Part shown: positions 1 to 64,000 of the stretch, in pieces
Layout: each line of letters begins with the position of its first letter
How positions within the stretch are numbered: the first letter of the stretch is position 1
Assembly (NCBI GenBank): GCA_963809485.1
Contig: CAWEJX010000001.1
Coordinates: forward strand, 32,001 to 96,000
Source of the DNA: an uncultured Acidobacteriota bacterium
GTDB lineage: Bacteria > Acidobacteriota > UBA6911
Direction: 5' to 3'
DNA length: 64,000 bases
Made by a program: the position numbers and the translations under genes
Notes under the pieces: model-generated
What the model saw: the letters and a program-made list of their open reading frames with translations, nothing else
What the model was told of the DNA's origin: nothing
Databases searched by the model: none

Positions 1-221
1 CGTGCGCGACCCGTCCCCTTCTGGCGCCACAATTTCTTCCCGCTTCCGCTTACCGAGCCGCGGACCTTGGTTGAAGCCGTTCCGGCTCGAAGCGAGTCAT
101 TGTAGTGCTTCACCGCTTCCCAAATAAGGGCTTCGTTGAACTCTGCCTTGAATACGGCATCGGAGAGCTCCATCTTGCCAACAACCTCATTGGAAAGGTT
201 TTTTACTTCAATCTCCGCCAT
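1..221 (-). CDS. rplD: 50S ribosomal protein L4 (N-terminal part, runs off window)
   Basis: Manual translation from ATG at 221: [25 protein letters not shown]...[30 protein letters not shown], the L4 signature; follows rplC. Confidence 0.96.
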
Positions 222-240
222 TACCAACCTCTCAACACAA

Positions 241-326
241 GAATTACGAATGACGAATTACGAATGACGAGTGGAAACCATTTAGGATGATTTTCATTCG
301 CAATTCGTAATTCGTCATTCGTCATT
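241..326. repeat. Heptamer tandem repeats as inverted arms (GAATTAC/GAATGAC x4 ... TTCGCAA/TTCGTAA/TTCGTCA x4) in the rplC-rplD spacer
   Basis: Read directly: gaattac gaatgac gaattac gaatgac ga ... ttcgcaa ttcgtaa ttcgtca ttcgtca tt; the arms are mutually complementary. Confidence 0.9.
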
Positions 327-328
327 TG

Positions 329-958
329 TTACGCCTTCCGGACTACCACGTATCCGCCATTGCGGCCGGGGATCGCTCCCTTAACCAGAAGCAGATTCTC
401 CTGCTCTTTAATGCCGACGACTCTAAGGTTTTGCGTGGTGACGTTTTCGTCTCCCATGTGGCCGGCCGCGCGCATCCCGGGCAGAACTCGGCTGGGATAG
501 GCCGACGCACCGATGGACCCCGGAGCACGGTGGAACATGGATCCGTGGGTGGCCGCGCCGCCGCCGAAATGGTGGCGTTTGATGACACCGGCGAAGCCCT
601 TGCCCTTGCTTCTTCCAAGGACATCGACCTTGTCGTTCATCTTAAATACCTGGCTGACCAGGAGCTGCTCCCCGACCTTGGGGGATTCGCCTCCATCTCC
701 GGAACGGAACTCCTGCAGAACGCGGCAGGCAGGGACTCCGGCTTTTTTAAAATGCCCCGCCCTGGGCTTGTTGACGCGCGAGGGCCGGATAAATTCGACG
801 AGACCCACCTGAACCGCTTCGTAACCATCCCTGTCTTTGGTTTTGCTCTGAATAACGACGCAGGGGCCGGCTTTGATTACCGTAACCGGAGTGACGGTCC
901 CGCGTTCGTCGAAAACCTGGGTCATCCCCACTTTTATTCCGATCAGTCCATCCACCAT
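329..958 (-). CDS. rplC: 50S ribosomal protein L3
   Basis: [25 protein letters not shown] and HRAPGSIG motifs. Start re-called at MVDGLIG (958, GGGGA RBS); the ORF-track extension to 1012 is translated repeat. Confidence 0.97.
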
Positions 959-966
959 ATCAAATC

Positions 967-998
967 CCCGTTTCCCGTTTCCCGTTTCCCGTTTCCGG
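967..998. repeat. Heptamer tandem repeat (TTTCCCG)x3 + TTTCCGG in the rpsJ-rplC spacer
   Basis: Read directly: cccg tttcccg tttcccg tttcccg tttccgg. Confidence 0.9.
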
Positions 999-1053
999 TC
1001 ATATTTCTTCAACCCTGAGCAGGGAGGACTGGACGGGGGAACGTATTTTATGA

Positions 1054-1380
1054 CTACTTATGTTCGGTGCCGAAAGCCTTGATTTCGACGTCGATCGCCG
1101 CCGGCAGATCCAATTTCATCAATGCATCGACCGTCTGCGGGGTGGGCTCCAAAATGTCCACCAGACGTTTGTGCGTCCGTATCTCGAACTGCTCCCGCGA
1201 TTTCTTATCCACATGGGGGGAGCGGAGGACGCAGAATTTGTTCTTTACCGTAGGCAACGGAATGGGGCCTGAAACCCGGGATCCGGTGCGTTTGGCAATC
1301 TCAACGATTTCAGAGGTGGATTGATCCAGCACTCTGTAGTCGTAAGCTTTCAGCCTGATTCTTATCTTTTCATTCAACAT
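1054..1380 (-). CDS. rpsJ: 30S ribosomal protein S10
   Basis: [17 protein letters not shown] and [14 protein letters not shown] motifs. Confidence 0.98.
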
Positions 1381-1391
1381 GATTGATCCGC

Positions 1392-2579
<1,188 letters not shown>

Positions 2580-2593
2580 ATTTCCCTCCGAAC

Positions 2594-4687
2594 CTAAAAA
2601 CCCGACGACTTTCCACGGATCTTCGAGATCACTTCTTCACTGACTGCCTTGGGCGCTTCCTCGTAGTGAGAAAAGTGCATGGAGTAAGTTGCCCGACCCT
2701 GTGTCATGGAACGCAGGTCCGTCGAATAACCGAACATCTCCGAAAGCGGGACCTTGCATTGAATGATGGTTGAACCGAGGCGCGCCTCGGTTGATTCAAC
2801 CCGTCCCCTGCGTGCATGCAGGTCGCCCGTGACGCTTCCCATAAACTCTTCAGGCACTACGACTTCAACCTTCATCATCGGTTCCAGAAGCACAGGTTTC
2901 GCGCGCTTGGCGGCTTCTTTCAGCGCCATGGAACCGGCGATTTTGAAGGCCATTTCCGAAGAGTCCACTTCGTGGTAGGAGCCATCTATCAGCGTTACCT
3001 TTACGTCCACCACCTCAAATCCGGCGAGGACTCCGGTTTCGAGAGCCTGCCGGACGCCTTCTTCCACCGGGGCAATATACTCGCGCGGGATTGCACCCCC
3101 GACTATCTCGCTGAGAAACTCGATTCCGCTTCCGGCCGGTTGCGGATCGAGGTTGATCTTCACATGGCCGTATTGACCCCGGCCGCCTGTCTGCCGGACA
3201 AATTTCCCCTCTGCCTCGGCATGCTGGCGAATGGTTTCACGATATGCGACCTGCGGCTTGCCGATATTCGCAGCTACCCCGAATTCCCGGACCATCCGGT
3301 CCACCAGGATTTCCAGGTGAAGCTCCCCCATGCCCGAGAGGATGGTTTGTCCCGTATCCGGGTCCGTGTGAACCCGGAACGTCGGATCCTCGCGGACCAG
3401 CTTGTCGAGCGATATGCCCAGTTTTTCCTGATCCGTCTTGGTTTTGGGCTCAATCGCGACGGAAATCACGGGCGCCGGAAATTCTATCGCTTCAAGTACG
3501 ATCGGGTGCTGTTTGTCACAGATCGTGTCCCCGGTGCTCACATTTTTTAAACCTACTGCCGCCGCGATGTCGCCGGCGTAAACTTCCTTGATCTCTTCAC
3601 GTTTATTGGCGTGCATCTTCAGCAAACGTCCGATCCGCTCCGACGAATCCCGGGTGGAGTTGAATACACCGGTGCCGGATTTGAGCTGGCCGGAATAGAC
3701 CCGGAAGAAGGCCAGATGCCCGACAAAAGGGTCCGTCATAATCTTAAAAACCAGCCCCGAAAAAGGCTCATCGTCGGACACCCTTCGAACCGGCGGCTTG
3801 CTGCCGTTTTGCGTTACGCCCGTCACCGGAGGAACATCCAGCGGAGATGGGAGGAAGGCGACGATGGCATCCAGCAGCTGCTGAATCCCCTTGTTTTTAA
3901 AAGCCGATCCGCAGAGAACGGGGACAAATTTCAGCCCGATAGTCCCTTTGCGCAGGGCAGCCCGGATGTCCTCTTCGGAGATCTCGCTCGCATTCAGGTA
4001 TTTTTCGAGCAGCTGATCATCGACTTCCGAGGCAGCCTCGATCATCATGTCGCGGTACCTTAGCGATTCCTCGCGGTATTCCTCGGGAATGTCCTCGACC
4101 TCGAAATCGGCTCCGAGGGTTTCTTCCCGAAACGCTATGGCTTTTAGAGTGATCAGATCAATCACTCCCCGGAACTCATCCTCAGTACCCAGCGGGATCT
4201 GAACTGCCACGGGAACGGAATTCAGGCGCATGCGCATCATCTGCAGCACCCGCGGGAAGTCAGCTCCGGGGCGATCCATCTTGTTCACGAATCCGATGCG
4301 CGGAACCCGGTATTTGTCTGCCTGGCGCCAAACGGTTTCCGACTGCGGTTCCACCCCCTCGACAGATCCGAAAAGGGCAACCGCGCCATCCAGGACGCGA
4401 AGGCTTCGCTCGACCTCGGCCGTGAAATCGACATGGCCGGGAGTATCGATGATGTTTATCCTGTGATCCTCCCAGTAACAGGTTGTGGCCGCTGAGGTTA
4501 TGGTGATTCCCCGCTCCTGCTCCTGCTCCATCCAGTCCATGGTCGCAGTGCCTTCGTGCACTTCGCCCAGCTTGTGTGTAATGCCCGTATAATAGAGAAT
4601 TCGCTCCGTAGTCGTGGTCTTGCCGGCATCGATATGGGCCATGATGCCGATATTGCGAATTTGTTCCAGGGGTACAGAGCGAGTCAC
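2594..4687 (-). CDS. fusA: Elongation factor G
   Basis: [37 protein letters not shown]; GTG start; lies between rpsG and tuf. Confidence 0.99.
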
Positions 4688-4699
4688 GGAGAAACCTCA

Positions 4700-5170
4700 C
4701 TACCAACGGTAATGGGCGAAAGCCTTGTTCGCTTCCGCCATGCGATGCGTATCCTCTTTTTTCTTGATGGCCCCGCCTCGATTATTGGAGGCATCCAGTA
4801 TCTCGGCTGCCAGCTTCTCCCGCATGGTTTTTTCGCCACGCGCCCGCGCGTTGGAGATAATCCAACGAATCGAAAGTGACGTCCTCCGGTCCTGCGGCAC
4901 CTCTATCGGAACCTGATAGGTCGCACCGCCCACACGCCGGGATTTCACCTCCAGGATCGGCTTTACATTTTCGAGGGCCTTTTTGAAAACCTTGACAGGG
5001 TCCTCTTTGGCACGATCTTTGACCAAATCGAGACTGCCGTAAAAGGCTCCTTCCGCGACGCTCTTCTTACCCTGGACCATCATGCAGTTGATGAACTTGG
5101 TGATGAGCGTACTTCCATAGGCCGGATCCGGCAGCGTCTCTCGTTTCGGTACTTCTCTTCGCCTCGGCAT
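4700..5170 (-). CDS. rpsG: 30S ribosomal protein S7
   Basis: [15 protein letters not shown] and [13 protein letters not shown]. Confidence 0.99.
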
Positions 5171-5325
5171 ACTAAAGATCTCCCAAAGCCCTGCTGGTAC
5201 TCATTAACTTTATAGGGTGAGGATGCTCCACCGAGAGCGAATCTTGTCGGCTTCTGGCAGGCGCCGTTGCAGATTCTCGGCGGGCGCGAATCGCTCACCC
5301 CTGAACAATAGATATGAAGAAGTGA

Positions 5326-5700
5326 TTAGCTTTTAGGCCGCTTGGCACCATATTTCGAGCGGGAATTTTTCCGATCCTGCACTCCGACAGAATCCAATGT
5401 TCCCCGCACCACATGGTACCGAACCCCGGGGAGGTCCTTGACACGTCCGCCGCGAATTAACACGATGGAGTGTTCCTGCAGGTTGTGACCGATCCCTGGA
5501 ATATAGGTTGTAACCTCTATTCCGTTGGTAAGCCGGACACGCGCAACTTTACGTAGGGCGGAATTTGGCTTTTTGGGCGTCGATGTATACACCCTGGTGC
5601 ACACGCCTCTACGCTGAGGACTCCCCTGCAAAGCCGGACTCTTCGTCTTATAACGAATCTTCTTTCGGCCAGATCGTACCAGCTGATTGAAGGTCGGCAA
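5326..5700 (-). CDS. rpsL: 30S ribosomal protein S12
   Basis: [10 protein letters not shown] and [12 protein letters not shown]; TTG start with AAGGAG RBS. Confidence 0.99.
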
Positions 5701-5796
5701 ACTATGCTCTCCTTATATTTAAGTCCCGCGTGGATAGGAATATCTCTCACAATAAAGCATCCCCGGACCACGCCTGATTCAGCGAAAAACCTGACG

Positions 5797-5825
5797 ACTA
5801 TAGCAAACCCTCAGAATCGTGTCAA
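5797..5825 (-). promoter_or_regulatory. sigma70 promoter of the str/S10 operon (TTGACA-N17-TATAGT)
   Basis: Minus strand reads TTGACA cgattctgagggtttgc TATAGT (17-nt spacer), with an AT-rich UP-like tract upstream; about 100 nt before rpsL. Confidence 0.85.
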
Positions 5826-6063
5826 GCAAATGAAATATTTGAAGATTCTTTGAATCGCGGAACCGATTTCCAGTCCCTGATCCCGAGGTCGATTGCAGGC
5901 GGAATTGGCCGGTCCACGGGCAACCCAGAAACCTGAGGCCGGATAAAACCAGCCCCGGCGAATATAAAAAACCACAAATTGAGGCCTGAGATGACGGTAT
6001 ATCTGCTTGGCAACGCGGATTACGAGATGAAGCGTCGGATCAGCAAAAAAGCAAAATGGCGTC

Positions 6064-7212
6064 CTAAAGACTTTCAATGGCGGATTTCATCCGGTCAAGG
6101 GCCAGAATCAGGCGCCGGCGGGGACAGGCGAAATTCAAGCGGACATAATTTTCGCCCCCTTTGCCGAAGTCCGCGCCGTCGCTCAGTGCAACCTGCGATT
6201 TTTCCAGGAAAAATTTTGCGGCATTTCCCGGGATGCCCGCCTTTCGGCAATCCAGCCAGGCCATATATGTGCCTTCCACTTTGCACATCCCGATTTCCGG
6301 CATTTTCCCGCGAACGTACTCGAGCAGGAAATCCCGGTTCCCCTGCAGATACACCAGGACCTGCTCCAGCCATTCATGGCCTTCGCTGTATCCTGCCGCG
6401 GCAGCCACAATGCCCATCAGATTGACTCCCGGGAGGGTGCCATGGCTGATATTCCTCCAGGCCCTGCGCAACTCCGCATTCTTGATCAGGGCAAATCCGC
6501 ACTCCAGACCGGCCACGTTGTAGGTCTTGCTCGGAGCCATCAACGTCACGGTCCTGTCCTCCACTTCGGGACCCAGAGCGGCAATCGGGATGTGGTGATA
6601 GGGCGGATAGACCAGATCGCAGTGAATTTCATCGGAACATACTATCAGCCGCCGGCGCAGGCAGATTTCGGCGATTTTCTCCAATTCCGGCTTCGTATAT
6701 ACGCGTCCTACAGGATTGTGTGGATTGCACAGAACAAAAATCCGCGTTGCTTCAGTAATGGCGTTTTCGAAAAGTTCAAAATCGATTTCATAGCTATCGC
6801 CATTCCTGACCAGAGGAGGGTCCTGGAGGATTCTGCCGTGTTCTGCCGGGTCCCGCAGGATCGGGAAGTAAAGAGGAGGCTGGGCCAGGACTCCTTCACC
6901 CGGCGCGGCGAACGCCTGAAACGCAACGTTAAGGCCCGGCACAATCCCGGGAAGGAACTGTATTTGCGGCTCGTCCACAATCCAGTCATAAAGTTTTTTC
7001 ATCCTGTCCGTCAGTACGCCGGCCAGTTTCCGTGGCAGTCCATAACCGAAAACCCCGTGATCAACCCTCGCGTGCAACGCCTCAATTACGGGCTCGGGAG
7101 ATCTGAAGTCCATATCCGCAATCCACAGGGGTATGACATTTTCGGGATGAACTCCCCACTTGATGCTATCCGTGCCTCTCCGCTCTATGTCCTGATCAAA
7201 GTCGTATTTCAC
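6064..7212 (-). CDS. PLP-dependent C-S lyase, MalY/PatB family (cystathionine beta-lyase-like)
   Basis: DSIKW, PLWIADMDF, LCNPHNPVGRV, SDEIHCDL, APSKTYN. Start re-called at GTG 7212 (VKYDFD) to avoid overlap with ssb. Confidence 0.92.
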   Translation of the reverse strand: MKYDFDQDIERRGTDSIKWGVHPENVIPLWIADMDFRSPEPVIEALHARVDHGVFGYGLPRKLAGVLTDRMKKLYDWIVDEPQIQFLPGIVPGLNVAFQAFAAPGEGVLAQPPLYFPILRDPAEHGRILQDPPLVRNGDSYEIDFELFENAITEATRIFVLCNPHNPVGRVYTKPELEKIAEICLRRRLIVCSDEIHCDLVYPPYHHIPIAALGPEVEDRTVTLMAPSKTYNVAGLECGFALIKNAELRRAWRNISHGTLPGVNLMGIVAAAAGYSEGHEWLEQVLVYLQGNRDFLLEYVRGKMPEIGMCKVEGTYMAWLDCRKAGIPGNAAKFFLEKSQVALSDGADFGKGGENYVRLNFACPRRRLILALDRMKSAIESL

Positions 7213-7324
7213 GGCGCCAGCATACAGGCCGCAGGTTGGAGGATGCAAGCGACAGGTCCGCAACCTGAAGAATTTTTCGCTCAACCGCAACCCCGGTCCA
7301 TTAGGTAAGCAAGGAGGATCTAGC

Positions 7325-7702
7325 ATGGGAACGATGAATAAGGTCATACTGATCGGCCGGTTGGGAAAAGATCCCGAGGAGCGGACCACGGCAGGAGGCA
7401 CTCGCGTATCGAGCTTCAGCCTGGCAACGGACAATTATCACGGCAGCAACGGCGAAAGAACCACCGACTGGCACCGAATAGTTGTGTTCGGCAAAATTGC
7501 AGAACAGTGCAACCAGTATCTGCGAAAGGGCCGTCTGGTCGGTGTCGAGGGTTCGCTGCAAACCCGTTGCTGGGAAAAATCCCCGGGAGAAAAACATTAT
7601 TTCACGGATGTCGTTGCTTCTCGCGTGACATTTCTCGATTCGAACGGCAGCAGGCCGCCTGTTCAGCAGGTGGCGGAAGAACACGAAGAGGAACCATTTT
7701 GA
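7325..7702 (+). CDS. ssb: Single-stranded DNA-binding protein (short form)
   Basis: MNKVILIGRLGKDPE, TDWHRIVVFG, VEGSLQTR, acidic EEEPF tail; AGGAGG RBS. Confidence 0.95.
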   Translation: MGTMNKVILIGRLGKDPEERTTAGGTRVSSFSLATDNYHGSNGERTTDWHRIVVFGKIAEQCNQYLRKGRLVGVEGSLQTRCWEKSPGEKHYFTDVVASRVTFLDSNGSRPPVQQVAEEHEEEPF

Positions 7703-7903
7703 GAGAGAGGCCCGGAACAGGCGGGTCGGCCGTCGCGATTAGCCGCCCTACCATGGCCTGACGTCCCATCCTGGTTGCCCGGCCGATGCCAGTCCGGCAA
7801 AAAATCCCGGTTCTGCTTCATTAACAAAAAGAAGGGGAGCAGAACAATCCTGGCCGGATTGCATCCTGCACAGAATGCTGGCGTTGTGATACAGTAAGGC
7901 ATC

Positions 7904-10159
7904 ATGGTAGCGGAAAAAGGGGCGCTTCCGGGGAAAAAACCGAAGAGGGCTTCGCCCTGGCTCTGGGCCTTTTTTGTATTTCTGATCTTTTGTTTCGTCG
8001 CTGCAGGAGCATTGATCGGAACGCTTGCAGGCTACCAGTACAACCTTCCCAAAATACAGAGCCTGGAAGACTATCGCCCCGACGTCATAACCGATGTCTA
8101 CTCTGACGACAGCAAGGTGATCGGCGAATTTGCCATTGAGCGAAGAATTGTCGCATCCCGCGACGAAATCCCCCACAATTTCGAGATGGCCATCGTCGCG
8201 GTCGAAGATGATCAGTTTTACCACCATTCCGGGATCAACTACTTCTCCAACATTCGGGCAATCTACAAAGACATCATCAGAATGAAGAAGTCGGAGGGGG
8301 CCAGCACCATTACACAACAACTGGCGCGCATGCTGCTTCGCAATTATGAGAAGACCTTCGACCGCAAGATCAAGGAACTGCTGATAGCCTGGAAGATAGA
8401 AAACCAGTACTCCAAACAGCAGATCCTCACGCTCTATGCCAATCTGCACAACATGGGACCCGGTATTTATGGAGTGGCTGCCGCCGCCGACTACTATTTC
8501 GGAAAGCCGCTCAAGGAACTCACGCTCGAAGAATGCGCAATGATTGCGGGGCTGCCGCGCAACCCGAGCGCATATTCCCCCCGCCTGCATCCGGCCGCTG
8601 CATTGGCAAGACGCAATTACGTGCTTGACCGAATGGCTGCGGAGCGCATGATCTCAGCCAGGACGGCAGCCGAAGCCAAACTAAAGCCGCTGATCCTCAA
8701 GCCTCCCGTGCATGACGATTCGGAAATCGCCCCGCATTTCCTGGAGTGGGTCCGCACATCTCTGGCCGCCCGATATTCGACCGACGAAATCTGGAGGAAG
8801 GGGATGCAGGTTTACACCACGCTCAACATCGATATGCAGAAGGCTGCTCGCAAAGCCCTTGCTGAAGGGCTGAGGAACTACGACAAGCGGCACGGATGGC
8901 GCGGCCCCATGGGCAATGTTCTGCAAATGCCCGGCGTCAATATCGACGGCTATCAGCATGCGGACTGGCGCGCCTTTCTCAATCCGGACGACATCGTCGT
9001 AGGGCTGGTGAAGGCCGTTGTGGATTCGGAGGCCGTCGTAAAGATCGGCAAGTACCAGGCCACCGTCGGCGCCAGGGAGATTGCGTGGACCAAGGCAAAA
9101 TCGCCTGCCCAGATCCTGAAGACCGGCGATCTGGCCTATTTCAAAATTGTTTCGCTGGACGATACCCATAAAACCGCTTCTCTCCTGCTGGAACAGCATC
9201 CGCTGGTGGAAGGCGCCGTCATCATTGTTGAGAACAAGACCGGCGAAATCAAGGCGATGGTGGGCGGCTACGATTTCGGGTCGAGCGAGTTCAATCGGGC
9301 AACTCAGGCAATGCGGCAGGTCGGATCGACTTTTAAACCGCTGGTTTATTCGGCGGCGCTCGAAAACGGAATGACGGCCGACAGCATCGTCTTGGACTCC
9401 CCCATAAGTTTCACCGACAGCCTCGGGCGAACATGGCGGCCGGGCAACTACGACGGCAAATTCAAGGGAGAGATAACGATCCGCCAGGCAATCACGGAAT
9501 CGCGCAATGTGCCGACCATAAAGGTGGCCTCGCAGTTGGGCATTAAAAACGTTGTGGTGATGGCCCGGCGATTCGGGCTCGGCGGCCCGCTGAGTCCCTA
9601 TTTGCCGCTTGCCCTGGGAGCGTGCGAAGCCACCCCCCTGGAAATGGCTTCCGCATTCACAGTCTTCCCCAATCTCGGGATTCAGGCCAAGCCCTATTTC
9701 ATACGGCGTGTGGAAGATTACGACCATGCACTGAAGGAAGAAAATGGGTCGCAAAGTCGCCCCGTGCTGGAACCCAAGATCGCGGAGCAGATGCTGCGTC
9801 TGCTGCAGGATGTGGTCCAGAGCGGTACTGCAACATCGGCAAAGTCGCTCAAATGGCCCGTGGGCGGGAAAACGGGAACCACGGACGATTTCACGGATGC
9901 ATGGTTCGTGGGCTTTTCACCCTCCATCACCGCTGCAGTCTGGGTTGGTTTTGACGAAAAAAAGACGCTGGGAGCCAGGGAATCCGGAGCCGTGGCAGCG
10001 TTGCCGATATGGATCAATTGCATGCGGGAAATACTGAAGGATAAGCCGATGGAGTCTTTCGCTGCGGCGGAACCGGCGGGCCCGGTCATCGACGATTCCT
10101 CGGATTCTCCAGGCTCCAAAAGCCTTTACATCGAAGACCTCCCCGTCACCAAACCATAA
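7904..10159 (+). CDS. mrcA: Penicillin-binding protein 1A (transglycosylase/transpeptidase with OB insert)
   Basis: N-terminal TM helix; EDDQFY and GASTITQQLAR (transglycosylase); STFK, SRN and KTGT (transpeptidase). Confidence 0.93.
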   Translation: MVAEKGALPGKKPKRASPWLWAFFVFLIFCFVAAGALIGTLAGYQYNLPKIQSLEDYRPDVITDVYSDDSKVIGEFAIERRIVASRDEIPHNFEMAIVAVEDDQFYHHSGINYFSNIRAIYKDIIRMKKSEGASTITQQLARMLLRNYEKTFDRKIKELLIAWKIENQYSKQQILTLYANLHNMGPGIYGVAAAADYYFGKPLKELTLEECAMIAGLPRNPSAYSPRLHPAAALARRNYVLDRMAAERMISARTAAEAKLKPLILKPPVHDDSEIAPHFLEWVRTSLAARYSTDEIWRKGMQVYTTLNIDMQKAARKALAEGLRNYDKRHGWRGPMGNVLQMPGVNIDGYQHADWRAFLNPDDIVVGLVKAVVDSEAVVKIGKYQATVGAREIAWTKAKSPAQILKTGDLAYFKIVSLDDTHKTASLLLEQHPLVEGAVIIVENKTGEIKAMVGGYDFGSSEFNRATQAMRQVGSTFKPLVYSAALENGMTADSIVLDSPISFTDSLGRTWRPGNYDGKFKGEITIRQAITESRNVPTIKVASQLGIKNVVVMARRFGLGGPLSPYLPLALGACEATPLEMASAFTVFPNLGIQAKPYFIRRVEDYDHALKEENGSQSRPVLEPKIAEQMLRLLQDVVQSGTATSAKSLKWPVGGKTGTTDDFTDAWFVGFSPSITAAVWVGFDEKKTLGARESGAVAALPIWINCMREILKDKPMESFAAAEPAGPVIDDSSDSPGSKSLYIEDLPVTKP

Positions 10160-10274
10160 TTACGATTTACGGATGACGAATTACGAATTTCAACATACAT
10201 TGCGATGGGCGTCGAGGTTCGGGACAAATCGCCGAGGAACAACGAACCGCATTCAATTCGTCATTCGTATTTCG
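10158..10274. repeat. Heptamer repeat inverted arms (ATTACGA/ATGACGA ... TTCGTCA/TTCGTAT) between convergent PBP1A and ispB
   Basis: attacga tttacgg atgacga attacga ... attcaa ttcgtca ttcgtat ttcg; same unit family as 241-326. Confidence 0.8.
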
Positions 10275-10276
10275 GT

Positions 10277-11251
10277 TCAGCGATCGCGCTGGACGATGTA
10301 TTCGGGGATGCACAGCAGCGCGTCCCGGGCCTGGCTGGCGGGGAAATCCTTTAGGCACTCTTTCGCTTTTTGCGCATAGTCCCGGGCTTTTTCCAGCACA
10401 CGATCCGCCGTGCGGTACTCCCGGACAAGGTTAAAAATCTCGTCCCGGTTCGCGGCGTCGGATTCGCTCTCATGAAGGGCTTTGCGCACCATCTCCCGGT
10501 ATCGGGGTTCGCCGTCGCGCATAAGGTATATCAGAGGGAGCGTCAGCTTCCCTTCCTTCAAATCACTTCCAACCGGTTTGCCGAGCGTGCTTTCGGTCGA
10601 GGTGAAATCAAGGACATCATCCACAAGTTGGAAGGCAAGCCCGACATTCAACCCATAGAGGCGCAGGAGTTCTTCCCTTTTTTTGCCCGCCGTGCCCAGG
10701 ATCCCCCCGAGCTGGGAACAGGCGGAAAACAGGAATGCGGTTTTGCGGATGGAAATATCCAGGTGCTGCTCTTCGGTGATATCCAGGTTTCCGTTTAACG
10801 TAAGCTGGATGAGCTCTCCTTCAACCATTTTGCGCGTAGCTTCTATGAGGACATCCAGCACTTTCAGACGGCGCTCCCCAAGCGCCAGGCTGAAAGATGT
10901 CATGTACAGCCAGTCTCCCACCAGGACGGTGATTTCATTGCCCCACTGGGCATTGACGGAAGCGCGGCCCCGTCGGACGTTTGCATTGTCTATAATATCG
11001 TCGTGAACCAGTGTGGCCGAATGGATCAACTCGACAACAGCGCCCAGCCGCGGCCCAACCGGTCCCTCGTAACCGCACATTTTGGCGCCCAGCAGCAGGA
11101 TAGCGGGCCGTATACGCTTGCCGCCGCTGCCGCAGATATACTGACCGATGCTGTCAATCAGCGCAATGCCCGGAGTCGACTGCCGCGTCAGCTCCACTTC
11201 CACCTGCGCCAGATCCTTCTCGATCAGCTTATAAATTTCATGTGGAGTCAA
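10277..11251 (-). CDS. ispB: Polyprenyl (octaprenyl-type) diphosphate synthase
   Basis: GGKRIRP, first motif HDDIID..RRG, second motif FQLVDDVLD, GKPVGSDLKEGK. Confidence 0.9.
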   Translation of the reverse strand: MTPHEIYKLIEKDLAQVEVELTRQSTPGIALIDSIGQYICGSGGKRIRPAILLLGAKMCGYEGPVGPRLGAVVELIHSATLVHDDIIDNANVRRGRASVNAQWGNEITVLVGDWLYMTSFSLALGERRLKVLDVLIEATRKMVEGELIQLTLNGNLDITEEQHLDISIRKTAFLFSACSQLGGILGTAGKKREELLRLYGLNVGLAFQLVDDVLDFTSTESTLGKPVGSDLKEGKLTLPLIYLMRDGEPRYREMVRKALHESESDAANRDEIFNLVREYRTADRVLEKARDYAQKAKECLKDFPASQARDALLCIPEYIVQRDR

Positions 11252-11350
11252 TTCGATACTCTCTGCGGCCGTTCATTAGAACTAATAACTCAAAGCACTT
11301 AACGGCATCGATCTTATCATAGCTGGATTGCCGGCAGCCATCAATTCCGA

Positions 11351-11692
11351 CTATTTGAGCAGAGCGCCATTGGACACTTCCTCGCTGAATGTAGCCAGGA
11401 CCGGTCTCCCGTCGACCGAAGCAGCCACGATCATGCCGTTGGACTCCACGCCCATGAGCTTGGCCGGTTTCAAATTAGCCACCACGACGACCTTTCGGTT
11501 CAGCAGGCCGGCAGGCTCGTAAACCTCGGCAATCCCCGCAACCACCTGCCGTACTTCCGTCCCTATATCCACCCTGAGTCGGATCAGTTTGCGCGAGCCT
11601 TCGATCTTTTCCGCTTCCAAAATCTGCCCTACGCGCATCTGTACTTTTGCGAAATCCTCTATGCTTATTTCATTCATCAGTTCTTCGGACAT
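11351..11692 (-). CDS. Stand-alone tRNA-binding OB domain (MetRS C-terminal/Trbp111-like)
   Basis: ISIEDFAKVQMRVGQI, RQVVAGI, NLKPAKLMGVESNGM. Confidence 0.88.
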   Translation of the reverse strand: MSEELMNEISIEDFAKVQMRVGQILEAEKIEGSRKLIRLRVDIGTEVRQVVAGIAEVYEPAGLLNRKVVVVANLKPAKLMGVESNGMIVAASVDGRPVLATFSEEVSNGALLK

Positions 11693-11715
11693 TTTTGCTC
11701 CTAATCTCCAAGTCT

Positions 11716-12921
11716 TTAAGGCTCCTGCAAATAGGCATGAATCGCCGCAGCATGAACTTCCTTAAGAGCCACTCCCTTTTCAACCGCCAGGCGGCGGCAG
11801 TCCTCGAATTCCGGCACAAAATTGACCGGCAGCCCGTTGAACATGGATATCTTCATGGTGACTTCTCCGTAGCCGGTTTGAACCTTACGAAACTTGCGCT
11901 GCAGCGTCTTGCGGCGGGCTACGGTGTATCTTATCCCTATGGTTGTGGTCTCGCGGAAGAACACTTCCGCCAGCCGGTCAATGTCCCGGGTGGCGCACAC
12001 GCATGTCACTTTCTGCGCCGGACGGTTTTTCTTCATCTGAATCGGCGTCGAATAGACATCCAGCGCACCGGCCCCAAGGGCCAGTTCCTGGAAATATCCA
12101 TAAATCTGGGGGCTCATGTCGTCGATAGTGGCCTCCATCACAGCCACTTCGTCTTCGGGAGATGCATCAAGTTCTGCCTGGACTTCACCGAGGCTTACCC
12201 TCAAGACATTGGCATTGCCGGGAATCTGCCGTGTACCGGCGCCATATCCCGATGCCAGAATTTTCATCGCCGGCCGCGTCCTGAATTTCGCGACGAGTGT
12301 CGCCAGCAGAACCGCGCCGGTGGGCGTCGTCAGTTCCCCTGTCACTGAATTCGCAAAAATTGGGACATCCTTAAGCAATTCCTGCGCGGCCGGTCCCGGA
12401 ACCGGATAGATCCCATGCTGGCACTCCAGGGTTCCCTGTCCGACATTCACCGGAGACGAAACGACATGAACAGGCAGCAAATCCTCCATGGCGATCATGG
12501 TTCCGACAATATCAATTATGGAATCCACGGCGCCCACTTCGTGGAAATGCACCTTTTCCGCCGGCTGTCCGTGAACCTTCCCTTCCGCTTCGGCCAGCCT
12601 GCGGAACGCCTCCACCGACCTTTCCTTCACCCACGCGGACAGTCCGCTGGATTCGATCATCTGCCTGATATCTGCCAGGCTCCGGTGGCTATGCGAGTGG
12701 CCTGCCTGCACATCAAACTTGGTTGCCTGGATCCCCGAACGGCTGCATTTTTGAGAGGAAATCTGATAGCCCTTAAGCGGAAGAAGATTCAGCTTGTTTC
12801 GCAGCTCCTCGAAATCGCAACCGAGATCGAGGAGAGCCCCGATCATCATATCTCCGCTGATGCCCGAGAATGGTTCAAGGAACAGTATTTTCTCCTCACT
12901 GGTCTTTGATTTGGCTCGCAC
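11716..12921 (-). CDS. larC: Nickel pincer cofactor biosynthesis protein LarC (Ni insertase)
   Basis: SGISGDMMIGAL, HFHEVGAVDSIIDI, ELTTPTGA, MKKNRP, ETTTIGIR, PEFEDC; GTG start at 12921 with GAGGAG RBS. Confidence 0.93.
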   Translation of the reverse strand: MRAKSKTSEEKILFLEPFSGISGDMMIGALLDLGCDFEELRNKLNLLPLKGYQISSQKCSRSGIQATKFDVQAGHSHSHRSLADIRQMIESSGLSAWVKERSVEAFRRLAEAEGKVHGQPAEKVHFHEVGAVDSIIDIVGTMIAMEDLLPVHVVSSPVNVGQGTLECQHGIYPVPGPAAQELLKDVPIFANSVTGELTTPTGAVLLATLVAKFRTRPAMKILASGYGAGTRQIPGNANVLRVSLGEVQAELDASPEDEVAVMEATIDDMSPQIYGYFQELALGAGALDVYSTPIQMKKNRPAQKVTCVCATRDIDRLAEVFFRETTTIGIRYTVARRKTLQRKFRKVQTGYGEVTMKISMFNGLPVNFVPEFEDCRRLAVEKGVALKEVHAAAIHAYLQEP

Positions 12922-12983
12922 GTTGGCTCCTCTCGCTTGCAGACTGAGTCTATGGGTCACGTGCCGTGAAGTCAAGGCGGTGG

Positions 12984-13362
12984 TTAGGGATTAGGGATTA
13001 GGGATTAAGGATTAAGGGAGCTGAGTGTCGAATATCGAACAGACCCGATTATGTAATTCATAATTCTTGATTCCACATACGGCGGTTCAAAAAGCCATAA
13101 CAAAATTTATTGCACATGAAACCAGTTTTGTCTTTTATCGGTTGCCGGTCCTTTTGAGGAGCCAGCAACCCCCGCCTAATCCCTAATCCCTTATAACTAA
13201 TGGCTATTAACTAATCCCCCGCCAAGGCTGGTTGATTAGTGTCTGAGATTTTTTCCCAGGGCTGCTATTTCATGATCAAGATTCACAGCGTGGCCCCAAG
13301 CTGAATCCAAATCCCTAATCCCTAATCCCTAATAACTAATCCCTCGTTAAGGCTGGTTGATT
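12984..13362. repeat. Heptamer region: (TTAGGGA)-type x5 followed by two inverted (CCCTAAT)-type tracts, each ending in a ~29-bp direct repeat
   Basis: 12984-13018 ttaggga x3, ttaagga, ttaaggg; 13174-13215 and 13313-13340 ccctaat/aactaat units; AACTAATCCC..G..AAGGCTGGTTGATT at 13209-13237 and 13334-13362. Confidence 0.9.
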
Positions 13363-13415
13363 TGAGCGGATCGTTAGGGTATGTTTTGATCGAACCGTGG
13401 AAAGCTTTGGAAATT

Positions 13416-15386
13416 ATGATACTTGCACTCACACGAAATCTCGAGAAAGCACTCCTTCAAAGGATCGCGGAACGGTACGGCGTCCGCTATGATTCCCTGA
13501 ATTATACAATCCCGCCCAAAATCGAGCTGGGCGAATTGGCGCTGCCGATAGCTTTCGACCTGGCACGCAAGGTTCGCCGTCCCCCGATGGAAATCGCCAG
13601 AGAGCTGGCAGCCGACGCGGCCGGAATCCCCGGTATTTGGAAAGCAGATGTGGCAGGCGGGGGCTATTTAAATTTCCACCTGGATCGGGCAGCGTTTGCA
13701 CTGGAGTTGGCCCGCAGCGTCGCCCGGCAGCGTTTCGGCAGGTCCTCGGGGCCCGAAGAGGCAGGCAAAATCATCGTAGAACATACCAATATTAATCCCA
13801 ACAAAGCGGCACATATCGGGCACTTGCGAAACGCCACCCTGGGTGATTCCTTTGTGCGCTGTCTCCGCTTCCTGGGCTACGAAGTCGAGGTGCAGAACTA
13901 TCTGGACAACACGGGAGTCCAGGTCGCGGATGTCGTCGTCGGGCTCGAGCGCATGGAGGGGAAAATGCTCGCCGACGTGGCGGCGATCGGCGGAAAATTC
14001 GACTACTATTGCTGGGATGTCTATGCCCGGACAACCGATTTCTACCAGCAGGCAGACGAAAACAAAAAGTGGCGCAGCCTGACGCTTCAGGCGATTGAGG
14101 CGGGAGGCAACGCAACCGCCGACCTGGCGCAGCACGTGGCCATGCGTATCGTAAAAGCGCATCTGGCCACCATGGCGCGCATCAATGTGCAGTACGACCT
14201 TCTGCCGCGTGAAAGCGAGATCCTCCACCTGCACTTTTGGGAAACTGCCTACCAGCTGTTACGGGATCGCCGGGCTATATACTTTGTGGACGAGGGAAAG
14301 AACCGGGGCTGCTGGGTTATGAAAACCGGAGATCCGTCGGAAGCCGAAATCTCGCGAGAAGAAGCGGAAGAAGACGAGAAAATTATCGTCCGTTCGGACG
14401 GCACGGTCACTTATGTCGGAAAGGATATCGCCTATCAGCTCTGGAAATTCGGCCTGCTGGGTCTCGATTTCCAATACCGGCTGTTCGATACCAGCGATGG
14501 CCACCGCCTCTGGATCACTTCGACCGAAGCGGATCCCGAGGCGAAACCGCCTGCATTCGGATCTGCCCATCGAGTTTATAACGTGATCGACAGCCGGCAG
14601 GCATATTTGCAGAATATCGTGGTGCAGGGCCTCCAGGCGCTTGGGTTTGAGGAGCAAGCCGGCAATTCGATTCATTTTTCCTATGAGATGGTCGCGTTGA
14701 CGCCGGCCTGCTGTGATGATCTGGGCTTTCCTCTTTCGGAAAACGACAGAAAGCGCCCTTACGTGGAGGTGTCCGGGCGCAAAGGGCTCGGCGTCAAGGC
14801 CGACGACCTCCTGGATGCGCTGGAACGGAAAGCGCTGGCGGAAGTCCACGCTCGGCACTCGCTGCCGGAAGAGGAGTCGGAGAGGATCGCCCGCATCATC
14901 GCGGTGGGAGCTTTGCGATATTTTCTGCTGCGTTTTGCCAGGAACACGGTCATAGCTTTCGACCTGAAGGAAGCCCTCAATTTCGATGGAGAAACAGGCC
15001 CTTACGTCCAGTATGCGGCGGTCCGTGCCAATAACATATTCCGCAAATTGACCGAGTCCGGCGAAAACGCCCCGGGCCTCGAGGGGGTGTTCCCGGATCT
15101 TGGAGAATTTCTTGCCGCCGACAACGAAATATGGGAAATGGTCTACCAGGCGGCGAGATTGCCCGAAGTGGTGCGCCAGATCGCCCAGTCCCTGGAACTG
15201 GGGCAGCTCTGCAAATACGCCTTTTCATTGGCGCAGAGATTCAACCTCTTTTACCATAGACACCACATACTGTCCGAGACAGATGCGCGGCGCAAACAGC
15301 ACCTGCTGCTGGTGGCGGACCTGGTGCGCAGGCAGTTGACGGAGGCGCTGCACCTGCTTGGGTGCGAGGTTCCGCCCAAAATGTGA
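13416..15386 (+). CDS. argS: Arginine--tRNA ligase (archaeal-like type)
   Basis: EHTNINPNKAAHIGHLRNA (HIGH), VSGRKG, GETGPYVQYA, DALR-like C-terminus ending PPKM; start taken at MILALT. Confidence 0.95.
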   Translation: MILALTRNLEKALLQRIAERYGVRYDSLNYTIPPKIELGELALPIAFDLARKVRRPPMEIARELAADAAGIPGIWKADVAGGGYLNFHLDRAAFALELARSVARQRFGRSSGPEEAGKIIVEHTNINPNKAAHIGHLRNATLGDSFVRCLRFLGYEVEVQNYLDNTGVQVADVVVGLERMEGKMLADVAAIGGKFDYYCWDVYARTTDFYQQADENKKWRSLTLQAIEAGGNATADLAQHVAMRIVKAHLATMARINVQYDLLPRESEILHLHFWETAYQLLRDRRAIYFVDEGKNRGCWVMKTGDPSEAEISREEAEEDEKIIVRSDGTVTYVGKDIAYQLWKFGLLGLDFQYRLFDTSDGHRLWITSTEADPEAKPPAFGSAHRVYNVIDSRQAYLQNIVVQGLQALGFEEQAGNSIHFSYEMVALTPACCDDLGFPLSENDRKRPYVEVSGRKGLGVKADDLLDALERKALAEVHARHSLPEEESERIARIIAVGALRYFLLRFARNTVIAFDLKEALNFDGETGPYVQYAAVRANNIFRKLTESGENAPGLEGVFPDLGEFLAADNEIWEMVYQAARLPEVVRQIAQSLELGQLCKYAFSLAQRFNLFYHRHHILSETDARRKQHLLLVADLVRRQLTEALHLLGCEVPPKM

Positions 15387-15391
15387 TCGCC

Positions 15392-15853
15392 ATGTTGACC
15401 CTGAGATGGATCGGCTTCATTGTCAGCCTGCTGCTTCAAACCGCCACGGTGCCTTCTTTCCCTGAAGGCGTCCTGAGCCCTTCCGAAAGCCTCAGTGTCA
15501 AAGGGGAAAAAAACATAGAACGTCGCGTTAGGATCTATGAAAACGCATCTGCAAGATATCAAGGCCTTATCGAGGGGGCGATTTCCACCGAGGAATTCCA
15601 GGCCATTCCCGGGAACCTGATGCTTTGGATAGCCCTGCTCGATGAATCTCTCAAGGATATCGAGGCCAATCTCAAATCCAAAAAAAAGTCCCGCGCTCTC
15701 ATCCGTTACGAAATTCAGGTGCGCAAAACCATAACGACGTTGCAGGACAACAGATTCCGTGCTCCGGAAGATCAGCAGGAGGTATTTGATTCCTGTCTTG
15801 CCCGGGCGGGAGAAGTTCGTAAAAGATTCGTGGAAATACTTTTTAAAAACTGA
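15392..15853 (+). CDS. Hypothetical exported alpha-helical protein
   Basis: Hydrophobic N-terminus and charged helical body; directly follows the argS stop. Confidence 0.7.
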   Translation: MLTLRWIGFIVSLLLQTATVPSFPEGVLSPSESLSVKGEKNIERRVRIYENASARYQGLIEGAISTEEFQAIPGNLMLWIALLDESLKDIEANLKSKKKSRALIRYEIQVRKTITTLQDNRFRAPEDQQEVFDSCLARAGEVRKRFVEILFKN

Positions 15854-15881
15854 ACGATTGCCCGTTCATCGGGGGCTTCTC

Positions 15882-16424
15882 GTGCAACGCACATATCTGA
15901 TGATTTCCTTGCTTCTGCTTCTAATAATTGCATCTCCCCTGGCCGGCAAGGAGTTCCTGACGGATAAAGAAATCGAGCTGATTCAGGATGCCCAGGAGAT
16001 CGGCCCGAGAACTGTCCTATACATGGACGCAGCCAAAGCGCGCCTCAAGGCGGCCGAAGAAAGGCTTTATGGCAGGGAATCTCTTCCCGGGGATCCGTTC
16101 GAGTTTTTCACGCCGGAAGATATGCTGGAGGGCTACTACCGCATTCTTCAGAGCGTGATGTACAATCTCGATGAGGCGTTCCAGACGCCGGGCTCCAGCC
16201 GGGAGCAGGTTCGAAAGGCGCTGAATGCTTTGAAGAAGACCACGGAGTATGCCGTCAAGGAACTCGAAATTCTCAAGAGACTGGCCGAGGAAAAGCAAAA
16301 GGAGGAGCTCTGGAACCGGATCAATCAAGCAATCGAAATTACCCAGGGGGCATTGGACGGGGCCGAGTCCGGCCTCACCCGGCTGCCGCCGCCGGCTCCA
16401 GACAAGAAATCCCGCAACCGCTAG
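15882..16424 (+). CDS. Hypothetical exported alpha-helical protein (possible paralogue of the upstream gene)
   Basis: Signal-like ISLLLLLIIASPLAG then EFLTDKEIELIQDAQE..RTVLY..AAKARL, compare LSPSES..ERRVRIYENASARY in the upstream ORF; start GTG 15882 or ATG 15900. Confidence 0.75.
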   Translation: MQRTYLMISLLLLLIIASPLAGKEFLTDKEIELIQDAQEIGPRTVLYMDAAKARLKAAEERLYGRESLPGDPFEFFTPEDMLEGYYRILQSVMYNLDEAFQTPGSSREQVRKALNALKKTTEYAVKELEILKRLAEEKQKEELWNRINQAIEITQGALDGAESGLTRLPPPAPDKKSRNR

Positions 16425-16442
16425 CCTGCAAGGCCGCTCCTG

Positions 16443-17090
16443 TCAGACATTGCGCCAGAAATCCGGTTCCACGCAGATCATTTTTTGTTTCCAGGTCAGA
16501 TGCTTGCGCCGCTTCAAATCCTGGAGCAGGCGGGACAGGGTTTCGGGGGTGGCGCTGATTGCCGCCGCCAGCTGCTTTTTGTTGATCTCCACATGGATGC
16601 GCTCCCGCTCACCGTACTGCTCAAGGAGGAAAGCCCGCAGGCGCTGTTCCACATCCTGGCTCGTCAACTGCTGGATCTTGTCAGCCAGGTATCTCTGTTT
16701 GCGCAGCAGCATAGCAATGAAATCGTTGCGAAAATCCTCCTGCCGGAGAAGACCGAGCAGGTCGCGGCGCATCAGTTTAAAAACCAGGACATCCGTAAGC
16801 GCAACTGCGGTTACGGGATATAATTTCTTTTCAAACAGAATGACCTCCGCAAAAACCTCGCCCGGCTTGATGATCTTGATCACGGTCTCGCGGCCATCGG
16901 GCGAGAGCTTGTGCAGCGATATGCGCCCCCGCGCCAGGAGATACATCGCCTCCCCGGGCTCCCCTTCGCGAAAAAGCACCGTCTGTTTTTTGCGCTGGCT
17001 CGGAAGGCAGAGACTGGAGAGCGCCTTTTGACTCGATCGCGTAATTCCCTCAAAAAAACCCGCCTGATCCACAATCCGCAGTACATCCAT
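16443..17090 (-). CDS. Crp/Fnr family regulator (HcpR-like)
   Basis: cNMP-binding fold (LFREGEPGEAMY..GEVFAE) and C-terminal HTH (LAAAISATPETLSRLL); divergent from hcp. Confidence 0.9.
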   Translation of the reverse strand: MDVLRIVDQAGFFEGITRSSQKALSSLCLPSQRKKQTVLFREGEPGEAMYLLARGRISLHKLSPDGRETVIKIIKPGEVFAEVILFEKKLYPVTAVALTDVLVFKLMRRDLLGLLRQEDFRNDFIAMLLRKQRYLADKIQQLTSQDVEQRLRAFLLEQYGERERIHVEINKKQLAAAISATPETLSRLLQDLKRRKHLTWKQKMICVEPDFWRNV

Positions 17091-17146
17091 TTTTCAACCC
17101 TTGAATTTCGGTGCGTTGCTGATAGATTTAAAAAATAGCGGTTTTC

Positions 17147-17160
17147 TTGACCCATATCAA
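17147..17160. promoter_or_regulatory. FNR/DNR-type palindromic operator TTGAC-CCAT-ATCAA upstream of hcp
   Basis: One mismatch to TTGAT-N4-ATCAA; a TAAGAT -10-like hexamer at 17182-17187 places the box near -41.5. Confidence 0.8.
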
Positions 17161-17232
17161 TTTTATAGCGAAAAACACCGCTAAGATATCTGCTGTTGGA
17201 CTTAAAACAAAATCTCACAGGGGGAGCAAATA

Positions 17233-18888
17233 ATGAGCATGTTCTGTTACCAATGCGAACAAACTGCCGCCGGCCGCGGCTGCGAAAAGGTGGGCGTTTG
17301 CGGAAAAGAACCTACTGTGGCAGGTCTGCTGGACCTGCTGCTTTATGCAGCTAAGGGCATCAGCCAATATGCGCACCGGGCGCGCCAACTGGGAGCCAAG
17401 AACCATGAGGCGGATGTTTTTATCCTGGAAGCCCTGTTCACAACCGTGACCAACGTGAATTTCGATCCCGCCCGGATTGAGGAATTGATCCGGAAAGCGG
17501 CGGGGATTAAAAAAGACGTACAGGCCGCCTACGAGGAAGCCTGCCGCCGCGCAGGGAAGCAGGCGGAAAAACCCGAAGGGCCGGCCCAATGGACGCCCGC
17601 GGCATCGCGCGAAGGGCTGCTGGAACAGGCATCCCATATCGGCGTCCGTCAGGCCAGGGCTTCCTTTGGAGACGATCTCGCCGGTCTCTCGGAACTGCTG
17701 ACTTACGGCATGAAGGGTTTTGCCGCGTACGCGGATCATGCCCTTGTGCTTGGCAAAGAGGATGACAAAGTTTATGCATTCACCCATGAAGCGCTGGATT
17801 ACCTGACTCAACCGAATCCTGCTGTGGACAAGCTTCTCGAGCTGAACCTCAAATGCGGCGAAATCAACCTGGCGGTCATGGAGATGCTCGATGCCGCCAA
17901 CACGGGGGCCTACGGCAATCCGGTGCCGACCAAGGTGCGCGTCACTCCGGTGAAAGGCAAGGCGATACTTGTATCGGGCCACGACCTTAAAGATCTCGAA
18001 GAGATTCTCAAGCAAACTCAGGGACAGGGCATCAATGTTTACACCCACGGAGAAATGCTGCCCGCGCACGGCTACCCTGGCCTCAAGAAATATTCCCACC
18101 TGGCGGGAAACTACGGCGGAGCATGGCAGGATCAGGCGAAGGAATTCAACGCATTCCCGGGCGCCATCCTCATGACCACAAACTGCATTCAGATGCCGCG
18201 GGAGGGATACAAAACCAGGATATTCACTTCCGGGCTGGTCGCCTGGCCGGGAGTTCAACACATCGGCGACCGCAACTTCAAGCCGGTGATTGATGCGGCG
18301 CTGGCCGCGCCGGGCTTCGAAGAGGATGCTCCTGAACAGTCGATCCTGGTTGGATTCGGCCACAACACCATTTTGAGTGTGGCGGACAAGGTCATCGATG
18401 CAGTCAAAGCCGGGAAATTGCGGCGCTTCTTCCTGATCGGCGGCTGCGATGGTGCAAAGTCCGGCCGCAATTACTACACCGATTTTGCCAAGGCTGTCCC
18501 GCAGGACTGTGTCATTCTCACTCTGGCCTGCGGCAAGTATCGCTTTAACAAATTGGATTTCGGCGACATCGGCGGCATCCCCCGTCTGCTGGACTGCGGA
18601 CAGTGCAACGATGCCTATTCCGCCATCAAGGTCGCGGGCGCACTGGCGCAGGCGTTTGGCTGCGGCGTCAACGACCTGCCCCTGTCGCTGATCCTCTCCT
18701 GGTACGAGCAGAAGGCATGCGCCATCCTGCTGACGCTGCTCTACCTGGGCATAAAGAACATCCGCCTCGGTCCCAGCCTGCCGGCGTTTGTCACTCCCAA
18801 CGTGCTGAATGTTCTGGTGGAAAAATTCAACATCAAACCGATCACCACGGTTGAAGCGGATCTGAAAGCGGCGATGTCTGCGGCGTAA
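17233..18888 (+). CDS. hcp: Hybrid cluster protein (hydroxylamine/NO reductase)
   Basis: MFCYQCEQT..GC....VCGK, SGHDL, THGEMLPAHGYP, GGCDG, GQCNDAYS, SWYEQKA. Confidence 0.98.
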   Translation: MSMFCYQCEQTAAGRGCEKVGVCGKEPTVAGLLDLLLYAAKGISQYAHRARQLGAKNHEADVFILEALFTTVTNVNFDPARIEELIRKAAGIKKDVQAAYEEACRRAGKQAEKPEGPAQWTPAASREGLLEQASHIGVRQARASFGDDLAGLSELLTYGMKGFAAYADHALVLGKEDDKVYAFTHEALDYLTQPNPAVDKLLELNLKCGEINLAVMEMLDAANTGAYGNPVPTKVRVTPVKGKAILVSGHDLKDLEEILKQTQGQGINVYTHGEMLPAHGYPGLKKYSHLAGNYGGAWQDQAKEFNAFPGAILMTTNCIQMPREGYKTRIFTSGLVAWPGVQHIGDRNFKPVIDAALAAPGFEEDAPEQSILVGFGHNTILSVADKVIDAVKAGKLRRFFLIGGCDGAKSGRNYYTDFAKAVPQDCVILTLACGKYRFNKLDFGDIGGIPRLLDCGQCNDAYSAIKVAGALAQAFGCGVNDLPLSLILSWYEQKACAILLTLLYLGIKNIRLGPSLPAFVTPNVLNVLVEKFNIKPITTVEADLKAAMSAA

Positions 18889-18904
18889 TCAGGGACAATA
18901 AATT

Positions 18905-18933
18905 CGGGAGCTCTGAGAAATTCAGGGCTCCCG
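18905..18933. terminator. Hairpin between convergent hcp and cytochrome c genes
   Basis: CGGGAGCTCTGA-gaaat-TCAGGGCTCCCG stem. Confidence 0.6.
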
Positions 18934-18965
18934 GTCCCCGCGGGACCCTTCCTTTACCAGCGTGC

Positions 18966-19286
18966 CTACTTCAGGCCCGTAAGAAACGCAATAAGGTCGC
19001 TCAGATCTTTTTCAGGCAGATTCGGATACGGTTTCATGGTTGAGTCCGCCTTCATTTCCTTCGGTGTTTTGATCCATCTTTTCATTACTTCAGGCTTTAG
19101 CTTCGAGCCCACCTGGTCCAGGGCCAGTTTGGGGCCGCCTACGCCCGCGATGGAGTGGCATAATGCGCACTTTTGTGCGGCGTAAACCTCCCGGCCCCTC
19201 TCTGCCGCAGAATCGGCAAAAAAGGCTGTACCGCCGTAAACAATCGCCAGCACGCCGGCAATAAGTCCCACTGCTGCTGCCTTCAT
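18966..19286 (-). CDS. Monoheme cytochrome c
   Basis: Signal peptide, CALCH heme motif, distal Met in MKPY. Confidence 0.9.
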   Translation of the reverse strand: MKAAAVGLIAGVLAIVYGGTAFFADSAAERGREVYAAQKCALCHSIAGVGGPKLALDQVGSKLKPEVMKRWIKTPKEMKADSTMKPYPNLPEKDLSDLIAFLTGLK

Positions 19287-19309
19287 AGGTCACCTCACCC
19301 CATAACGGA

Positions 19310-20032
19310 CTATTCAATCTCGCCGTAACCGGAATGATAGCGGGGCGGATTGAAGAAGTGAACTGTCCTTTTTTTAAACACTCCCACGAGCAGCACTCCG
19401 GCAAGAAAGCCGCCTACATGCGCCCAGAAGGCAATGCCGCCGGCATCCCTCCCGCTCGCCATGCTGCCGTTCAGGACCTGAAGAAGAAACCAGAAGCCGA
19501 GGATGAACCCTGCCGGGATATACATAAGCCGCATGAAGAATCCCAGGAAGATCAGAGTCCACACACGCGCCCGAGGGTAGATCATGACATAGGCGCCCAG
19601 CACTCCGGCAATAGCGCCGCTGGCACCGATGGTCGGAACCGTCGATCCCGCACTGGATAGGATATGGGCGATGGACGCCAGGATACCGCATGCCAGATAA
19701 AAGATAAGGAAGCGCACCCTGCCCATGGCTTCCTCGATGTTGTTGCCGAATATCCATAAAAACCACATGTTTCCGATCAGGTGCATCCAACCGCCATGAA
19801 GAAACATGCTGGTAAAGAGGCTTCCCGCAGGCGGGATGACGGCGACATTTCCCGGCAGGCTCTGCGCGCCAACGACCACGGCGGGAATGGCACCGTACCT
19901 GTATGCGAACAGCTGCGACGCGCCCGGCGCCAGCGAAACCTGATAGAGGAAAACCAGCACGTTGACCGCGATCAGCGTCCAGGTAAAGAACGGCGTGATG
20001 GTTGTGGGATTATCGTCTCTTAAAGGAAACAT
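19310..20032 (-). CDS. Rhomboid family intramembrane serine protease
   Basis: SMFLHGGWMHLIGNM, GASGAIAG catalytic Ser, AFWAHVGG catalytic His. Confidence 0.95.
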   Translation of the reverse strand: MFPLRDDNPTTITPFFTWTLIAVNVLVFLYQVSLAPGASQLFAYRYGAIPAVVVGAQSLPGNVAVIPPAGSLFTSMFLHGGWMHLIGNMWFLWIFGNNIEEAMGRVRFLIFYLACGILASIAHILSSAGSTVPTIGASGAIAGVLGAYVMIYPRARVWTLIFLGFFMRLMYIPAGFILGFWFLLQVLNGSMASGRDAGGIAFWAHVGGFLAGVLLVGVFKKRTVHFFNPPRYHSGYGEIE

Positions 20033-20038
20033 AGCGAA

Positions 20039-20066
20039 TTGACGATTGACGATTGACGATTGACGG
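20039..20066. repeat. Heptamer tandem repeat (TTGACGA)x3 + TTGACGG immediately upstream of the rhomboid start
   Basis: Read directly. Confidence 0.9.
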
Positions 20067-20188
20067 TTGGAAACAAATGTTCATTATATTCGGCATCTGA
20101 TGCAAATGTCTTCATGTTGTCCTAGGCGCATCATACTGCACTTGGCCCGTTAAGATAACCCGGCAAAGCCGGCGGGCTGCCGATGTAT

Positions 20189-21352
20189 TCAGCTTCCCGT
20201 AATCAGGCGGTTGCGTAAACGGCTTTCACGGGCCAGATCGATGGCGGTCCAGGCCATCGCCAGAGCGCCGTCCGCTACTGCCCTGTCGGCAGATTCCGTC
20301 ACGCAGCATTCGGTAAATTCCTTTTGATGATTCACGGCCGGCAGCGAGGCAATGCCGATCATTGGATGAATGGTGGGCACGCAGAGCGAGACATTTCCCA
20401 TGTCCGTGGATGCAACGACTTTGTGTTTCTCCTCTTCCGCGCCCGCGAAGGAGCGGCCCAGCAGCTCGGAATTGCGCTTGTAGAGCGCCGCGATATCCGG
20501 ATCGTGAACCAGTTCGGAGTAAGGCCTGTCGCCGCCTATGATTTCCAGTTTGGCTCCCGTAGCCATTGCCCCCGCCTCGAAACAGCGATAGACCCTGGGC
20601 CTGAGGTTTTCCAGGTCTGCCAGCGTCTGGCCGCGCACAATGTACCGGGCTGACGTGTGCGCAGGGATGACATTGGGGGCATCTCCGCCGTGCAGAATAA
20701 TCCCATGAATCCGGTCGGTCGCCCGGATGTGCTGTCGCAACAGCCCGATGGCCGTCTGGGCAACCGTCAGCGCATCGGCCGCGTTGATCCCCATCTCAGG
20801 AAAGGCTGAGGCATGGGCTTCCTTGCCGGTGTAGCGGATATCGAAGGTGGAAGCAGCTATGATCTGGGGGGTGAGGACATCGAAGGGTGAAGGGTGCACC
20901 ATCATGGCGGCGTGAATCCCCTCGAAAGCGCCGCGCTCAAGCAGCAAAATCTTCCCTCCCGCGTCTCCGCCCTCCTCGCCGGGCGTGCCGATCACCGTAA
21001 CGGTCAGACCGGCCTCATCAGCCACGCCGGACAAGGCGAGCCCGGCGCCGACAGCAGCGGCCGCGATGATATTGTGACCGCAGGCATGGCCGATCTCCGG
21101 CAGAGCATCGTATTCGGCGCACAGGGCGACATGGAGCGCTCCTTTGCCGATTCTGGCCGAAAAAGCCGTCGGCAGGCCGCACAGATTCGCTTTGATTTCG
21201 AATCCCGCATCGGCCAGCATGTCCGTAATCCAGGACGAAGCCTTTCTTTCCTCGAAGCCTGCTTCCGGATTCGCGTGAATCTTGTGGCTCAGATCCACGA
21301 GATTTGCCCGAACGGAGTTCAATTTTTTCTGTGCTTCGGCCCTGGCGTCCAT
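20189..21352 (-). CDS. M20 family amidohydrolase (ACY1L2/AbgB-like)
   Basis: CAEYDALP.IGHACGHN, GTPGEEGG, STDMGNVS, NHQ.EF. Confidence 0.92.
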   Translation of the reverse strand: MDARAEAQKKLNSVRANLVDLSHKIHANPEAGFEERKASSWITDMLADAGFEIKANLCGLPTAFSARIGKGALHVALCAEYDALPEIGHACGHNIIAAAAVGAGLALSGVADEAGLTVTVIGTPGEEGGDAGGKILLLERGAFEGIHAAMMVHPSPFDVLTPQIIAASTFDIRYTGKEAHASAFPEMGINAADALTVAQTAIGLLRQHIRATDRIHGIILHGGDAPNVIPAHTSARYIVRGQTLADLENLRPRVYRCFEAGAMATGAKLEIIGGDRPYSELVHDPDIAALYKRNSELLGRSFAGAEEEKHKVVASTDMGNVSLCVPTIHPMIGIASLPAVNHQKEFTECCVTESADRAVADGALAMAWTAIDLARESRLRNRLITGS

Positions 21353-21543
21353 GTTCTTTCTCCTTGTTTCGTCCGTAACATCCTATAATACCCTCAACCG
21401 GCATTTCTCACGAGCTTTCTGCAGCGCGGGGCCCGCCGCCGGACAAGGCACTGATTTTGCCGGTGCCCGATAAGATCCAGGAACTCCAAACACTCAAAGT
21501 TTTGGAGATGTTGTACTAGAATGATTTATTCGAGGATGCGATC

Positions 21544-22929
21544 ATGACGTTTTCATTGAAGAATCCAAACCCTGCGGCCACCTATCATGCTGCCTTCCGA
21601 TGCATCAACGGCTGTCCGGGAGAATACCCGCTCAACGAAGTCATATACCAGTGCCCCAAATGCCAGGATCTGCTCGAAGTGGTTCATGATCCCGTCCCGC
21701 TGCGCATGACCGCGCCGGATGAATGGAAGGACATCTTCGACAGCCGGTTCATGCGCACATTCTGGCCTTACGGCTCCGGTGTATGGGGGAAGAAAGAATT
21801 CGTCTGCCCCGACATCCTCGATGAAAACGTCGTATCCACCTGTGAGGGAGGAAGCAACCTGTTCTGGGCCGAACAGCTCGGTTACCGGTGGGGACTGAAA
21901 GACCTGTGGGTCAAGCAGTGCGGCAACAGCCACAGCGGATCTTTCAAGGACCTTGGGATGACAGTGCTCGTCAGCATGGTCAAACAGATGCGTCACGAAG
22001 GGAAGAACATCCCCGCGGTGGCGTGCGCTTCGACCGGCGACACTTCTGCCTCGCTGGCGGCTTATTGTGCCACCGCCGGGATTCCGGCCATCGTTTTCCT
22101 TCCCAAAAACAAGATTTCCAGTGCACAGCTGGTCCAGCCGCTGGCGCATGGCGCCATCACGCTGGCGATCGACACGGATTTCGACGGCTGTATGGAAATT
22201 GTCAAACAGATAACCAGCCGCAACAATATTTACCTGGCGAATTCCATGAACTCGCTGCGCATCGAGGGGCAGAAAACCATCAGCTTCGAGTTGTGCCAGC
22301 AGTTCGACTGGTCCGTACCCGATCTTATCGTAATTCCGGGCGGCAACCTTGGGAATGTGAGCGCACTCGGACAGGGATTCCTGCTGATGAAGGCCGCCGG
22401 ATTGATCGACCGCCTTCCGCGCATCGTCTGCGCCCAGGCGGAGAACGCCAATCCTTTGTATATGAGTTATCTTCGCGGCTTCGAGGAATTCGAACCGGTG
22501 CAGGCCAAGCCGACCCTCGCGAGCGCCATTCAGATCGGTCACCCCGTAAGCGTAAAAAAAGCGATCCGGGTCCTGAAACAGTTCAGCGGGGCGGTTGAAC
22601 AGGCGACCGAGGAGGAACTGGCGGAGGCGGCCGCCGAGGCCGATTTAACCGGTTTGTACAATTGCCCGCATACGGGGGTGGCACTGGCCGCGCTGAAGAA
22701 GATGGTCCGGCGCGGTGAAGTCCAGCCGGAGCAGCGTGTGGTGGTCATCTCAACGGCGCATGGCCTGAAATTTACCAGTTTCAAGACCCGGTACCACGAA
22801 TCCCAATACCAGGGGATGCAGTGCCGCTTCGCCAATCCCCCGATTGAAGTGCCCGCACGGTACGATCAGGTCAGGGATGCACTTTTCCGCAGCCTGGAGG
22901 CCCGCAATGCCCAGTTTTCGAAGTCCTGA
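21544..22929 (+). CDS. thrC: Threonine synthase (fold type II)
   Basis: [13 protein letters not shown] lysine, [25 protein letters not shown]. Confidence 0.95.
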
Positions 22930-23000
22930 AATGGCGCGAATGATAGGCCCGGGCGCGTGAACTGCCGCAATCCGGGACACAGGTCTCAGGAGAAACTAAA

Positions 23001-24077
23001 ATGCTAGTGATGATGAAATCGCACGCGACATCCGAAGAAATAGATGCCGTCTGCCGCAAAATAGAATCCCTGGGCTACAAAGCCCATCCAATCCCGGGAA
23101 TCACGCGTACCGCAATCGGCATCACCGGCAACCAGGGCCCCATCGAAGCCTCGTTGCTCGAATCTCTTCCAGGCGTGGGAGAATGCGTTCCGGTTTCCAA
23201 GCCCTACAAACTCGTCGGGCGGGAACTCAAAGAAGAAACGACCGTGATCGATCTTGGCGACGGCGTGTTAATCGGCGGAACGGAACTGGCGATCATTGCC
23301 GGCCCCTGTGCCGTGGAAAACCGCGACCAGGCTCGAACAATAGCAGCGAGGGTCTCGGCATCGGGGGCGCGTCTGTTCCGAGGCGGAGCATTCAAGCCGC
23401 GAACCTCGCCCTACAGTTTTCAGGGGCTGGCGGAGGAGGGGCTCGAGATTCTGGCCGAGGTCGGCAGGGACTTCGGCTTGAAAATTGTCACCGAGGCCAT
23501 AGATGTCGAAAGCGTCGAACTGGTGGAACGCTCGGCCGATATCATTCAGATTGGCGCTCGCAACATGCAGAATTTTTCGCTTCTGAGGCGGGTGGGCAAA
23601 TCGTATCGGCCGGTGCTCCTGAAGCGAGGTATCTCGGCAACCCTGGATGAACTTTTGATGGCTGCAGAATACATACTTTCAGAGGGGAACTATAGGGTGA
23701 TTCTGTGCGAGCGGGGAATCCGGACGTTCGCAGATCACACGCGCAATACATTAGATCTGAGCGTGATCCCGGCCGTACAGCGGCTGAGCCACCTGCCGAT
23801 TATCGTCGATCCCAGCCATGGCACCGGGCGCCGGGAAAAGGTCATTCCGCTTTCCCGCGCAGCGATCGCAGTAGGCGCAGATGGATTGATAGTCGAGGTT
23901 CACCACCAGCCGGAGTTGGCCCTCTCGGACGGGAACCAATCCATACATCCATCCGAGTTCAGCCAGTTGATGAATGAGATCCGCCAGATAGCCGGGGTGC
24001 TTGGCCGAACCGTCGCGCCGGGTCGCGATACACCCGTCCAGGACGATCCGCTAGCCAGGCATGGGCTGCGCCCTTGA
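23001..24077 (+). CDS. aroF: DAHP synthase, type I-beta with N-terminal regulatory domain
   Basis: [44 protein letters not shown]. Confidence 0.95.
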
Positions 24078-24143
24078 CGCGAATGGAATTCTCGTAACAT
24101 CGGGAATGACGGTTTAATCCGAAGACAGGCACGGAGGCTAATC

Positions 24144-25043
24144 GTGCAAGTCGGCATAACAGGCTCGACCGGCCTCATCGGCTCCCAATTGAACTCCTAC
24201 CTGACCGGCAAGGGGCATCAGGTTCTCCGTATTACTCGCAAAACTCCGGCAGGCCCCGGCGAAATAAGCTGGGATCCGTCTTCAGGCAGACTGGATAGCG
24301 CGGCGCTTGAAGGCGTCGATGCGGTATTCCATCTGGCAGGCGAAAACATCGCGAGCGGCAGGTGGACATCCGAAAGGAAGCGCCGCATTCGCGAGAGCCG
24401 CATTCAGGGAACCCGCTTGCTCGCCCAGGCACTGGCACATCTTCCCGATCCGCCCAAAGTGCTGGTCAGCGTTTCCGCCGTCGGCTACTACGGAGACCGA
24501 GGGGACGCGCAGCTGGCGGAAGATAGCGGGCCGGGCACAGGATTTTTGGCGGATTTGTGCCGCGAGTGGGAAAGCGCCACGGAACCTGCATCCCGGAGAG
24601 GAATCCGCGTGGTCATGCCCCGGCTCGGAACGGTATTGAGTCCGGCGGGAGGAGCCCTTGCCCTGATGCTGCCTGTTTTCCGGCTTGGGATTGGAGGCCG
24701 AATCGGCAGCGGAAGTCAATTCATGAGCTGGATCGCCATGGAGGACCTTCTGGGAGTTTTGTATCATTCGATCGATAGCGAATCGCTGCGGGGTCCCGTC
24801 AATGCCGTCTCGCCCAATCCGGTCACAAACCTGGTGCTATCCAAAACGCTGGGACGCGTGCTCTCGCGGCCCGTAATCTTTGCGCTGCCGGCTTTTGCGG
24901 CGCGCATTATATTTGGAGAAATGGCCGATGAGGCGCTTCTCGCAAGCGCCAGGGTGTCGCCGGTGAAGCTCATTGCTTCGGGTTTTCAGTTCGGGTATCC
25001 CGAACTGGAACCTGCCCTGCGACGGGCATTAAAAGGGCCGTAA
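24144..25043 (+). CDS. TIGR01777 family NAD-dependent epimerase/oxidoreductase (YfcH-like)
   Basis: ITGSTGLIG, HLAGENIA..RWT, SAVGYYG, GSGSQFMSWI, GPVNAVSP. Confidence 0.92.
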   Translation: MQVGITGSTGLIGSQLNSYLTGKGHQVLRITRKTPAGPGEISWDPSSGRLDSAALEGVDAVFHLAGENIASGRWTSERKRRIRESRIQGTRLLAQALAHLPDPPKVLVSVSAVGYYGDRGDAQLAEDSGPGTGFLADLCREWESATEPASRRGIRVVMPRLGTVLSPAGGALALMLPVFRLGIGGRIGSGSQFMSWIAMEDLLGVLYHSIDSESLRGPVNAVSPNPVTNLVLSKTLGRVLSRPVIFALPAFAARIIFGEMADEALLASARVSPVKLIASGFQFGYPELEPALRRALKGP

Positions 25044-25073
25044 GGCGGCATATCTTCGTGCAGGGCACGAAGC

Positions 25074-25742
25074 TTGGCCCGGCAATGCGAAATGCGCACA
25101 GGATTACGCGTAAAAACATCAATCCCCAATGCAAGTCTTCTTTTTGACCCGGAGGGCCTCGGTCTTGAAGAGTATCCACGGGAGTTCTTCCGCCGTGATA
25201 CCGTGAACGTAGCCCGCGAGATCATCGGTGCGTGGTTTGCCCGGCGATACCGCGGCCGCTGGTACGGTGGACGCATTGTTGAAACCGAGGCTTATCTGGG
25301 CAGCTCCGATGCTGCCGCACACACATGGCGCGGGCGACGTACCCCCCGGGTTGAACCGATGTACCTGGACGGCGGGCACCTTTACGTCTTTTTGGTATAC
25401 GGGATGCATTATTGCGCCAATATCGTCACGCAACCGGCCGGTGTCGCTGAAGCAGTCCTGCTGAGGGCAGCCGAGGGGCCGGCGGGAACCCCTTCCAGGC
25501 TTATGAGCGGGCCCGGCAAGCTCTGTGCCGCTCTGGGTATTACCGCGGTCTCGAGCGGCGAGGACCTGTTGTCGAACGGCGGTCTGCGTCTATTCCATGT
25601 CGATGGAAGCCGGACCGATATCGGGGTATCCAGGCGTATCGGCGTGGATTATGCAGGGGACGCGGCACACTGGCCGCTGCGCTTTTTCGACAGGCGTTCA
25701 CCGGCAATTTCCGGATCATCCCGGCTTAAATCAAGCCTTTAG
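25074..25742 (+). CDS. 3-methyladenine DNA glycosylase (MPG/AAG family)
   Basis: GRIVETEAYLG..D.AAH, YVFLVYGMHYCAN, AVLLRA, GPGKLC.ALGI, RIGV; exact start uncertain. Confidence 0.92.
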   Translation: MARQCEMRTGLRVKTSIPNASLLFDPEGLGLEEYPREFFRRDTVNVAREIIGAWFARRYRGRWYGGRIVETEAYLGSSDAAAHTWRGRRTPRVEPMYLDGGHLYVFLVYGMHYCANIVTQPAGVAEAVLLRAAEGPAGTPSRLMSGPGKLCAALGITAVSSGEDLLSNGGLRLFHVDGSRTDIGVSRRIGVDYAGDAAHWPLRFFDRRSPAISGSSRLKSSL

Positions 25743-25777
25743 CTCCAGGCTTCGAAATCGGCATCGAGGCCGGGGGT

Positions 25778-26221
25778 TCAAATTTTGTAGCCTTTGCCCC
25801 CGGCTTTTTCGAAAATGGACTCGAGTTCCTCGATCAAGTCCGGTGCACTGCGGAAGCCCATAATGCGGTCCACTTCCTCTCCGGATGAATCGAGAATTAT
25901 GATAGTGGGATATCCATCGACATTGAACCCATTCACCAGGCGGTCTCCCTGGGAATCCGTGTCCGTAAACACTCTTACGAACACCTGCTTGCGGGAAAGT
26001 TCGATAAATTTCTGATCGGAATAGACCTCACGGGTCATTCTTCGGCAGTGCGGTCACCAGCTTGCAGACAAGTCCAGCACGATGAACTTCTTTTCCCTCT
26101 CCGCCTGCTTCAATGCGGCATTGAAGTCTTTTACCCAGGCAACCTGTGCAAGTGAGACTACGGGAGAAATAAGAAAAGCTGCCAAAACGATGCCGGGAAA
26201 AAATGCTTTTCGATAAGTCAT
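25778..26221 (-). CDS. Exported thioredoxin-fold selenoprotein, UxxC motif (in-frame UGA at 26054-26056)
   Basis: Manual translation: MTYRKAFFPGIVLAAFLISPVVSLA-QVAWVKDFNAALKQAEREKKFIVLDLSASW-U-PHCRRMTREVY...GYPTIIILDSSGEEVDRIMGF; UGA sits at the first Cys of WCxxC; 147 aa. Confidence 0.88.
26019..26040 (-). promoter_or_regulatory. Putative bacterial SECIS hairpin
   Basis: mRNA GAAUGACC-CGUGA-GGUCUAUUC; the loop begins about 22 nt after the UGA with GU at loop positions 2-3, matching the bacterial SECIS pattern. Confidence 0.7.
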
Positions 26222-26393
26222 ATTTGGTTACAGACCCCTTTCCCAATAATCAGAGTAATCTATCGCGGAGGGATGCGGAAGCGCGATTCGATAAATACCG
26301 GTTCCCATCATCCCCAAAAATTCTGTTTCGCTCCGGATTGCTTCGCTTCAGCTCCTCCGCCTTCCGGATGTAAAAACCGGTTCCTGTCCGGCA

Positions 26394-29087
26394 TCAGAAA
26401 CCGCCAGGCAAGGGATGCAGCGGATCCGGTTTGTCGGGATCCAATCCAAGATCCCTGATGGCTCCGGCGACCTCTCGCGCCGGGATCCTCCCTTCCAAGG
26501 ACAGCGCCTGCAGGGCTGCAACGGCTATGCTTTCCGCATCCACTTCAAAAAAACGCCGCAACGACTCGCGCGTGTCGCTGCGGCCGAATCCATCGGTCCC
26601 CAGGGTGACATAGCGAGGACTTACCCAGGGCCGAATCAGGTCAGGCACCGTCTTAATGAAATCGGTGGCTGCGACTATGGGCCCCGGCACGCCTTTGAGG
26701 CACTCGACAACATAAGGCACGCGAGGATCCGATTCGGGATGCAGTCTGTTCCAACGGTCCGCCGATAAAGCTTCATCCCGCAGCTGCTGATAGCTCGTGG
26801 CGCTCCACACATCAGAGGAAATCCCGAATCGCTCAGCGAGAAGGTTTTGGGCCTGCAGGACACACTGCATGATCGAGCCGCTGCCGAACAGCTGCACATG
26901 ATGCTTCAGTTTTGCCGGAGCCCGACGGAAGAGATACAGGCCCTTTAAAATGCCCTCCTCCATATCTTCGGGCATCGGCGGATGCAAAATGTTTTCGTTG
27001 TACAGGGTGATGTAATAAAAAACATCCTCGCCTTTCCGGTACATGCGATGGAGCCCGTTCTTCACGATCATGGCCACTTCGTACGCAAAGGCCGGATCGT
27101 AGGAAACGACGTTCGGGATGACCGAAGCAAGGACATGACTGTGTCCGTCCTGGTGTTGCAGGCCCTCCCCGTTCAGAGTGGTTCTGCCCGCCGTCGCTCC
27201 CATGGCGAATCCGCGTCCCCGCGCGTCTCCAAAAGCCCAGAAGAGATCGCCCGTGCGCTGAAATCCGAACATCGAATAGAAGAGGTAGAAAGGGATTGCG
27301 AATTCCCCGTGGGTGGCATAAGTAGTCCCCGCTGCTGTGAAGCTGGCTGTGCTGCCGGCTTCCGTGATCCCTTCTTCCAGAATCTGACCTTCCTTCGATT
27401 CGTGGTACGTAAGGAGCATGCCGGCGTCCACCGATTCATAGAGCTGGCCCACGGAAGAATAGATCCCGAATTCGCGGAACATGGAGTCCATTCCAAAAGT
27501 TCTGGCTTCATCCGGAATAATGGGCACGATGCGCCGGCCGATCTCCTTGTCGCGCATCAACTGCCGTAGCAGGCGGACGAATGCCATGGTCGTCGAAACT
27601 TCGCGGCTTTTCCCGGTCCCGGACTTGAATTCGTCGTACAGATCGGGCTGGGGTAATTCGAGCGGCTTGCTGCGCACGATGCGCCGGGGCAGGAATCCAC
27701 CCAGCGAGCGCCGCCGCTCCAGAAGATACCGGACCTCCGGGCTTCCGGCACCCGGATGATAGTAGGGAGCAGATTCCAACTGATTATCGGCAATAGGCAG
27801 TTCGAGCAGGTTGCGAAAATCGCGCAGTTGATCCAGATTCATCTTCTTCAGCTGATGAGCGACGTTTTTGCCAAGAAATCCCTCGCCCAGAGCCCAGCCT
27901 TTTACGGTTTTGGCCAGAATGACTGTCGGCGAGCCTTTGTGATCCGTGGCCAGCTTGTAAGCGGCGTAAAGCTTTCTATAATCGTGTCCGCCTCGCCGCA
28001 AGGTCTGCAAATCCTTATCGCTGAGATGCTCCACCATCCTGCGCAGCCGGGGATCCGGCCCGAAAAAATGCTCGCGAATATAATCTCCTTTGGCTGTCGC
28101 ATACTTCTGGTAGGCGCCGTCCACCGTTTCGTTCATTTTTTCCAGAAGCACTCCGTCCACATCCCTGCTGATCAGAGAGTCCCATTCCCGTCCCCAAATG
28201 ACCTTGATGACGTTCCATCCCGCGCCGCGAAAGACCATTTCCAGTTCCTGGATAATCTTGCCATTGCCTCGCACAGGCCCATCCAGCCTCTGAAGATTGC
28301 AGTTCACAACGAAAACGAGATTGTCCAGCCGTTCCCGCGAGGCTAGAAAAAGGGCACCCAGAGTTTCCGGTTCATCACACTCTCCATCACCGAGGAAGCA
28401 CCATACCCGTGAGTTTTCCGTGTTGGCGATCTTGCGCGCCTGGAGATAACGATTGAATCGAGCCTGATAAATTGCGGTGAGAGGCCCGAGCCCCATGGAA
28501 ACGGTTGGGAATTCCCAGAAGTCGGGCATCAGTCGAGGATGCGGATAGGAAGACAGCCCCGAGCCCGCGACCGATTCCCGGCGGAAACCATCCAGTTGAG
28601 CCTCGGTTATGCGTCCCTCTAGAAAAGCTCTCGCATAGATGCCGGGCGACGCGTGTCCCTGAAAGTAAATCTGGTCCCCCGATGTCCCGTCGTCTTTGCC
28701 TCGGAAGAAATGATTAAATCCGATTTCATAAAGAGAGGCTGATGAAGCATAGGTTGAGATGTGGCCGCCGATACCGTCGACATGCTTGTTGGCCCTCGTA
28801 ACCATGGCCACAGCATTCCAGCGCACAATCCTCCGTATCCTCTTCTCCATTTGCTCGTCGCCCGGGAAAGGAGGTTCCTGCTCGGGAGAAATGGTGTTGA
28901 TGTAGGGAGTGCTGACAAGGTCCGGCACGTCAATGTCAAGCGCCCGAGCCCGTTGCAGCAATATGCGCAGCAGGGAACGCGCCCTGCCCATTCCCCGGTC
29001 GCGGACCACGGACTGCAGGGAATCGATCCATTCCTGTGTCTCGGCCGGATCTGCATCCGGTAACTGCTGGTTGGTATTCTTTAACAT
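26394..29087 (-). CDS. aceE: Pyruvate dehydrogenase E1 component, homodimeric type
   Basis: GGHISTYAS, QGHASPGIYARA, FPTVSMGLG, GDGECDE, GEGLQHQDG, LGTDGFGRSD. Confidence 0.97.
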   Translation of the reverse strand: MLKNTNQQLPDADPAETQEWIDSLQSVVRDRGMGRARSLLRILLQRARALDIDVPDLVSTPYINTISPEQEPPFPGDEQMEKRIRRIVRWNAVAMVTRANKHVDGIGGHISTYASSASLYEIGFNHFFRGKDDGTSGDQIYFQGHASPGIYARAFLEGRITEAQLDGFRRESVAGSGLSSYPHPRLMPDFWEFPTVSMGLGPLTAIYQARFNRYLQARKIANTENSRVWCFLGDGECDEPETLGALFLASRERLDNLVFVVNCNLQRLDGPVRGNGKIIQELEMVFRGAGWNVIKVIWGREWDSLISRDVDGVLLEKMNETVDGAYQKYATAKGDYIREHFFGPDPRLRRMVEHLSDKDLQTLRRGGHDYRKLYAAYKLATDHKGSPTVILAKTVKGWALGEGFLGKNVAHQLKKMNLDQLRDFRNLLELPIADNQLESAPYYHPGAGSPEVRYLLERRRSLGGFLPRRIVRSKPLELPQPDLYDEFKSGTGKSREVSTTMAFVRLLRQLMRDKEIGRRIVPIIPDEARTFGMDSMFREFGIYSSVGQLYESVDAGMLLTYHESKEGQILEEGITEAGSTASFTAAGTTYATHGEFAIPFYLFYSMFGFQRTGDLFWAFGDARGRGFAMGATAGRTTLNGEGLQHQDGHSHVLASVIPNVVSYDPAFAYEVAMIVKNGLHRMYRKGEDVFYYITLYNENILHPPMPEDMEEGILKGLYLFRRAPAKLKHHVQLFGSGSIMQCVLQAQNLLAERFGISSDVWSATSYQQLRDEALSADRWNRLHPESDPRVPYVVECLKGVPGPIVAATDFIKTVPDLIRPWVSPRYVTLGTDGFGRSDTRESLRRFFEVDAESIAVAALQALSLEGRIPAREVAGAIRDLGLDPDKPDPLHPLPGGF

Positions 29088-29319
29088 GCTAACCGCCTTC
29101 TGTCCTTCAAAGTTATATGTTAGGGGAAAGCAGATCCGCTTCCAAGCTGAACCGAATCAACTTTGTACCCTCGCATATCTGAATCCGGGCATGCCCATTT
29201 CTGATTCCGAGGGATCGGAAGCCATGATTCAGGGAATATTTCCCCGATTCAACAATCAGGCTGTTTGATGATATCATACTAAGTGTTTTGATTATAACCA
29301 GATAGCGATTTGCAGGAGT

Positions 29320-29335
29320 TGGCATGGCGTTTGCA
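29320..29335 (+). promoter_or_regulatory. sigma54 promoter (TGGCAT-N5-TTGCA) upstream of the OmpA gene
   Basis: TGGCATGGCGTTTGCA has exact GG-N10-GC spacing and ends about 90 nt before the ATG at 29423. Confidence 0.78.
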
Positions 29336-29422
29336 ATAGTAGAAGGCCATAAAGACCTGACTAACGCTTACCTCATGCGGCGGAAGACAGGTAAGAATTC
29401 TTATGATGAATAAGGAGGAAAT

Positions 29423-30514
29423 ATGAGGAGACTTCAGAATAGCCGTTTGGTGCCTGCCCTGCTCGTCGCTTTGGTTCTTTCGCTGGCTGCTATCGGTTGG
29501 GCGCAGGGAGCCAATACCTCTGCGCAAAGCCTGGCTACGGCCGGCAACGTGCCGGTTGCGGCCGGCCAGAAGCTTGAAATCGAGGGGACTGTTCAGGATT
29601 TGCAGGGCGATATCCTGACCGTGCGCAGCCCCGGGGGCGGGACGTACAACGTGTCGTTGTCCGCTGACATCGAAATCAAGGAGAAGAAAAAGAATATATT
29701 CCGCGGAGCCAAAAAATACACCCGGAAGGATCTTATTCAGGGGCTCTATGTGGAAGTTAAGGGAGTGGGCGAAAGCTCCGGAACAATCGCTGCCAAGGAG
29801 GTCCGGCTGAGAAATGACGATTACCTAGTTGCGCAAACGATGGACACGCGGGTTGTGCCTGTGGAAAAAGAGCTGAAGGCAACCCAGAACCGTCTGAGTG
29901 AAACGGAACAGAACGCCCAGCGGCTTTCCGGCCAGATCCAGGAAGTATCGGCCATATCGAATGCCGCCCGTGATAACGCAAAAACAGCGCAGACTTCAGC
30001 GGATACCGCGATGGCTGCTGCGAATAATGCGCAATCTTCAGCCGACGGCGCGAAGGCCGGCGTCCAGACTACGAACGAACGAATCACGTCCCTGGACGAA
30101 TACAGCATAAAGAACATCACGACGGTGCACTTCAAAGCTGGCAGCGCTATCATTTCGCAGGAAGATCAAGCACAACTGGACGGAATCGCCGAACAGGCTA
30201 AAGCCGAAAAGGGATTCCTGATCGAGGTGGCCGGCTTCGCCTCGTCCGATGGCGATGTGGAGCAGAACCGCCGGTTGAGCCGTAAACGCGCCGATGCGGT
30301 GATTCAATTCCTGGCCGAAAACCACGGCATACCGCTCCGCCGGTTCGTTGTGCCCATGGGCTATGGAGAAAGCCAGCCCGTAGGGGACAACGATACGCGC
30401 GACGGCCGTAAAGAAAATCGCCGGGTCGAGGTACGCATCCTCGTGAGCAAAGGGCTGGTTTCGGCACCGGGCTCCACGAGCTCTGACACAACTGCGACCA
30501 ATCGGCAGCAGTAG
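29423..30514 (+). CDS. OmpA family peptidoglycan-binding protein with N-terminal OB-like domain and coiled coil
   Basis: Signal peptide; C-terminal VHFKAGS, NRRLSRKRADAV, GYGESQP, NRRVEV; AGGAGG RBS. Confidence 0.92.
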   Translation: MRRLQNSRLVPALLVALVLSLAAIGWAQGANTSAQSLATAGNVPVAAGQKLEIEGTVQDLQGDILTVRSPGGGTYNVSLSADIEIKEKKKNIFRGAKKYTRKDLIQGLYVEVKGVGESSGTIAAKEVRLRNDDYLVAQTMDTRVVPVEKELKATQNRLSETEQNAQRLSGQIQEVSAISNAARDNAKTAQTSADTAMAAANNAQSSADGAKAGVQTTNERITSLDEYSIKNITTVHFKAGSAIISQEDQAQLDGIAEQAKAEKGFLIEVAGFASSDGDVEQNRRLSRKRADAVIQFLAENHGIPLRRFVVPMGYGESQPVGDNDTRDGRKENRRVEVRILVSKGLVSAPGSTSSDTTATNRQQ

Positions 30515-31530
30515 TGATATATCCCGGATCGGTCCACGGATATATGCGGATGACGGCATTGATCAAGCGAATATCTGCATACGCCTGTGGACTGATCCTT
30601 TTTTCAGGCATCCTCCAAAATCTGCAGGCTCAATGGAGCTCTGCACGGTCCTCCGGTGATTCTTCAGCTTTTGAGGTTCAGGTCCCCAACGTCATTCGCG
30701 TCAGCACAAATCTCGTGACGGTGCCCGTTTCCGTTACGGATGCGGCCGGTCACCCTGTGAGCAACCTCGTTCCGGGCGATTTCCGAATCGAGGAAGATGG
30801 GGATTTCGAAGTCCTTGCAAAGGTGGCTGAAGCGGGACAATCTCCTTTAAACCTTGCGCTGCTTTTTGATCTCTCCGGGAGCGTCAATCCCCGATTCGAA
30901 TTCGAGCAGCAGGCGGCCATCCGCTTTTTGGAAAAAGTTTGGAAGCCGGGAGACACCGTATCCATTGTATCATTCAGTGATCAGCCGCGGATACGCCTGC
31001 AAGCCTCAAACTCCCTGCCCGAAGCTCTGCGAAAATTGATGGGGCTTGAGCCCACCAAAAGCATGACGGCTTTCTTTGACACGGTTGTTTTATGCGCAAA
31101 TATGCTGCGCCAGTCGGCAACGCCGGAAACGCGTCAGTCTCAGATTGCCCTGTCGGACGGTGAGGATAACGGAAGCCGCTACAATCTCATGGAGGCGGCC
31201 ATGGAGGTGCAGCGTTCCGACACCATTTTCTATTCCATAAATCCGGCCGGGGCATCCGTCAGGCTGAATGAAATCAGCCGCAAAGGGCAGGGCAACCTTG
31301 AGTCCCTGGGGGCGGAAACGGGCGGCTCAGCCTTTGTATCCGACAAAGCCGGCGATCTCGATGATATTTTCAGCCGCATAGCCACAGAACTCCGGGCTCA
31401 ATACCTGCTGAGCTATTATTCCTCAAATTCCCGTCCGGACGGAAAATTCCGGCGCATCACCGTATCTCTCCCGAGAAAACCGGAACTTCGCGTCCGCGCC
31501 CGGCAGGGCTACTACGCCGTCCGCAAGTAA
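30514..31530 (+). CDS. VWA domain protein (Acidobacterial VWFA-related type)
   Basis: IRVSTNLVTVPVSVTD, MIDAS DLSGS, SDGEDN, ETGG, ELRAQYLLSY, DGKFRRI, RARQGYY; start uncertain. Confidence 0.9.
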   Translation: MIYPGSVHGYMRMTALIKRISAYACGLILFSGILQNLQAQWSSARSSGDSSAFEVQVPNVIRVSTNLVTVPVSVTDAAGHPVSNLVPGDFRIEEDGDFEVLAKVAEAGQSPLNLALLFDLSGSVNPRFEFEQQAAIRFLEKVWKPGDTVSIVSFSDQPRIRLQASNSLPEALRKLMGLEPTKSMTAFFDTVVLCANMLRQSATPETRQSQIALSDGEDNGSRYNLMEAAMEVQRSDTIFYSINPAGASVRLNEISRKGQGNLESLGAETGGSAFVSDKAGDLDDIFSRIATELRAQYLLSYYSSNSRPDGKFRRITVSLPRKPELRVRARQGYYAVRK

Positions 31531-31600
31531 ACTGCCATTCCGCTCTAAGAGAACTATTGCCCAAAATCCAGTTGGCGGTATCAGAGAGGTTGTGGATTAA

Positions 31601-31684
31601 AAGCAGCCTGAAGCAAGGACTCAGAAGCTGGAAGCCAGGATTTTGCATGCTGCCATCCGATTTCGGCTCCTGCTTCCGGCTGCC
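31601..31684. repeat. Degenerate heptamer inverted arms (CAGAAGC/TGGAAGC ... GCTTCCG-type)
   Basis: aagcagc ctgaagc aaggact cagaagc tggaagc cagga ... tcggctcctgcttccggctgcc. Confidence 0.55.
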
Positions 31685-31795
31685 TTTTTTCCCTATCGCC
31701 ACAATACAACTCCAATCCTGCAGGAGGCATCCGGGGTAAAGATCCGATCGTCAAAACATCTTGTGCTTTTCACCGTGCGCGATAGTATGAGAACC

Positions 31796-32545
31796 ATGAA
31801 TGACAGGCGACAATTCAAGACGGCATTCATACTGGGCGCCGGGCTCGGCATGCGGCTTCGCCCGCTTACGGAAAAGTGCCCGAAGCCCCTTTTGGACATC
31901 GGCGGGCGTCCCATCATTACGTACGCCATGGATCATCTTTTGTGCATCGGAGTCGAGCGCTTCATCGTGAATACGCATCACTGCGCCCGGGCCTATCTGG
32001 AGAAATTTCCCGACCGGCAATGGAAAGGCGCCCCCATCCTGTTTCGCCACGAACCGGTTCTTTTGGACACAGCCGGAGGGCTGAAGAATATCGAGGATCT
32101 TCTGGGCGAAGAAAAAACCATCCTTTGCTATAACGGTGATATCCTCGCAAATTTCCCTCTGCAAAAGCTGCTGAACGTTCATGAGGAAAGGCAGTCGGAA
32201 GCAACCCTGGTCTTGCGCAGCACCGGGCCGCTATTGAACGTGAATATAAATGAGCGCAGCGAGGTCTGTGATATCAGGCATGCACTGAAAAGCGGCGGAG
32301 CCCAAAGCTGCCTGTTCACGGGCATCTATGCGCTGGAAACATCCATTCTGCAGCACATCGAGGCTCACAAGGCCGAGTCCATTATCACCACCTTTGTTCG
32401 CCGGATTGCGGAGAAACCGGGATCCGTGATGGGAGTTGTTCTGGACGAAGGCGATTGGCAGGATATCGGCTCGCCGGAATCATACGCGCAGCTGAAGTCC
32501 GCAATTGCCAAAGGAGACAATCGATGGATTCACAGGAATCGATGA
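31796..32545 (+). CDS. murU: Nucleotidyltransferase, MurU-like (MurNAc-1-P uridylyltransferase)
   Basis: AFILGAGLGMRLRPLT..CPKPL, VNTHH, LLDTAGG, NGD, W.DIGSP; coupled to an AmgK-like kinase. Confidence 0.78.
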   Translation: MNDRRQFKTAFILGAGLGMRLRPLTEKCPKPLLDIGGRPIITYAMDHLLCIGVERFIVNTHHCARAYLEKFPDRQWKGAPILFRHEPVLLDTAGGLKNIEDLLGEEKTILCYNGDILANFPLQKLLNVHEERQSEATLVLRSTGPLLNVNINERSEVCDIRHALKSGGAQSCLFTGIYALETSILQHIEAHKAESIITTFVRRIAEKPGSVMGVVLDEGDWQDIGSPESYAQLKSAIAKGDNRWIHRNR

Positions 32546-33546
32546 CTGCTTTTGCGCGGGAATCCCTGGGCATACCGCTGTCCATGCATACCGAGCTTTC
32601 GCCCTTTTCGGGAAGAGGGTCGGACCGGGCCTATTTCAGGTTCCGATATAATCACAATAAATCCGCAATCCTGGTCCATTACAGCCCCGGCCGTATCGAA
32701 AACACTTACTTCGCGGATATTGCGTTTTTCCTCCGGGAAATAGATGTCCCTGTCCCGGCGGTTATCCGCCACGATCCCGCAAATTGTTTGATCCTCATGG
32801 AGGACCTTGGAGATACGGATCTCTGGTCGCTTCGCAACGAGCCGTGGGAGAAGCGAAGCATCCGCTACCGCAAAACCCTCGAAATTGCTCACGGGCTCCA
32901 CACCTATCCCGGCCCGCGATTCCCTTCCGACCGGGTAAAACTGATGGACTCGTTCGGCTCAGAACTATACCGATGGGAACGGGATTATTTCAGAGAGAAT
33001 TTTGTTCAGAAACTTTGCGGCATTGCGTTGGATCCGGATACGAGTGAGCAGCTCGAAAAGGAGCTTAACGGGCTGGCGATGAGATTGGAGGCAAGCGGAT
33101 CCTGCCTTGTTCACCGCGATCTTCAATCGCAAAACGTAATGATTTGTTCCGAAAAGCCCTATCTGATTGACTTCCAGGGCATGCGCTTCGGCTCGTATTT
33201 CTACGACCTTGCTTCGCTGCTCTGCGATCCATATGTAAATTTCTCCCCGTCGGAGCGCAAAGAGCTTCTCCACTTCTACTACAATCTTTCCTCGAAAAGC
33301 GCGGATTGGGACGCCTTCCAAAATGCCTTTTGGGAAGCTTCAGCCCAGCGCCTGATGCAGGCTCTGGGCTGCTACGGATTCCTGGGCCTGACACGGGGTC
33401 TGAAAGATTATCTCAAGCATGTGCCCACCGGGATACGGAATATCCGTATTTGCGCCGAAAACGCCGCCTCGCTTCCGCTGCTTCTGGATCTTTGCTCCAG
33501 CTGCGAAAGATCCCTTGCCGGCCGGCGATTGGATGTAAACTCTTAA
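32524..33546 (+). CDS. amgK: Aminoglycoside-phosphotransferase-fold sugar kinase, AmgK-like
   Basis: GSDRAYFR, MEDLGD, HRDLQSQN, IDFQG, YDLASLL.DPY, QR.MQALG.YGFL. Confidence 0.78.
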   Translation: MDSQESMTAFARESLGIPLSMHTELSPFSGRGSDRAYFRFRYNHNKSAILVHYSPGRIENTYFADIAFFLREIDVPVPAVIRHDPANCLILMEDLGDTDLWSLRNEPWEKRSIRYRKTLEIAHGLHTYPGPRFPSDRVKLMDSFGSELYRWERDYFRENFVQKLCGIALDPDTSEQLEKELNGLAMRLEASGSCLVHRDLQSQNVMICSEKPYLIDFQGMRFGSYFYDLASLLCDPYVNFSPSERKELLHFYYNLSSKSADWDAFQNAFWEASAQRLMQALGCYGFLGLTRGLKDYLKHVPTGIRNIRICAENAASLPLLLDLCSSCERSLAGRRLDVNS

Positions 33547-33711
33547 TATCGCGGGAATATTCCAAGCTGCAGGTGAACCTGAATTTCCGGCAGGGATTGG
33601 CAGCAGAGCCCGGGACATGTCAGGATGGCTCGGCAGCGCCATCTCCACATGTTCGCCGGGAAATCCTGTTGAACGAAACGTATGGGAGCATCCCAAAACA
33701 GAGGTGAAATT

Positions 33712-36700
33712 ATGAATACCCGACGGCTTGCACTATTGTTTGCGCTGATCTTTGGCACCGCCGCACATTCACTTTTCGCCCAGCAGGCAGGAAGGATACA
33801 GAGTTTCTCTCCGCAGGGAGTCGCTAAAAAAATCCGGCAGGTGCGTGTGATGTTTTCCGAACCCATGGTCTCCTTCGGAGATCCCCGCGCCGGGCTGAAT
33901 CCCTTCGACATCCGCTGCACAGAGAAAGGAACAGGCCGGTGGGCAGATCCGCTGAACTGGACTTACGACTTTGAGAGGGACCTCCCAGCCGGCATTCGCT
34001 GTGAATTCATCTTCAAAAAGGACTTCCAAACTCTTGCCGGCAATTCAGTCGCAGGACAAAGCATGTTCTGGTTCTCCAGCGGCGGCCCGGCCGTTACCCG
34101 ATCCTTTCCGCGCGAAGGATCGGAAGCCATCAATGAAGACCAGATTTTCGTTCTTGAACTCGACGGCGAAGCCACCGAGCGCTCCCTGCTTTCAAGCGTC
34201 CGTTTCTCGATCGGAGGGATCTCTGAGCTGGTGGGAATGCGCATCGTAACGGGACAGGAGAAGGAAGCGATACTGCAATCTCAGTACCCCACCCGCTATC
34301 GCGGGAAGCGTCCGGATCACCTGCTGCTGATTCAGGCCAAACAGAGATTTCCGGCAGGATCGAAGGTAAGCCTGGTATGGGGAAAAGGGGTCTCTTCCCC
34401 CAGCGGCATCGCCACGGATCAGGACCAGATTCTTTCCTTTAAGACTCAACAGCCTTTCACGGCGAGCTTTCACTGCCGGAGGGAAAATGCCGCAGCCGGT
34501 TGCATCCCGATTACGGATATGTGGCTCTCATTCTCTGCCGCCGTGCCCTGGAAGACGGCTAAAAGGGCCGTTCTGACGGGTCCGGGAGGCAAAGTCTGGA
34601 CTCCCGAAACCCGGCAAGGCGATTCTCAGGAAGAGGACGACGATGTCTGGCAAATCGGATTCCGCGGGCCTTTCCCGGAAAACTCCTCCTTTGTTCTGCA
34701 ACTGCCCTCGCCGCTGGAAGATGATGCGGGACGCAAGCTCTCAAACGCGGGAAGCTTCCCCCTGGAGTTGCGGACCGATGAATACCCGCCGCTGGCCAAG
34801 TTTGCCGCGGATTTTGGAATACTGGAGCTCAAGGCCGGCGCAGCGCTGCCGGTCACTCTTCGAAATATCGAGCCCGAAATTGCCGCAAGAAGCTTCCAGG
34901 TTGAAGGGGGCGACGAGAATTTTGATCCGCTACCGCCCAGGCCCTCCGAGGAGGATCTGGATGCCGATTTGAAGGGCAAGGTCCTCAAAGTCCCTCCCGA
35001 CAAAGCCAGCCAGATGCTCGCCTGGATACGCAAGGCCTCCAATAGAAGGTGGGAGGGCCGTGACCGGTCCATATTCGGTTCCGTTACGCAGCCCAAAACG
35101 AAAACCTTCACCCTGCCCAAGCTACACGGGAGCAAGCCCTTTGAAGTTCTAGGGATCCCGCTCAAGGAACCGGGGTTTTATGTGGTGGAGATTGAAAGCG
35201 AAATCCTGGGCGCTTCCCTGCTTGGCATCTCCAAGCCGATGTTCGTTCCGACAACCGTCCTGGTGACGGACCTTTCCGTCCATTTCAAGTGGGGGGCGGA
35301 ATCTTCCCTGATCTGGGTTACGACGCTCGACAAAGCTGTGCCGGTGAAGCAGGCAGCATTGCAGGTTTGTGACTGCGAAGGAAAAATCCTCTGGAAAGGG
35401 ACCAGCGACGGCAATGGCCTCGCCCGCGTGGGCGCATTGCCCAGAGAAGGCGATCTGCCCTATTGCTCCTACAGCGCATACGGCCGCGGATTGTTTGTCA
35501 CCGCCCAATCGGGTAACGACTTTTCCTTCACACACAGCAACTGGAACGACGGAATAGAAAGCTGGAGGTTCCGGCTCCCGACAGAATGGACACCCAATTT
35601 CACCGCAGCCCATACGGTTATGGACCGCAGCCTGTTGCGTGCCGGGGAAATCATTCACATGAAGCATATTCTGCGCGGCGAAGTTTTGGCAGGATTGGCC
35701 CTGAAATCCATCGAACAGGCGCCGCGGACGCTGATCATCCGGCATCTGGGCAGCGAACAAAAATATGAGTTCTCTCTGAAATGGGACGCAAGCGGGATTG
35801 CTGAGACGGATTGGAGCATTCCACGCGAAGCGCGTCTCGGTCAATACAACCTGTACCTGAGGACTGCGGCGGATAAAAACAGGCAGAGCCGGTATGAGTA
35901 TATCGACGAGCCGGATGGCCTTCAATACACGGGATCCTTCAGAGTCGAGGAATTCCGCGTGCCGCTGATGCGCGCATTGATCCGGCCCCCCGCAACCCCG
36001 CTGATAAGCCCCTCTGCGGTGCCCGTAGATATGACGGTGAGCTATCTGAGCGGCGGCAGCGCGGGGAATCTCCCCGTCCGGTTTCGTTATGACGTGCGCA
36101 CACGGTATGTGTCCGGTTTCCCTGATTTCAGTGGCTACATTTTTTCCAACGGGAGCGTGAAGGAGGGCGTTTTCCGCAGCGATTCCGAGGAGGAAACTCC
36201 CGGTGAGGCTCCCGTGCTGAAGAGCAGGGATCTGACTCTGGACAAATCGGGATCCGCAAGGACCGAAATCGAAGGATTGCCTCCAGCCGGCAGGCCTATG
36301 GAAATACTGGCGGAGCTCGAGTTCAGAGACCCTAACGGAGAGATTCAAACCGCTTCCTCCAAAATCCCCCTGTGGCCGGCGGACAGGCTGATCGGCATCC
36401 AGCCTGATGTCTGGATGCAATCCCGGGACGCGTTTCAATTCCAGGTCGCCGTGCTTGATCTTCAGGGCAGGCCCCTGGCCGGCATTGCTGTAAAGGTCGA
36501 TGCGTTCCGAAAAAAAACATTTTCCCACCGGAAGAGGCTTGTAGGCGGGTTTTATGCCTTCGAGCATTTCACCGAAACCAGACTGCTGGGACCGATCTGT
36601 GAAGGCAAAACCGATAAGCAGGGGATTCTCCTCTGCGCCAAGGCGCCGGCAGCCTCCGGGCAAATAGTCCTGCAGGCCTCCGCGCCCGACAGCGCCGGAC

Positions 36701-39411
36701 GGCAAAGCACAGCCTACACATCCATGTGGATTGCGGGCGAGGATGAATGGTGGTTCGAGGCGAGGGATGACGACCGCATCGACCTACTGCCTGAAAGGAA
36801 ACGCTACGAGCCCGGCCAAAAGGCAAAGCTCCAGGTACGGATGCCGTTCCGCAAAGCCACTGCGCTCATCACCGTCGAACGGGAAGGAGTCGGAGAAGCT
36901 TTCGTTAGGGAGCTTTCCGGAAAGCAGCCGGTCATCGAGATCCCGGTGAAAAGCAGCTACGCGCCCAATGTTTTCGTTTCCGTGCTGGTGATACGCGGGC
37001 GGGCAGGCGGGATTCAACCAACGGCAACGGTGGACCTGGGGCGGCCCGCATATAAACTGGGGATTGCCGAACTCAATGTGGGATGGAAAGCGCACGAGCT
37101 GAAGGTCAAGGTCTCGACCGATCGCCAGATCTACAGAGCTCGCGAAAAAGCAAAGGTGCAGGTTTCCGTAACAACGCCGGAAGGCGCCCCTCCGCCGAAG
37201 GGAACCGAGGTTGCGCTGGCAGCCGTGGATGAGGGGTTGCTCGAGCTTGCCCCCAACAGCAGCTGGGATCTCCTGGATGTCATGATGGGAAGGCGAAGCT
37301 ACAACGTTCGCACCGCCACGGCTCAAATGCACGTAATCGGCAAAAGGCACTTCGGCCTCAAAGCTCTGCCCCAGGGCGGAGGCGGCGGAGGACAGATGAC
37401 GCGGGAGCTGTTTGACACCCTGCTCATCTGGAAGGCCCGCGTCCCGCTCGATGAAAAAGGGAGCGCCTGGATTGATGTTCCGATCAACGATTCCATCACA
37501 GGATTCCGCATAGTCGCCGTAGCGTCAAGCCTCGACCGCTTCGGGACGGGAACAGCGTCGATTCGGTCGACGCGCGACCTGGTCATCTTTTCCGGCATTT
37601 CTCCCGTGGTGCGGCAGGGCGACACATTTCGCTCGACATTCACGCTGCGTAACACTGCGGAAAAGGCGATGCAGGTAAAAGTCTCTGCAAGTGTCAGCGG
37701 GATTTCCGAAGCGGTTGCACCGCAGTCGATAGCGCTCAATCCGGGAGAGTCCCGGGATATTTCCTGGAATTTCACGGCGCCGGCCGGAATCGACTCCCTG
37801 AAATATTCCGTTGAAGCGAATGCCGGAGAAGGGATCCGCGACCGCATATCCGTCAGCCAGAAGGTTCTGCCTGCTGTTCCGATCCAGACTTTGCAGGCAA
37901 CGCTTACGCAGCTGGCGGGTGACTACAGATTGGAATTGGAGCGTCCCAAAGACGCCGTTCCGGGAATGGGCAGCATAGACGTTTCTCTGACACCCACCCT
38001 CGTCGGGGGCTTGACGGGGATCGAGGATTATATGAACAGGTATCCCTATACCTGTCTTGAACAGAATGTATCCAAGGCCATCGCCCTTCGGGATTCCGGC
38101 CTTTGGAACAGGATCGTGGCCAACATGCCTGCATATATGGATTCCAGCGGGTTGCTGAAGTATTTCCCGCGCATGAGCCTCGGCAGCGAAATTTTAACCG
38201 CATACGTATTGTCCATCTCCGATGAGGCGGGATGGACTATCCCTCTCGAACTGAAAGAAAGGATGATCCAGGGGTTGCGCGACTTCATCGAGGGCAGGAT
38301 CCTTCGCCGCTCAGCACTGCCGACGGCGGATTTATCCATACGGAAAATTATGTGCATCGAGGCGCTCTCAAGATCCGGCCAGGCTGAGCCGGCGATGCTC
38401 ACCTCAATCACGATCGAGCCAAACCTCTGGCCGACATCGGCTGTTCTGGATTGGTACGGCATCCTGAAGAGAATTGCCAAAATTCGGGACCGGGAGGCCC
38501 GTATGAGCGAAGCCGAACAGATCCTGCGAACACGGCTGAACTTTCAAGGCACAACCATGAATTTTTCCACCGAACGGACAGATCGGCTTTGGTGGCTGAT
38601 GATGTCGCCGGATGCGAATGCCGTTCGTCTGCTCTTGAGCGTAATGGACGCCTCCGGCTGGAAAGCCGACATCTCGAGAATTGTCCGCGGCGCGCTTGCC
38701 CGGCAGCACAGGGGGCGTTGGGATACAACGGTCGCAAACGCCTGGGGTGTACTGGCTGTGGGAAAATTTGCCAAATCCTTCGAAAAAACCCCTGTCTCGG
38801 GGAGCAGCACGGCGTCGCTGGAGGGCAGCACCCGCACGCTGGACTGGGCTGCCTCTCCGGGCGGCAAAACCCTGTCCTTCCCGTGGCCTTCCGGGAAGGC
38901 CGCTCTGGCGCTCCAGATGACCGGAACCGGCCGGCCGTGGGCGACCGTGCGCGGCAACGCTGCGATGCCGCGTAAAGAACCTTTTTCAAGCGGATACAAA
39001 ATTAGAAAAACTCTGACGGCAATTGAGCAGAAGGAACGCGGGAAGTGGAGCAGAGGCGACATCGTGCGGGTCACGCTGAACCTGGAGGCTCAGGCCGACA
39101 TGACCTGGGTGGTCGCGGAGGACCCGATACCCGCAGGATCCACAATCCTGGGAACCGGGCTGGGCCGCGATTCGGGAATTGCCGTCAAGGGCGAGAAACA
39201 AACGGGATGGGTCTGGCCTGCATTCGAGGAGCGTTCCTTCGAGGCTTTCCGCGCCTACTACGAATACGTGCCGAAAGGATCCTGGTCGGTCGAATACACG
39301 ATTCGCCTCAACAATGAAGGGGTCATGAACCTGCCGCCGACAAGAGTCGAAGCGATGTACTCCCCGGAGATGTTCGGCGAGCTGCCCAATGAGGCGATGC
39401 GGATCCAATGA
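33712..39411 (+). CDS. Bacterial alpha-2-macroglobulin
   Basis: About 1900 aa, type I signal peptide, FRVEEFR, AAVDEGLL, thioester motif YPYTCLEQ, C-terminal VEAMYSPE; followed by pbpC. Confidence 0.95.
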   Translation: MNTRRLALLFALIFGTAAHSLFAQQAGRIQSFSPQGVAKKIRQVRVMFSEPMVSFGDPRAGLNPFDIRCTEKGTGRWADPLNWTYDFERDLPAGIRCEFIFKKDFQTLAGNSVAGQSMFWFSSGGPAVTRSFPREGSEAINEDQIFVLELDGEATERSLLSSVRFSIGGISELVGMRIVTGQEKEAILQSQYPTRYRGKRPDHLLLIQAKQRFPAGSKVSLVWGKGVSSPSGIATDQDQILSFKTQQPFTASFHCRRENAAAGCIPITDMWLSFSAAVPWKTAKRAVLTGPGGKVWTPETRQGDSQEEDDDVWQIGFRGPFPENSSFVLQLPSPLEDDAGRKLSNAGSFPLELRTDEYPPLAKFAADFGILELKAGAALPVTLRNIEPEIAARSFQVEGGDENFDPLPPRPSEEDLDADLKGKVLKVPPDKASQMLAWIRKASNRRWEGRDRSIFGSVTQPKTKTFTLPKLHGSKPFEVLGIPLKEPGFYVVEIESEILGASLLGISKPMFVPTTVLVTDLSVHFKWGAESSLIWVTTLDKAVPVKQAALQVCDCEGKILWKGTSDGNGLARVGALPREGDLPYCSYSAYGRGLFVTAQSGNDFSFTHSNWNDGIESWRFRLPTEWTPNFTAAHTVMDRSLLRAGEIIHMKHILRGEVLAGLALKSIEQAPRTLIIRHLGSEQKYEFSLKWDASGIAETDWSIPREARLGQYNLYLRTAADKNRQSRYEYIDEPDGLQYTGSFRVEEFRVPLMRALIRPPATPLISPSAVPVDMTVSYLSGGSAGNLPVRFRYDVRTRYVSGFPDFSGYIFSNGSVKEGVFRSDSEEETPGEAPVLKSRDLTLDKSGSARTEIEGLPPAGRPMEILAELEFRDPNGEIQTASSKIPLWPADRLIGIQPDVWMQSRDAFQFQVAVLDLQGRPLAGIAVKVDAFRKKTFSHRKRLVGGFYAFEHFTETRLLGPICEGKTDKQGILLCAKAPAASGQIVLQASAPDSAGRQSTAYTSMWIAGEDEWWFEARDDDRIDLLPERKRYEPGQKAKLQVRMPFRKATALITVEREGVGEAFVRELSGKQPVIEIPVKSSYAPNVFVSVLVIRGRAGGIQPTATVDLGRPAYKLGIAELNVGWKAHELKVKVSTDRQIYRAREKAKVQVSVTTPEGAPPPKGTEVALAAVDEGLLELAPNSSWDLLDVMMGRRSYNVRTATAQMHVIGKRHFGLKALPQGGGGGGQMTRELFDTLLIWKARVPLDEKGSAWIDVPINDSITGFRIVAVASSLDRFGTGTASIRSTRDLVIFSGISPVVRQGDTFRSTFTLRNTAEKAMQVKVSASVSGISEAVAPQSIALNPGESRDISWNFTAPAGIDSLKYSVEANAGEGIRDRISVSQKVLPAVPIQTLQATLTQLAGDYRLELERPKDAVPGMGSIDVSLTPTLVGGLTGIEDYMNRYPYTCLEQNVSKAIALRDSGLWNRIVANMPAYMDSSGLLKYFPRMSLGSEILTAYVLSISDEAGWTIPLELKERMIQGLRDFIEGRILRRSALPTADLSIRKIMCIEALSRSGQAEPAMLTSITIEPNLWPTSAVLDWYGILKRIAKIRDREARMSEAEQILRTRLNFQGTTMNFSTERTDRLWWLMMSPDANAVRLLLSVMDASGWKADISRIVRGALARQHRGRWDTTVANAWGVLAVGKFAKSFEKTPVSGSSTASLEGSTRTLDWAASPGGKTLSFPWPSGKAALALQMTGTGRPWATVRGNAAMPRKEPFSSGYKIRKTLTAIEQKERGKWSRGDIVRVTLNLEAQADMTWVVAEDPIPAGSTILGTGLGRDSGIAVKGEKQTGWVWPAFEERSFEAFRAYYEYVPKGSWSVEYTIRLNNEGVMNLPPTRVEAMYSPEMFGELPNEAMRIQ

Positions 39412-41586
39412 GAACAGCGAAAAAACGGATCTATTGGTTCATCTACCTTTACCTTGCCGCATTCACGCTTTTTGTGGCTGCCTGCCTGGTATACCTTTTT
39501 GCTTTTCAGCCGCTGTCCGGGAATTCCCGTCCTATGAACAGGTCCGCAGCTCCCACATCCAATCCGAAGGGAACTCTGCTGGACCGCAATGGCGAGATTA
39601 TTCACGAAATGAGAATAGACAAGCGCGGGCGGCGGCTGAATTGGATTCCCGCTGAGCAGGATCTCGCCTGCCATGCAATCGGCGATCGTAGCCGCCGAAG
39701 ATCACCGGTTCTACAGGCACGGAGGGGTGGACTGGATTTCCTTCTGCGCGGCCTTCCCGGCGGTGTTTCGTTCTTCCAGGGGGGGTGGGGCCAGCACCCT
39801 GACGATGCAGCTGGCGGCCCGGCTTGACGAGGAATTGAAGCCGGAAAAAGGCCGCCGGTCGCTGCTGCAGAAATCCAGGCAGATACGGGCTGCGCGGACC
39901 CTGGAAAGCTCCTGGTCCAAGGCCCAGATTTTGGAGTGCTACCTGAACCTCGTCACCTTTCGCGGCGAACTCCAGGGCATTGCCGCGGCCGCCCGAGGAT
40001 TGTTCTCTAAAGAGCCTCAAGGACTGAATGACGTGGAGTCGATGATTCTTGCCGCGCTGGTGCGTTCGCCCAATGCAGGGATAGGCGCCGTTGCCGCGAG
40101 GGTGGACAGGCTTGCGCGAGCAATGGACTCGACCGCCGGCAGGGCAGAAATTGAGGCGGCCGTGGAATCGGCGCTTTCCCGCCCCTACAATCTGCGGCCA
40201 AAGATAGCCCTGGCTCCACATGTTGCGCAGCGGCTTTTCCAGGCCCGCGAAACTGGCGGCGGGCGCGGCAGCATCCTCCTTTCATGTACGCTGGATGGCC
40301 GGCTGCAGGCCTTCGCCGCCGAGGCTTTACGCCGACATGTTCTGTCCGCAAAATCGCTAAACATGAACGACGGTGCTGTGCTAGTGGCGGAAAACGAGTC
40401 GGGAGATATTCTTGCCTACGTCGGGAACACCGGGGATCAGGCCAGCGCTCGTTTCGTGGACGGCGTCCTTGCACTCAGGCAGGCCGGTTCGACGCTGAAG
40501 CCTTTCCTATATGCTCTGGACTTCGAGCAGCGCCTGCTCACTCCGGCCTCGCTGATAGATGACAGTCCCACAGATATACCAGTCCAGGGAGGAACCTACA
40601 GGCCCAGGAACTATGACAGCCGATTCCACGGCAGCGTGACTGCAAGAGTCGCGCTGGCATCTTCGCTCAATGTGCCTGCCGTCAAAGCCCTGAATCTTGC
40701 GGGGGTGGATTCGTTCGTGGATATTTTGAAGTCGCTGGGCTTCCGAGGCATACAGACTTCCGAGTTTTACGGTCCATCGCTTGCGCTCGGAGCCGCAGAC
40801 GTAACATTGTGGGATCTCGTGGATGCCTACCGGACCCTGGCGAACAGTGGGGTCTGGAGTCCTCTTAGCCTGACGGCCGATAAGGCGGAATCGCAGCGCA
40901 GGCAGGTTTTTTCGGCGGAATCGGCATTTCTGATATCGGACATTCTCTCGGACCGCGAGAGCCGCAGCCGGACATTCGCACTGGAAAGTCCTCTGTCGAC
41001 CCGCTTCTGGACAGCGGTGAAGACCGGGACCAGCAAGGACATGAGGGACAATTGGTGCGTGGGTTTTTCCGAGCATTACACAGTGGGAGTCTGGACAGGC
41101 AATTTTTCAGGCGAATCCATGTGGGATGTAAGCGGGATCACCGGAGCCGCGCCCGTCTGGGTTGAGATTATGAACCGTCTCCATGAAAGTCAAAGCAGTC
41201 TCAAGCCCCATGCGCCCGCCGGAATCGTGCAGCACAATGTGGATTTTGCGGCCGGCACCGATTTAAAACGGGAGTGGTTTATAAAGGGAACCGAAACGGA
41301 AGCAATCCGGCCGGCGGCCGGCGCACTGGTTTCGAGGATTGCCTATCCGACCGCAGGCACCGTTATCGCTCTGGACCCGGATATTCCTCAGGACGCGCAG
41401 CAAATGTTCTTTGAAGCCTCGCCCAGGGGAAGCAATCTCGAATGGATGCTGGACGGCCGGAGACTGGGCTCAGCCTCAGCCCTGACTCCATGGCGTCCCC
41501 GGAGAGGCAAGCATATTTTGAAGCTGGTGGATAGCGCTTTGAATGAATTGGATTCGGTTGACTTTGAGGTCCGGGGAAATTATTAG
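39408..41586 (+). CDS. pbpC: Penicillin-binding protein 1C (apparent frameshifts at 39510-39655)
   Basis: Pieces in three frames: TM helix, PSYEQVRSSHIQSEG, TLLDRNG..RRLNWIP, then AEDHRF, GASTLTMQLA, GSTLKP, SLN, KTGT; downstream of alpha-2-macroglobulin. Confidence 0.9.
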
Positions 41587-41603
41587 GGGTTTGGAGCATC
41601 AGC

Positions 41604-42482
41604 ATGCGGCTACGCAAGATTGCCTGGGCGGCGACTCTCTCGGCAGTCATTTGTCTATGGGCGCCGGCGCAGACAGAGAGGCGGAAAGGCCCGATTATCC
41701 GGCAGGTGGATCATCTTCTGATTGAGTCGGACGCACCCGAAACCCTGTTTAATCTGTTTGCCGCCACCTTGCTTCTCCCGGAAGCATGGCCCGTCACCGA
41801 CAGCCAGGGATTCGTTAGCGGCGGCGTGGGAGCCGGGAACACGAATTTGGAATTTTTCCGCTATGCCACGCAAAAGAATGCTCCGAAACGCAAGGTTGCC
41901 CAGGCGCATTATGCAGGGATTGCGTTTGAGCCGTATCCGCTTTCCAATTCGCTCCGGGAAATGCAGGTCGAGGGAATTCCCTACAGCCCTCCCCAGCCGT
42001 ATGTATCGACTCTCCCAAAAGGAACCCGGGGAGTGGCATGGACAACCGTGGCGCTACCTTCCTATTCGAAAGCCGGCATGTCCATCTTCCTTTATGAATA
42101 TAGCCAGGAGTTTCTGAAAGTGGACGTGAGAAGGAAACAGCTGGGCAACCGGCTGCTGCTGAACGGAGGCGGCCCGCTCGGCATTCAATCGCTCCGCGAG
42201 ATAATCATTGAATCCGCAACCTATGAAAAGAGCCTTTTGGAGTGGCGCAAACTGCTGGGTGCACCGGCTTCTTCGGGCATATGGCAGGCAGGCGGAGGTC
42301 CTGCAATCCGAATCGTGAAGGGCAGTCGGGATCGTATCCAGGGAATGGTTTTTAAGGTGGAATCGCTCGACCGGGCGAAGTCCTATTTGAGGGAAAAGCA
42401 GATGCTGGGACTGGAATCACCTCGCGAGGCGTCACTCAAACCACCACAAGTACAGGGATTGGAAATACGGCTGGCTAAATGA
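41604..42482 (+). CDS. Exported hypothetical protein, possible VOC/glyoxalase-like fold
   Basis: Signal peptide, VDHLLI, GNTNLEF, GIAFEP and a repeated beta-alpha-beta pattern; fold is inferred. Confidence 0.7.
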   Translation: MRLRKIAWAATLSAVICLWAPAQTERRKGPIIRQVDHLLIESDAPETLFNLFAATLLLPEAWPVTDSQGFVSGGVGAGNTNLEFFRYATQKNAPKRKVAQAHYAGIAFEPYPLSNSLREMQVEGIPYSPPQPYVSTLPKGTRGVAWTTVALPSYSKAGMSIFLYEYSQEFLKVDVRRKQLGNRLLLNGGGPLGIQSLREIIIESATYEKSLLEWRKLLGAPASSGIWQAGGGPAIRIVKGSRDRIQGMVFKVESLDRAKSYLREKQMLGLESPREASLKPPQVQGLEIRLAK

Positions 42483-42498
42483 TTTTTTAGGAGAGATA

Positions 42499-42801
42499 GT
42501 GGGCACACGAAACTTTTTTCTGCAAGGGATTTGGGAGATAGAGGGTAAGCGGAAGGTGCACACATTTGGAGCGCTTGAAGAGCTTTGCAATGCGACAGGC
42601 AAGGAATGCAACGGGATACTGGTGGATTACGACATGTTTCAGAACGTAAGAAAGGCGGACCTGTCGGACTTTGCAGGAATCTATAAGGCCGATGAACTGG
42701 ATTTCCGGCTTAAACCCGATGCTGTGGCAGTTGACAAAGGATGCATCCTTCACAACATTAACGATGGCTTTACAGGGCGGGCCCCGATCTTGGCGCCATA
42801 A
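42499..42801 (+). CDS. Hypothetical protein
   Basis: 100-aa ORF with AGGAG RBS and GTG start directly after the previous gene; no recognised motif. Confidence 0.45.
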   Translation: MGTRNFFLQGIWEIEGKRKVHTFGALEELCNATGKECNGILVDYDMFQNVRKADLSDFAGIYKADELDFRLKPDAVAVDKGCILHNINDGFTGRAPILAP

Positions 42802-42906
42802 AGGTTGGTGGGCCTATGCCTCATTACAGACCCCGTCCGGGATCAGCCTGGATAACCGCGGATCTACATGGATTGACAACCCATGTAAATCCGCGGTTAG
42901 TGTTGG

Positions 42907-44613
42907 TTAATACTTCACATAGGTAGGAATAAGGTTTTTGTACTTTGCAGCCAACTCCTTCCAGTTTTTCGGCAGTTGGATTTTTTTGCTGACGAAATCA
43001 TTGCCCAGAATCCCTCCGCCAGCACTCTTGAACACCCCATACCAGGTTCCGGCACCGCCCGCGACCACGATCATTAAGGCGTCTCGGGAAGTATTAAGGG
43101 ATGCGGCAGCGGCATTATCCCCTTTCGGTCGGGACTTGGCGGAACCTGCCTCTCCGGGTTTCATCAGATATTCCCTTACCTTCGACTTGGTCCATCCTTC
43201 ACTCGCCAGAATGTCTGCATGGGTTGGGATTATCATCAGGGCATTCATAATGCCTGGACTCGAGCCGGCAATCGAATCGAGAATTCCTTTTGCATCCGTG
43301 CCGCGCGGTATGGAATAGACGTGCTGGTTCGGGAAAAACATGGTTACGGTGCTGTCTTCCTTTTTGAATCCCCGTTCGACGTGCAAGGGTTCCCATGGGC
43401 TGTCTTCCTCGTTCTCGGCGAGAACCAGCGAGTATTTGCCCGGATTCCCCAGCGTTCCCATATCTTCGATACCCTTCCTGGCCCCGCCGATATTCTTGAC
43501 AATCAGCCCCAAGGCCCTTCCTATTGCCGAGTTGGACAGATTCCCCGGACTGAGAACGCCGGAACCGGAATTGATATGGATATCCTTTCTTATGGGGCCG
43601 TTGACGACCAGGAAAGGAGCCCATGATCCTGTGCTCACTTCAAAGGTATCGAATCGGGCTTTCGGATCGGACACAGTCTCCACCGCCGCGATCAGAACCG
43701 GCATATGAATGGGCAGGGCTCCTGCCATGACGGCGTTCACCGCAATCTTCTCCACGGTAGCCTTGCCCATCCGCGGGATGATTTTAGCCACAACATGGTC
43801 TGCCGGAAGATCCGTTCCCTTCATCATCTCGGCCACGGCTTCCTCGGATGGCGGAATAACCGGCAATCCGTCTCCCCAGCCTTGGCGGTAGAAAAATTGA
43901 TTCACTTCCGTCAGATTGCCTTTAAACACAATTCTGGGTGCGTTTTCGATCTTCAATTGCGGAGATTTTTCCTGCTCCGTCAGGGGTCTGGTCAAGGCCG
44001 CCACAATATCATCAAATACCTTATCGATGCCCGACTTGATGTCCTCGGCAACAGTAGATTCACACGTAATCGGTTCTCCCAGAACTCTAAGATTTGGCAT
44101 AGCCTTGCTGGACGCCGCAGAATGGGCGTCGTCCACGAAACCGCGATTCGCCAGTAACACGACCGGCGTTCCAAAGTCCTCAATCTCTACACTGTTGTAG
44201 GTGAGGAACTTTGTGCAGCCCCCTCAATCCCCAACCGCCGTAATAACGGCGTCCATTTCTTTGGCCCAGGCGGCATACTTTTCCTTGTTTTCCGCAAGAT
44301 ACTTCTGAGAGGGAGCCTCAAAATAGCTGGTTTGACAATCGGGAAACCTTTCCTTGAGTTTCTTTTCAATATAGGCCTGTATCGGTCTTGCGGCGCGCTT
44401 CATGTTGTAGAATAATCCGATCTTCTTGCCGGCCAGAGAATCGACTCTCGGTGAAATTCCGCGGGGAGGGATGGGATCCACTTCTGCCCACGGGCTTAAG
44501 ACTTCATATTGCCATTCCGAGGCATCCTTGGCAAAAGTAGCCTCCGAAGGAACGTGAATGGCCATAGAGGCAAAAAAACCCATGGCCGCAATAAACAAAA
44601 TATTTCTCATCAT
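42907..44613 (-). CDS. UGSC-family selenoprotein (UGGC motif) fused to a 'DGLPxxPP' domain, with signal peptide; in-frame UGA at 44224-44226
   Basis: ORFs 44224-44613 and 42907-44160 are in one frame separated only by TGA: AVITAVGD-U-GGCTKFLTYNSVEIEDFGTPVVLLANRGF; 568 aa in total; AGGAGGAG RBS. Confidence 0.85.
44173..44212 (-). promoter_or_regulatory. Putative SECIS hairpin 11 nt downstream of the UGA
   Basis: mRNA AAAGU(U)CCUCA..CUACA-ACAG-UGUAG..UGAGGACUUU forms a long stem-loop; the loop G position is less canonical than at 26019. Confidence 0.6.
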
Positions 44614-44804
44614 CGACTCCTCCTTAAATTCCCAATGGGATTCCTTATTATTGCTGCCATCTTTGACCTGCGATCCAACCTATCCTATAAGGGTGCCGAT
44701 AGATATCTGAGATAATCCGTTAGGAGAGTTTTATTTTCAAGCTTTATGTGGAACACCGATCAGCGAGGCGCAAGACCGGAAATTTTCATAAAAGATTAAC
44801 CAAG

Positions 44805-45072
44805 TCAATTGGTGCGCCGTCGCCACCAATAGAACTGCTTCTCCTTCAGATTCCGTTGCCAGCAGAACTCACTGATAGACATGCCGCTGCGCGCCGCCTC
44901 CCGAATCGTCCTTTCCCACTGCTGTTCTCTTGCCAGATTCGTTCGTCCTCCGCGCATAACCACACTCCCGCTTATTGTGACCGACATGTGCTCCATTGCA
45001 CGCGTGCGCCGTTCGCCGAGCAGTATCACATTTGAGATTTATCAGGGGAAGATGGGTTTACCGGACGGATAC
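44805..45072 (-). mobile_element. IS66-family remnant: left end plus truncated TnpA accessory ORF (44805-44957)
   Basis: Terminal IR-like GTATCCGTCCGGTAAACCCATCTT (45072-45049); ORF REQQWERTIREAARSGMSISEFCWQRNLKEKQFYWWRRR is typical of IS66 TnpA; no TnpB or TnpC. Confidence 0.8.
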
Positions 45073-45106
45073 TTTTCATCCACGTTTTCACCTTCAGGCA
45101 ATTTGT

Positions 45107-45355
45107 CTATTGCCCAATTTTGTGTCCAAGTTTGACAATCTGGAAGCAAAGTAATACGCCCATGAGGAGAAGGACACTACCAAAAACCAGCAGAAGGTAT
45201 TCTGAGCGTTTTTTAACTTTCTCGCCATACGAAAGCCCCCAAAACCGGTTTTGAATATCGATTGAAGATGATGCAACACTTGACCTAAACAAAATCATCA
45301 ATATACCTACAAAGACAAGAAATAAGCCAACAGCAAAACTATTTTCTATCCACAT
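45107..45355 (-). CDS. Small two-TM membrane protein, putative orphan immunity protein
   Basis: 82 aa, two hydrophobic helices, AT-rich, directly downstream of a toxin-tip-like fragment. Confidence 0.65.
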   Translation of the reverse strand: MWIENSFAVGLFLVFVGILMILFRSSVASSSIDIQNRFWGLSYGEKVKKRSEYLLLVFGSVLLLMGVLLCFQIVKLGHKIGQ

Positions 45356-45364
45356 GCGAAAACC

Positions 45365-45481
45365 TCATCTCTTATCGGAACCAAAAATATAAAAAAATGG
45401 GCCGTCCAACCGACTGGGCCTCCAACGCCAATTTCGAAATACAATCCAGCCGACGTGCTGTAACCGAGCTGAGGGATCTCC
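45365..45481 (-). pseudogene. Remnant of a toxin C-terminal tip
   Basis: Minus strand reads EIPQLGYSTSAGLYFEIGVGGPVGWTA then, after a shift in the poly-T run, YIFGSDKR*; no start; cut at the RAYT boundary. Confidence 0.45.
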
Positions 45482-46906
45482 TGGACACCCATCTATTTGT
45501 CTATTTTTTTGGGCACATTCCATGGGTTCACCATTAGATGTATTGAAAGGAGTGAACCATGACTATGCCGCGAAGCAAATATGTCCAGGAAGGACAAGAT
45601 GGCGTCTATCACTGCTTCAGCCGCTGCGTCCGCCGGGCGTTTCTATATGGATTCGATGCAAACACCGGCCGCGACTTCTCCCATCGCAAAGCATGGCTGG
45701 TCGACAGGTTACGGTTTCTCTCCGCCATTTTTGCCATCGATGTCTGTGCTTTCGCCGTCATGCAAAACCACTTCCACGTCATTCTTCGTATCTGCCTCGA
45801 AATCGCCGCCGCCTGGTCCGATCGCGAGGTGGCCACCCGCTGGCTTACCCTCTTCCCTATACGGCACGCACCCCCTTCCGAAGCCCAGATCTGCGCCCTG
45901 GCCGATTGCCCCGAACGCATCGCCGTATTGCGCAAACGACTCTGCAGCCTCAGCTGGTTTATGGGCCGACTCAACGAATTCATCGCCCGAGCCGCCAATA
46001 AAGAAGATAACGTCAAGGGCCGATTCTGGGAATCCCGATTCAAATGTCAGGCCCTGCTCGACGAGGCTGCCATTGCTGCCTGCATGGTTTATGTGGATCT
46101 GAATCCCATCCGTGCCGGCCTGGCCCCAACTCCCGAAGAAAGCGACTTCACCAGCATTCAGGAACGGATTCGCGCCTGGCAGAATCAAATGACCAGCAAA
46201 GCTTTGATAACCAGCGCGTTAACTCAGCACAACCCGGACCGGTCTTCGGTAGAGAACATGCCAATGTCGGAAGATAAAACGGGTATTCCCGATTCAATTA
46301 CCGAAGCTATCCCTGTAGGTTCTCTCGACTCCCCATCCCTTTGGCTGTGTCCCATTCAATCAGATACCCACCGTCGCGGCATCCTGCAGATGACTGAAGC
46401 CGATTACTTCAATCTGGTAGACCAGTCGGGGCGCCTATTGCGGGCTGACAAACGCGGAGCCATTGATCCCCAACTCGCACCCATTCTGCTGCGCATTGGC
46501 GCCAGTCCACAAGCCTGGATAGATACCATTTCCCATTTCGGCCCGAAATTCCGTCTGGCGGCAGGCTTAATTTCCAGTCTGCGTGATTTTGCGGATCAGC
46601 TCGGCCGAAGGTGGCTCGTTGGCATATCCGCAGCTCGAACTGCCTTTGCATCTACATCGCCGCAGTCGGCCTGAGCCATGTTGCTCTGCCAGATTCCCTC
46701 CACCTATCCGACTGTCGCTCCTTAGCCTTGCAGATCGCCTCCAGCAATCCTTGACCTTCAGCTCGCCGGCCACTGCCAAGCTGCCCTCATCGATTTGCTG
46801 TATTCGCGGGTGCCTATTGATTGCCTACTGATAGCAAATGAAACCAAAAACAAATGATTTGGGTATCGATCTGCTTTATTTGCTGCCTACAAACAGTAGG
46901 TGTCCA
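45482..46906 (+). mobile_element. RAYT-like Y1 transposase unit bounded by imperfect inverted motifs
   Basis: Left TGGACACCCATCTATTTGT (45482-45500); right 46889-46906, reverse complement TGGACACCTACTGTTTGT; no target-site duplication. Confidence 0.7.
45559..46674 (+). CDS. HUH/Y1 tyrosine transposase (IS200-like, REP-associated RAYT type)
   Basis: YHCFSRCVRRAFL, HUH motif MQNHFHV, GRFWESRFK, catalytic YVDLNP.RAG, SDFTSI. Confidence 0.92.
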   Translation: MTMPRSKYVQEGQDGVYHCFSRCVRRAFLYGFDANTGRDFSHRKAWLVDRLRFLSAIFAIDVCAFAVMQNHFHVILRICLEIAAAWSDREVATRWLTLFPIRHAPPSEAQICALADCPERIAVLRKRLCSLSWFMGRLNEFIARAANKEDNVKGRFWESRFKCQALLDEAAIAACMVYVDLNPIRAGLAPTPEESDFTSIQERIRAWQNQMTSKALITSALTQHNPDRSSVENMPMSEDKTGIPDSITEAIPVGSLDSPSLWLCPIQSDTHRRGILQMTEADYFNLVDQSGRLLRADKRGAIDPQLAPILLRIGASPQAWIDTISHFGPKFRLAAGLISSLRDFADQLGRRWLVGISAARTAFASTSPQSA

Positions 46907-47142
46907 CGTTTGTCTCCATTCGTCGTCTCTGAGTGGGCAATTGTGTTTGGATTGCTGTATAACAATTCTGCTATCGTGGTAGCCTGACCATTGTCAACTA
47001 TTGGAAGAGGAGACAAAGAGCCGTTGAAATATTTTGCACCAGCGGAAGCAGCATTGAGGCTATCGAGCGTAAGATCACCTACATAGGGACCTTGAGCGCG
47101 TGAAAGAAGAAGGATGGTGCGGATGGCCGCTTGGGCTGCATT
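46876..47142 (-). pseudogene. Start-less open frame resembling an orphan Rhs toxin-tip fragment
   Basis: 88 open codons NAAQAAIRTILLLSRAQG...SLNAASAGAKYFNGS...TTIAELLYSNPNTIAHSETTNG; low GC; lies after the immunity-like gene and runs into the RAYT right end. Confidence 0.5.
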
Positions 47143-47167
47143 TCATATAAATAGAAGGTGCATCGAT

Positions 47168-48235
47168 CTAATCCGGCAACTTAAGTTTCCTCCAACTGCA
47201 CCCGTGATCCGAAGAGCAGTAAAGATCTTTGCCGTTAGCAACGGCAAAAAGATACCTTCCATCAATGGGATCCACGCCAATGCTCTGGATCCCGTTGACC
47301 TTGTCATTAGCCAATGGCAGTAGTCGAAATGTCTGGCCTGCATCAGATGACCGATACAGGCCCTTGGAACTAAGCACATAAATTATGGCTGGATCTTCAG
47401 GATCCGTCTCGATTTGCTCTAATTCTACCGGATACCCCTTATCTTCACTGTTCCTTCTCCACGAACGCAGTTGCTGAAATTTGTCCGCAAAAAGGGGAGA
47501 AAATATGTCCGCAAAAAGAGGGGAAAATATTTCTCGGCTGCTCTCCAACAGTCTCCTGCTCTTGCTTGCATCAACGGAGGCCAAGAGTCCATCTGAGATT
47601 AAATACAAGATATCTGGATTTGCGCGGCATTCAACTAAATATCGGTAATCATCATACAAAGGTCTGAAAGTCTTTCCATAGTTATCAGAAATATACGTTC
47701 CATGCTCTCCGACAGCTGTCGCCTCGGCATATATTCTTCCTGGATTCTGCATGCCTGTTCCGATTATCGACAAGCTTCCAAGATGCCTGCCCTTAATTGT
47801 CCTGGGATGAACAAGGCTCCAGGAACGTCCCTCATCCCGACTCACCTCTATATCAGCCCTATGCTGACTCTTGACCGCGGGGCGATACACTGTCTGAGGA
47901 TCGACATTGCTAACAAAGCATCCTCCGGCAGCACTTGCAGTTGAGGATTGATGACATCTAAATAGATCTTTTGCCAGATGCCACGTATTGCCTCTGTCCG
48001 TAGACGAATAAACCTGCATGTCACTGGAAATAGCTATTCTGGATACAGCACCGCGCTGCTGAATACTAAGTATATTGACGCGGATACGAAAATGATCCGA
48101 TGTTTCCATACCCGCTGAAAGAACTCTTTGAATGCGCGGATCATCGCCGCATAAATCTCTCTCTAAGGGGAAAGCTAGCGGTAATGAACCCCCAAAGATA
48201 AGTATACATGAAATGGCAATTTCAGCCGGTTTCAT
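47168..48235 (-). CDS. Exported Asp-box (BNR) beta-propeller protein, putative immunity protein
   Basis: Signal peptide; Asp-boxes STDRGNTW, SRDEGRSW, SDNYGKTF, SSDAGQTF, SSDHGCSW; starts 3 nt after the rhs stop; low GC like the toxin tip. Confidence 0.8.
   Translation of the reverse strand: MKPAEIAISCILIFGGSLPLAFPLERDLCGDDPRIQRVLSAGMETSDHFRIRVNILSIQQRGAVSRIAISSDMQVYSSTDRGNTWHLAKDLFRCHQSSTASAAGGCFVSNVDPQTVYRPAVKSQHRADIEVSRDEGRSWSLVHPRTIKGRHLGSLSIIGTGMQNPGRIYAEATAVGEHGTYISDNYGKTFRPLYDDYRYLVECRANPDILYLISDGLLASVDASKSRRLLESSREIFSPLFADIFSPLFADKFQQLRSWRRNSEDKGYPVELEQIETDPEDPAIIYVLSSKGLYRSSDAGQTFRLLPLANDKVNGIQSIGVDPIDGRYLFAVANGKDLYCSSDHGCSWRKLKLPD
47482..47529. repeat. 24-bp in-frame tandem duplication (IFSPLFAD x2)
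   Basis: tgtccgcaaaaaggggagaaaata / tgtccgcaaaaagaggggaaaata. Confidence 0.9.
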
Positions 48236-48238
48236 TGG

Positions 48239-51200
48239 TCACCACCTACAGTGTTTCTTCAGTTCTATATGATAAAAATAACTGGCTTCAGCTTTATCCT
48301 CTCCTTTGTATCCTGTGGCTTTGGCCAATTGAAGGTCGCTATAGGTTCCCCTAAACCAGACCCATTGGTTGGCTTTGTGGCTGATTTCGTGAATTACCGT
48401 TTGAGCTTGCTCTTCTGGCGACGCGTTTGGATCAAAGAACTCCTCATAAAAGTAAACAAATTTGCTTGAAAAAGTTTCCGCAACAGCTCCTTGTCCTGAC
48501 CGATACAATGGGACCAATACGAGGTTACCAGGTTCTAACAATTTATACAGATTGGCGGCGCTTCGGTTCGCTCTGTTTACAGCCGCTTCGCTAATAACTC
48601 CGCTTCGTCCAATCTCAATCGTGAAGAAGACATTTTTTAGCCACGATATACAGCCTGGATAGTTAAGCATTGCTTTTGCATTAGTCACTGCAAATCCAAG
48701 AATTTCATCACGAGTAGGAGGCTGGGGGGTTTGCCGTCCTGGTCCTATTCCCATCCATCCCGTATAGAGCCACATCGCCACTGCAGCATTCATTGCTTGC
48801 GCCGGATCATGGGAAAAGGGCACCGAACTGTTGCCAATAGAAATCAAACCCGACGAGAATGGATCAAGTGCATAATAAATGGAATAGGGCACCTCTAGCC
48901 TTCCATCCGGGTCCACAAGATTGATGGGATCGTTTCTGACGTAGGCGTATTTGTTGAGGCATTTTGGTTCGCAGACATTTGAGGTCACCGGATCGGGAGA
49001 GGCCCATCGCGACATTATCGAGCTGTACGACCTTGCCAGATTGAAGTGCAACCCGCTCTCCGGGTCGTCCTTGTGCCCCGCAAACTGGTCGTTCCCTCCC
49101 GGACTGAACGGCTGGCCATACATCGACGTCAGCCCCGAACTGATCGTGTAGCTCGCCATATCAATCACCTGGTTCAGATGACCGCGCCGCAGATACTCCG
49201 TCGTGGTCGCGCCGCCCCCCGTAACCGTCCGCCTCGCTACCGCCTGACTGCCGTTCACTATATAGTCCGTCCGCGCATTGTTCGATCCCGATGGCGTCGT
49301 CTCCGTCCGGTAGTCCGCCATCAACTCATTCCCGGCTCCATATATCGAGATTATGTTTCCCGATACCGTGCCCGACTGGATCTGATACGTATAAGTCTTC
49401 TTCACCCGCCGCCCCAGAGCATCATACCGGTAGACTCCCCAATCCGTCCCCGTGACCGATGTCATCCTCCCCGCTCCGTCCCAGGCATAGCTCCTCGCCC
49501 CTTCCGCCAGCAGGTTGCCTGTCGCATCATATGCCGTCGTTACCGCATCCTGACCGTCCGTATAGCCGCTCAGCCGGTTGTTCGAGGCATTCACGTCATA
49601 CGTAATCTGTGAGTCCTGCCCCGGATTGCCCGGATACTGCAGCTGGTTCGTCAGCATGTTGCCGAATTGATCGTAGCTGAAGCTGTTCACCTGATCCGTC
49701 ACATAATTATTGTTGGCATCCCGGACTGCATGCGTCGCAGATACCAGCCGCCCCACCTTATCGTAGGCATACGTGTATTGAGCCACCGCATTGACGATCT
49801 GTTCCCGAATGCTGCTGATCTGCGAGCTGCCGTTGTAATATAGATTCCAGTAGATCGTCCTCTGCGGGCTGCTCCGCACCATGCTATACAGATTCAGCCT
49901 TCCCACAGCGTCATACGTGTATTCCTGACGGATATTGTCCCCGAACGAGATTTTCGAAAGAGCTCCATCTTGCGACTCATAGCTGTAGCCGGCGTGCGTG
50001 ATGGTTCCCGTATTGTTCTTGATCGTCTTCGTCCGGCACATCGCATCCCTGGTGTACCGGATGTCCAGCCCCGCAGGATACGTGATCTGCCACAGGTTGC
50101 TCTCCGAGCAGGATCCTATGAAATTATAACTGTACCCCACCGGATACTGAATCCCATCGATGCTCGCCACCTGCTGCGTCACACGCCCCCCTGCCTCGTA
50201 GCTCCAGCTGTACCCGATCCCGTCCGATGTCCAGGCGCTCGTCATCCGCCCCTTGCCGTTGGTGATCGTCCCGATCAGCCCCGAGGTCGCTTGATCATAA
50301 TAATAACTCGCCGACGGCGTCCCGTCCGAAAAACTCGTGCTCGTCCGCCGGTTCAACACATCATAGGTCGATGCCGCCACAACCCCACGCGCATCCGTCC
50401 GGCTCAAAACATTCCCGTTATCGTCATACGTGTAGGTCGTCGCGCCCTTCTCCGGGTGCGTTTCCGCAGTCAGACGGCCCAGGCTGTCATAGGTGAACGT
50501 CCTGGTCTGGTCCGGCAGGTTGCCCTGTCCGATCTGAACTATCTGAGTCAGCTTCCCCAGAACATTATAGCTGTAGGTCGTCACTATGCTCAGGTTCCCG
50601 GCCGCATCCTGCTCGGTGACCTGCGAGATGTTTCCCAATTCGTCGTAGGTGTACTTTTTCTTCTTGTTCTCAGGATTCGTCACCGTAACCGTATTCCCTA
50701 CATAGAGATACGATGTAGTACCTACCGATGGCACCGCCTCCGTCAATACCCGCCCCAGCGGATCGTACGTGTAGGTGGCGTTTGTGGGCGTTCCCCCGTC
50801 ACGATACGGAAACGAGACCGAGCTTGCCTGCTGCCAGGGATTGTTGTAGCCCATCGTGGTAAGAATATCATCCTCTGCTTCAGGGTCTTCCTGCCTGGTC
50901 TTGATCACCTCGCTCGAGGAATCCACCGTCGCATATTGCGTCCCCGAGGACGACATTTCCGTGGTCGTTAAATTGAAATACTCATCAAAATCGTCATAGC
51001 AATAGTTCGTTAGCCCGATGGGTGTGTTTATCTGGGTCGTTCGGCCCAACTCGTCGTACCAGTAGTATACCGTGGCGCCGTTGGCATCGATGGCGGTTGC
51101 CAGGTCCCCGTTGTAGTAATTAAACCCGCTCGGAATACTGCTTCCACGTCTGCTCGCTCTGCTGCCCCAGCGCATTGGTCGTGTAGCGCGGCAGCGTGTA

Positions 51201-52943
51201 GTTCGTCGAACTCGTGAACGTCCGCGTCGTCGTATTGCTTTTCGCATCCGTCTCCGACACCACGTTCCCTGTCATGTCGTACCCGGATGTCGTCGTCAGA
51301 AACCGGCTCTCCCCGATCAGCTTACGCCGCACGCTCGTCGGATTGCCCCGCACCGTTATGTTCTGATTGTCGTAAGCAGTGTCATGGTTATAGACCGGCC
51401 CCTGATACAGCGTCAGCTGGTACTCATCGTACCCATACTCCGTTCGCGCCACCTCCGTGCCGCTTCCATCCTTGACCGAAACCGCAGCCGGCAGGTTCGT
51501 CATGTTTGCTGCCGTATAGGCGGAGTTGCTTTCATGCCGGTAGGTCGTCGTCGCTCGTCTGAGCACCACCGTGTTGCCGTACTTGTACTGGACCGTCTGG
51601 CTGATATTGCCCGTGCCGTCGGTGGCATAGATCAGCTCCGTTTTGAGGCTCTGTCCGTCGTCCAGGGTCGTCGTCCTCCGCGTCGGGCGGGGATTCACGA
51701 TATAGCCGGCGCTTATGTCCTGCTCCCAGTCGGTCGTTTGAGTCCGGTACACCGTCGTCTGGCTCAGATTCTTGCGCTGCATGCTCGATATCAGCCCGTC
51801 GGACCACGAGCGGGCCGGGTAGACCGAATAGTTGAAATTATAGTCCGTGATACCGCGAATATCCGTTACGGCCGTCTTGGACGGATTGGATCCGTTGCCG
51901 TTGAACGTATAAGCCAGCGATGTCGTGTAGTATTGCGTGCCGTCCGTGTAATCTTTCCGGCTCGTTACCACCCGTTCCTCCACGCTCGTGTAGACCGGAT
52001 CCGCATACGAGCGCGTGCCAAATGTGAAATCGGCCAGCGTCTTCGTGACACTCTGCCCGTCCTTTTCCACCCGGTTCGTTATGGTCTGGATTTCCCCCAG
52101 ATAGTAGTAGATGTAATTCTGAACAAAATTCCGGTCCGGCAGACTGAACGTGATCGAGTTCAATCTCCGTTCTCCCGAAGGGACCTGCTTGGGCACCGAA
52201 AAAGTGGGTGTAAAGGTTCCCGCAGCGCTGGTGTTGAACGTAATCGTGCCCCGGAACGTTCCATAAGAGGTTATGGTCTCGAGGCAGCCTGTGGTGGCGT
52301 TGTAGGAAAATGCCGCGGCTTTGCCCAGAGTGTCGAATACCTCGTTGAGCTTGCCTGTCCCTGCAACATAAGTGGCCGTAATCCGGTTTCCGTTCGTGTC
52401 CTTCATCTCGGTCATGTAGCTGGTATTGCCTACGGTATTGCCGAATACGAGCCGGATCCCTCCCTTGAGCGTAGCTGTCTTGGACGCAACATCCAGCACA
52501 ATGTAGGTCGAATCGACCGATTTCCACACTCCGTTGTCATGCTGCTGGATCTCATGCGACGAGCCGTCCGGGTCCACAAGGGCATAGCTTGAGGCGCCCT
52601 GAATAAGTCTCGCGAATCCCAGGTACCACCCTATGCCTACCCAGCTCCCGGTATCCTTGACATACATCCCGTTGCCATTCCGGTCCCAGATCTTGCTGTT
52701 GTAATAGATCGACAGATCCAGATTGAAACCGGCCCGGCCAGGTCGCGATACCAGCCGCCGGCCGTAGACCAGGTTGCCGTTGACCAGATTGATCCGGCCT
52801 GTGCCGTCAAGATAGGTTCCGAAGGAATAAACCCCGCGCGCATTCCTCGGTTTGTGGGTCAGCTCCGTTTCCATCAGCGCTGTCCTGGGAAGGACCGGGA
52901 AGCCCAAAAGCGCAATCACGACGAAGAGAATGGACTTTTTCAT
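48239..52943 (-). CDS. Rhs/YD-repeat polymorphic toxin with signal peptide and HExxH C-terminal tip (one +1 frameshift near 51120-51130)
   Basis: ORFs 51120-52943 and 48239-51247 join into about 1567 aa; YD repeats (YTYDPLGRV, YDSLGRL); core end YAYVRNDPINLVDPDG; tip QAQTVIHEISHKAN. Confidence 0.92.
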
Positions 52944-52952
52944 GGCGCCCCC

Positions 52953-53390
52953 CTATCTCTTCACGCGCTTGATGGTAAGGTCGCTGCTCTGAAGCCGGAC
53001 TGCCTGCAGCGAATCCAGCAGATTGCCGGGCTTGATGCGCTCCGGCTCGATCGCGATCACCCGCACCTTGTAGGAGAGCCCCGCACCCTGGCCACCGTAT
53101 TCCCCGAAATGGCATATGGCCCGCCACCGGTAGCCGCCCGCTTCATCAACGTGGGTTTCATCGACGGTTGCGGGATATGTTTTCCAGCCGCCAATGCCCG
53201 GCTCATACACCAGGACGTAGACTGCCAAACCTGGATCCTCGACCGTGCCTTCGAGCAGGGTGCTGTAGGACACTTCTTGGGCTATTGTCTGGATATCCTG
53301 CCGGTTGAGCCTGTCTATGGTCAGGCGGGATTGCGGGAATACAGTCGCCGCCAACAGCAGGGCCGAAAGAACGCCGCATGCCAAGCGCAT
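52953..53390 (-). CDS. Exported hypothetical protein upstream of rhs
   Basis: GGAGG RBS, signal peptide MRLACGVLSALLLAATVFP, beta-rich body; stop 9 nt before the rhs start. Confidence 0.75.
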   Translation of the reverse strand: MRLACGVLSALLLAATVFPQSRLTIDRLNRQDIQTIAQEVSYSTLLEGTVEDPGLAVYVLVYEPGIGGWKTYPATVDETHVDEAGGYRWRAICHFGEYGGQGAGLSYKVRVIAIEPERIKPGNLLDSLQAVRLQSSDLTIKRVKR

Positions 53391-53671
53391 GATTGCCTCC
53401 ATTTGGTTCAGGGTGCACTGCAAAAAAGGCGCAGTCGAATCTCTATGGTCTGGTCCTGACTTACGTTTCAGGAAAAAGCTGGAATGCCGGATATTCGATA
53501 ATGTATGGATTGTAGATAATTCGAAAAAAAAAAATCAAGAGGAATATTCGATTGAATGCTGGGTGACAGGATGGGCTATTGCTGCAGCAGATTACAGGGC
53601 ATTTATCTTGGAGAGGGAAGCTTAGGCTGGATTGATTGAAATGGGCTTAGGATTGGGGGGGAAGGCAAATC

Positions 53672-53701
53672 AAAGGGACACCTCAGAAGAGGCGTCCCTT
53701 T
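53672..53701. terminator. Intrinsic terminator hairpin downstream of the PPIase gene
   Basis: AAAGGGACACCTC-agaa-GAGGCGTCCCTTT with T tracts on both strands. Confidence 0.8.
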
Positions 53702-53716
53702 TGAACGGATTAGGGC

Positions 53717-54805
53717 CTACGGATTCAGCGGCTGGCCCGAGGGGATCAGAATTTCGATTTTGGCCTGATCTCTCAACTGGTTGACCAATTGGGTCAGTTC
53801 CACCTGGGCTTTCTGATTTTTTAAAAATTCCGTCAGCTGCGGTTTGACTTCTTCCAGGGTAGACAAACCTTCCTTTTTCTTGTCCGTCACCTTGATCACG
53901 TGATAACCGGCCTGGGTTTTGACCAAAGCGACGCCTCCGACCGGAAGCGAGAAGGCAGCATTCGCATACTCCGAATTCAGGTTTTCCTTTGAGGCGAATC
54001 CCACATCCCCGCCTTGGGAAGCCGATGCATCCATCGAGTTCTCTTTGGCAAGCTTGGCGAAATCCTCGCCTTTTTTGGCGCGGGCCAGCAGGGCTTCCGC
54101 GCGCTTTTTGGCCAGGGCGTCCTGTTCGGCCGTATCTCCAGCGGGCTGTATCAGGATGTGGCTCGTTCGGACAATGTCCGGATGCTGAAATTGAGCCGGA
54201 TTGCTCGAATAGTATTTCGCCATCTCTTCCTGGGTAACCGTAACCTTGCTGTTGACATTATCCTCGACGTATTTTGACAAGGCCACGCTCTCATAGAGGT
54301 CCTTCTCCAGGGTGGCGCGGTCCGTCAGCTCACTGGCGAGCGCGATATTCATTTCCGCGTCGCTCTTGAAGTTCTTGGCTATCTTCTGCAACTCGGCCTG
54401 AACCTCCAGGTCGGTAGCCTTTACCCCGCTGGCAACCGCCTTTTCATAAAGAAGCTTCGAATTGATCAATACTCCCAGTGCTTCGGCAACAAGCTGACCG
54501 CGATAATCCTCTCTGAGATTCTTCCATTCCGGATTCCCCAGAGGCGCCAGTTGACGTCGCACAACTCTCTCCAACTCCCTGCCGGAAATGGCCTTTCCGT
54601 TCACACGGGCTACCACGGCGGGAAAAAGGGCACTGGGGTCCGCCTCAGGGGGTTTCTCGTCCTCCGCCGCCTTGGCTTGAGGCTTCGACGTAGATTCGGG
54701 TTCAGGTTGGGCAGCCTTGGGCGATGCCGGCTGAGTTTTGGACTGAGTCTGGGGGAGACACAATCCAACGGATGCGAATAAAAGAATCACCAAAACACTT
54801 CTCAT
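53717..54805 (-). CDS. Parvulin (PpiC-type) peptidyl-prolyl isomerase, SurA/PrsA-like
   Basis: Signal peptide, VVARVNGKAI, SHILI, GEDFAKLAKENS.D.SASQGGDVG, GYHVIKV; start re-called at MRSVLV. Confidence 0.93.
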   Translation of the reverse strand: MRSVLVILLFASVGLCLPQTQSKTQPASPKAAQPEPESTSKPQAKAAEDEKPPEADPSALFPAVVARVNGKAISGRELERVVRRQLAPLGNPEWKNLREDYRGQLVAEALGVLINSKLLYEKAVASGVKATDLEVQAELQKIAKNFKSDAEMNIALASELTDRATLEKDLYESVALSKYVEDNVNSKVTVTQEEMAKYYSSNPAQFQHPDIVRTSHILIQPAGDTAEQDALAKKRAEALLARAKKGEDFAKLAKENSMDASASQGGDVGFASKENLNSEYANAAFSLPVGGVALVKTQAGYHVIKVTDKKKEGLSTLEEVKPQLTEFLKNQKAQVELTQLVNQLRDQAKIEILIPSGQPLNP

Positions 54806-55035
54806 AGAGGATCTCACGGCTATGGGCCTCTCCTTTTTGCTATAAACAATTAGGTTAACATGTAAGCCTGCCTGGGAAGAACACCAATTTACCATAGGAA
54901 TACATAAACTTCCTTCTCCCGCCATACGGGCAGCCTCCGGGTTAACAGGCACAAAATGGCATCGAATCCATTTTGCGGCTTTGAGTCTTTGCGCCTTTGA
55001 GGTTACCATGGGGATCGCTTTTGTGGGAGTCTCCG

Positions 55036-56484
55036 GTGGGTTTTAATTGGCTGGATGGATGCGTCGTCATCTTTTACCTGATCGCCATCACTTTATACGG
55101 CGCTCAATTCCGCAGAAAACAGCAGTCCATTCATACCTATTTCCTGGGCGGCAAGAACACGCCGGCCTGGGCGCTGTCGCTGTCCATCGTTGCCACAGAA
55201 ACCAGCACTCTCACGATCATCAGCACGCCGGGAATCGCCTATGCGGGAAACCTGACCTTTCTGCAGTTGATCATCGGTTACATGGTGGGACGCGTCTTTA
55301 TCTCCCTGGTTTTAATACCCGCCTACTTCAAGGGGGAAATGTATACGGCGTATGAACTGATGTTGCGCCGGTTTGGCCCCACGACCAAGCATGCGACGGC
55401 CAGCATGTTTCTCATAACGCGCGCCCTGGCTGAGGGAGTCCGGGTGTTTGCCATCGCCATCGTGGTTGGAATCGTGCTGGGTTCCGGCGATATCTGGTCC
55501 ATCCTGATCATCTCCGCCCTTACCCTGATTTACACCTTCGAGGGAGGGCTGACCGCCGTGATCTGGACGGATGTCGTTCAGCTCTTTATATACCTGGGGT
55601 GCACGATCGTGACGTTCTTCGTCATCCTGGGGCTGATCCCCGGCGGCTGGCAGGGAGTGATGACTGCGGCGGGCTCCAAATTCATGCTCTGGGATTTTTC
55701 CGCGAATTTCCACATTCCCTACACGTTCTGGGGCGGCGTGATCGGCGGAGCGTTCCTGAACACCGCCAGCCACGGCGTGGATCAGCTTATCGTTCAGCGC
55801 CTTCTGGCGGCAAGAAACGAGCGGGACGGCAAGATCGCCCTCCTTTCAAGCGGCGTGGTGATATTTTTTCAATTCGCGCTTTTCCTGCTCATAGGAATTA
55901 TGCTTTTCAGTTTCTACCAATTCAATCCCGGCATGGTCCCGCCCGATTCCAACGATAAAATCTTTCCGGCGTTTGTCGTCACCTACCTGCCCCATGGAGT
56001 TCGCGGAATAATGATTGCCGCGATTCTTGCGGCAGCCATGTCGAATTTAAGCAGTTCCCTGAACGCCCTGGCATCCACGACCGTCGTGGATTTTTATCGT
56101 CCCTTCCTGAAGAAAAATGCCGGAGCCGAACAGCAATTGCGCATTTCCCGCTGGATCACCGTGTTCTGGGGGGTCACGCTTACGGCCCTGGCAATTCTTT
56201 CGCGGGGGGTAAAATCGGTCCTGGAAGCCGGTCTGACCATCGCTTCCATTACGTACGGGAGCATGCTCGGAGTCTTTCTGCTGGGTGTGTTGACCAAAAA
56301 GGCGAACGAAAAGGGATCCATTCTGGGAATGGCCGTGGGACTTGTGTCCATGCTGTGTGTCTGGTATTTCAGCGAAATCGCTTTTACGTGGTACGTGCTG
56401 ATCGGCACTGCCATCACCTTCGCGACGGGCTATGCCGCGAGCCTTTTTTTCAGCCGCCAGCCATCTGCCGGCAGCTCAATATGA
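55036..56484 (+). CDS. Sodium:solute symporter (SSS family)
   Basis: YFLGG, SIVATETS, GGLTAVIWTD, DQLIVQR, AAAMSNLSSSLNAL, many TM helices; GTG start with GGGAG RBS. Confidence 0.93.
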   Translation: MGFNWLDGCVVIFYLIAITLYGAQFRRKQQSIHTYFLGGKNTPAWALSLSIVATETSTLTIISTPGIAYAGNLTFLQLIIGYMVGRVFISLVLIPAYFKGEMYTAYELMLRRFGPTTKHATASMFLITRALAEGVRVFAIAIVVGIVLGSGDIWSILIISALTLIYTFEGGLTAVIWTDVVQLFIYLGCTIVTFFVILGLIPGGWQGVMTAAGSKFMLWDFSANFHIPYTFWGGVIGGAFLNTASHGVDQLIVQRLLAARNERDGKIALLSSGVVIFFQFALFLLIGIMLFSFYQFNPGMVPPDSNDKIFPAFVVTYLPHGVRGIMIAAILAAAMSNLSSSLNALASTTVVDFYRPFLKKNAGAEQQLRISRWITVFWGVTLTALAILSRGVKSVLEAGLTIASITYGSMLGVFLLGVLTKKANEKGSILGMAVGLVSMLCVWYFSEIAFTWYVLIGTAITFATGYAASLFFSRQPSAGSSI

Positions 56485-56504
56485 AGCCTCTTGAGACGGC
56501 ACGA

Positions 56505-56867
56505 TTACTCCGGATAGGAGATAATCGTCCGGCGATGCTGCCCTTCCCCGATGACGCGGTCCCCTTCCGTGACACGCACCTCGAACAACAGCCTGCGGCC
56601 ATCCGCCTCCAGCAGCTTGCACCACGATTTGATCTGCGCGCCGACAGGCGCCGCGGCTTTGTGTTTCACATGCACCTCGTAGCCGACGGTGATGTATCCG
56701 GGGGGAAGCAGTTCCTGGGCGAGGTCTTTGCAGACGCCCTCCATCAGGCTGATCATCATGGGCGTTGAAAGCACCGGAACTTTTGTGTGAGTCACGGAAA
56801 GCCCCAGATCTACCGTCACGGTTTGCTCCGACGTCAGTCCGGGCTTGATGCTGTCGAAATCCGGCAT
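56505..56867 (-). CDS. FlK-like hotdog-fold thioesterase
   Basis: VLSTPMMISLME, TVGYEVHVKHKAAAPVG, IGEGQHRR. Confidence 0.88.
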   Translation of the reverse strand: MPDFDSIKPGLTSEQTVTVDLGLSVTHTKVPVLSTPMMISLMEGVCKDLAQELLPPGYITVGYEVHVKHKAAAPVGAQIKSWCKLLEADGRRLLFEVRVTEGDRVIGEGQHRRTIISYPE

Positions 56868-57092
56868 AAATCCTCTCAATGAAAAACTGCGTCCTGGTTG
56901 ATTGTGCGCACTACCTATCCGGCTACTAGAGTATCCAATACAAAATAATTGACAAGAGAATCTATATGCAAAAGGGAGCAGAGGAGCAACCTCCCTAACA
57001 ACAATATGCTCATAAAAGGATTTTTGTGGTATTTTGTCATCCATCTGAATAGCAGCAGTGCGCCTTGCATTCCATACCGGAGAATGTTCGGG

Positions 57093-57920
57093 ATGCTTTA
57101 CAGCGTGGGATCTCCATTGCCGGAGTATCGTGCGAAGGCATCGATTGAGGCCGCCGACGCCGACAATCAGATCCGCGACGACGAGTATGCCAGGCGGTAC
57201 GGATTTCACGCCGGACTGGTTCCAGGGATCTCCGTTTTCGCCTATATGTCCCGTCCCCTGGTCGATTTGATGGAGAGAGACTGGCTGCAACACGGTTCGG
57301 CAGAGGTGCGCTTTGTCCGGCCCATCTACGACGGAGAGGAAATTCGTGTCACCGGACTGGTCTCTTCAATATCAAAGGACGGGACCGCATGCATAGACTA
57401 CCAGGCCGCCAACAATCAGGGAGTGCCCTGCGGAATCGGCAGGGCGCAGTTGCCGCCCCATGCGCCTGAGCCCGAACCCTCGCCTGAAAATTACCCGGCC
57501 GGGAAATCCAGGCTCCACCGCCCCATTTCGCTCGAATCCCTGCAGCCCGGCGAGTTCCTGACGCCCTTCACTTCCGAATTCACCTGGAACGTCCATTGGC
57601 AATACTGCCGGAAATCGATCCGCGACTACCATGCCCTGTACGAAAAGGCGCTGCATCCGGGATGGATTTTAGGCCGGGCCAGCCGCATATTGGCATCCAA
57701 CTACGCGATTCCGGCCTGGATCGACGTTTCCTGCGAGGCACAGAATTATCATCTCCAGGAAGAGGAGTGCTTGGTCGAGACCCGCGGCCGGGTTCACGGC
57801 AAATACGAACGGGGCGGAGATCATTTCATCGTATTGGACCTGGCGGTCTTTGCCCGGAACCATTGCCTGCAGACCATCCGCTACACAGCAATCTTCCACA
57901 TAGCCCTGAGTGCCGCGTAG
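57093..57920 (+). CDS. Double hotdog-fold (MaoC-like) protein
   Basis: NQIRDDEYARRYGFHAGLVPG, VRFVRPIYDGE and a second hotdog half ending YERGGDHFIVLD; Arg replaces the usual His of N.IH.D. Confidence 0.72.
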   Translation: MLYSVGSPLPEYRAKASIEAADADNQIRDDEYARRYGFHAGLVPGISVFAYMSRPLVDLMERDWLQHGSAEVRFVRPIYDGEEIRVTGLVSSISKDGTACIDYQAANNQGVPCGIGRAQLPPHAPEPEPSPENYPAGKSRLHRPISLESLQPGEFLTPFTSEFTWNVHWQYCRKSIRDYHALYEKALHPGWILGRASRILASNYAIPAWIDVSCEAQNYHLQEEECLVETRGRVHGKYERGGDHFIVLDLAVFARNHCLQTIRYTAIFHIALSAA

Positions 57921-58017
57921 CAGTGGTTAGAAGTTAGTGGTTAGAAGTTGCTTCTTCATAAGAAGAAGCCATCAGCTGATCATAGATCACCCTAAACTAA
58001 CCGCTAACCGCTAACTA
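57921..58017. repeat. Heptamer inverted arms (GTGGTTA/GAAGTTA ... CTAACCG/CTAACTA) between convergent genes
   Basis: gtggtta gaagtta gtggtta gaagttg ... ctaaccg ctaaccg ctaacta; internal GCTTCTT/AAGAAGC hairpin; the arms abut both stop codons. Confidence 0.85.
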
Positions 58018-59184
58018 CTGCTTTATCAGAGCCCGCGCGCCGGAACGCATGCCGGCAAGCGTGAGTTCGAACATCGGGAAAATTTTGCGGATCATGCGAG
58101 TGGTTGGAACCGAATCCCACCATTCCCTCGATTCCGGATTGAGCCAGATCACCTTCCTGAACCTTTTCCGGATATCCATCAGCCATTCGATCCCGGGGCG
58201 GTCGTTGCGATACCAGTAATCGATTGCTCCGTTGGGGCTGAGCAGTTCACTCGGAGCCATGTAGGCATCCCCGACCAGAATGACCTTATAGTTCCGGCTG
58301 CTTTGGTCCAGGATTTTCCGGGTGGGAACCGCTTTCCCCTGCCATATATCCGTGTACAGCTCCTGATACACGCAATTGTGGAAGTAATAAAACTGCAGGT
58401 CCTTCACGATATCTTTGGCAGCCGAAAAAAGCCGGCTGACCAGCTCCGAATGAGGTGCCATGGTTCCGCCGGCGTCCATCAGCAGCATGAGCTTGATTCT
58501 TTTCTTTCTGGCCCGGTCCCAGATGAACTCCAGCTCGCCGGCATTGCGGCAGGTTGCGTCGATGGTGCCTTCCACATCCAGCGTATCCTTGGGCCCTTCG
58601 CGCACAACCTGGCGGATATAGCTGAGAGCTGTTTTGATCGACCGCGTATCCAGCGTGACATCGTCGCGGTAATTCCTGAAGCTGCGCTTTTCAGCAATTT
58701 GAACAGCGCTGCGCATCCTGCCCTCGTGCTGACCGATGCGCACTCCGGCAGGGTTGTAGCCCCAGGCGCCATAGGGAGAGCGCCCGCGGACTCCTATGGC
58801 CCGGTTCCCGCCGACATGGGGCTCGTCGTCCTGAGTTCGAAGCTTATCGAGGAAGCCGGCACGGACTTCTTCCAGCGAGAGCTTCTCCACCATCAGCCTT
58901 TCCTCTTCGGTCAGCTCGAGCGGCGGCATCCGGAGCAGTCTCTCCTCGATCCTCTGCAGCAGGTCATCGCTGGATTCGATATGGCCGAAGCATTCCAGGA
59001 AAGCCTGGTCGTATTTGTCGAAATGCGCTTCGGTCTTGACCAGGATCGCGCGCGAGAGATGATAGAACCGCGTCAGCGAGCTATCCATCAGGTTTTCGGA
59101 GAGAGCGTTTTGCAGCAGAAGCCACTCGTTGAAAGTGACCGGGACTCCGTGCCGCCTCAACGATTTGAACAGATTGATAAACAT
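58015..59184 (-). CDS. VWA domain protein, CoxE-like
   Basis: FY.LSRAILVK.E..FDKYD, MDAGGTM, YYFHNCVY, VGDAYMAP.EL, WLNP. Confidence 0.9.
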   Translation of the reverse strand: MFINLFKSLRRHGVPVTFNEWLLLQNALSENLMDSSLTRFYHLSRAILVKTEAHFDKYDQAFLECFGHIESSDDLLQRIEERLLRMPPLELTEEERLMVEKLSLEEVRAGFLDKLRTQDDEPHVGGNRAIGVRGRSPYGAWGYNPAGVRIGQHEGRMRSAVQIAEKRSFRNYRDDVTLDTRSIKTALSYIRQVVREGPKDTLDVEGTIDATCRNAGELEFIWDRARKKRIKLMLLMDAGGTMAPHSELVSRLFSAAKDIVKDLQFYYFHNCVYQELYTDIWQGKAVPTRKILDQSSRNYKVILVGDAYMAPSELLSPNGAIDYWYRNDRPGIEWLMDIRKRFRKVIWLNPESREWWDSVPTTRMIRKIFPMFELTLAGMRSGARALIKQ

Positions 59185-59201
59185 CCGGCTGCTCCGAAGG
59201 G

Positions 59202-60005
59202 TCAGTGCACCGCGACCCGGGCGACGTCATCCTCGGCCTTGAGCAAAACACCCAAAAACGGGAGCTTTTTGTTCAGCTCGTCTTCGGTAATTCCGGCTGC
59301 GAGGATCACCTGGATCCAGTCCAGCAACTCGCTGGTGGAAGGGCGTTTTCTCAGCTCATGCCTCTGGCGGATGAAGTAGAAGCGCGCGACGATCTGGGAC
59401 AGCAGGTTATGCTTCAGGTTCGGAAAGTGGACCCGCCCGATTTTCTCCATCATGGCCGGATCGGGGAATTCGATGTAATGGAAGAGGCACCGCCGAAGGA
59501 AAGCGTCCGGCAGTTCTTTTTCGCTGTTGCTGGTAATGACGACAATAGGCCGATGCCGGGCCTTGATATGCTCCCCGGTTTCCACGATATCGAAGCTCAT
59601 CTGATCCAGTTCGAACAGTAGATCGTTCGGGAATTCCAGGTCCGCCTTATCGATTTCGTCGATGAGAAGCACTACCTGCTCTTCCGAACAAAGCGCTTCC
59701 CCCAGCTTCCCCAGTTTGATGTATTGCTTGATGTCCGAGACGTCTTTGTCGTGAAACCGTGAATCGTTCAGGCGCTGCACCGTATCGTAGACGTAAAGGC
59801 CATCGCTCGCCTTCGAGGTGGATTTGATGTTCCAGCGGATCAGGCGCAGGCCCAGGTCCTCGGCAATCACCCGCGCCAGTTCCGTTTTCCCTGTACCGGG
59901 CTCTCCCTTGAGAAGCAATGGCCGCTGGAGGACAATCGCGGCGTTGACAATTTCCCGCAATGAATCACTGAGAATATAGCTGTGGATGCCTTTGAATCTG
60001 TTCAT
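59202..60005 (-). CDS. MoxR-family AAA+ ATPase (CoxD-like)
   Basis: Walker A GEPGTGKT, Walker B LLIDEIDKAD, ITSN.EKELPDAFLRRC. Confidence 0.94.
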   Translation of the reverse strand: MNRFKGIHSYILSDSLREIVNAAIVLQRPLLLKGEPGTGKTELARVIAEDLGLRLIRWNIKSTSKASDGLYVYDTVQRLNDSRFHDKDVSDIKQYIKLGKLGEALCSEEQVVLLIDEIDKADLEFPNDLLFELDQMSFDIVETGEHIKARHRPIVVITSNSEKELPDAFLRRCLFHYIEFPDPAMMEKIGRVHFPNLKHNLLSQIVARFYFIRQRHELRKRPSTSELLDWIQVILAAGITEDELNKKLPFLGVLLKAEDDVARVAVH

Positions 60006-60136
60006 CGGAATTTGTGAATACCTCCTGACGATGCCTGCGCGCAGGCCGTCGGTTGTCTCCGGCCGGATAGCCCTGCAATCCGGCCTTGCCTAAATTTTTA
60101 GTTTACCATGGCAAGGCGCCGTATCCACTGCCGGAA

Positions 60137-61003
60137 TCACGGATGCTTTCGGCTGAGGATGCGCTCGGCCGCAGCCCTGTGGGGATTGTCGACCAGTTTG
60201 CCGTCCAGGGTGGCGAGGGCTTTGCCGAGGATTTCGGCCGCGTTTAGACCCACCAGCGTTTTTTCAGCCCACTCGATCTCTTCCGGCGTCACATCAAATA
60301 CCTGGTTGATGATCGGGCACTGGTCCGGATGGATGGCGCTCTTGCCGTCAAAACCGAAGCGACGGGCCTGTGCGGCCTCGGAGCGGATCAGGTCGTAGTT
60401 GCGGATGTCAAAGCACGGGGCGTCGATCGCATCGATTCCAGCCGACCGGGCCGAAGTGACGATCAGCTGCAGGGCCAGCAGCAGTTCAAGCCGTTCTTCC
60501 CCGGGCCTGCACCGGACATCATTGACATAATCCGCGGAACCGAAGATCAGGGAACGCATCCTGGGAGACGCGGCGGCAATTTCAGGCGCATGCAGCACGC
60601 CGGCAGCGGATTCGATCATCGCATGCAGCAGGACGGTCCCCGCGGGGATCCCGTGCCTGATTTCAAGCTCCTGGACGGCATGGGCGCCCGCCGCGATTTC
60701 GGCGGCATTTTCGACTTTGGGAAGGCAGATCCCATCGGGGCGCAAGGGCACCACGGCGGCCAGATCGGCCCTCCCGGTCGCTGTAGCAAGACTGTTGACA
60801 CGGACCACGGCCTCATGCCCGTCGAAATTCAGTTCTTTGAGCGCCTGCACGACATTTTCGCGTGCGGATTCCTTCCTGGATAAGGCAACTCCGTCTTCCA
60901 GATTCAGCAGCAGGATATCGGAGGAAGTTTCCAGGGACCGCTGAAGCATCTTATTGCTGTCTCCGGGAACATAGAGCGCGCTGCGCCGAAGATTGTTTTT
61001 CAT
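60137..61003 (-). CDS. HpcH/HpaI aldolase / CitE-like CoA ester lyase
   Basis: RRSALYVPG, LEDGVA, VRVN, LPKVE, MIESAAG, FGSADY, GFDGKSAIHPDQ. Confidence 0.92.
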   Translation of the reverse strand: MKNNLRRSALYVPGDSNKMLQRSLETSSDILLLNLEDGVALSRKESARENVVQALKELNFDGHEAVVRVNSLATATGRADLAAVVPLRPDGICLPKVENAAEIAAGAHAVQELEIRHGIPAGTVLLHAMIESAAGVLHAPEIAAASPRMRSLIFGSADYVNDVRCRPGEERLELLLALQLIVTSARSAGIDAIDAPCFDIRNYDLIRSEAAQARRFGFDGKSAIHPDQCPIINQVFDVTPEEIEWAEKTLVGLNAAEILGKALATLDGKLVDNPHRAAAERILSRKHP

Positions 61004-61201
61004 CGGATCCACTCCTTTGCCCAACCTGGGATTTTACATGGATTTTGCCGGCCTTTCTATCGGACATGCAAAATCGAGCCGCTCGAAAGAGACCGTCTCG
61101 AACCTCGCCATCATGCCACACAGGGCTTCGAAAATGAGATAGGAACTTTGTTGAGAGCAGACGGCCGATCTAGGGCTGCGTTACGGACCAGCCAAAGCGG
61201 G

Positions 61202-61708
61202 CTAGAGGCCGGCAGAGAAATGGGCGCCGTGCCGGCCGAGCGCAACAATCAGGTACAGGTGGTACAGCGAAACCAGGATGTAGGAAAAGAGGCACAGACG
61301 GGCGGCGTACCGGCCCAGGGTCCATTCCTTGTGCAGCATGATGAGGCCCATCGGCAGGATGGTCATAACCGCCTTTAATCCAAAAAATGCCGGCAGCCCG
61401 CCCTGGTTCAGGACGGCCTTCATAACGGGATTTAGTTCGTATGCGGATCCTCCATGAACATGAAAACCCGTCAGGATGGCATCACCGAGCGAAAGAACCA
61501 GTACAGCAGCCGCGATGCTCCAGGTCCGCAGATCATAGACATCCACATATCCGCCGGCGTCCGCCTTCCGCCGCCCGCTCTTTCCTCTCCTGCGCGGGCC
61601 GCTGCGGAAAATGGCAGCCAGCATCGACCGCTTTCTACGGTCGACTCCGGATCGCCTCTCCGCGAAGACCGTCCCGCTTGAAAAATCCGAGTGCAATTTC
61701 TCTTTCAT
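61202..61708 (-). CDS. DUF5658-like membrane protein with N-terminal ERRxxxDRR motif
   Basis: ERRSGVDRR..GRRKAD..YVD.YD followed by LSLGDAILT, ELNPVM, F..LK and TM helices. Confidence 0.78.
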   Translation of the reverse strand: MKEKLHSDFSSGTVFAERRSGVDRRKRSMLAAIFRSGPRRRGKSGRRKADAGGYVDVYDLRTWSIAAAVLVLSLGDAILTGFHVHGGSAYELNPVMKAVLNQGGLPAFFGLKAVMTILPMGLIMLHKEWTLGRYAARLCLFSYILVSLYHLYLIVALGRHGAHFSAGL

Positions 61709-61721
61709 TCTCAATGGGTTA

Positions 61722-61748
61722 TTATCGGCCGCGTATCGGGGAGCTTTA
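61722..61748 (-). promoter_or_regulatory. sigma28 (FliA-type) promoter TAAA-N15-GCCGATAA
   Basis: Minus strand TAAA gctccccgatacgcg GCCGATAA is a perfect consensus, ending 13 nt before ATG 61708. Confidence 0.85.
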
Positions 61749-61756
61749 CGCTCAAG

Positions 61757-62917
61757 TCATGTGCCGGCATGATCCGCCCGGATCTTCCGGCCCTCTGCCA
61801 GAGCAAGGTCGATTTCATCGATTACCGGCGGCTCGGGTTCTCTTTTGCGGGCCGATTGCAGGCATAGAAATGCCCGTTGCGAGGCCACTTTTCCCAGTGC
61901 CCAGGCTGCGTGCATTCTCACCAGCGGGCTTGTGTCTTCCCTGAGGGCTTCATCCAGCGCAGGGACAGCCTCCTCGCTCCCGGAATTGCCGAGAGCGACC
62001 GCGACGTTTCTGACGAACCCGTCGCGGGTAGCCCTAACGATCGGACTGCCTATGAACCGCTCTCTGAACTCACCGGACGAAATGCGGAGCAGCGGGATGA
62101 GATCCGGCATGTGATTTCCGGTCCGGGGATTGAATCCGGTTTCAGTCGTGCTTACAGCGAAACGGTTCCATGGGCAGGCTTCCTGGCAATCGTCGCAGCC
62201 ATAGATTCGATTCCTGATCCGTGTACGCAGGAGGCGCGGAATGGGCCCACGGTGCTCGATAGTCAGGTAAGAAACGCACAGCCGGGCATCCAGGACATAG
62301 GGGACGACAATAGCGCCGGTGGGGCACGCCTTGATGCAGCGGTTGCACTGTCCGCAGAAATCCTTTTCCCGGGAATCGGGCTCCAGAACGGTGTCCAGGA
62401 GGATTACGCCGAGGAAAAACCACGACCCGTGGTCCCGCGTTATCAAATTTGTGTTCTTCCCCATCCAGCCCAGGCATGTCGCGCCGCCCCAAAGCTTTTC
62501 CATGACAGGACCGGTATCGACATAGCACCGACCCTGGATGGAGGGTTCCTGGCATTGGATGAAATGCAGCAATTCCTTCAGACGGAAACGCAGGGCGTCG
62601 TGGTAATCATCACCCCAGGCATAGCGGCTGATCATTCCTTTCAGCGGATCCTTCCCGTTCGACATCATGGTGTAGTAGTTCAGGGCAAGCACCACGATGG
62701 ATCGCGCATTGGGGAGTATCAGGGCGGGATTGAGGCGCCTGGAAGCCTGGCGCTCGAGATAGTGCATGTCCCCGTGCATTCCTTTGCTCAACCATTCGCT
62801 GAAATGCTCGCAATAGGGGAGAGTGCCAACAGGTGTAATCCCTGCCTTCATAAATCCGAGCCGCCGGGCTTCCTGGCGTATCTTGTCAGTCAAATCTGCG
62901 CATTGGACGGAAGCCAT
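61757..62917 (-). CDS. queG: Epoxyqueuosine reductase
   Basis: ISRYAWGDDYH, VDTGPVMEK, GWMGKNT, CGQCNRCIKACPTGA, IYGCDDCQEACPWN, HEAT-like tail. Confidence 0.96.
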   Translation of the reverse strand: MASVQCADLTDKIRQEARRLGFMKAGITPVGTLPYCEHFSEWLSKGMHGDMHYLERQASRRLNPALILPNARSIVVLALNYYTMMSNGKDPLKGMISRYAWGDDYHDALRFRLKELLHFIQCQEPSIQGRCYVDTGPVMEKLWGGATCLGWMGKNTNLITRDHGSWFFLGVILLDTVLEPDSREKDFCGQCNRCIKACPTGAIVVPYVLDARLCVSYLTIEHRGPIPRLLRTRIRNRIYGCDDCQEACPWNRFAVSTTETGFNPRTGNHMPDLIPLLRISSGEFRERFIGSPIVRATRDGFVRNVAVALGNSGSEEAVPALDEALREDTSPLVRMHAAWALGKVASQRAFLCLQSARKREPEPPVIDEIDLALAEGRKIRADHAGT

Positions 62918-62943
62918 ATAAACCGGATATCCAATCTCGAATT

Positions 62944-63936
62944 CTATTTAAACGTCTGGCAGAGAAACGGCAGGGTTTCGTCCAGATGGGCCGATACTAA
63001 TGCCCAACCGTGAGTCTCCCCTGCGCGGACCTTGAAGGTATGGGGGACCCGGGCATCGGTCAGGATCTGATCCAGGGTCTTGATGCCCTCGTCGTGATGG
63101 ATCATTGGGATATAACGGTCATTGGTTCCGTAGTCAAAGTAGATCTTGAGCCCGTCGAGTTTGCCGCTTTTGGCCAGCACGAGAGGATTGTTGGCGTCCC
63201 AGAGGTCCTGCCGAACCGGTTCCCCGAACAAAGGCCTCAGCATGCCCACAAAGAATGAATAGAAACGCGACGATTTTGCGTCCTCGGAAAGCTCCAGCGG
63301 GTTTGAGCCGGGGAAAATTATGGGCGACTGGCCCACCACGGCAGCGTACCTGTCCGGATATTTCATGGCAATCTTGAGCGCGCCGTACCCGCCCATGGAC
63401 GTCCCGGCGATGGACCGGTTTTCGCGGCCCTTTTTGGCCCGGTATTGGGTTTCCATGTGAACGATGAGCTCCTGAGCTACGAGATCTTCGTAGCGCTTGC
63501 TTCCGTCCATGTAGTTGCAATAGAAACTGTCATCGCCGCGCGGGTGTACAATGATGAATTCCGGGATTTTCCCGGAAATCATCATCTGCTCGAGCGTATT
63601 CTGAATGCTGCCGTAGCGCTCGACAGTCCAGCTTGTCTCATCGTTGTTCAGCCCGTGCAGGAAATAGACGACGGGATATGTCTGCGAAGGCTTTTTTGAG
63701 AAAGAGGGGGGCAGGAAGACGCTGTAGCGCGCCGGAATTCCCAGGCATTTTGAATCGAAGGACTTGAACTCTATGACGGCCCCGCCCGGCAGCGATATGG
63801 CGCTCAGGTCTCCCCGCCGGCGTTCGTCATTGAACTGCGAAAGCAGGGGCTGAATCAGCCATAATGAAACAGCCGCGCAAACGGCTGCAAGGAAAAGCGC
63901 GTACCGTGAGTATGTCGCATCGGTCGAACGAAACAT
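62944..63936 (-). CDS. Exported alpha/beta-hydrolase esterase
   Basis: N-terminal hydrophobic segment, YPVVYFLHG, nucleophile elbow GTSMGG, DYGTND, HGW. Confidence 0.9.
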   Translation of the reverse strand: MFRSTDATYSRYALFLAAVCAAVSLWLIQPLLSQFNDERRRGDLSAISLPGGAVIEFKSFDSKCLGIPARYSVFLPPSFSKKPSQTYPVVYFLHGLNNDETSWTVERYGSIQNTLEQMMISGKIPEFIIVHPRGDDSFYCNYMDGSKRYEDLVAQELIVHMETQYRAKKGRENRSIAGTSMGGYGALKIAMKYPDRYAAVVGQSPIIFPGSNPLELSEDAKSSRFYSFFVGMLRPLFGEPVRQDLWDANNPLVLAKSGKLDGLKIYFDYGTNDRYIPMIHHDEGIKTLDQILTDARVPHTFKVRAGETHGWALVSAHLDETLPFLCQTFK

Positions 63937-64000
63937 TCTATCGCTCCTCTGGAATCAGCCTGCGTGCCGGCATCCGGTCTTTCACTGAAGATTGTGCATG

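Follow-up and report, generated by a model that had tools for sequence, protein, structure and literature searches.

The gene at positions 42907 to 44613 on the minus strand of the window, a 64,000-nucleotide stretch of DNA from an uncultured Acidobacteriota bacterium, very probably encodes a genuine selenocysteine (Sec)-containing, long-form UGSC protein. The gene adds one member to a known, uncharacterised family, the UGSC family. We propose that the protein is exported and acts as a reductase driven by a selenol/thiol pair, and we put the probability of this whole account, mechanism included, at about 0.5.

Two open reading frames (ORFs) called with translation table 11 share a frame on the minus strand, one of 129 amino acids that begins with ATG (44224-44613) and one of 417 amino acids that begins with GTG (42907-44160). 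When TGA is read as U, both ORFs fuse into a single frame of 568 residues, the sole nonstandard step of which is U130 in AVGD-U-GGC-TKF. The whole gene (42907..44613, minus strand) comprises 568 codons and a stop with one UGA read through, and a Shine-Dalgarno-like AAGGAGG (44619..44625, minus strand) lies 5 nt upstream of the ATG. Selenocysteine 130 is the TGA at 44224..44226, and Cys133, its probable resolving partner, is encoded at 44215..44217, both on the minus strand. The original prediction had described two ORFs forming one 568-aa frame broken only by TGA in GD-U-GGC, and translation of the frame agrees; the peptides it had quoted, MMRNILFIAAMGFFASMAIHVPSEATFA at the N-terminus, GWGDGLPVIPP, ATVEKIAVNAVMAG, and AENEEDSPW, were all found in the translation. 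We are confident, with little reservation, that the two ORFs are one gene.

Selenocysteine decoding is provided for in the host genome (G000; 6.04 Mb in 21 contigs, completeness 95.7%, contamination 7.3%). A search for sel genes, which the original prediction had named as a check, found all components, with selB at 391 bits, selA at 565 bits, selD at 345 bits, and tRNA-Sec at 70.6 bits, the last also called by ARAGORN as tRNA-SeC with the anticodon tca. The selD gene itself contains one TGA. Moreover, the TGA of the UGSC gene is conserved. Related loci numbered 24, in metagenome-assembled genomes (MAGs) labelled Acidobacteriota, Desulfobacteraceae, Desulfatiglandales, Dehalococcoidales/Chloroflexi, and others, and the aligned codon is TGA in 23/23 orthologous loci (50-93% identity; Acidobacteriota, Desulfobacterota-type, and Chloroflexi MAGs), a count that leaves out the 24th locus (L069; 28% identity) by a motif filter. 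The gene thus has what is expected of a bacterial selenoprotein: an in-frame UGA, a downstream stem-loop, and selA, selB, selD, and tRNA-Sec in the genome.

The stem-loop is SECIS-like and occupies 44172..44213 on the minus strand. Pairing begins at the 11th nucleotide past the UGA, and the lower helix falls in columns 14-25 and 45-55 of the 60-nt stretch counted from the UGA. In an alignment of 23 such stretches, our own sequence and those of 22 loci (L047 was omitted, as it repeats L046), 93.7% of the cells in the 11-bp lower helix are paired, and both partners have changed in 2 of its pairs. When the 3' partner was slid by 1-3 columns as a control, pairing reached only 26-56%. We conclude that conservation of the lower helix exceeds chance. 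The helix is partly broken in the four Chloroflexi sequences. The original prediction had placed a strong hairpin 11 nt downstream of the TGA; the position and the conserved helix hold, but "strong" is an overstatement on energy alone, as the folding energy of the 67-nt stretch counted from the UGA is -22.7 kcal/mol (z = -2.09), a stability matched by 8/200 shuffled sequences. Among 40 TGA-containing paralogues in the host genome, the sequence after the UGA folds at a mean of -16.2 kcal/mol, versus -12.6 kcal/mol for 373 control windows drawn from these genes (Mann-Whitney p = 2e-7). Apical loops of the GGU type are common among these paralogue folds. A search of the window with Rfam at the gathering threshold, together with a tRNA scan, gave no matches.

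Homologues carry either Sec or Cys at the position, as the original prediction had anticipated. Besides the orthologues with TGA, uninterrupted homologues were found, for example, two at 49% identity (P0122 and P0123). In a 150-sequence alignment, the Sec column is covered by 82 of 149 homologues; of these uninterrupted relatives, 27 have CxxC, 8 have just the first Cys, 12 have just the second (as in AGSC, GGSC, and the like), 13 show a gap, and the remainder have other residues. The other 67/149 homologues start past residue 130, as expected of fragments split at a TGA. Might the TGA be a true stop, such that the locus encodes an exported peptide of 129 residues and a separately initiated protein of 417 residues? 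Gene callers do split nearly all relatives in the same manner, and the best 120 of 5929 database matches are all fragments of 385-465 aa, covering 69-76% of the query. The GTG at 44160, however, sits within a predicted β-strand of the UGSC domain, and no ribosome-binding site was seen upstream of it. Moreover, the two halves are conserved in frame about the conserved TGA in 23 loci, Cys-containing relatives run uninterrupted through the site, and both the Sec machinery and the conserved hairpin exist. A true stop is very improbable on these grounds.

The N-terminal part of the protein is a UGSC domain. Residues 38-208 (43990..44502, minus strand) match PF24696 with a score of 89.9 bits (cut-off 25; E 2.8e-25), spanning profile positions 2-171 of 172, and the assignment to the UGSC family made in the original prediction is thereby borne out. 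The score against the NCBIfam equivalog NF041046, which models the short stand-alone protein, is 77 bits and below the curated cut-off of 125 bits. The Sec/Cys-x-x-Cys motif follows a β-strand as U130-G-G-C133, and Cys is found at +3 in 34 of 37 Sec paralogues (92%). The UGGC variant had also been taken as a pointer to novelty, a point that does not survive, as the middle pair varies freely among paralogues (GS, GT, ST, DG, SV, and others). In structural comparisons, residues 59-219 of the predicted model matched with a best Z of 11.4, and 161 chains from many unrelated families had Z of at least 8. The best 50 matches were flavodoxin-, TIR-, receiver-, and Rossmann-like, with no thioredoxin-fold protein among the matches listed. 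The first domain is, as modelled, a generic three-layer α/β sandwich with a flavodoxin/Rossmann-like fold, whereas a thioredoxin-like fold was guessed for UGSC proteins in the available part of an earlier survey (PMC2398784).

The rest of the protein is a large domain that bears no family name. Residues 210-568 (42910..43986, minus strand) gave no Pfam or NCBIfam match, either in our own protein or in 34 full-length homologues scanned singly. The region has the motifs of the UGSC long form, GW(T/G)DGLP..PP(T/S), NAVMAG, NGP, IGRA, and AENEE..PW, and its conserved residues are D248, P251, P255, S/T256, T286, N293, M296-A297-G298, N361, R366, E400, and W407; conserved Cys or His is absent from the domain within our own subfamily. 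An AlphaFold2 model of the full chain, built with 150 sequences, had a pLDDT of 90.5 and a pTM of 0.91, with residues 1-22 disordered (pLDDT below 50). In this model the mutual placement of the two domains is confident. The C-terminal domain modelled by itself had a pLDDT of 91.7. Foldseek against the PDB returned no match at E of 0.001 or less, either for the whole model or for the C-terminal domain alone, for which the best match was class I fumarate hydratase (E 5.6e-3, TM 0.21). VIA-align of the C-terminal domain against 48,161 chains reached Z 5.0 at best, across 73 residues, a value under that stated by the tool as typical even for models that lack relatives, and only 1 chain had Z of at least 5. 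The VIA-align matches to encapsulin, RidA, serine dehydratase, and PrpD were rejected as relatives and taken as common sub-structures. Finally, a profile search of PDB sequences gave chance-level matches only (E of at least 0.16), and the ESM Atlas returned the protein's own unnamed clusters but no usable named cluster. The best explanation, as judged from the model, would be that the C-terminal domain has a fold absent from solved structures.

The protein is likely exported, as read from its sequence. Residues 1-28 (44530..44613, minus strand) resemble a Sec-pathway signal peptide with n, h, and c regions and a small-x-small site: a positive n-region (MMR) is followed by a hydrophobic core and then TFA-KD, and the hydrophobic-window heuristic gives 2.27, the call being based on sequence reading and that heuristic. 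Calls for orthologues and paralogues relied on the same kind of hydrophobicity heuristic. By this measure, 15/20 orthologue N-termini are signal-like, 4/20 (Chloroflexi/Dehalococcoidales, with extensions of 11-13 residues) are not, and 1/20 is cut by a contig end. The signal-like peptide of the original prediction is therefore upheld. Most uninterrupted homologues, which are cytoplasmic, begin near residue 35 and have no N-terminal extension, and a minority have Sec- or Tat-type leaders.

The host genome contains about 60 paralogues, of which forty have an in-frame TGA, and most of those forty look exported. A search of the genome with the protein gave 69 matches, phmmer over six-frame segments with TGA read through gave 63 segments, from which 61 proteins of at least 150 residues were derived, and the Pfam UGSC model alone hit 58 places. 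Forty genes of at least 400 residues have a single in-frame TGA, and in every one its context resembles G-x-U-x-x-C (UxxC in 37, UGAAT in 3 tandem copies). Pairwise identity among them has a median of 32%, and no more than 3 pairs are at least 90% identical; they are old paralogues rather than assembly duplicates. Among 37 full-length Sec copies that were aligned, the N-terminus is signal-like in 29, and 2 more have a Tat-like RR. Split forms also occur, in which a stand-alone UGSC gene adjoins a stand-alone gene for the C-terminal domain.

Sec is dispensed with in some copies. In twelve of the 49 paralogues aligned, position 130 is Ser, Ala, Thr, Gly, Met, or Leu and position 133 is not Cys, yet these copies keep R56, E145, D248, T256, T286, N361, R366, E400, and W407. 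Because these paralogues keep it, the conserved core may serve a redox-free function, and for the same reason the core role of the large domain may not strictly need Sec. The original prediction had read the fusion of the UGSC domain to a large domain as implying that the Sec domain serves the large one catalytically. The fusion itself is real, with PF24696 on 38-208 and the unnamed domain on 210-568, but it is the common long form and no special event, and the twelve Sec-less, Cys-less paralogues retain the other conserved residues of both domains. Taken as a whole, the interpretation in the original prediction is supported only in part.

Gene neighbourhoods did not point to a partner. Across 23 orthologous loci, there is no conserved neighbour of the gene, and its own neighbours in the window are unrelated (alpha-2-macroglobulin, PBP1C, RHS, BNR, and a REP-transposase-like gene). 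Genes that recur near the paralogues in the host genome are those for Mo-hydroxylase subunits, GltD/XdhB-like flavoproteins, DHDPS-like and FAD_binding_2 proteins, aldehyde:ferredoxin oxidoreductases, CoA-transferases, TonB receptors, and a small DUF4352-like exported protein. None of these adjoins the gene studied here, and so they provide no functional link for it.

The family is large outside this genome. Among 8000 scored candidates, 5929 proteins were related at E of 0.001 or less, and 5177 clusters at 50% identity passed the same threshold, including 1100 at E of 1e-30 or less. Matches were found in 18/18 genomes of the same genus, with 10-44 in each, and in 2/12 genomes from other families of the class, the 12 including an unpublished genome (G028) with no match. 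The C-terminal domain was examined in 22 proteins of more than 630 residues, where it is fused in 6 to a thioredoxin-reductase-like flavoprotein, in 1 to an AhpC/TSA thioredoxin-fold domain, and in 1 to an AMP-binding enzyme; several others have no Pfam family. One example (P0283) has the C-terminal domain at 1-343 (42% identity to the query) and Pyr_redox_2 at 363-639. In two similar proteins of 709-741 residues the match fell into three stretches, pointing to tandem copies of the domain.

How the protein might work can be set out as a series of steps. The ribosome would read UGA-130 as Sec, aided by the stem-loop 11 nt downstream and by SelA, SelB, SelD, and tRNA-Sec, and a cleavable N-terminal signal peptide would carry the product across the inner membrane. 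The mature protein would consist of a flavodoxin-like UGSC domain, with U130-x-x-C133 at the start of a helix, packed tightly on the domain of 360 residues. We infer that the Sec/Cys pair would be a two-electron redox centre, that the selenolate of U130 would attack a substrate held by the large domain, and that Cys133 would resolve the adduct to leave a selenenyl-sulfide, as in selenoprotein B of the glycine and D-proline reductases. In selenoprotein B, the target of the selenolate is an activated carbon, and the adduct is resolved by a thiol. A thioredoxin-reductase-like flavoprotein could re-reduce the oxidised pair in cytoplasmic relatives, and for the exported copy, a periplasmic thiol relay of DsbD and a thioredoxin-like carrier would do so. 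A DsbD gene is present in the host genome.

We put a reductase of this selenoprotein B-like Sec/Cys kind at roughly even odds, because the C-terminal domain is found fused to thioredoxin-reductase-like flavoproteins and because the UGSC domain weakly resembles selenoprotein B. When 34 homologues were scanned, the recurring NCBIfam matches other than UGSC were to GrdB (4), PrdB (3), GrdH (3), GrdF (3), and generic selenoprotein B (2), with a best E of 8.7e-4. The protein itself falls outside the selenoprotein B families (PF07355, TIGR01917, and TIGR04483), as GrdH scored 12.6 bits against 775 (E 0.048) and PF07355 gave no match to it at E up to 1. The host genome had no match to the pyruvoyl partner GrdE/PrdA (PF09338), a search in which the control was likewise silent in all 14 genomes. 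A GRDB match in the host genome was discarded, as it was not on a convincing ORF. The glycine, sarcosine, betaine, and D-proline reductases are cytoplasmic, whereas the protein studied here appears to be exported. Its likeness to GrdB, GrdF, GrdH, and PrdB lies in the UxxC Sec motif, as given in the table available from PMC2398784, and in a weak but recurrent similarity around Sec; its scores are far below their cut-offs, and its partner domain is unrelated in sequence. A second likeness is to dithiol reductases fed by thioredoxin reductase, in which electrons pass from NAD(P)H through a thioredoxin-reductase-like flavoprotein and a CxxC carrier to a substrate-binding enzyme, and the 6/22 long forms with such a flavoprotein fit that scheme. 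No thioredoxin-reductase-like gene adjoins our gene, however, and an exported copy cannot directly use a cytoplasmic flavoprotein. The Sec-less paralogues and the lack of a conserved neighbour in 23 loci weigh against a simple reductase.

The large domain might instead be a non-redox hydrolase, lyase, isomerase, or solute binder, with UxxC as a redox switch or a dispensable accessory. That 12/49 aligned paralogues lack both Sec and Cys and keep all other conserved residues favours such a role, and the conserved Asp, Glu, Arg, Asn, and Thr are not redox residues. Moreover, the genome has some 60 copies, many beside TonB-dependent receptors or catabolic oxidoreductases, an expansion typical of substrate-specific binder or hydrolase families, and the weak fold matches are to hydro-lyases and cyclic amide hydrolases. 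Those fold matches are at chance level, however (TM about 0.2; Z of 5.0 or less), Sec, which is costly, is retained in 23/23 orthologues and 40 paralogues, and the domain is repeatedly fused to thioredoxin-reductase-like or thioredoxin-fold proteins. We regard a non-redox function as unlikely. Somewhat less probable still is a periplasmic thiol-disulfide oxidoreductase, isomerase, or peroxidase that acts on proteins or oxidants and uses the large domain as a docking or chaperone module. Most known UxxC/CxxU selenoproteins of bacteria are redox proteins of that type, going by the part of a review available to us (PMC13188914), the protein looks exported from its sequence features, and in one protein the large domain is fused to AhpC/TSA. 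The structural matches of the UGSC domain, however, are generic flavodoxin/Rossmann-like ones, and the thioredoxin fold is absent among the best 50. Furthermore, about 40 diverged Sec paralogues, at a median identity of 32%, suggest many small-molecule specificities and not one housekeeping task, and the Chloroflexi orthologues have no signal.

The reductase account could be taken further. The family in this wetland and soil genus of Acidobacteriota might comprise some 30-40 exported, substrate-specific Sec-Cys reductases of unsolved fold that cleave activated C-X bonds of plant or humus compounds outside the cytoplasm and are recharged from DsbD by selenothioredoxins, a UPHC protein included. 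This extended version is doubtful, and within it glutathione-independent aryl-ether cleavage would be a candidate chemistry. The UPHC protein is an exported, Sec-containing, thioredoxin-like protein (25781-26221, minus strand) that resembles the C-terminal domain of DsbD and is encoded 18 kb from the gene, and the original prediction had offered it as a possible partner. Sec-containing UPHC orthologues occur in 12/18 genomes of the same genus, but these genomes are kin, so their co-occurrence shows nothing about partnership. The link between the two proteins is one of plausibility only.

The UGSC family has been noted before. Zhang and Gladyshev (2008, PMC2398784), in the part of the paper available, list a UGSC-containing protein as an abundant selenoprotein with a UxxC motif and unknown function, and UGSC proteins there rank among the most abundant selenoproteins in ocean and freshwater surveys. 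The same source mentions a "UGSC/Unknown_1" fusion (Figure S1A), which may or may not involve the C-terminal domain described here. A 2026 review enters the family under NF041046 and, in its available text, gives no function (PMC13188914). Our protein is like the family in its match to PF24696 and in a U-x-x-C at the family position that is decoded as Sec. It differs in being about four times longer than the stand-alone model (147 positions), in having a predicted export signal and an extra domain of 360 residues, in its UGGC motif in place of UGSC, and in a score below the NF041046 cut-off. Neither a long exported form nor an expansion of the family is described in the portions available of the literature on UGSC selenoproteins, Acidobacteriota selenoproteomes, and Methylomirabilota selenoproteins. 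New here are the tally of 40 Sec copies across the genome, the finding that Sec-less paralogues retain an intact conserved core, the comparison of orthologue signal peptides, and the repeated negative fold searches.

Near-identical DNA occurs in soil and wetland metagenome runs, with 20 of the 24 entries listed holding the stretch or part of it, across 11 studies. RNA libraries of four runs yielded contigs, 90-99% alike, on each half of the gene, and carried-over DNA may be their source. In these four runs, no contig bridges the TGA with at least 31 letters on each side, and none covers the flanks at 42700-42841 and 44617-44800. The RNA contigs provide no evidence on translation, transcript ends, or read-through.

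The finding bears on annotation and on the biology of the family. The ORFs at 42907-44160 and 44224-44613 should become one gene, and thousands of long-form UGSC relatives are likewise split in two by gene callers. The usual real shape of a UGSC protein is a redox module joined to a large unnamed domain without structural relatives. The available text of a review gives 57 and 63 genes for the largest bacterial selenoproteomes (PMC13188914), and 40 Sec genes of one family would come near such totals in a single genome. Forty Sec copies, mostly with predicted export signals, are also unusual for bacterial selenoproteins. Ultimately, the many paralogues, the Sec-less copies, and the relatives fused to a thioredoxin-reductase-like enzyme may serve as natural variants with which to find the substrate.

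The long-form UGSC family is expanded in the window's own genome (G000). An in-frame Sec codon was found in 40 paralogues genome-wide, for example, on contigs C12 (46-204 kb) and C4 (82-423 kb). A 2026 review (PMC13188914) cites 57 and 63 genes for the largest complete selenoproteomes of bacteria. The 40 Sec genes here represent one family alone. Three tandem paralogues (C4:341659-348040), 86 to 88% identical to each other, carry the motif SW-U-GAAT, such that GAAT follows U where the other Sec paralogues have xxC. In the tandem trio, the Sec lacks its usual resolving Cys. Several GH-U-STC-type paralogues in G000 are followed directly by a gene for a small exported protein of approximately 190 residues that is weakly DUF4352-like. 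Genes for the small protein were found at L034 (C12:194464-195078), L035 (C4:161056-161622), and four more sites, and the same arrangement, with the DUF4352-like gene downstream of the paralogue, was found in four loci of other MAGs.

The orthologues of the main UGSC gene in Chloroflexi/Dehalococcoidales (L063, L064, L065, and L068) keep the TGA. A signal peptide was looked for in the same four orthologues and was absent, and the stem-loop predicted after the UGA is different and weaker. Around the main gene itself, domain matches indicated a bacterial alpha-2-macroglobulin (1909 aa) followed by a PBP1C-type penicillin-binding protein (33682-41586, plus strand), a familiar periplasmic defence pair. 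Adjoining the main gene is a 371-aa ORF (45559-46674, plus strand) with weak likeness to a REP-associated tyrosine transposase, a match that at 40.6 bits fell under the cut-off, and past it lie genes for BNR/sortilin-repeat, RHS-repeat, and DUF6531 proteins (47168-52943, minus strand).

The window encodes a second, thioredoxin-like selenoprotein (25781-26221, minus strand; stop TGA at 25778-25780), an exported protein of 147 residues in which an in-frame TGA gives the Sec motif SASW-U-PHC. The UPHC protein resembles the DsbD C-terminal domain, and orthologues with Sec are present in 12 of 18 same-genus genomes. Finally, selD (C8:80982-81905, plus strand) has one in-frame TGA inside the gene, and thus selenophosphate synthetase is itself a selenoprotein in G000.
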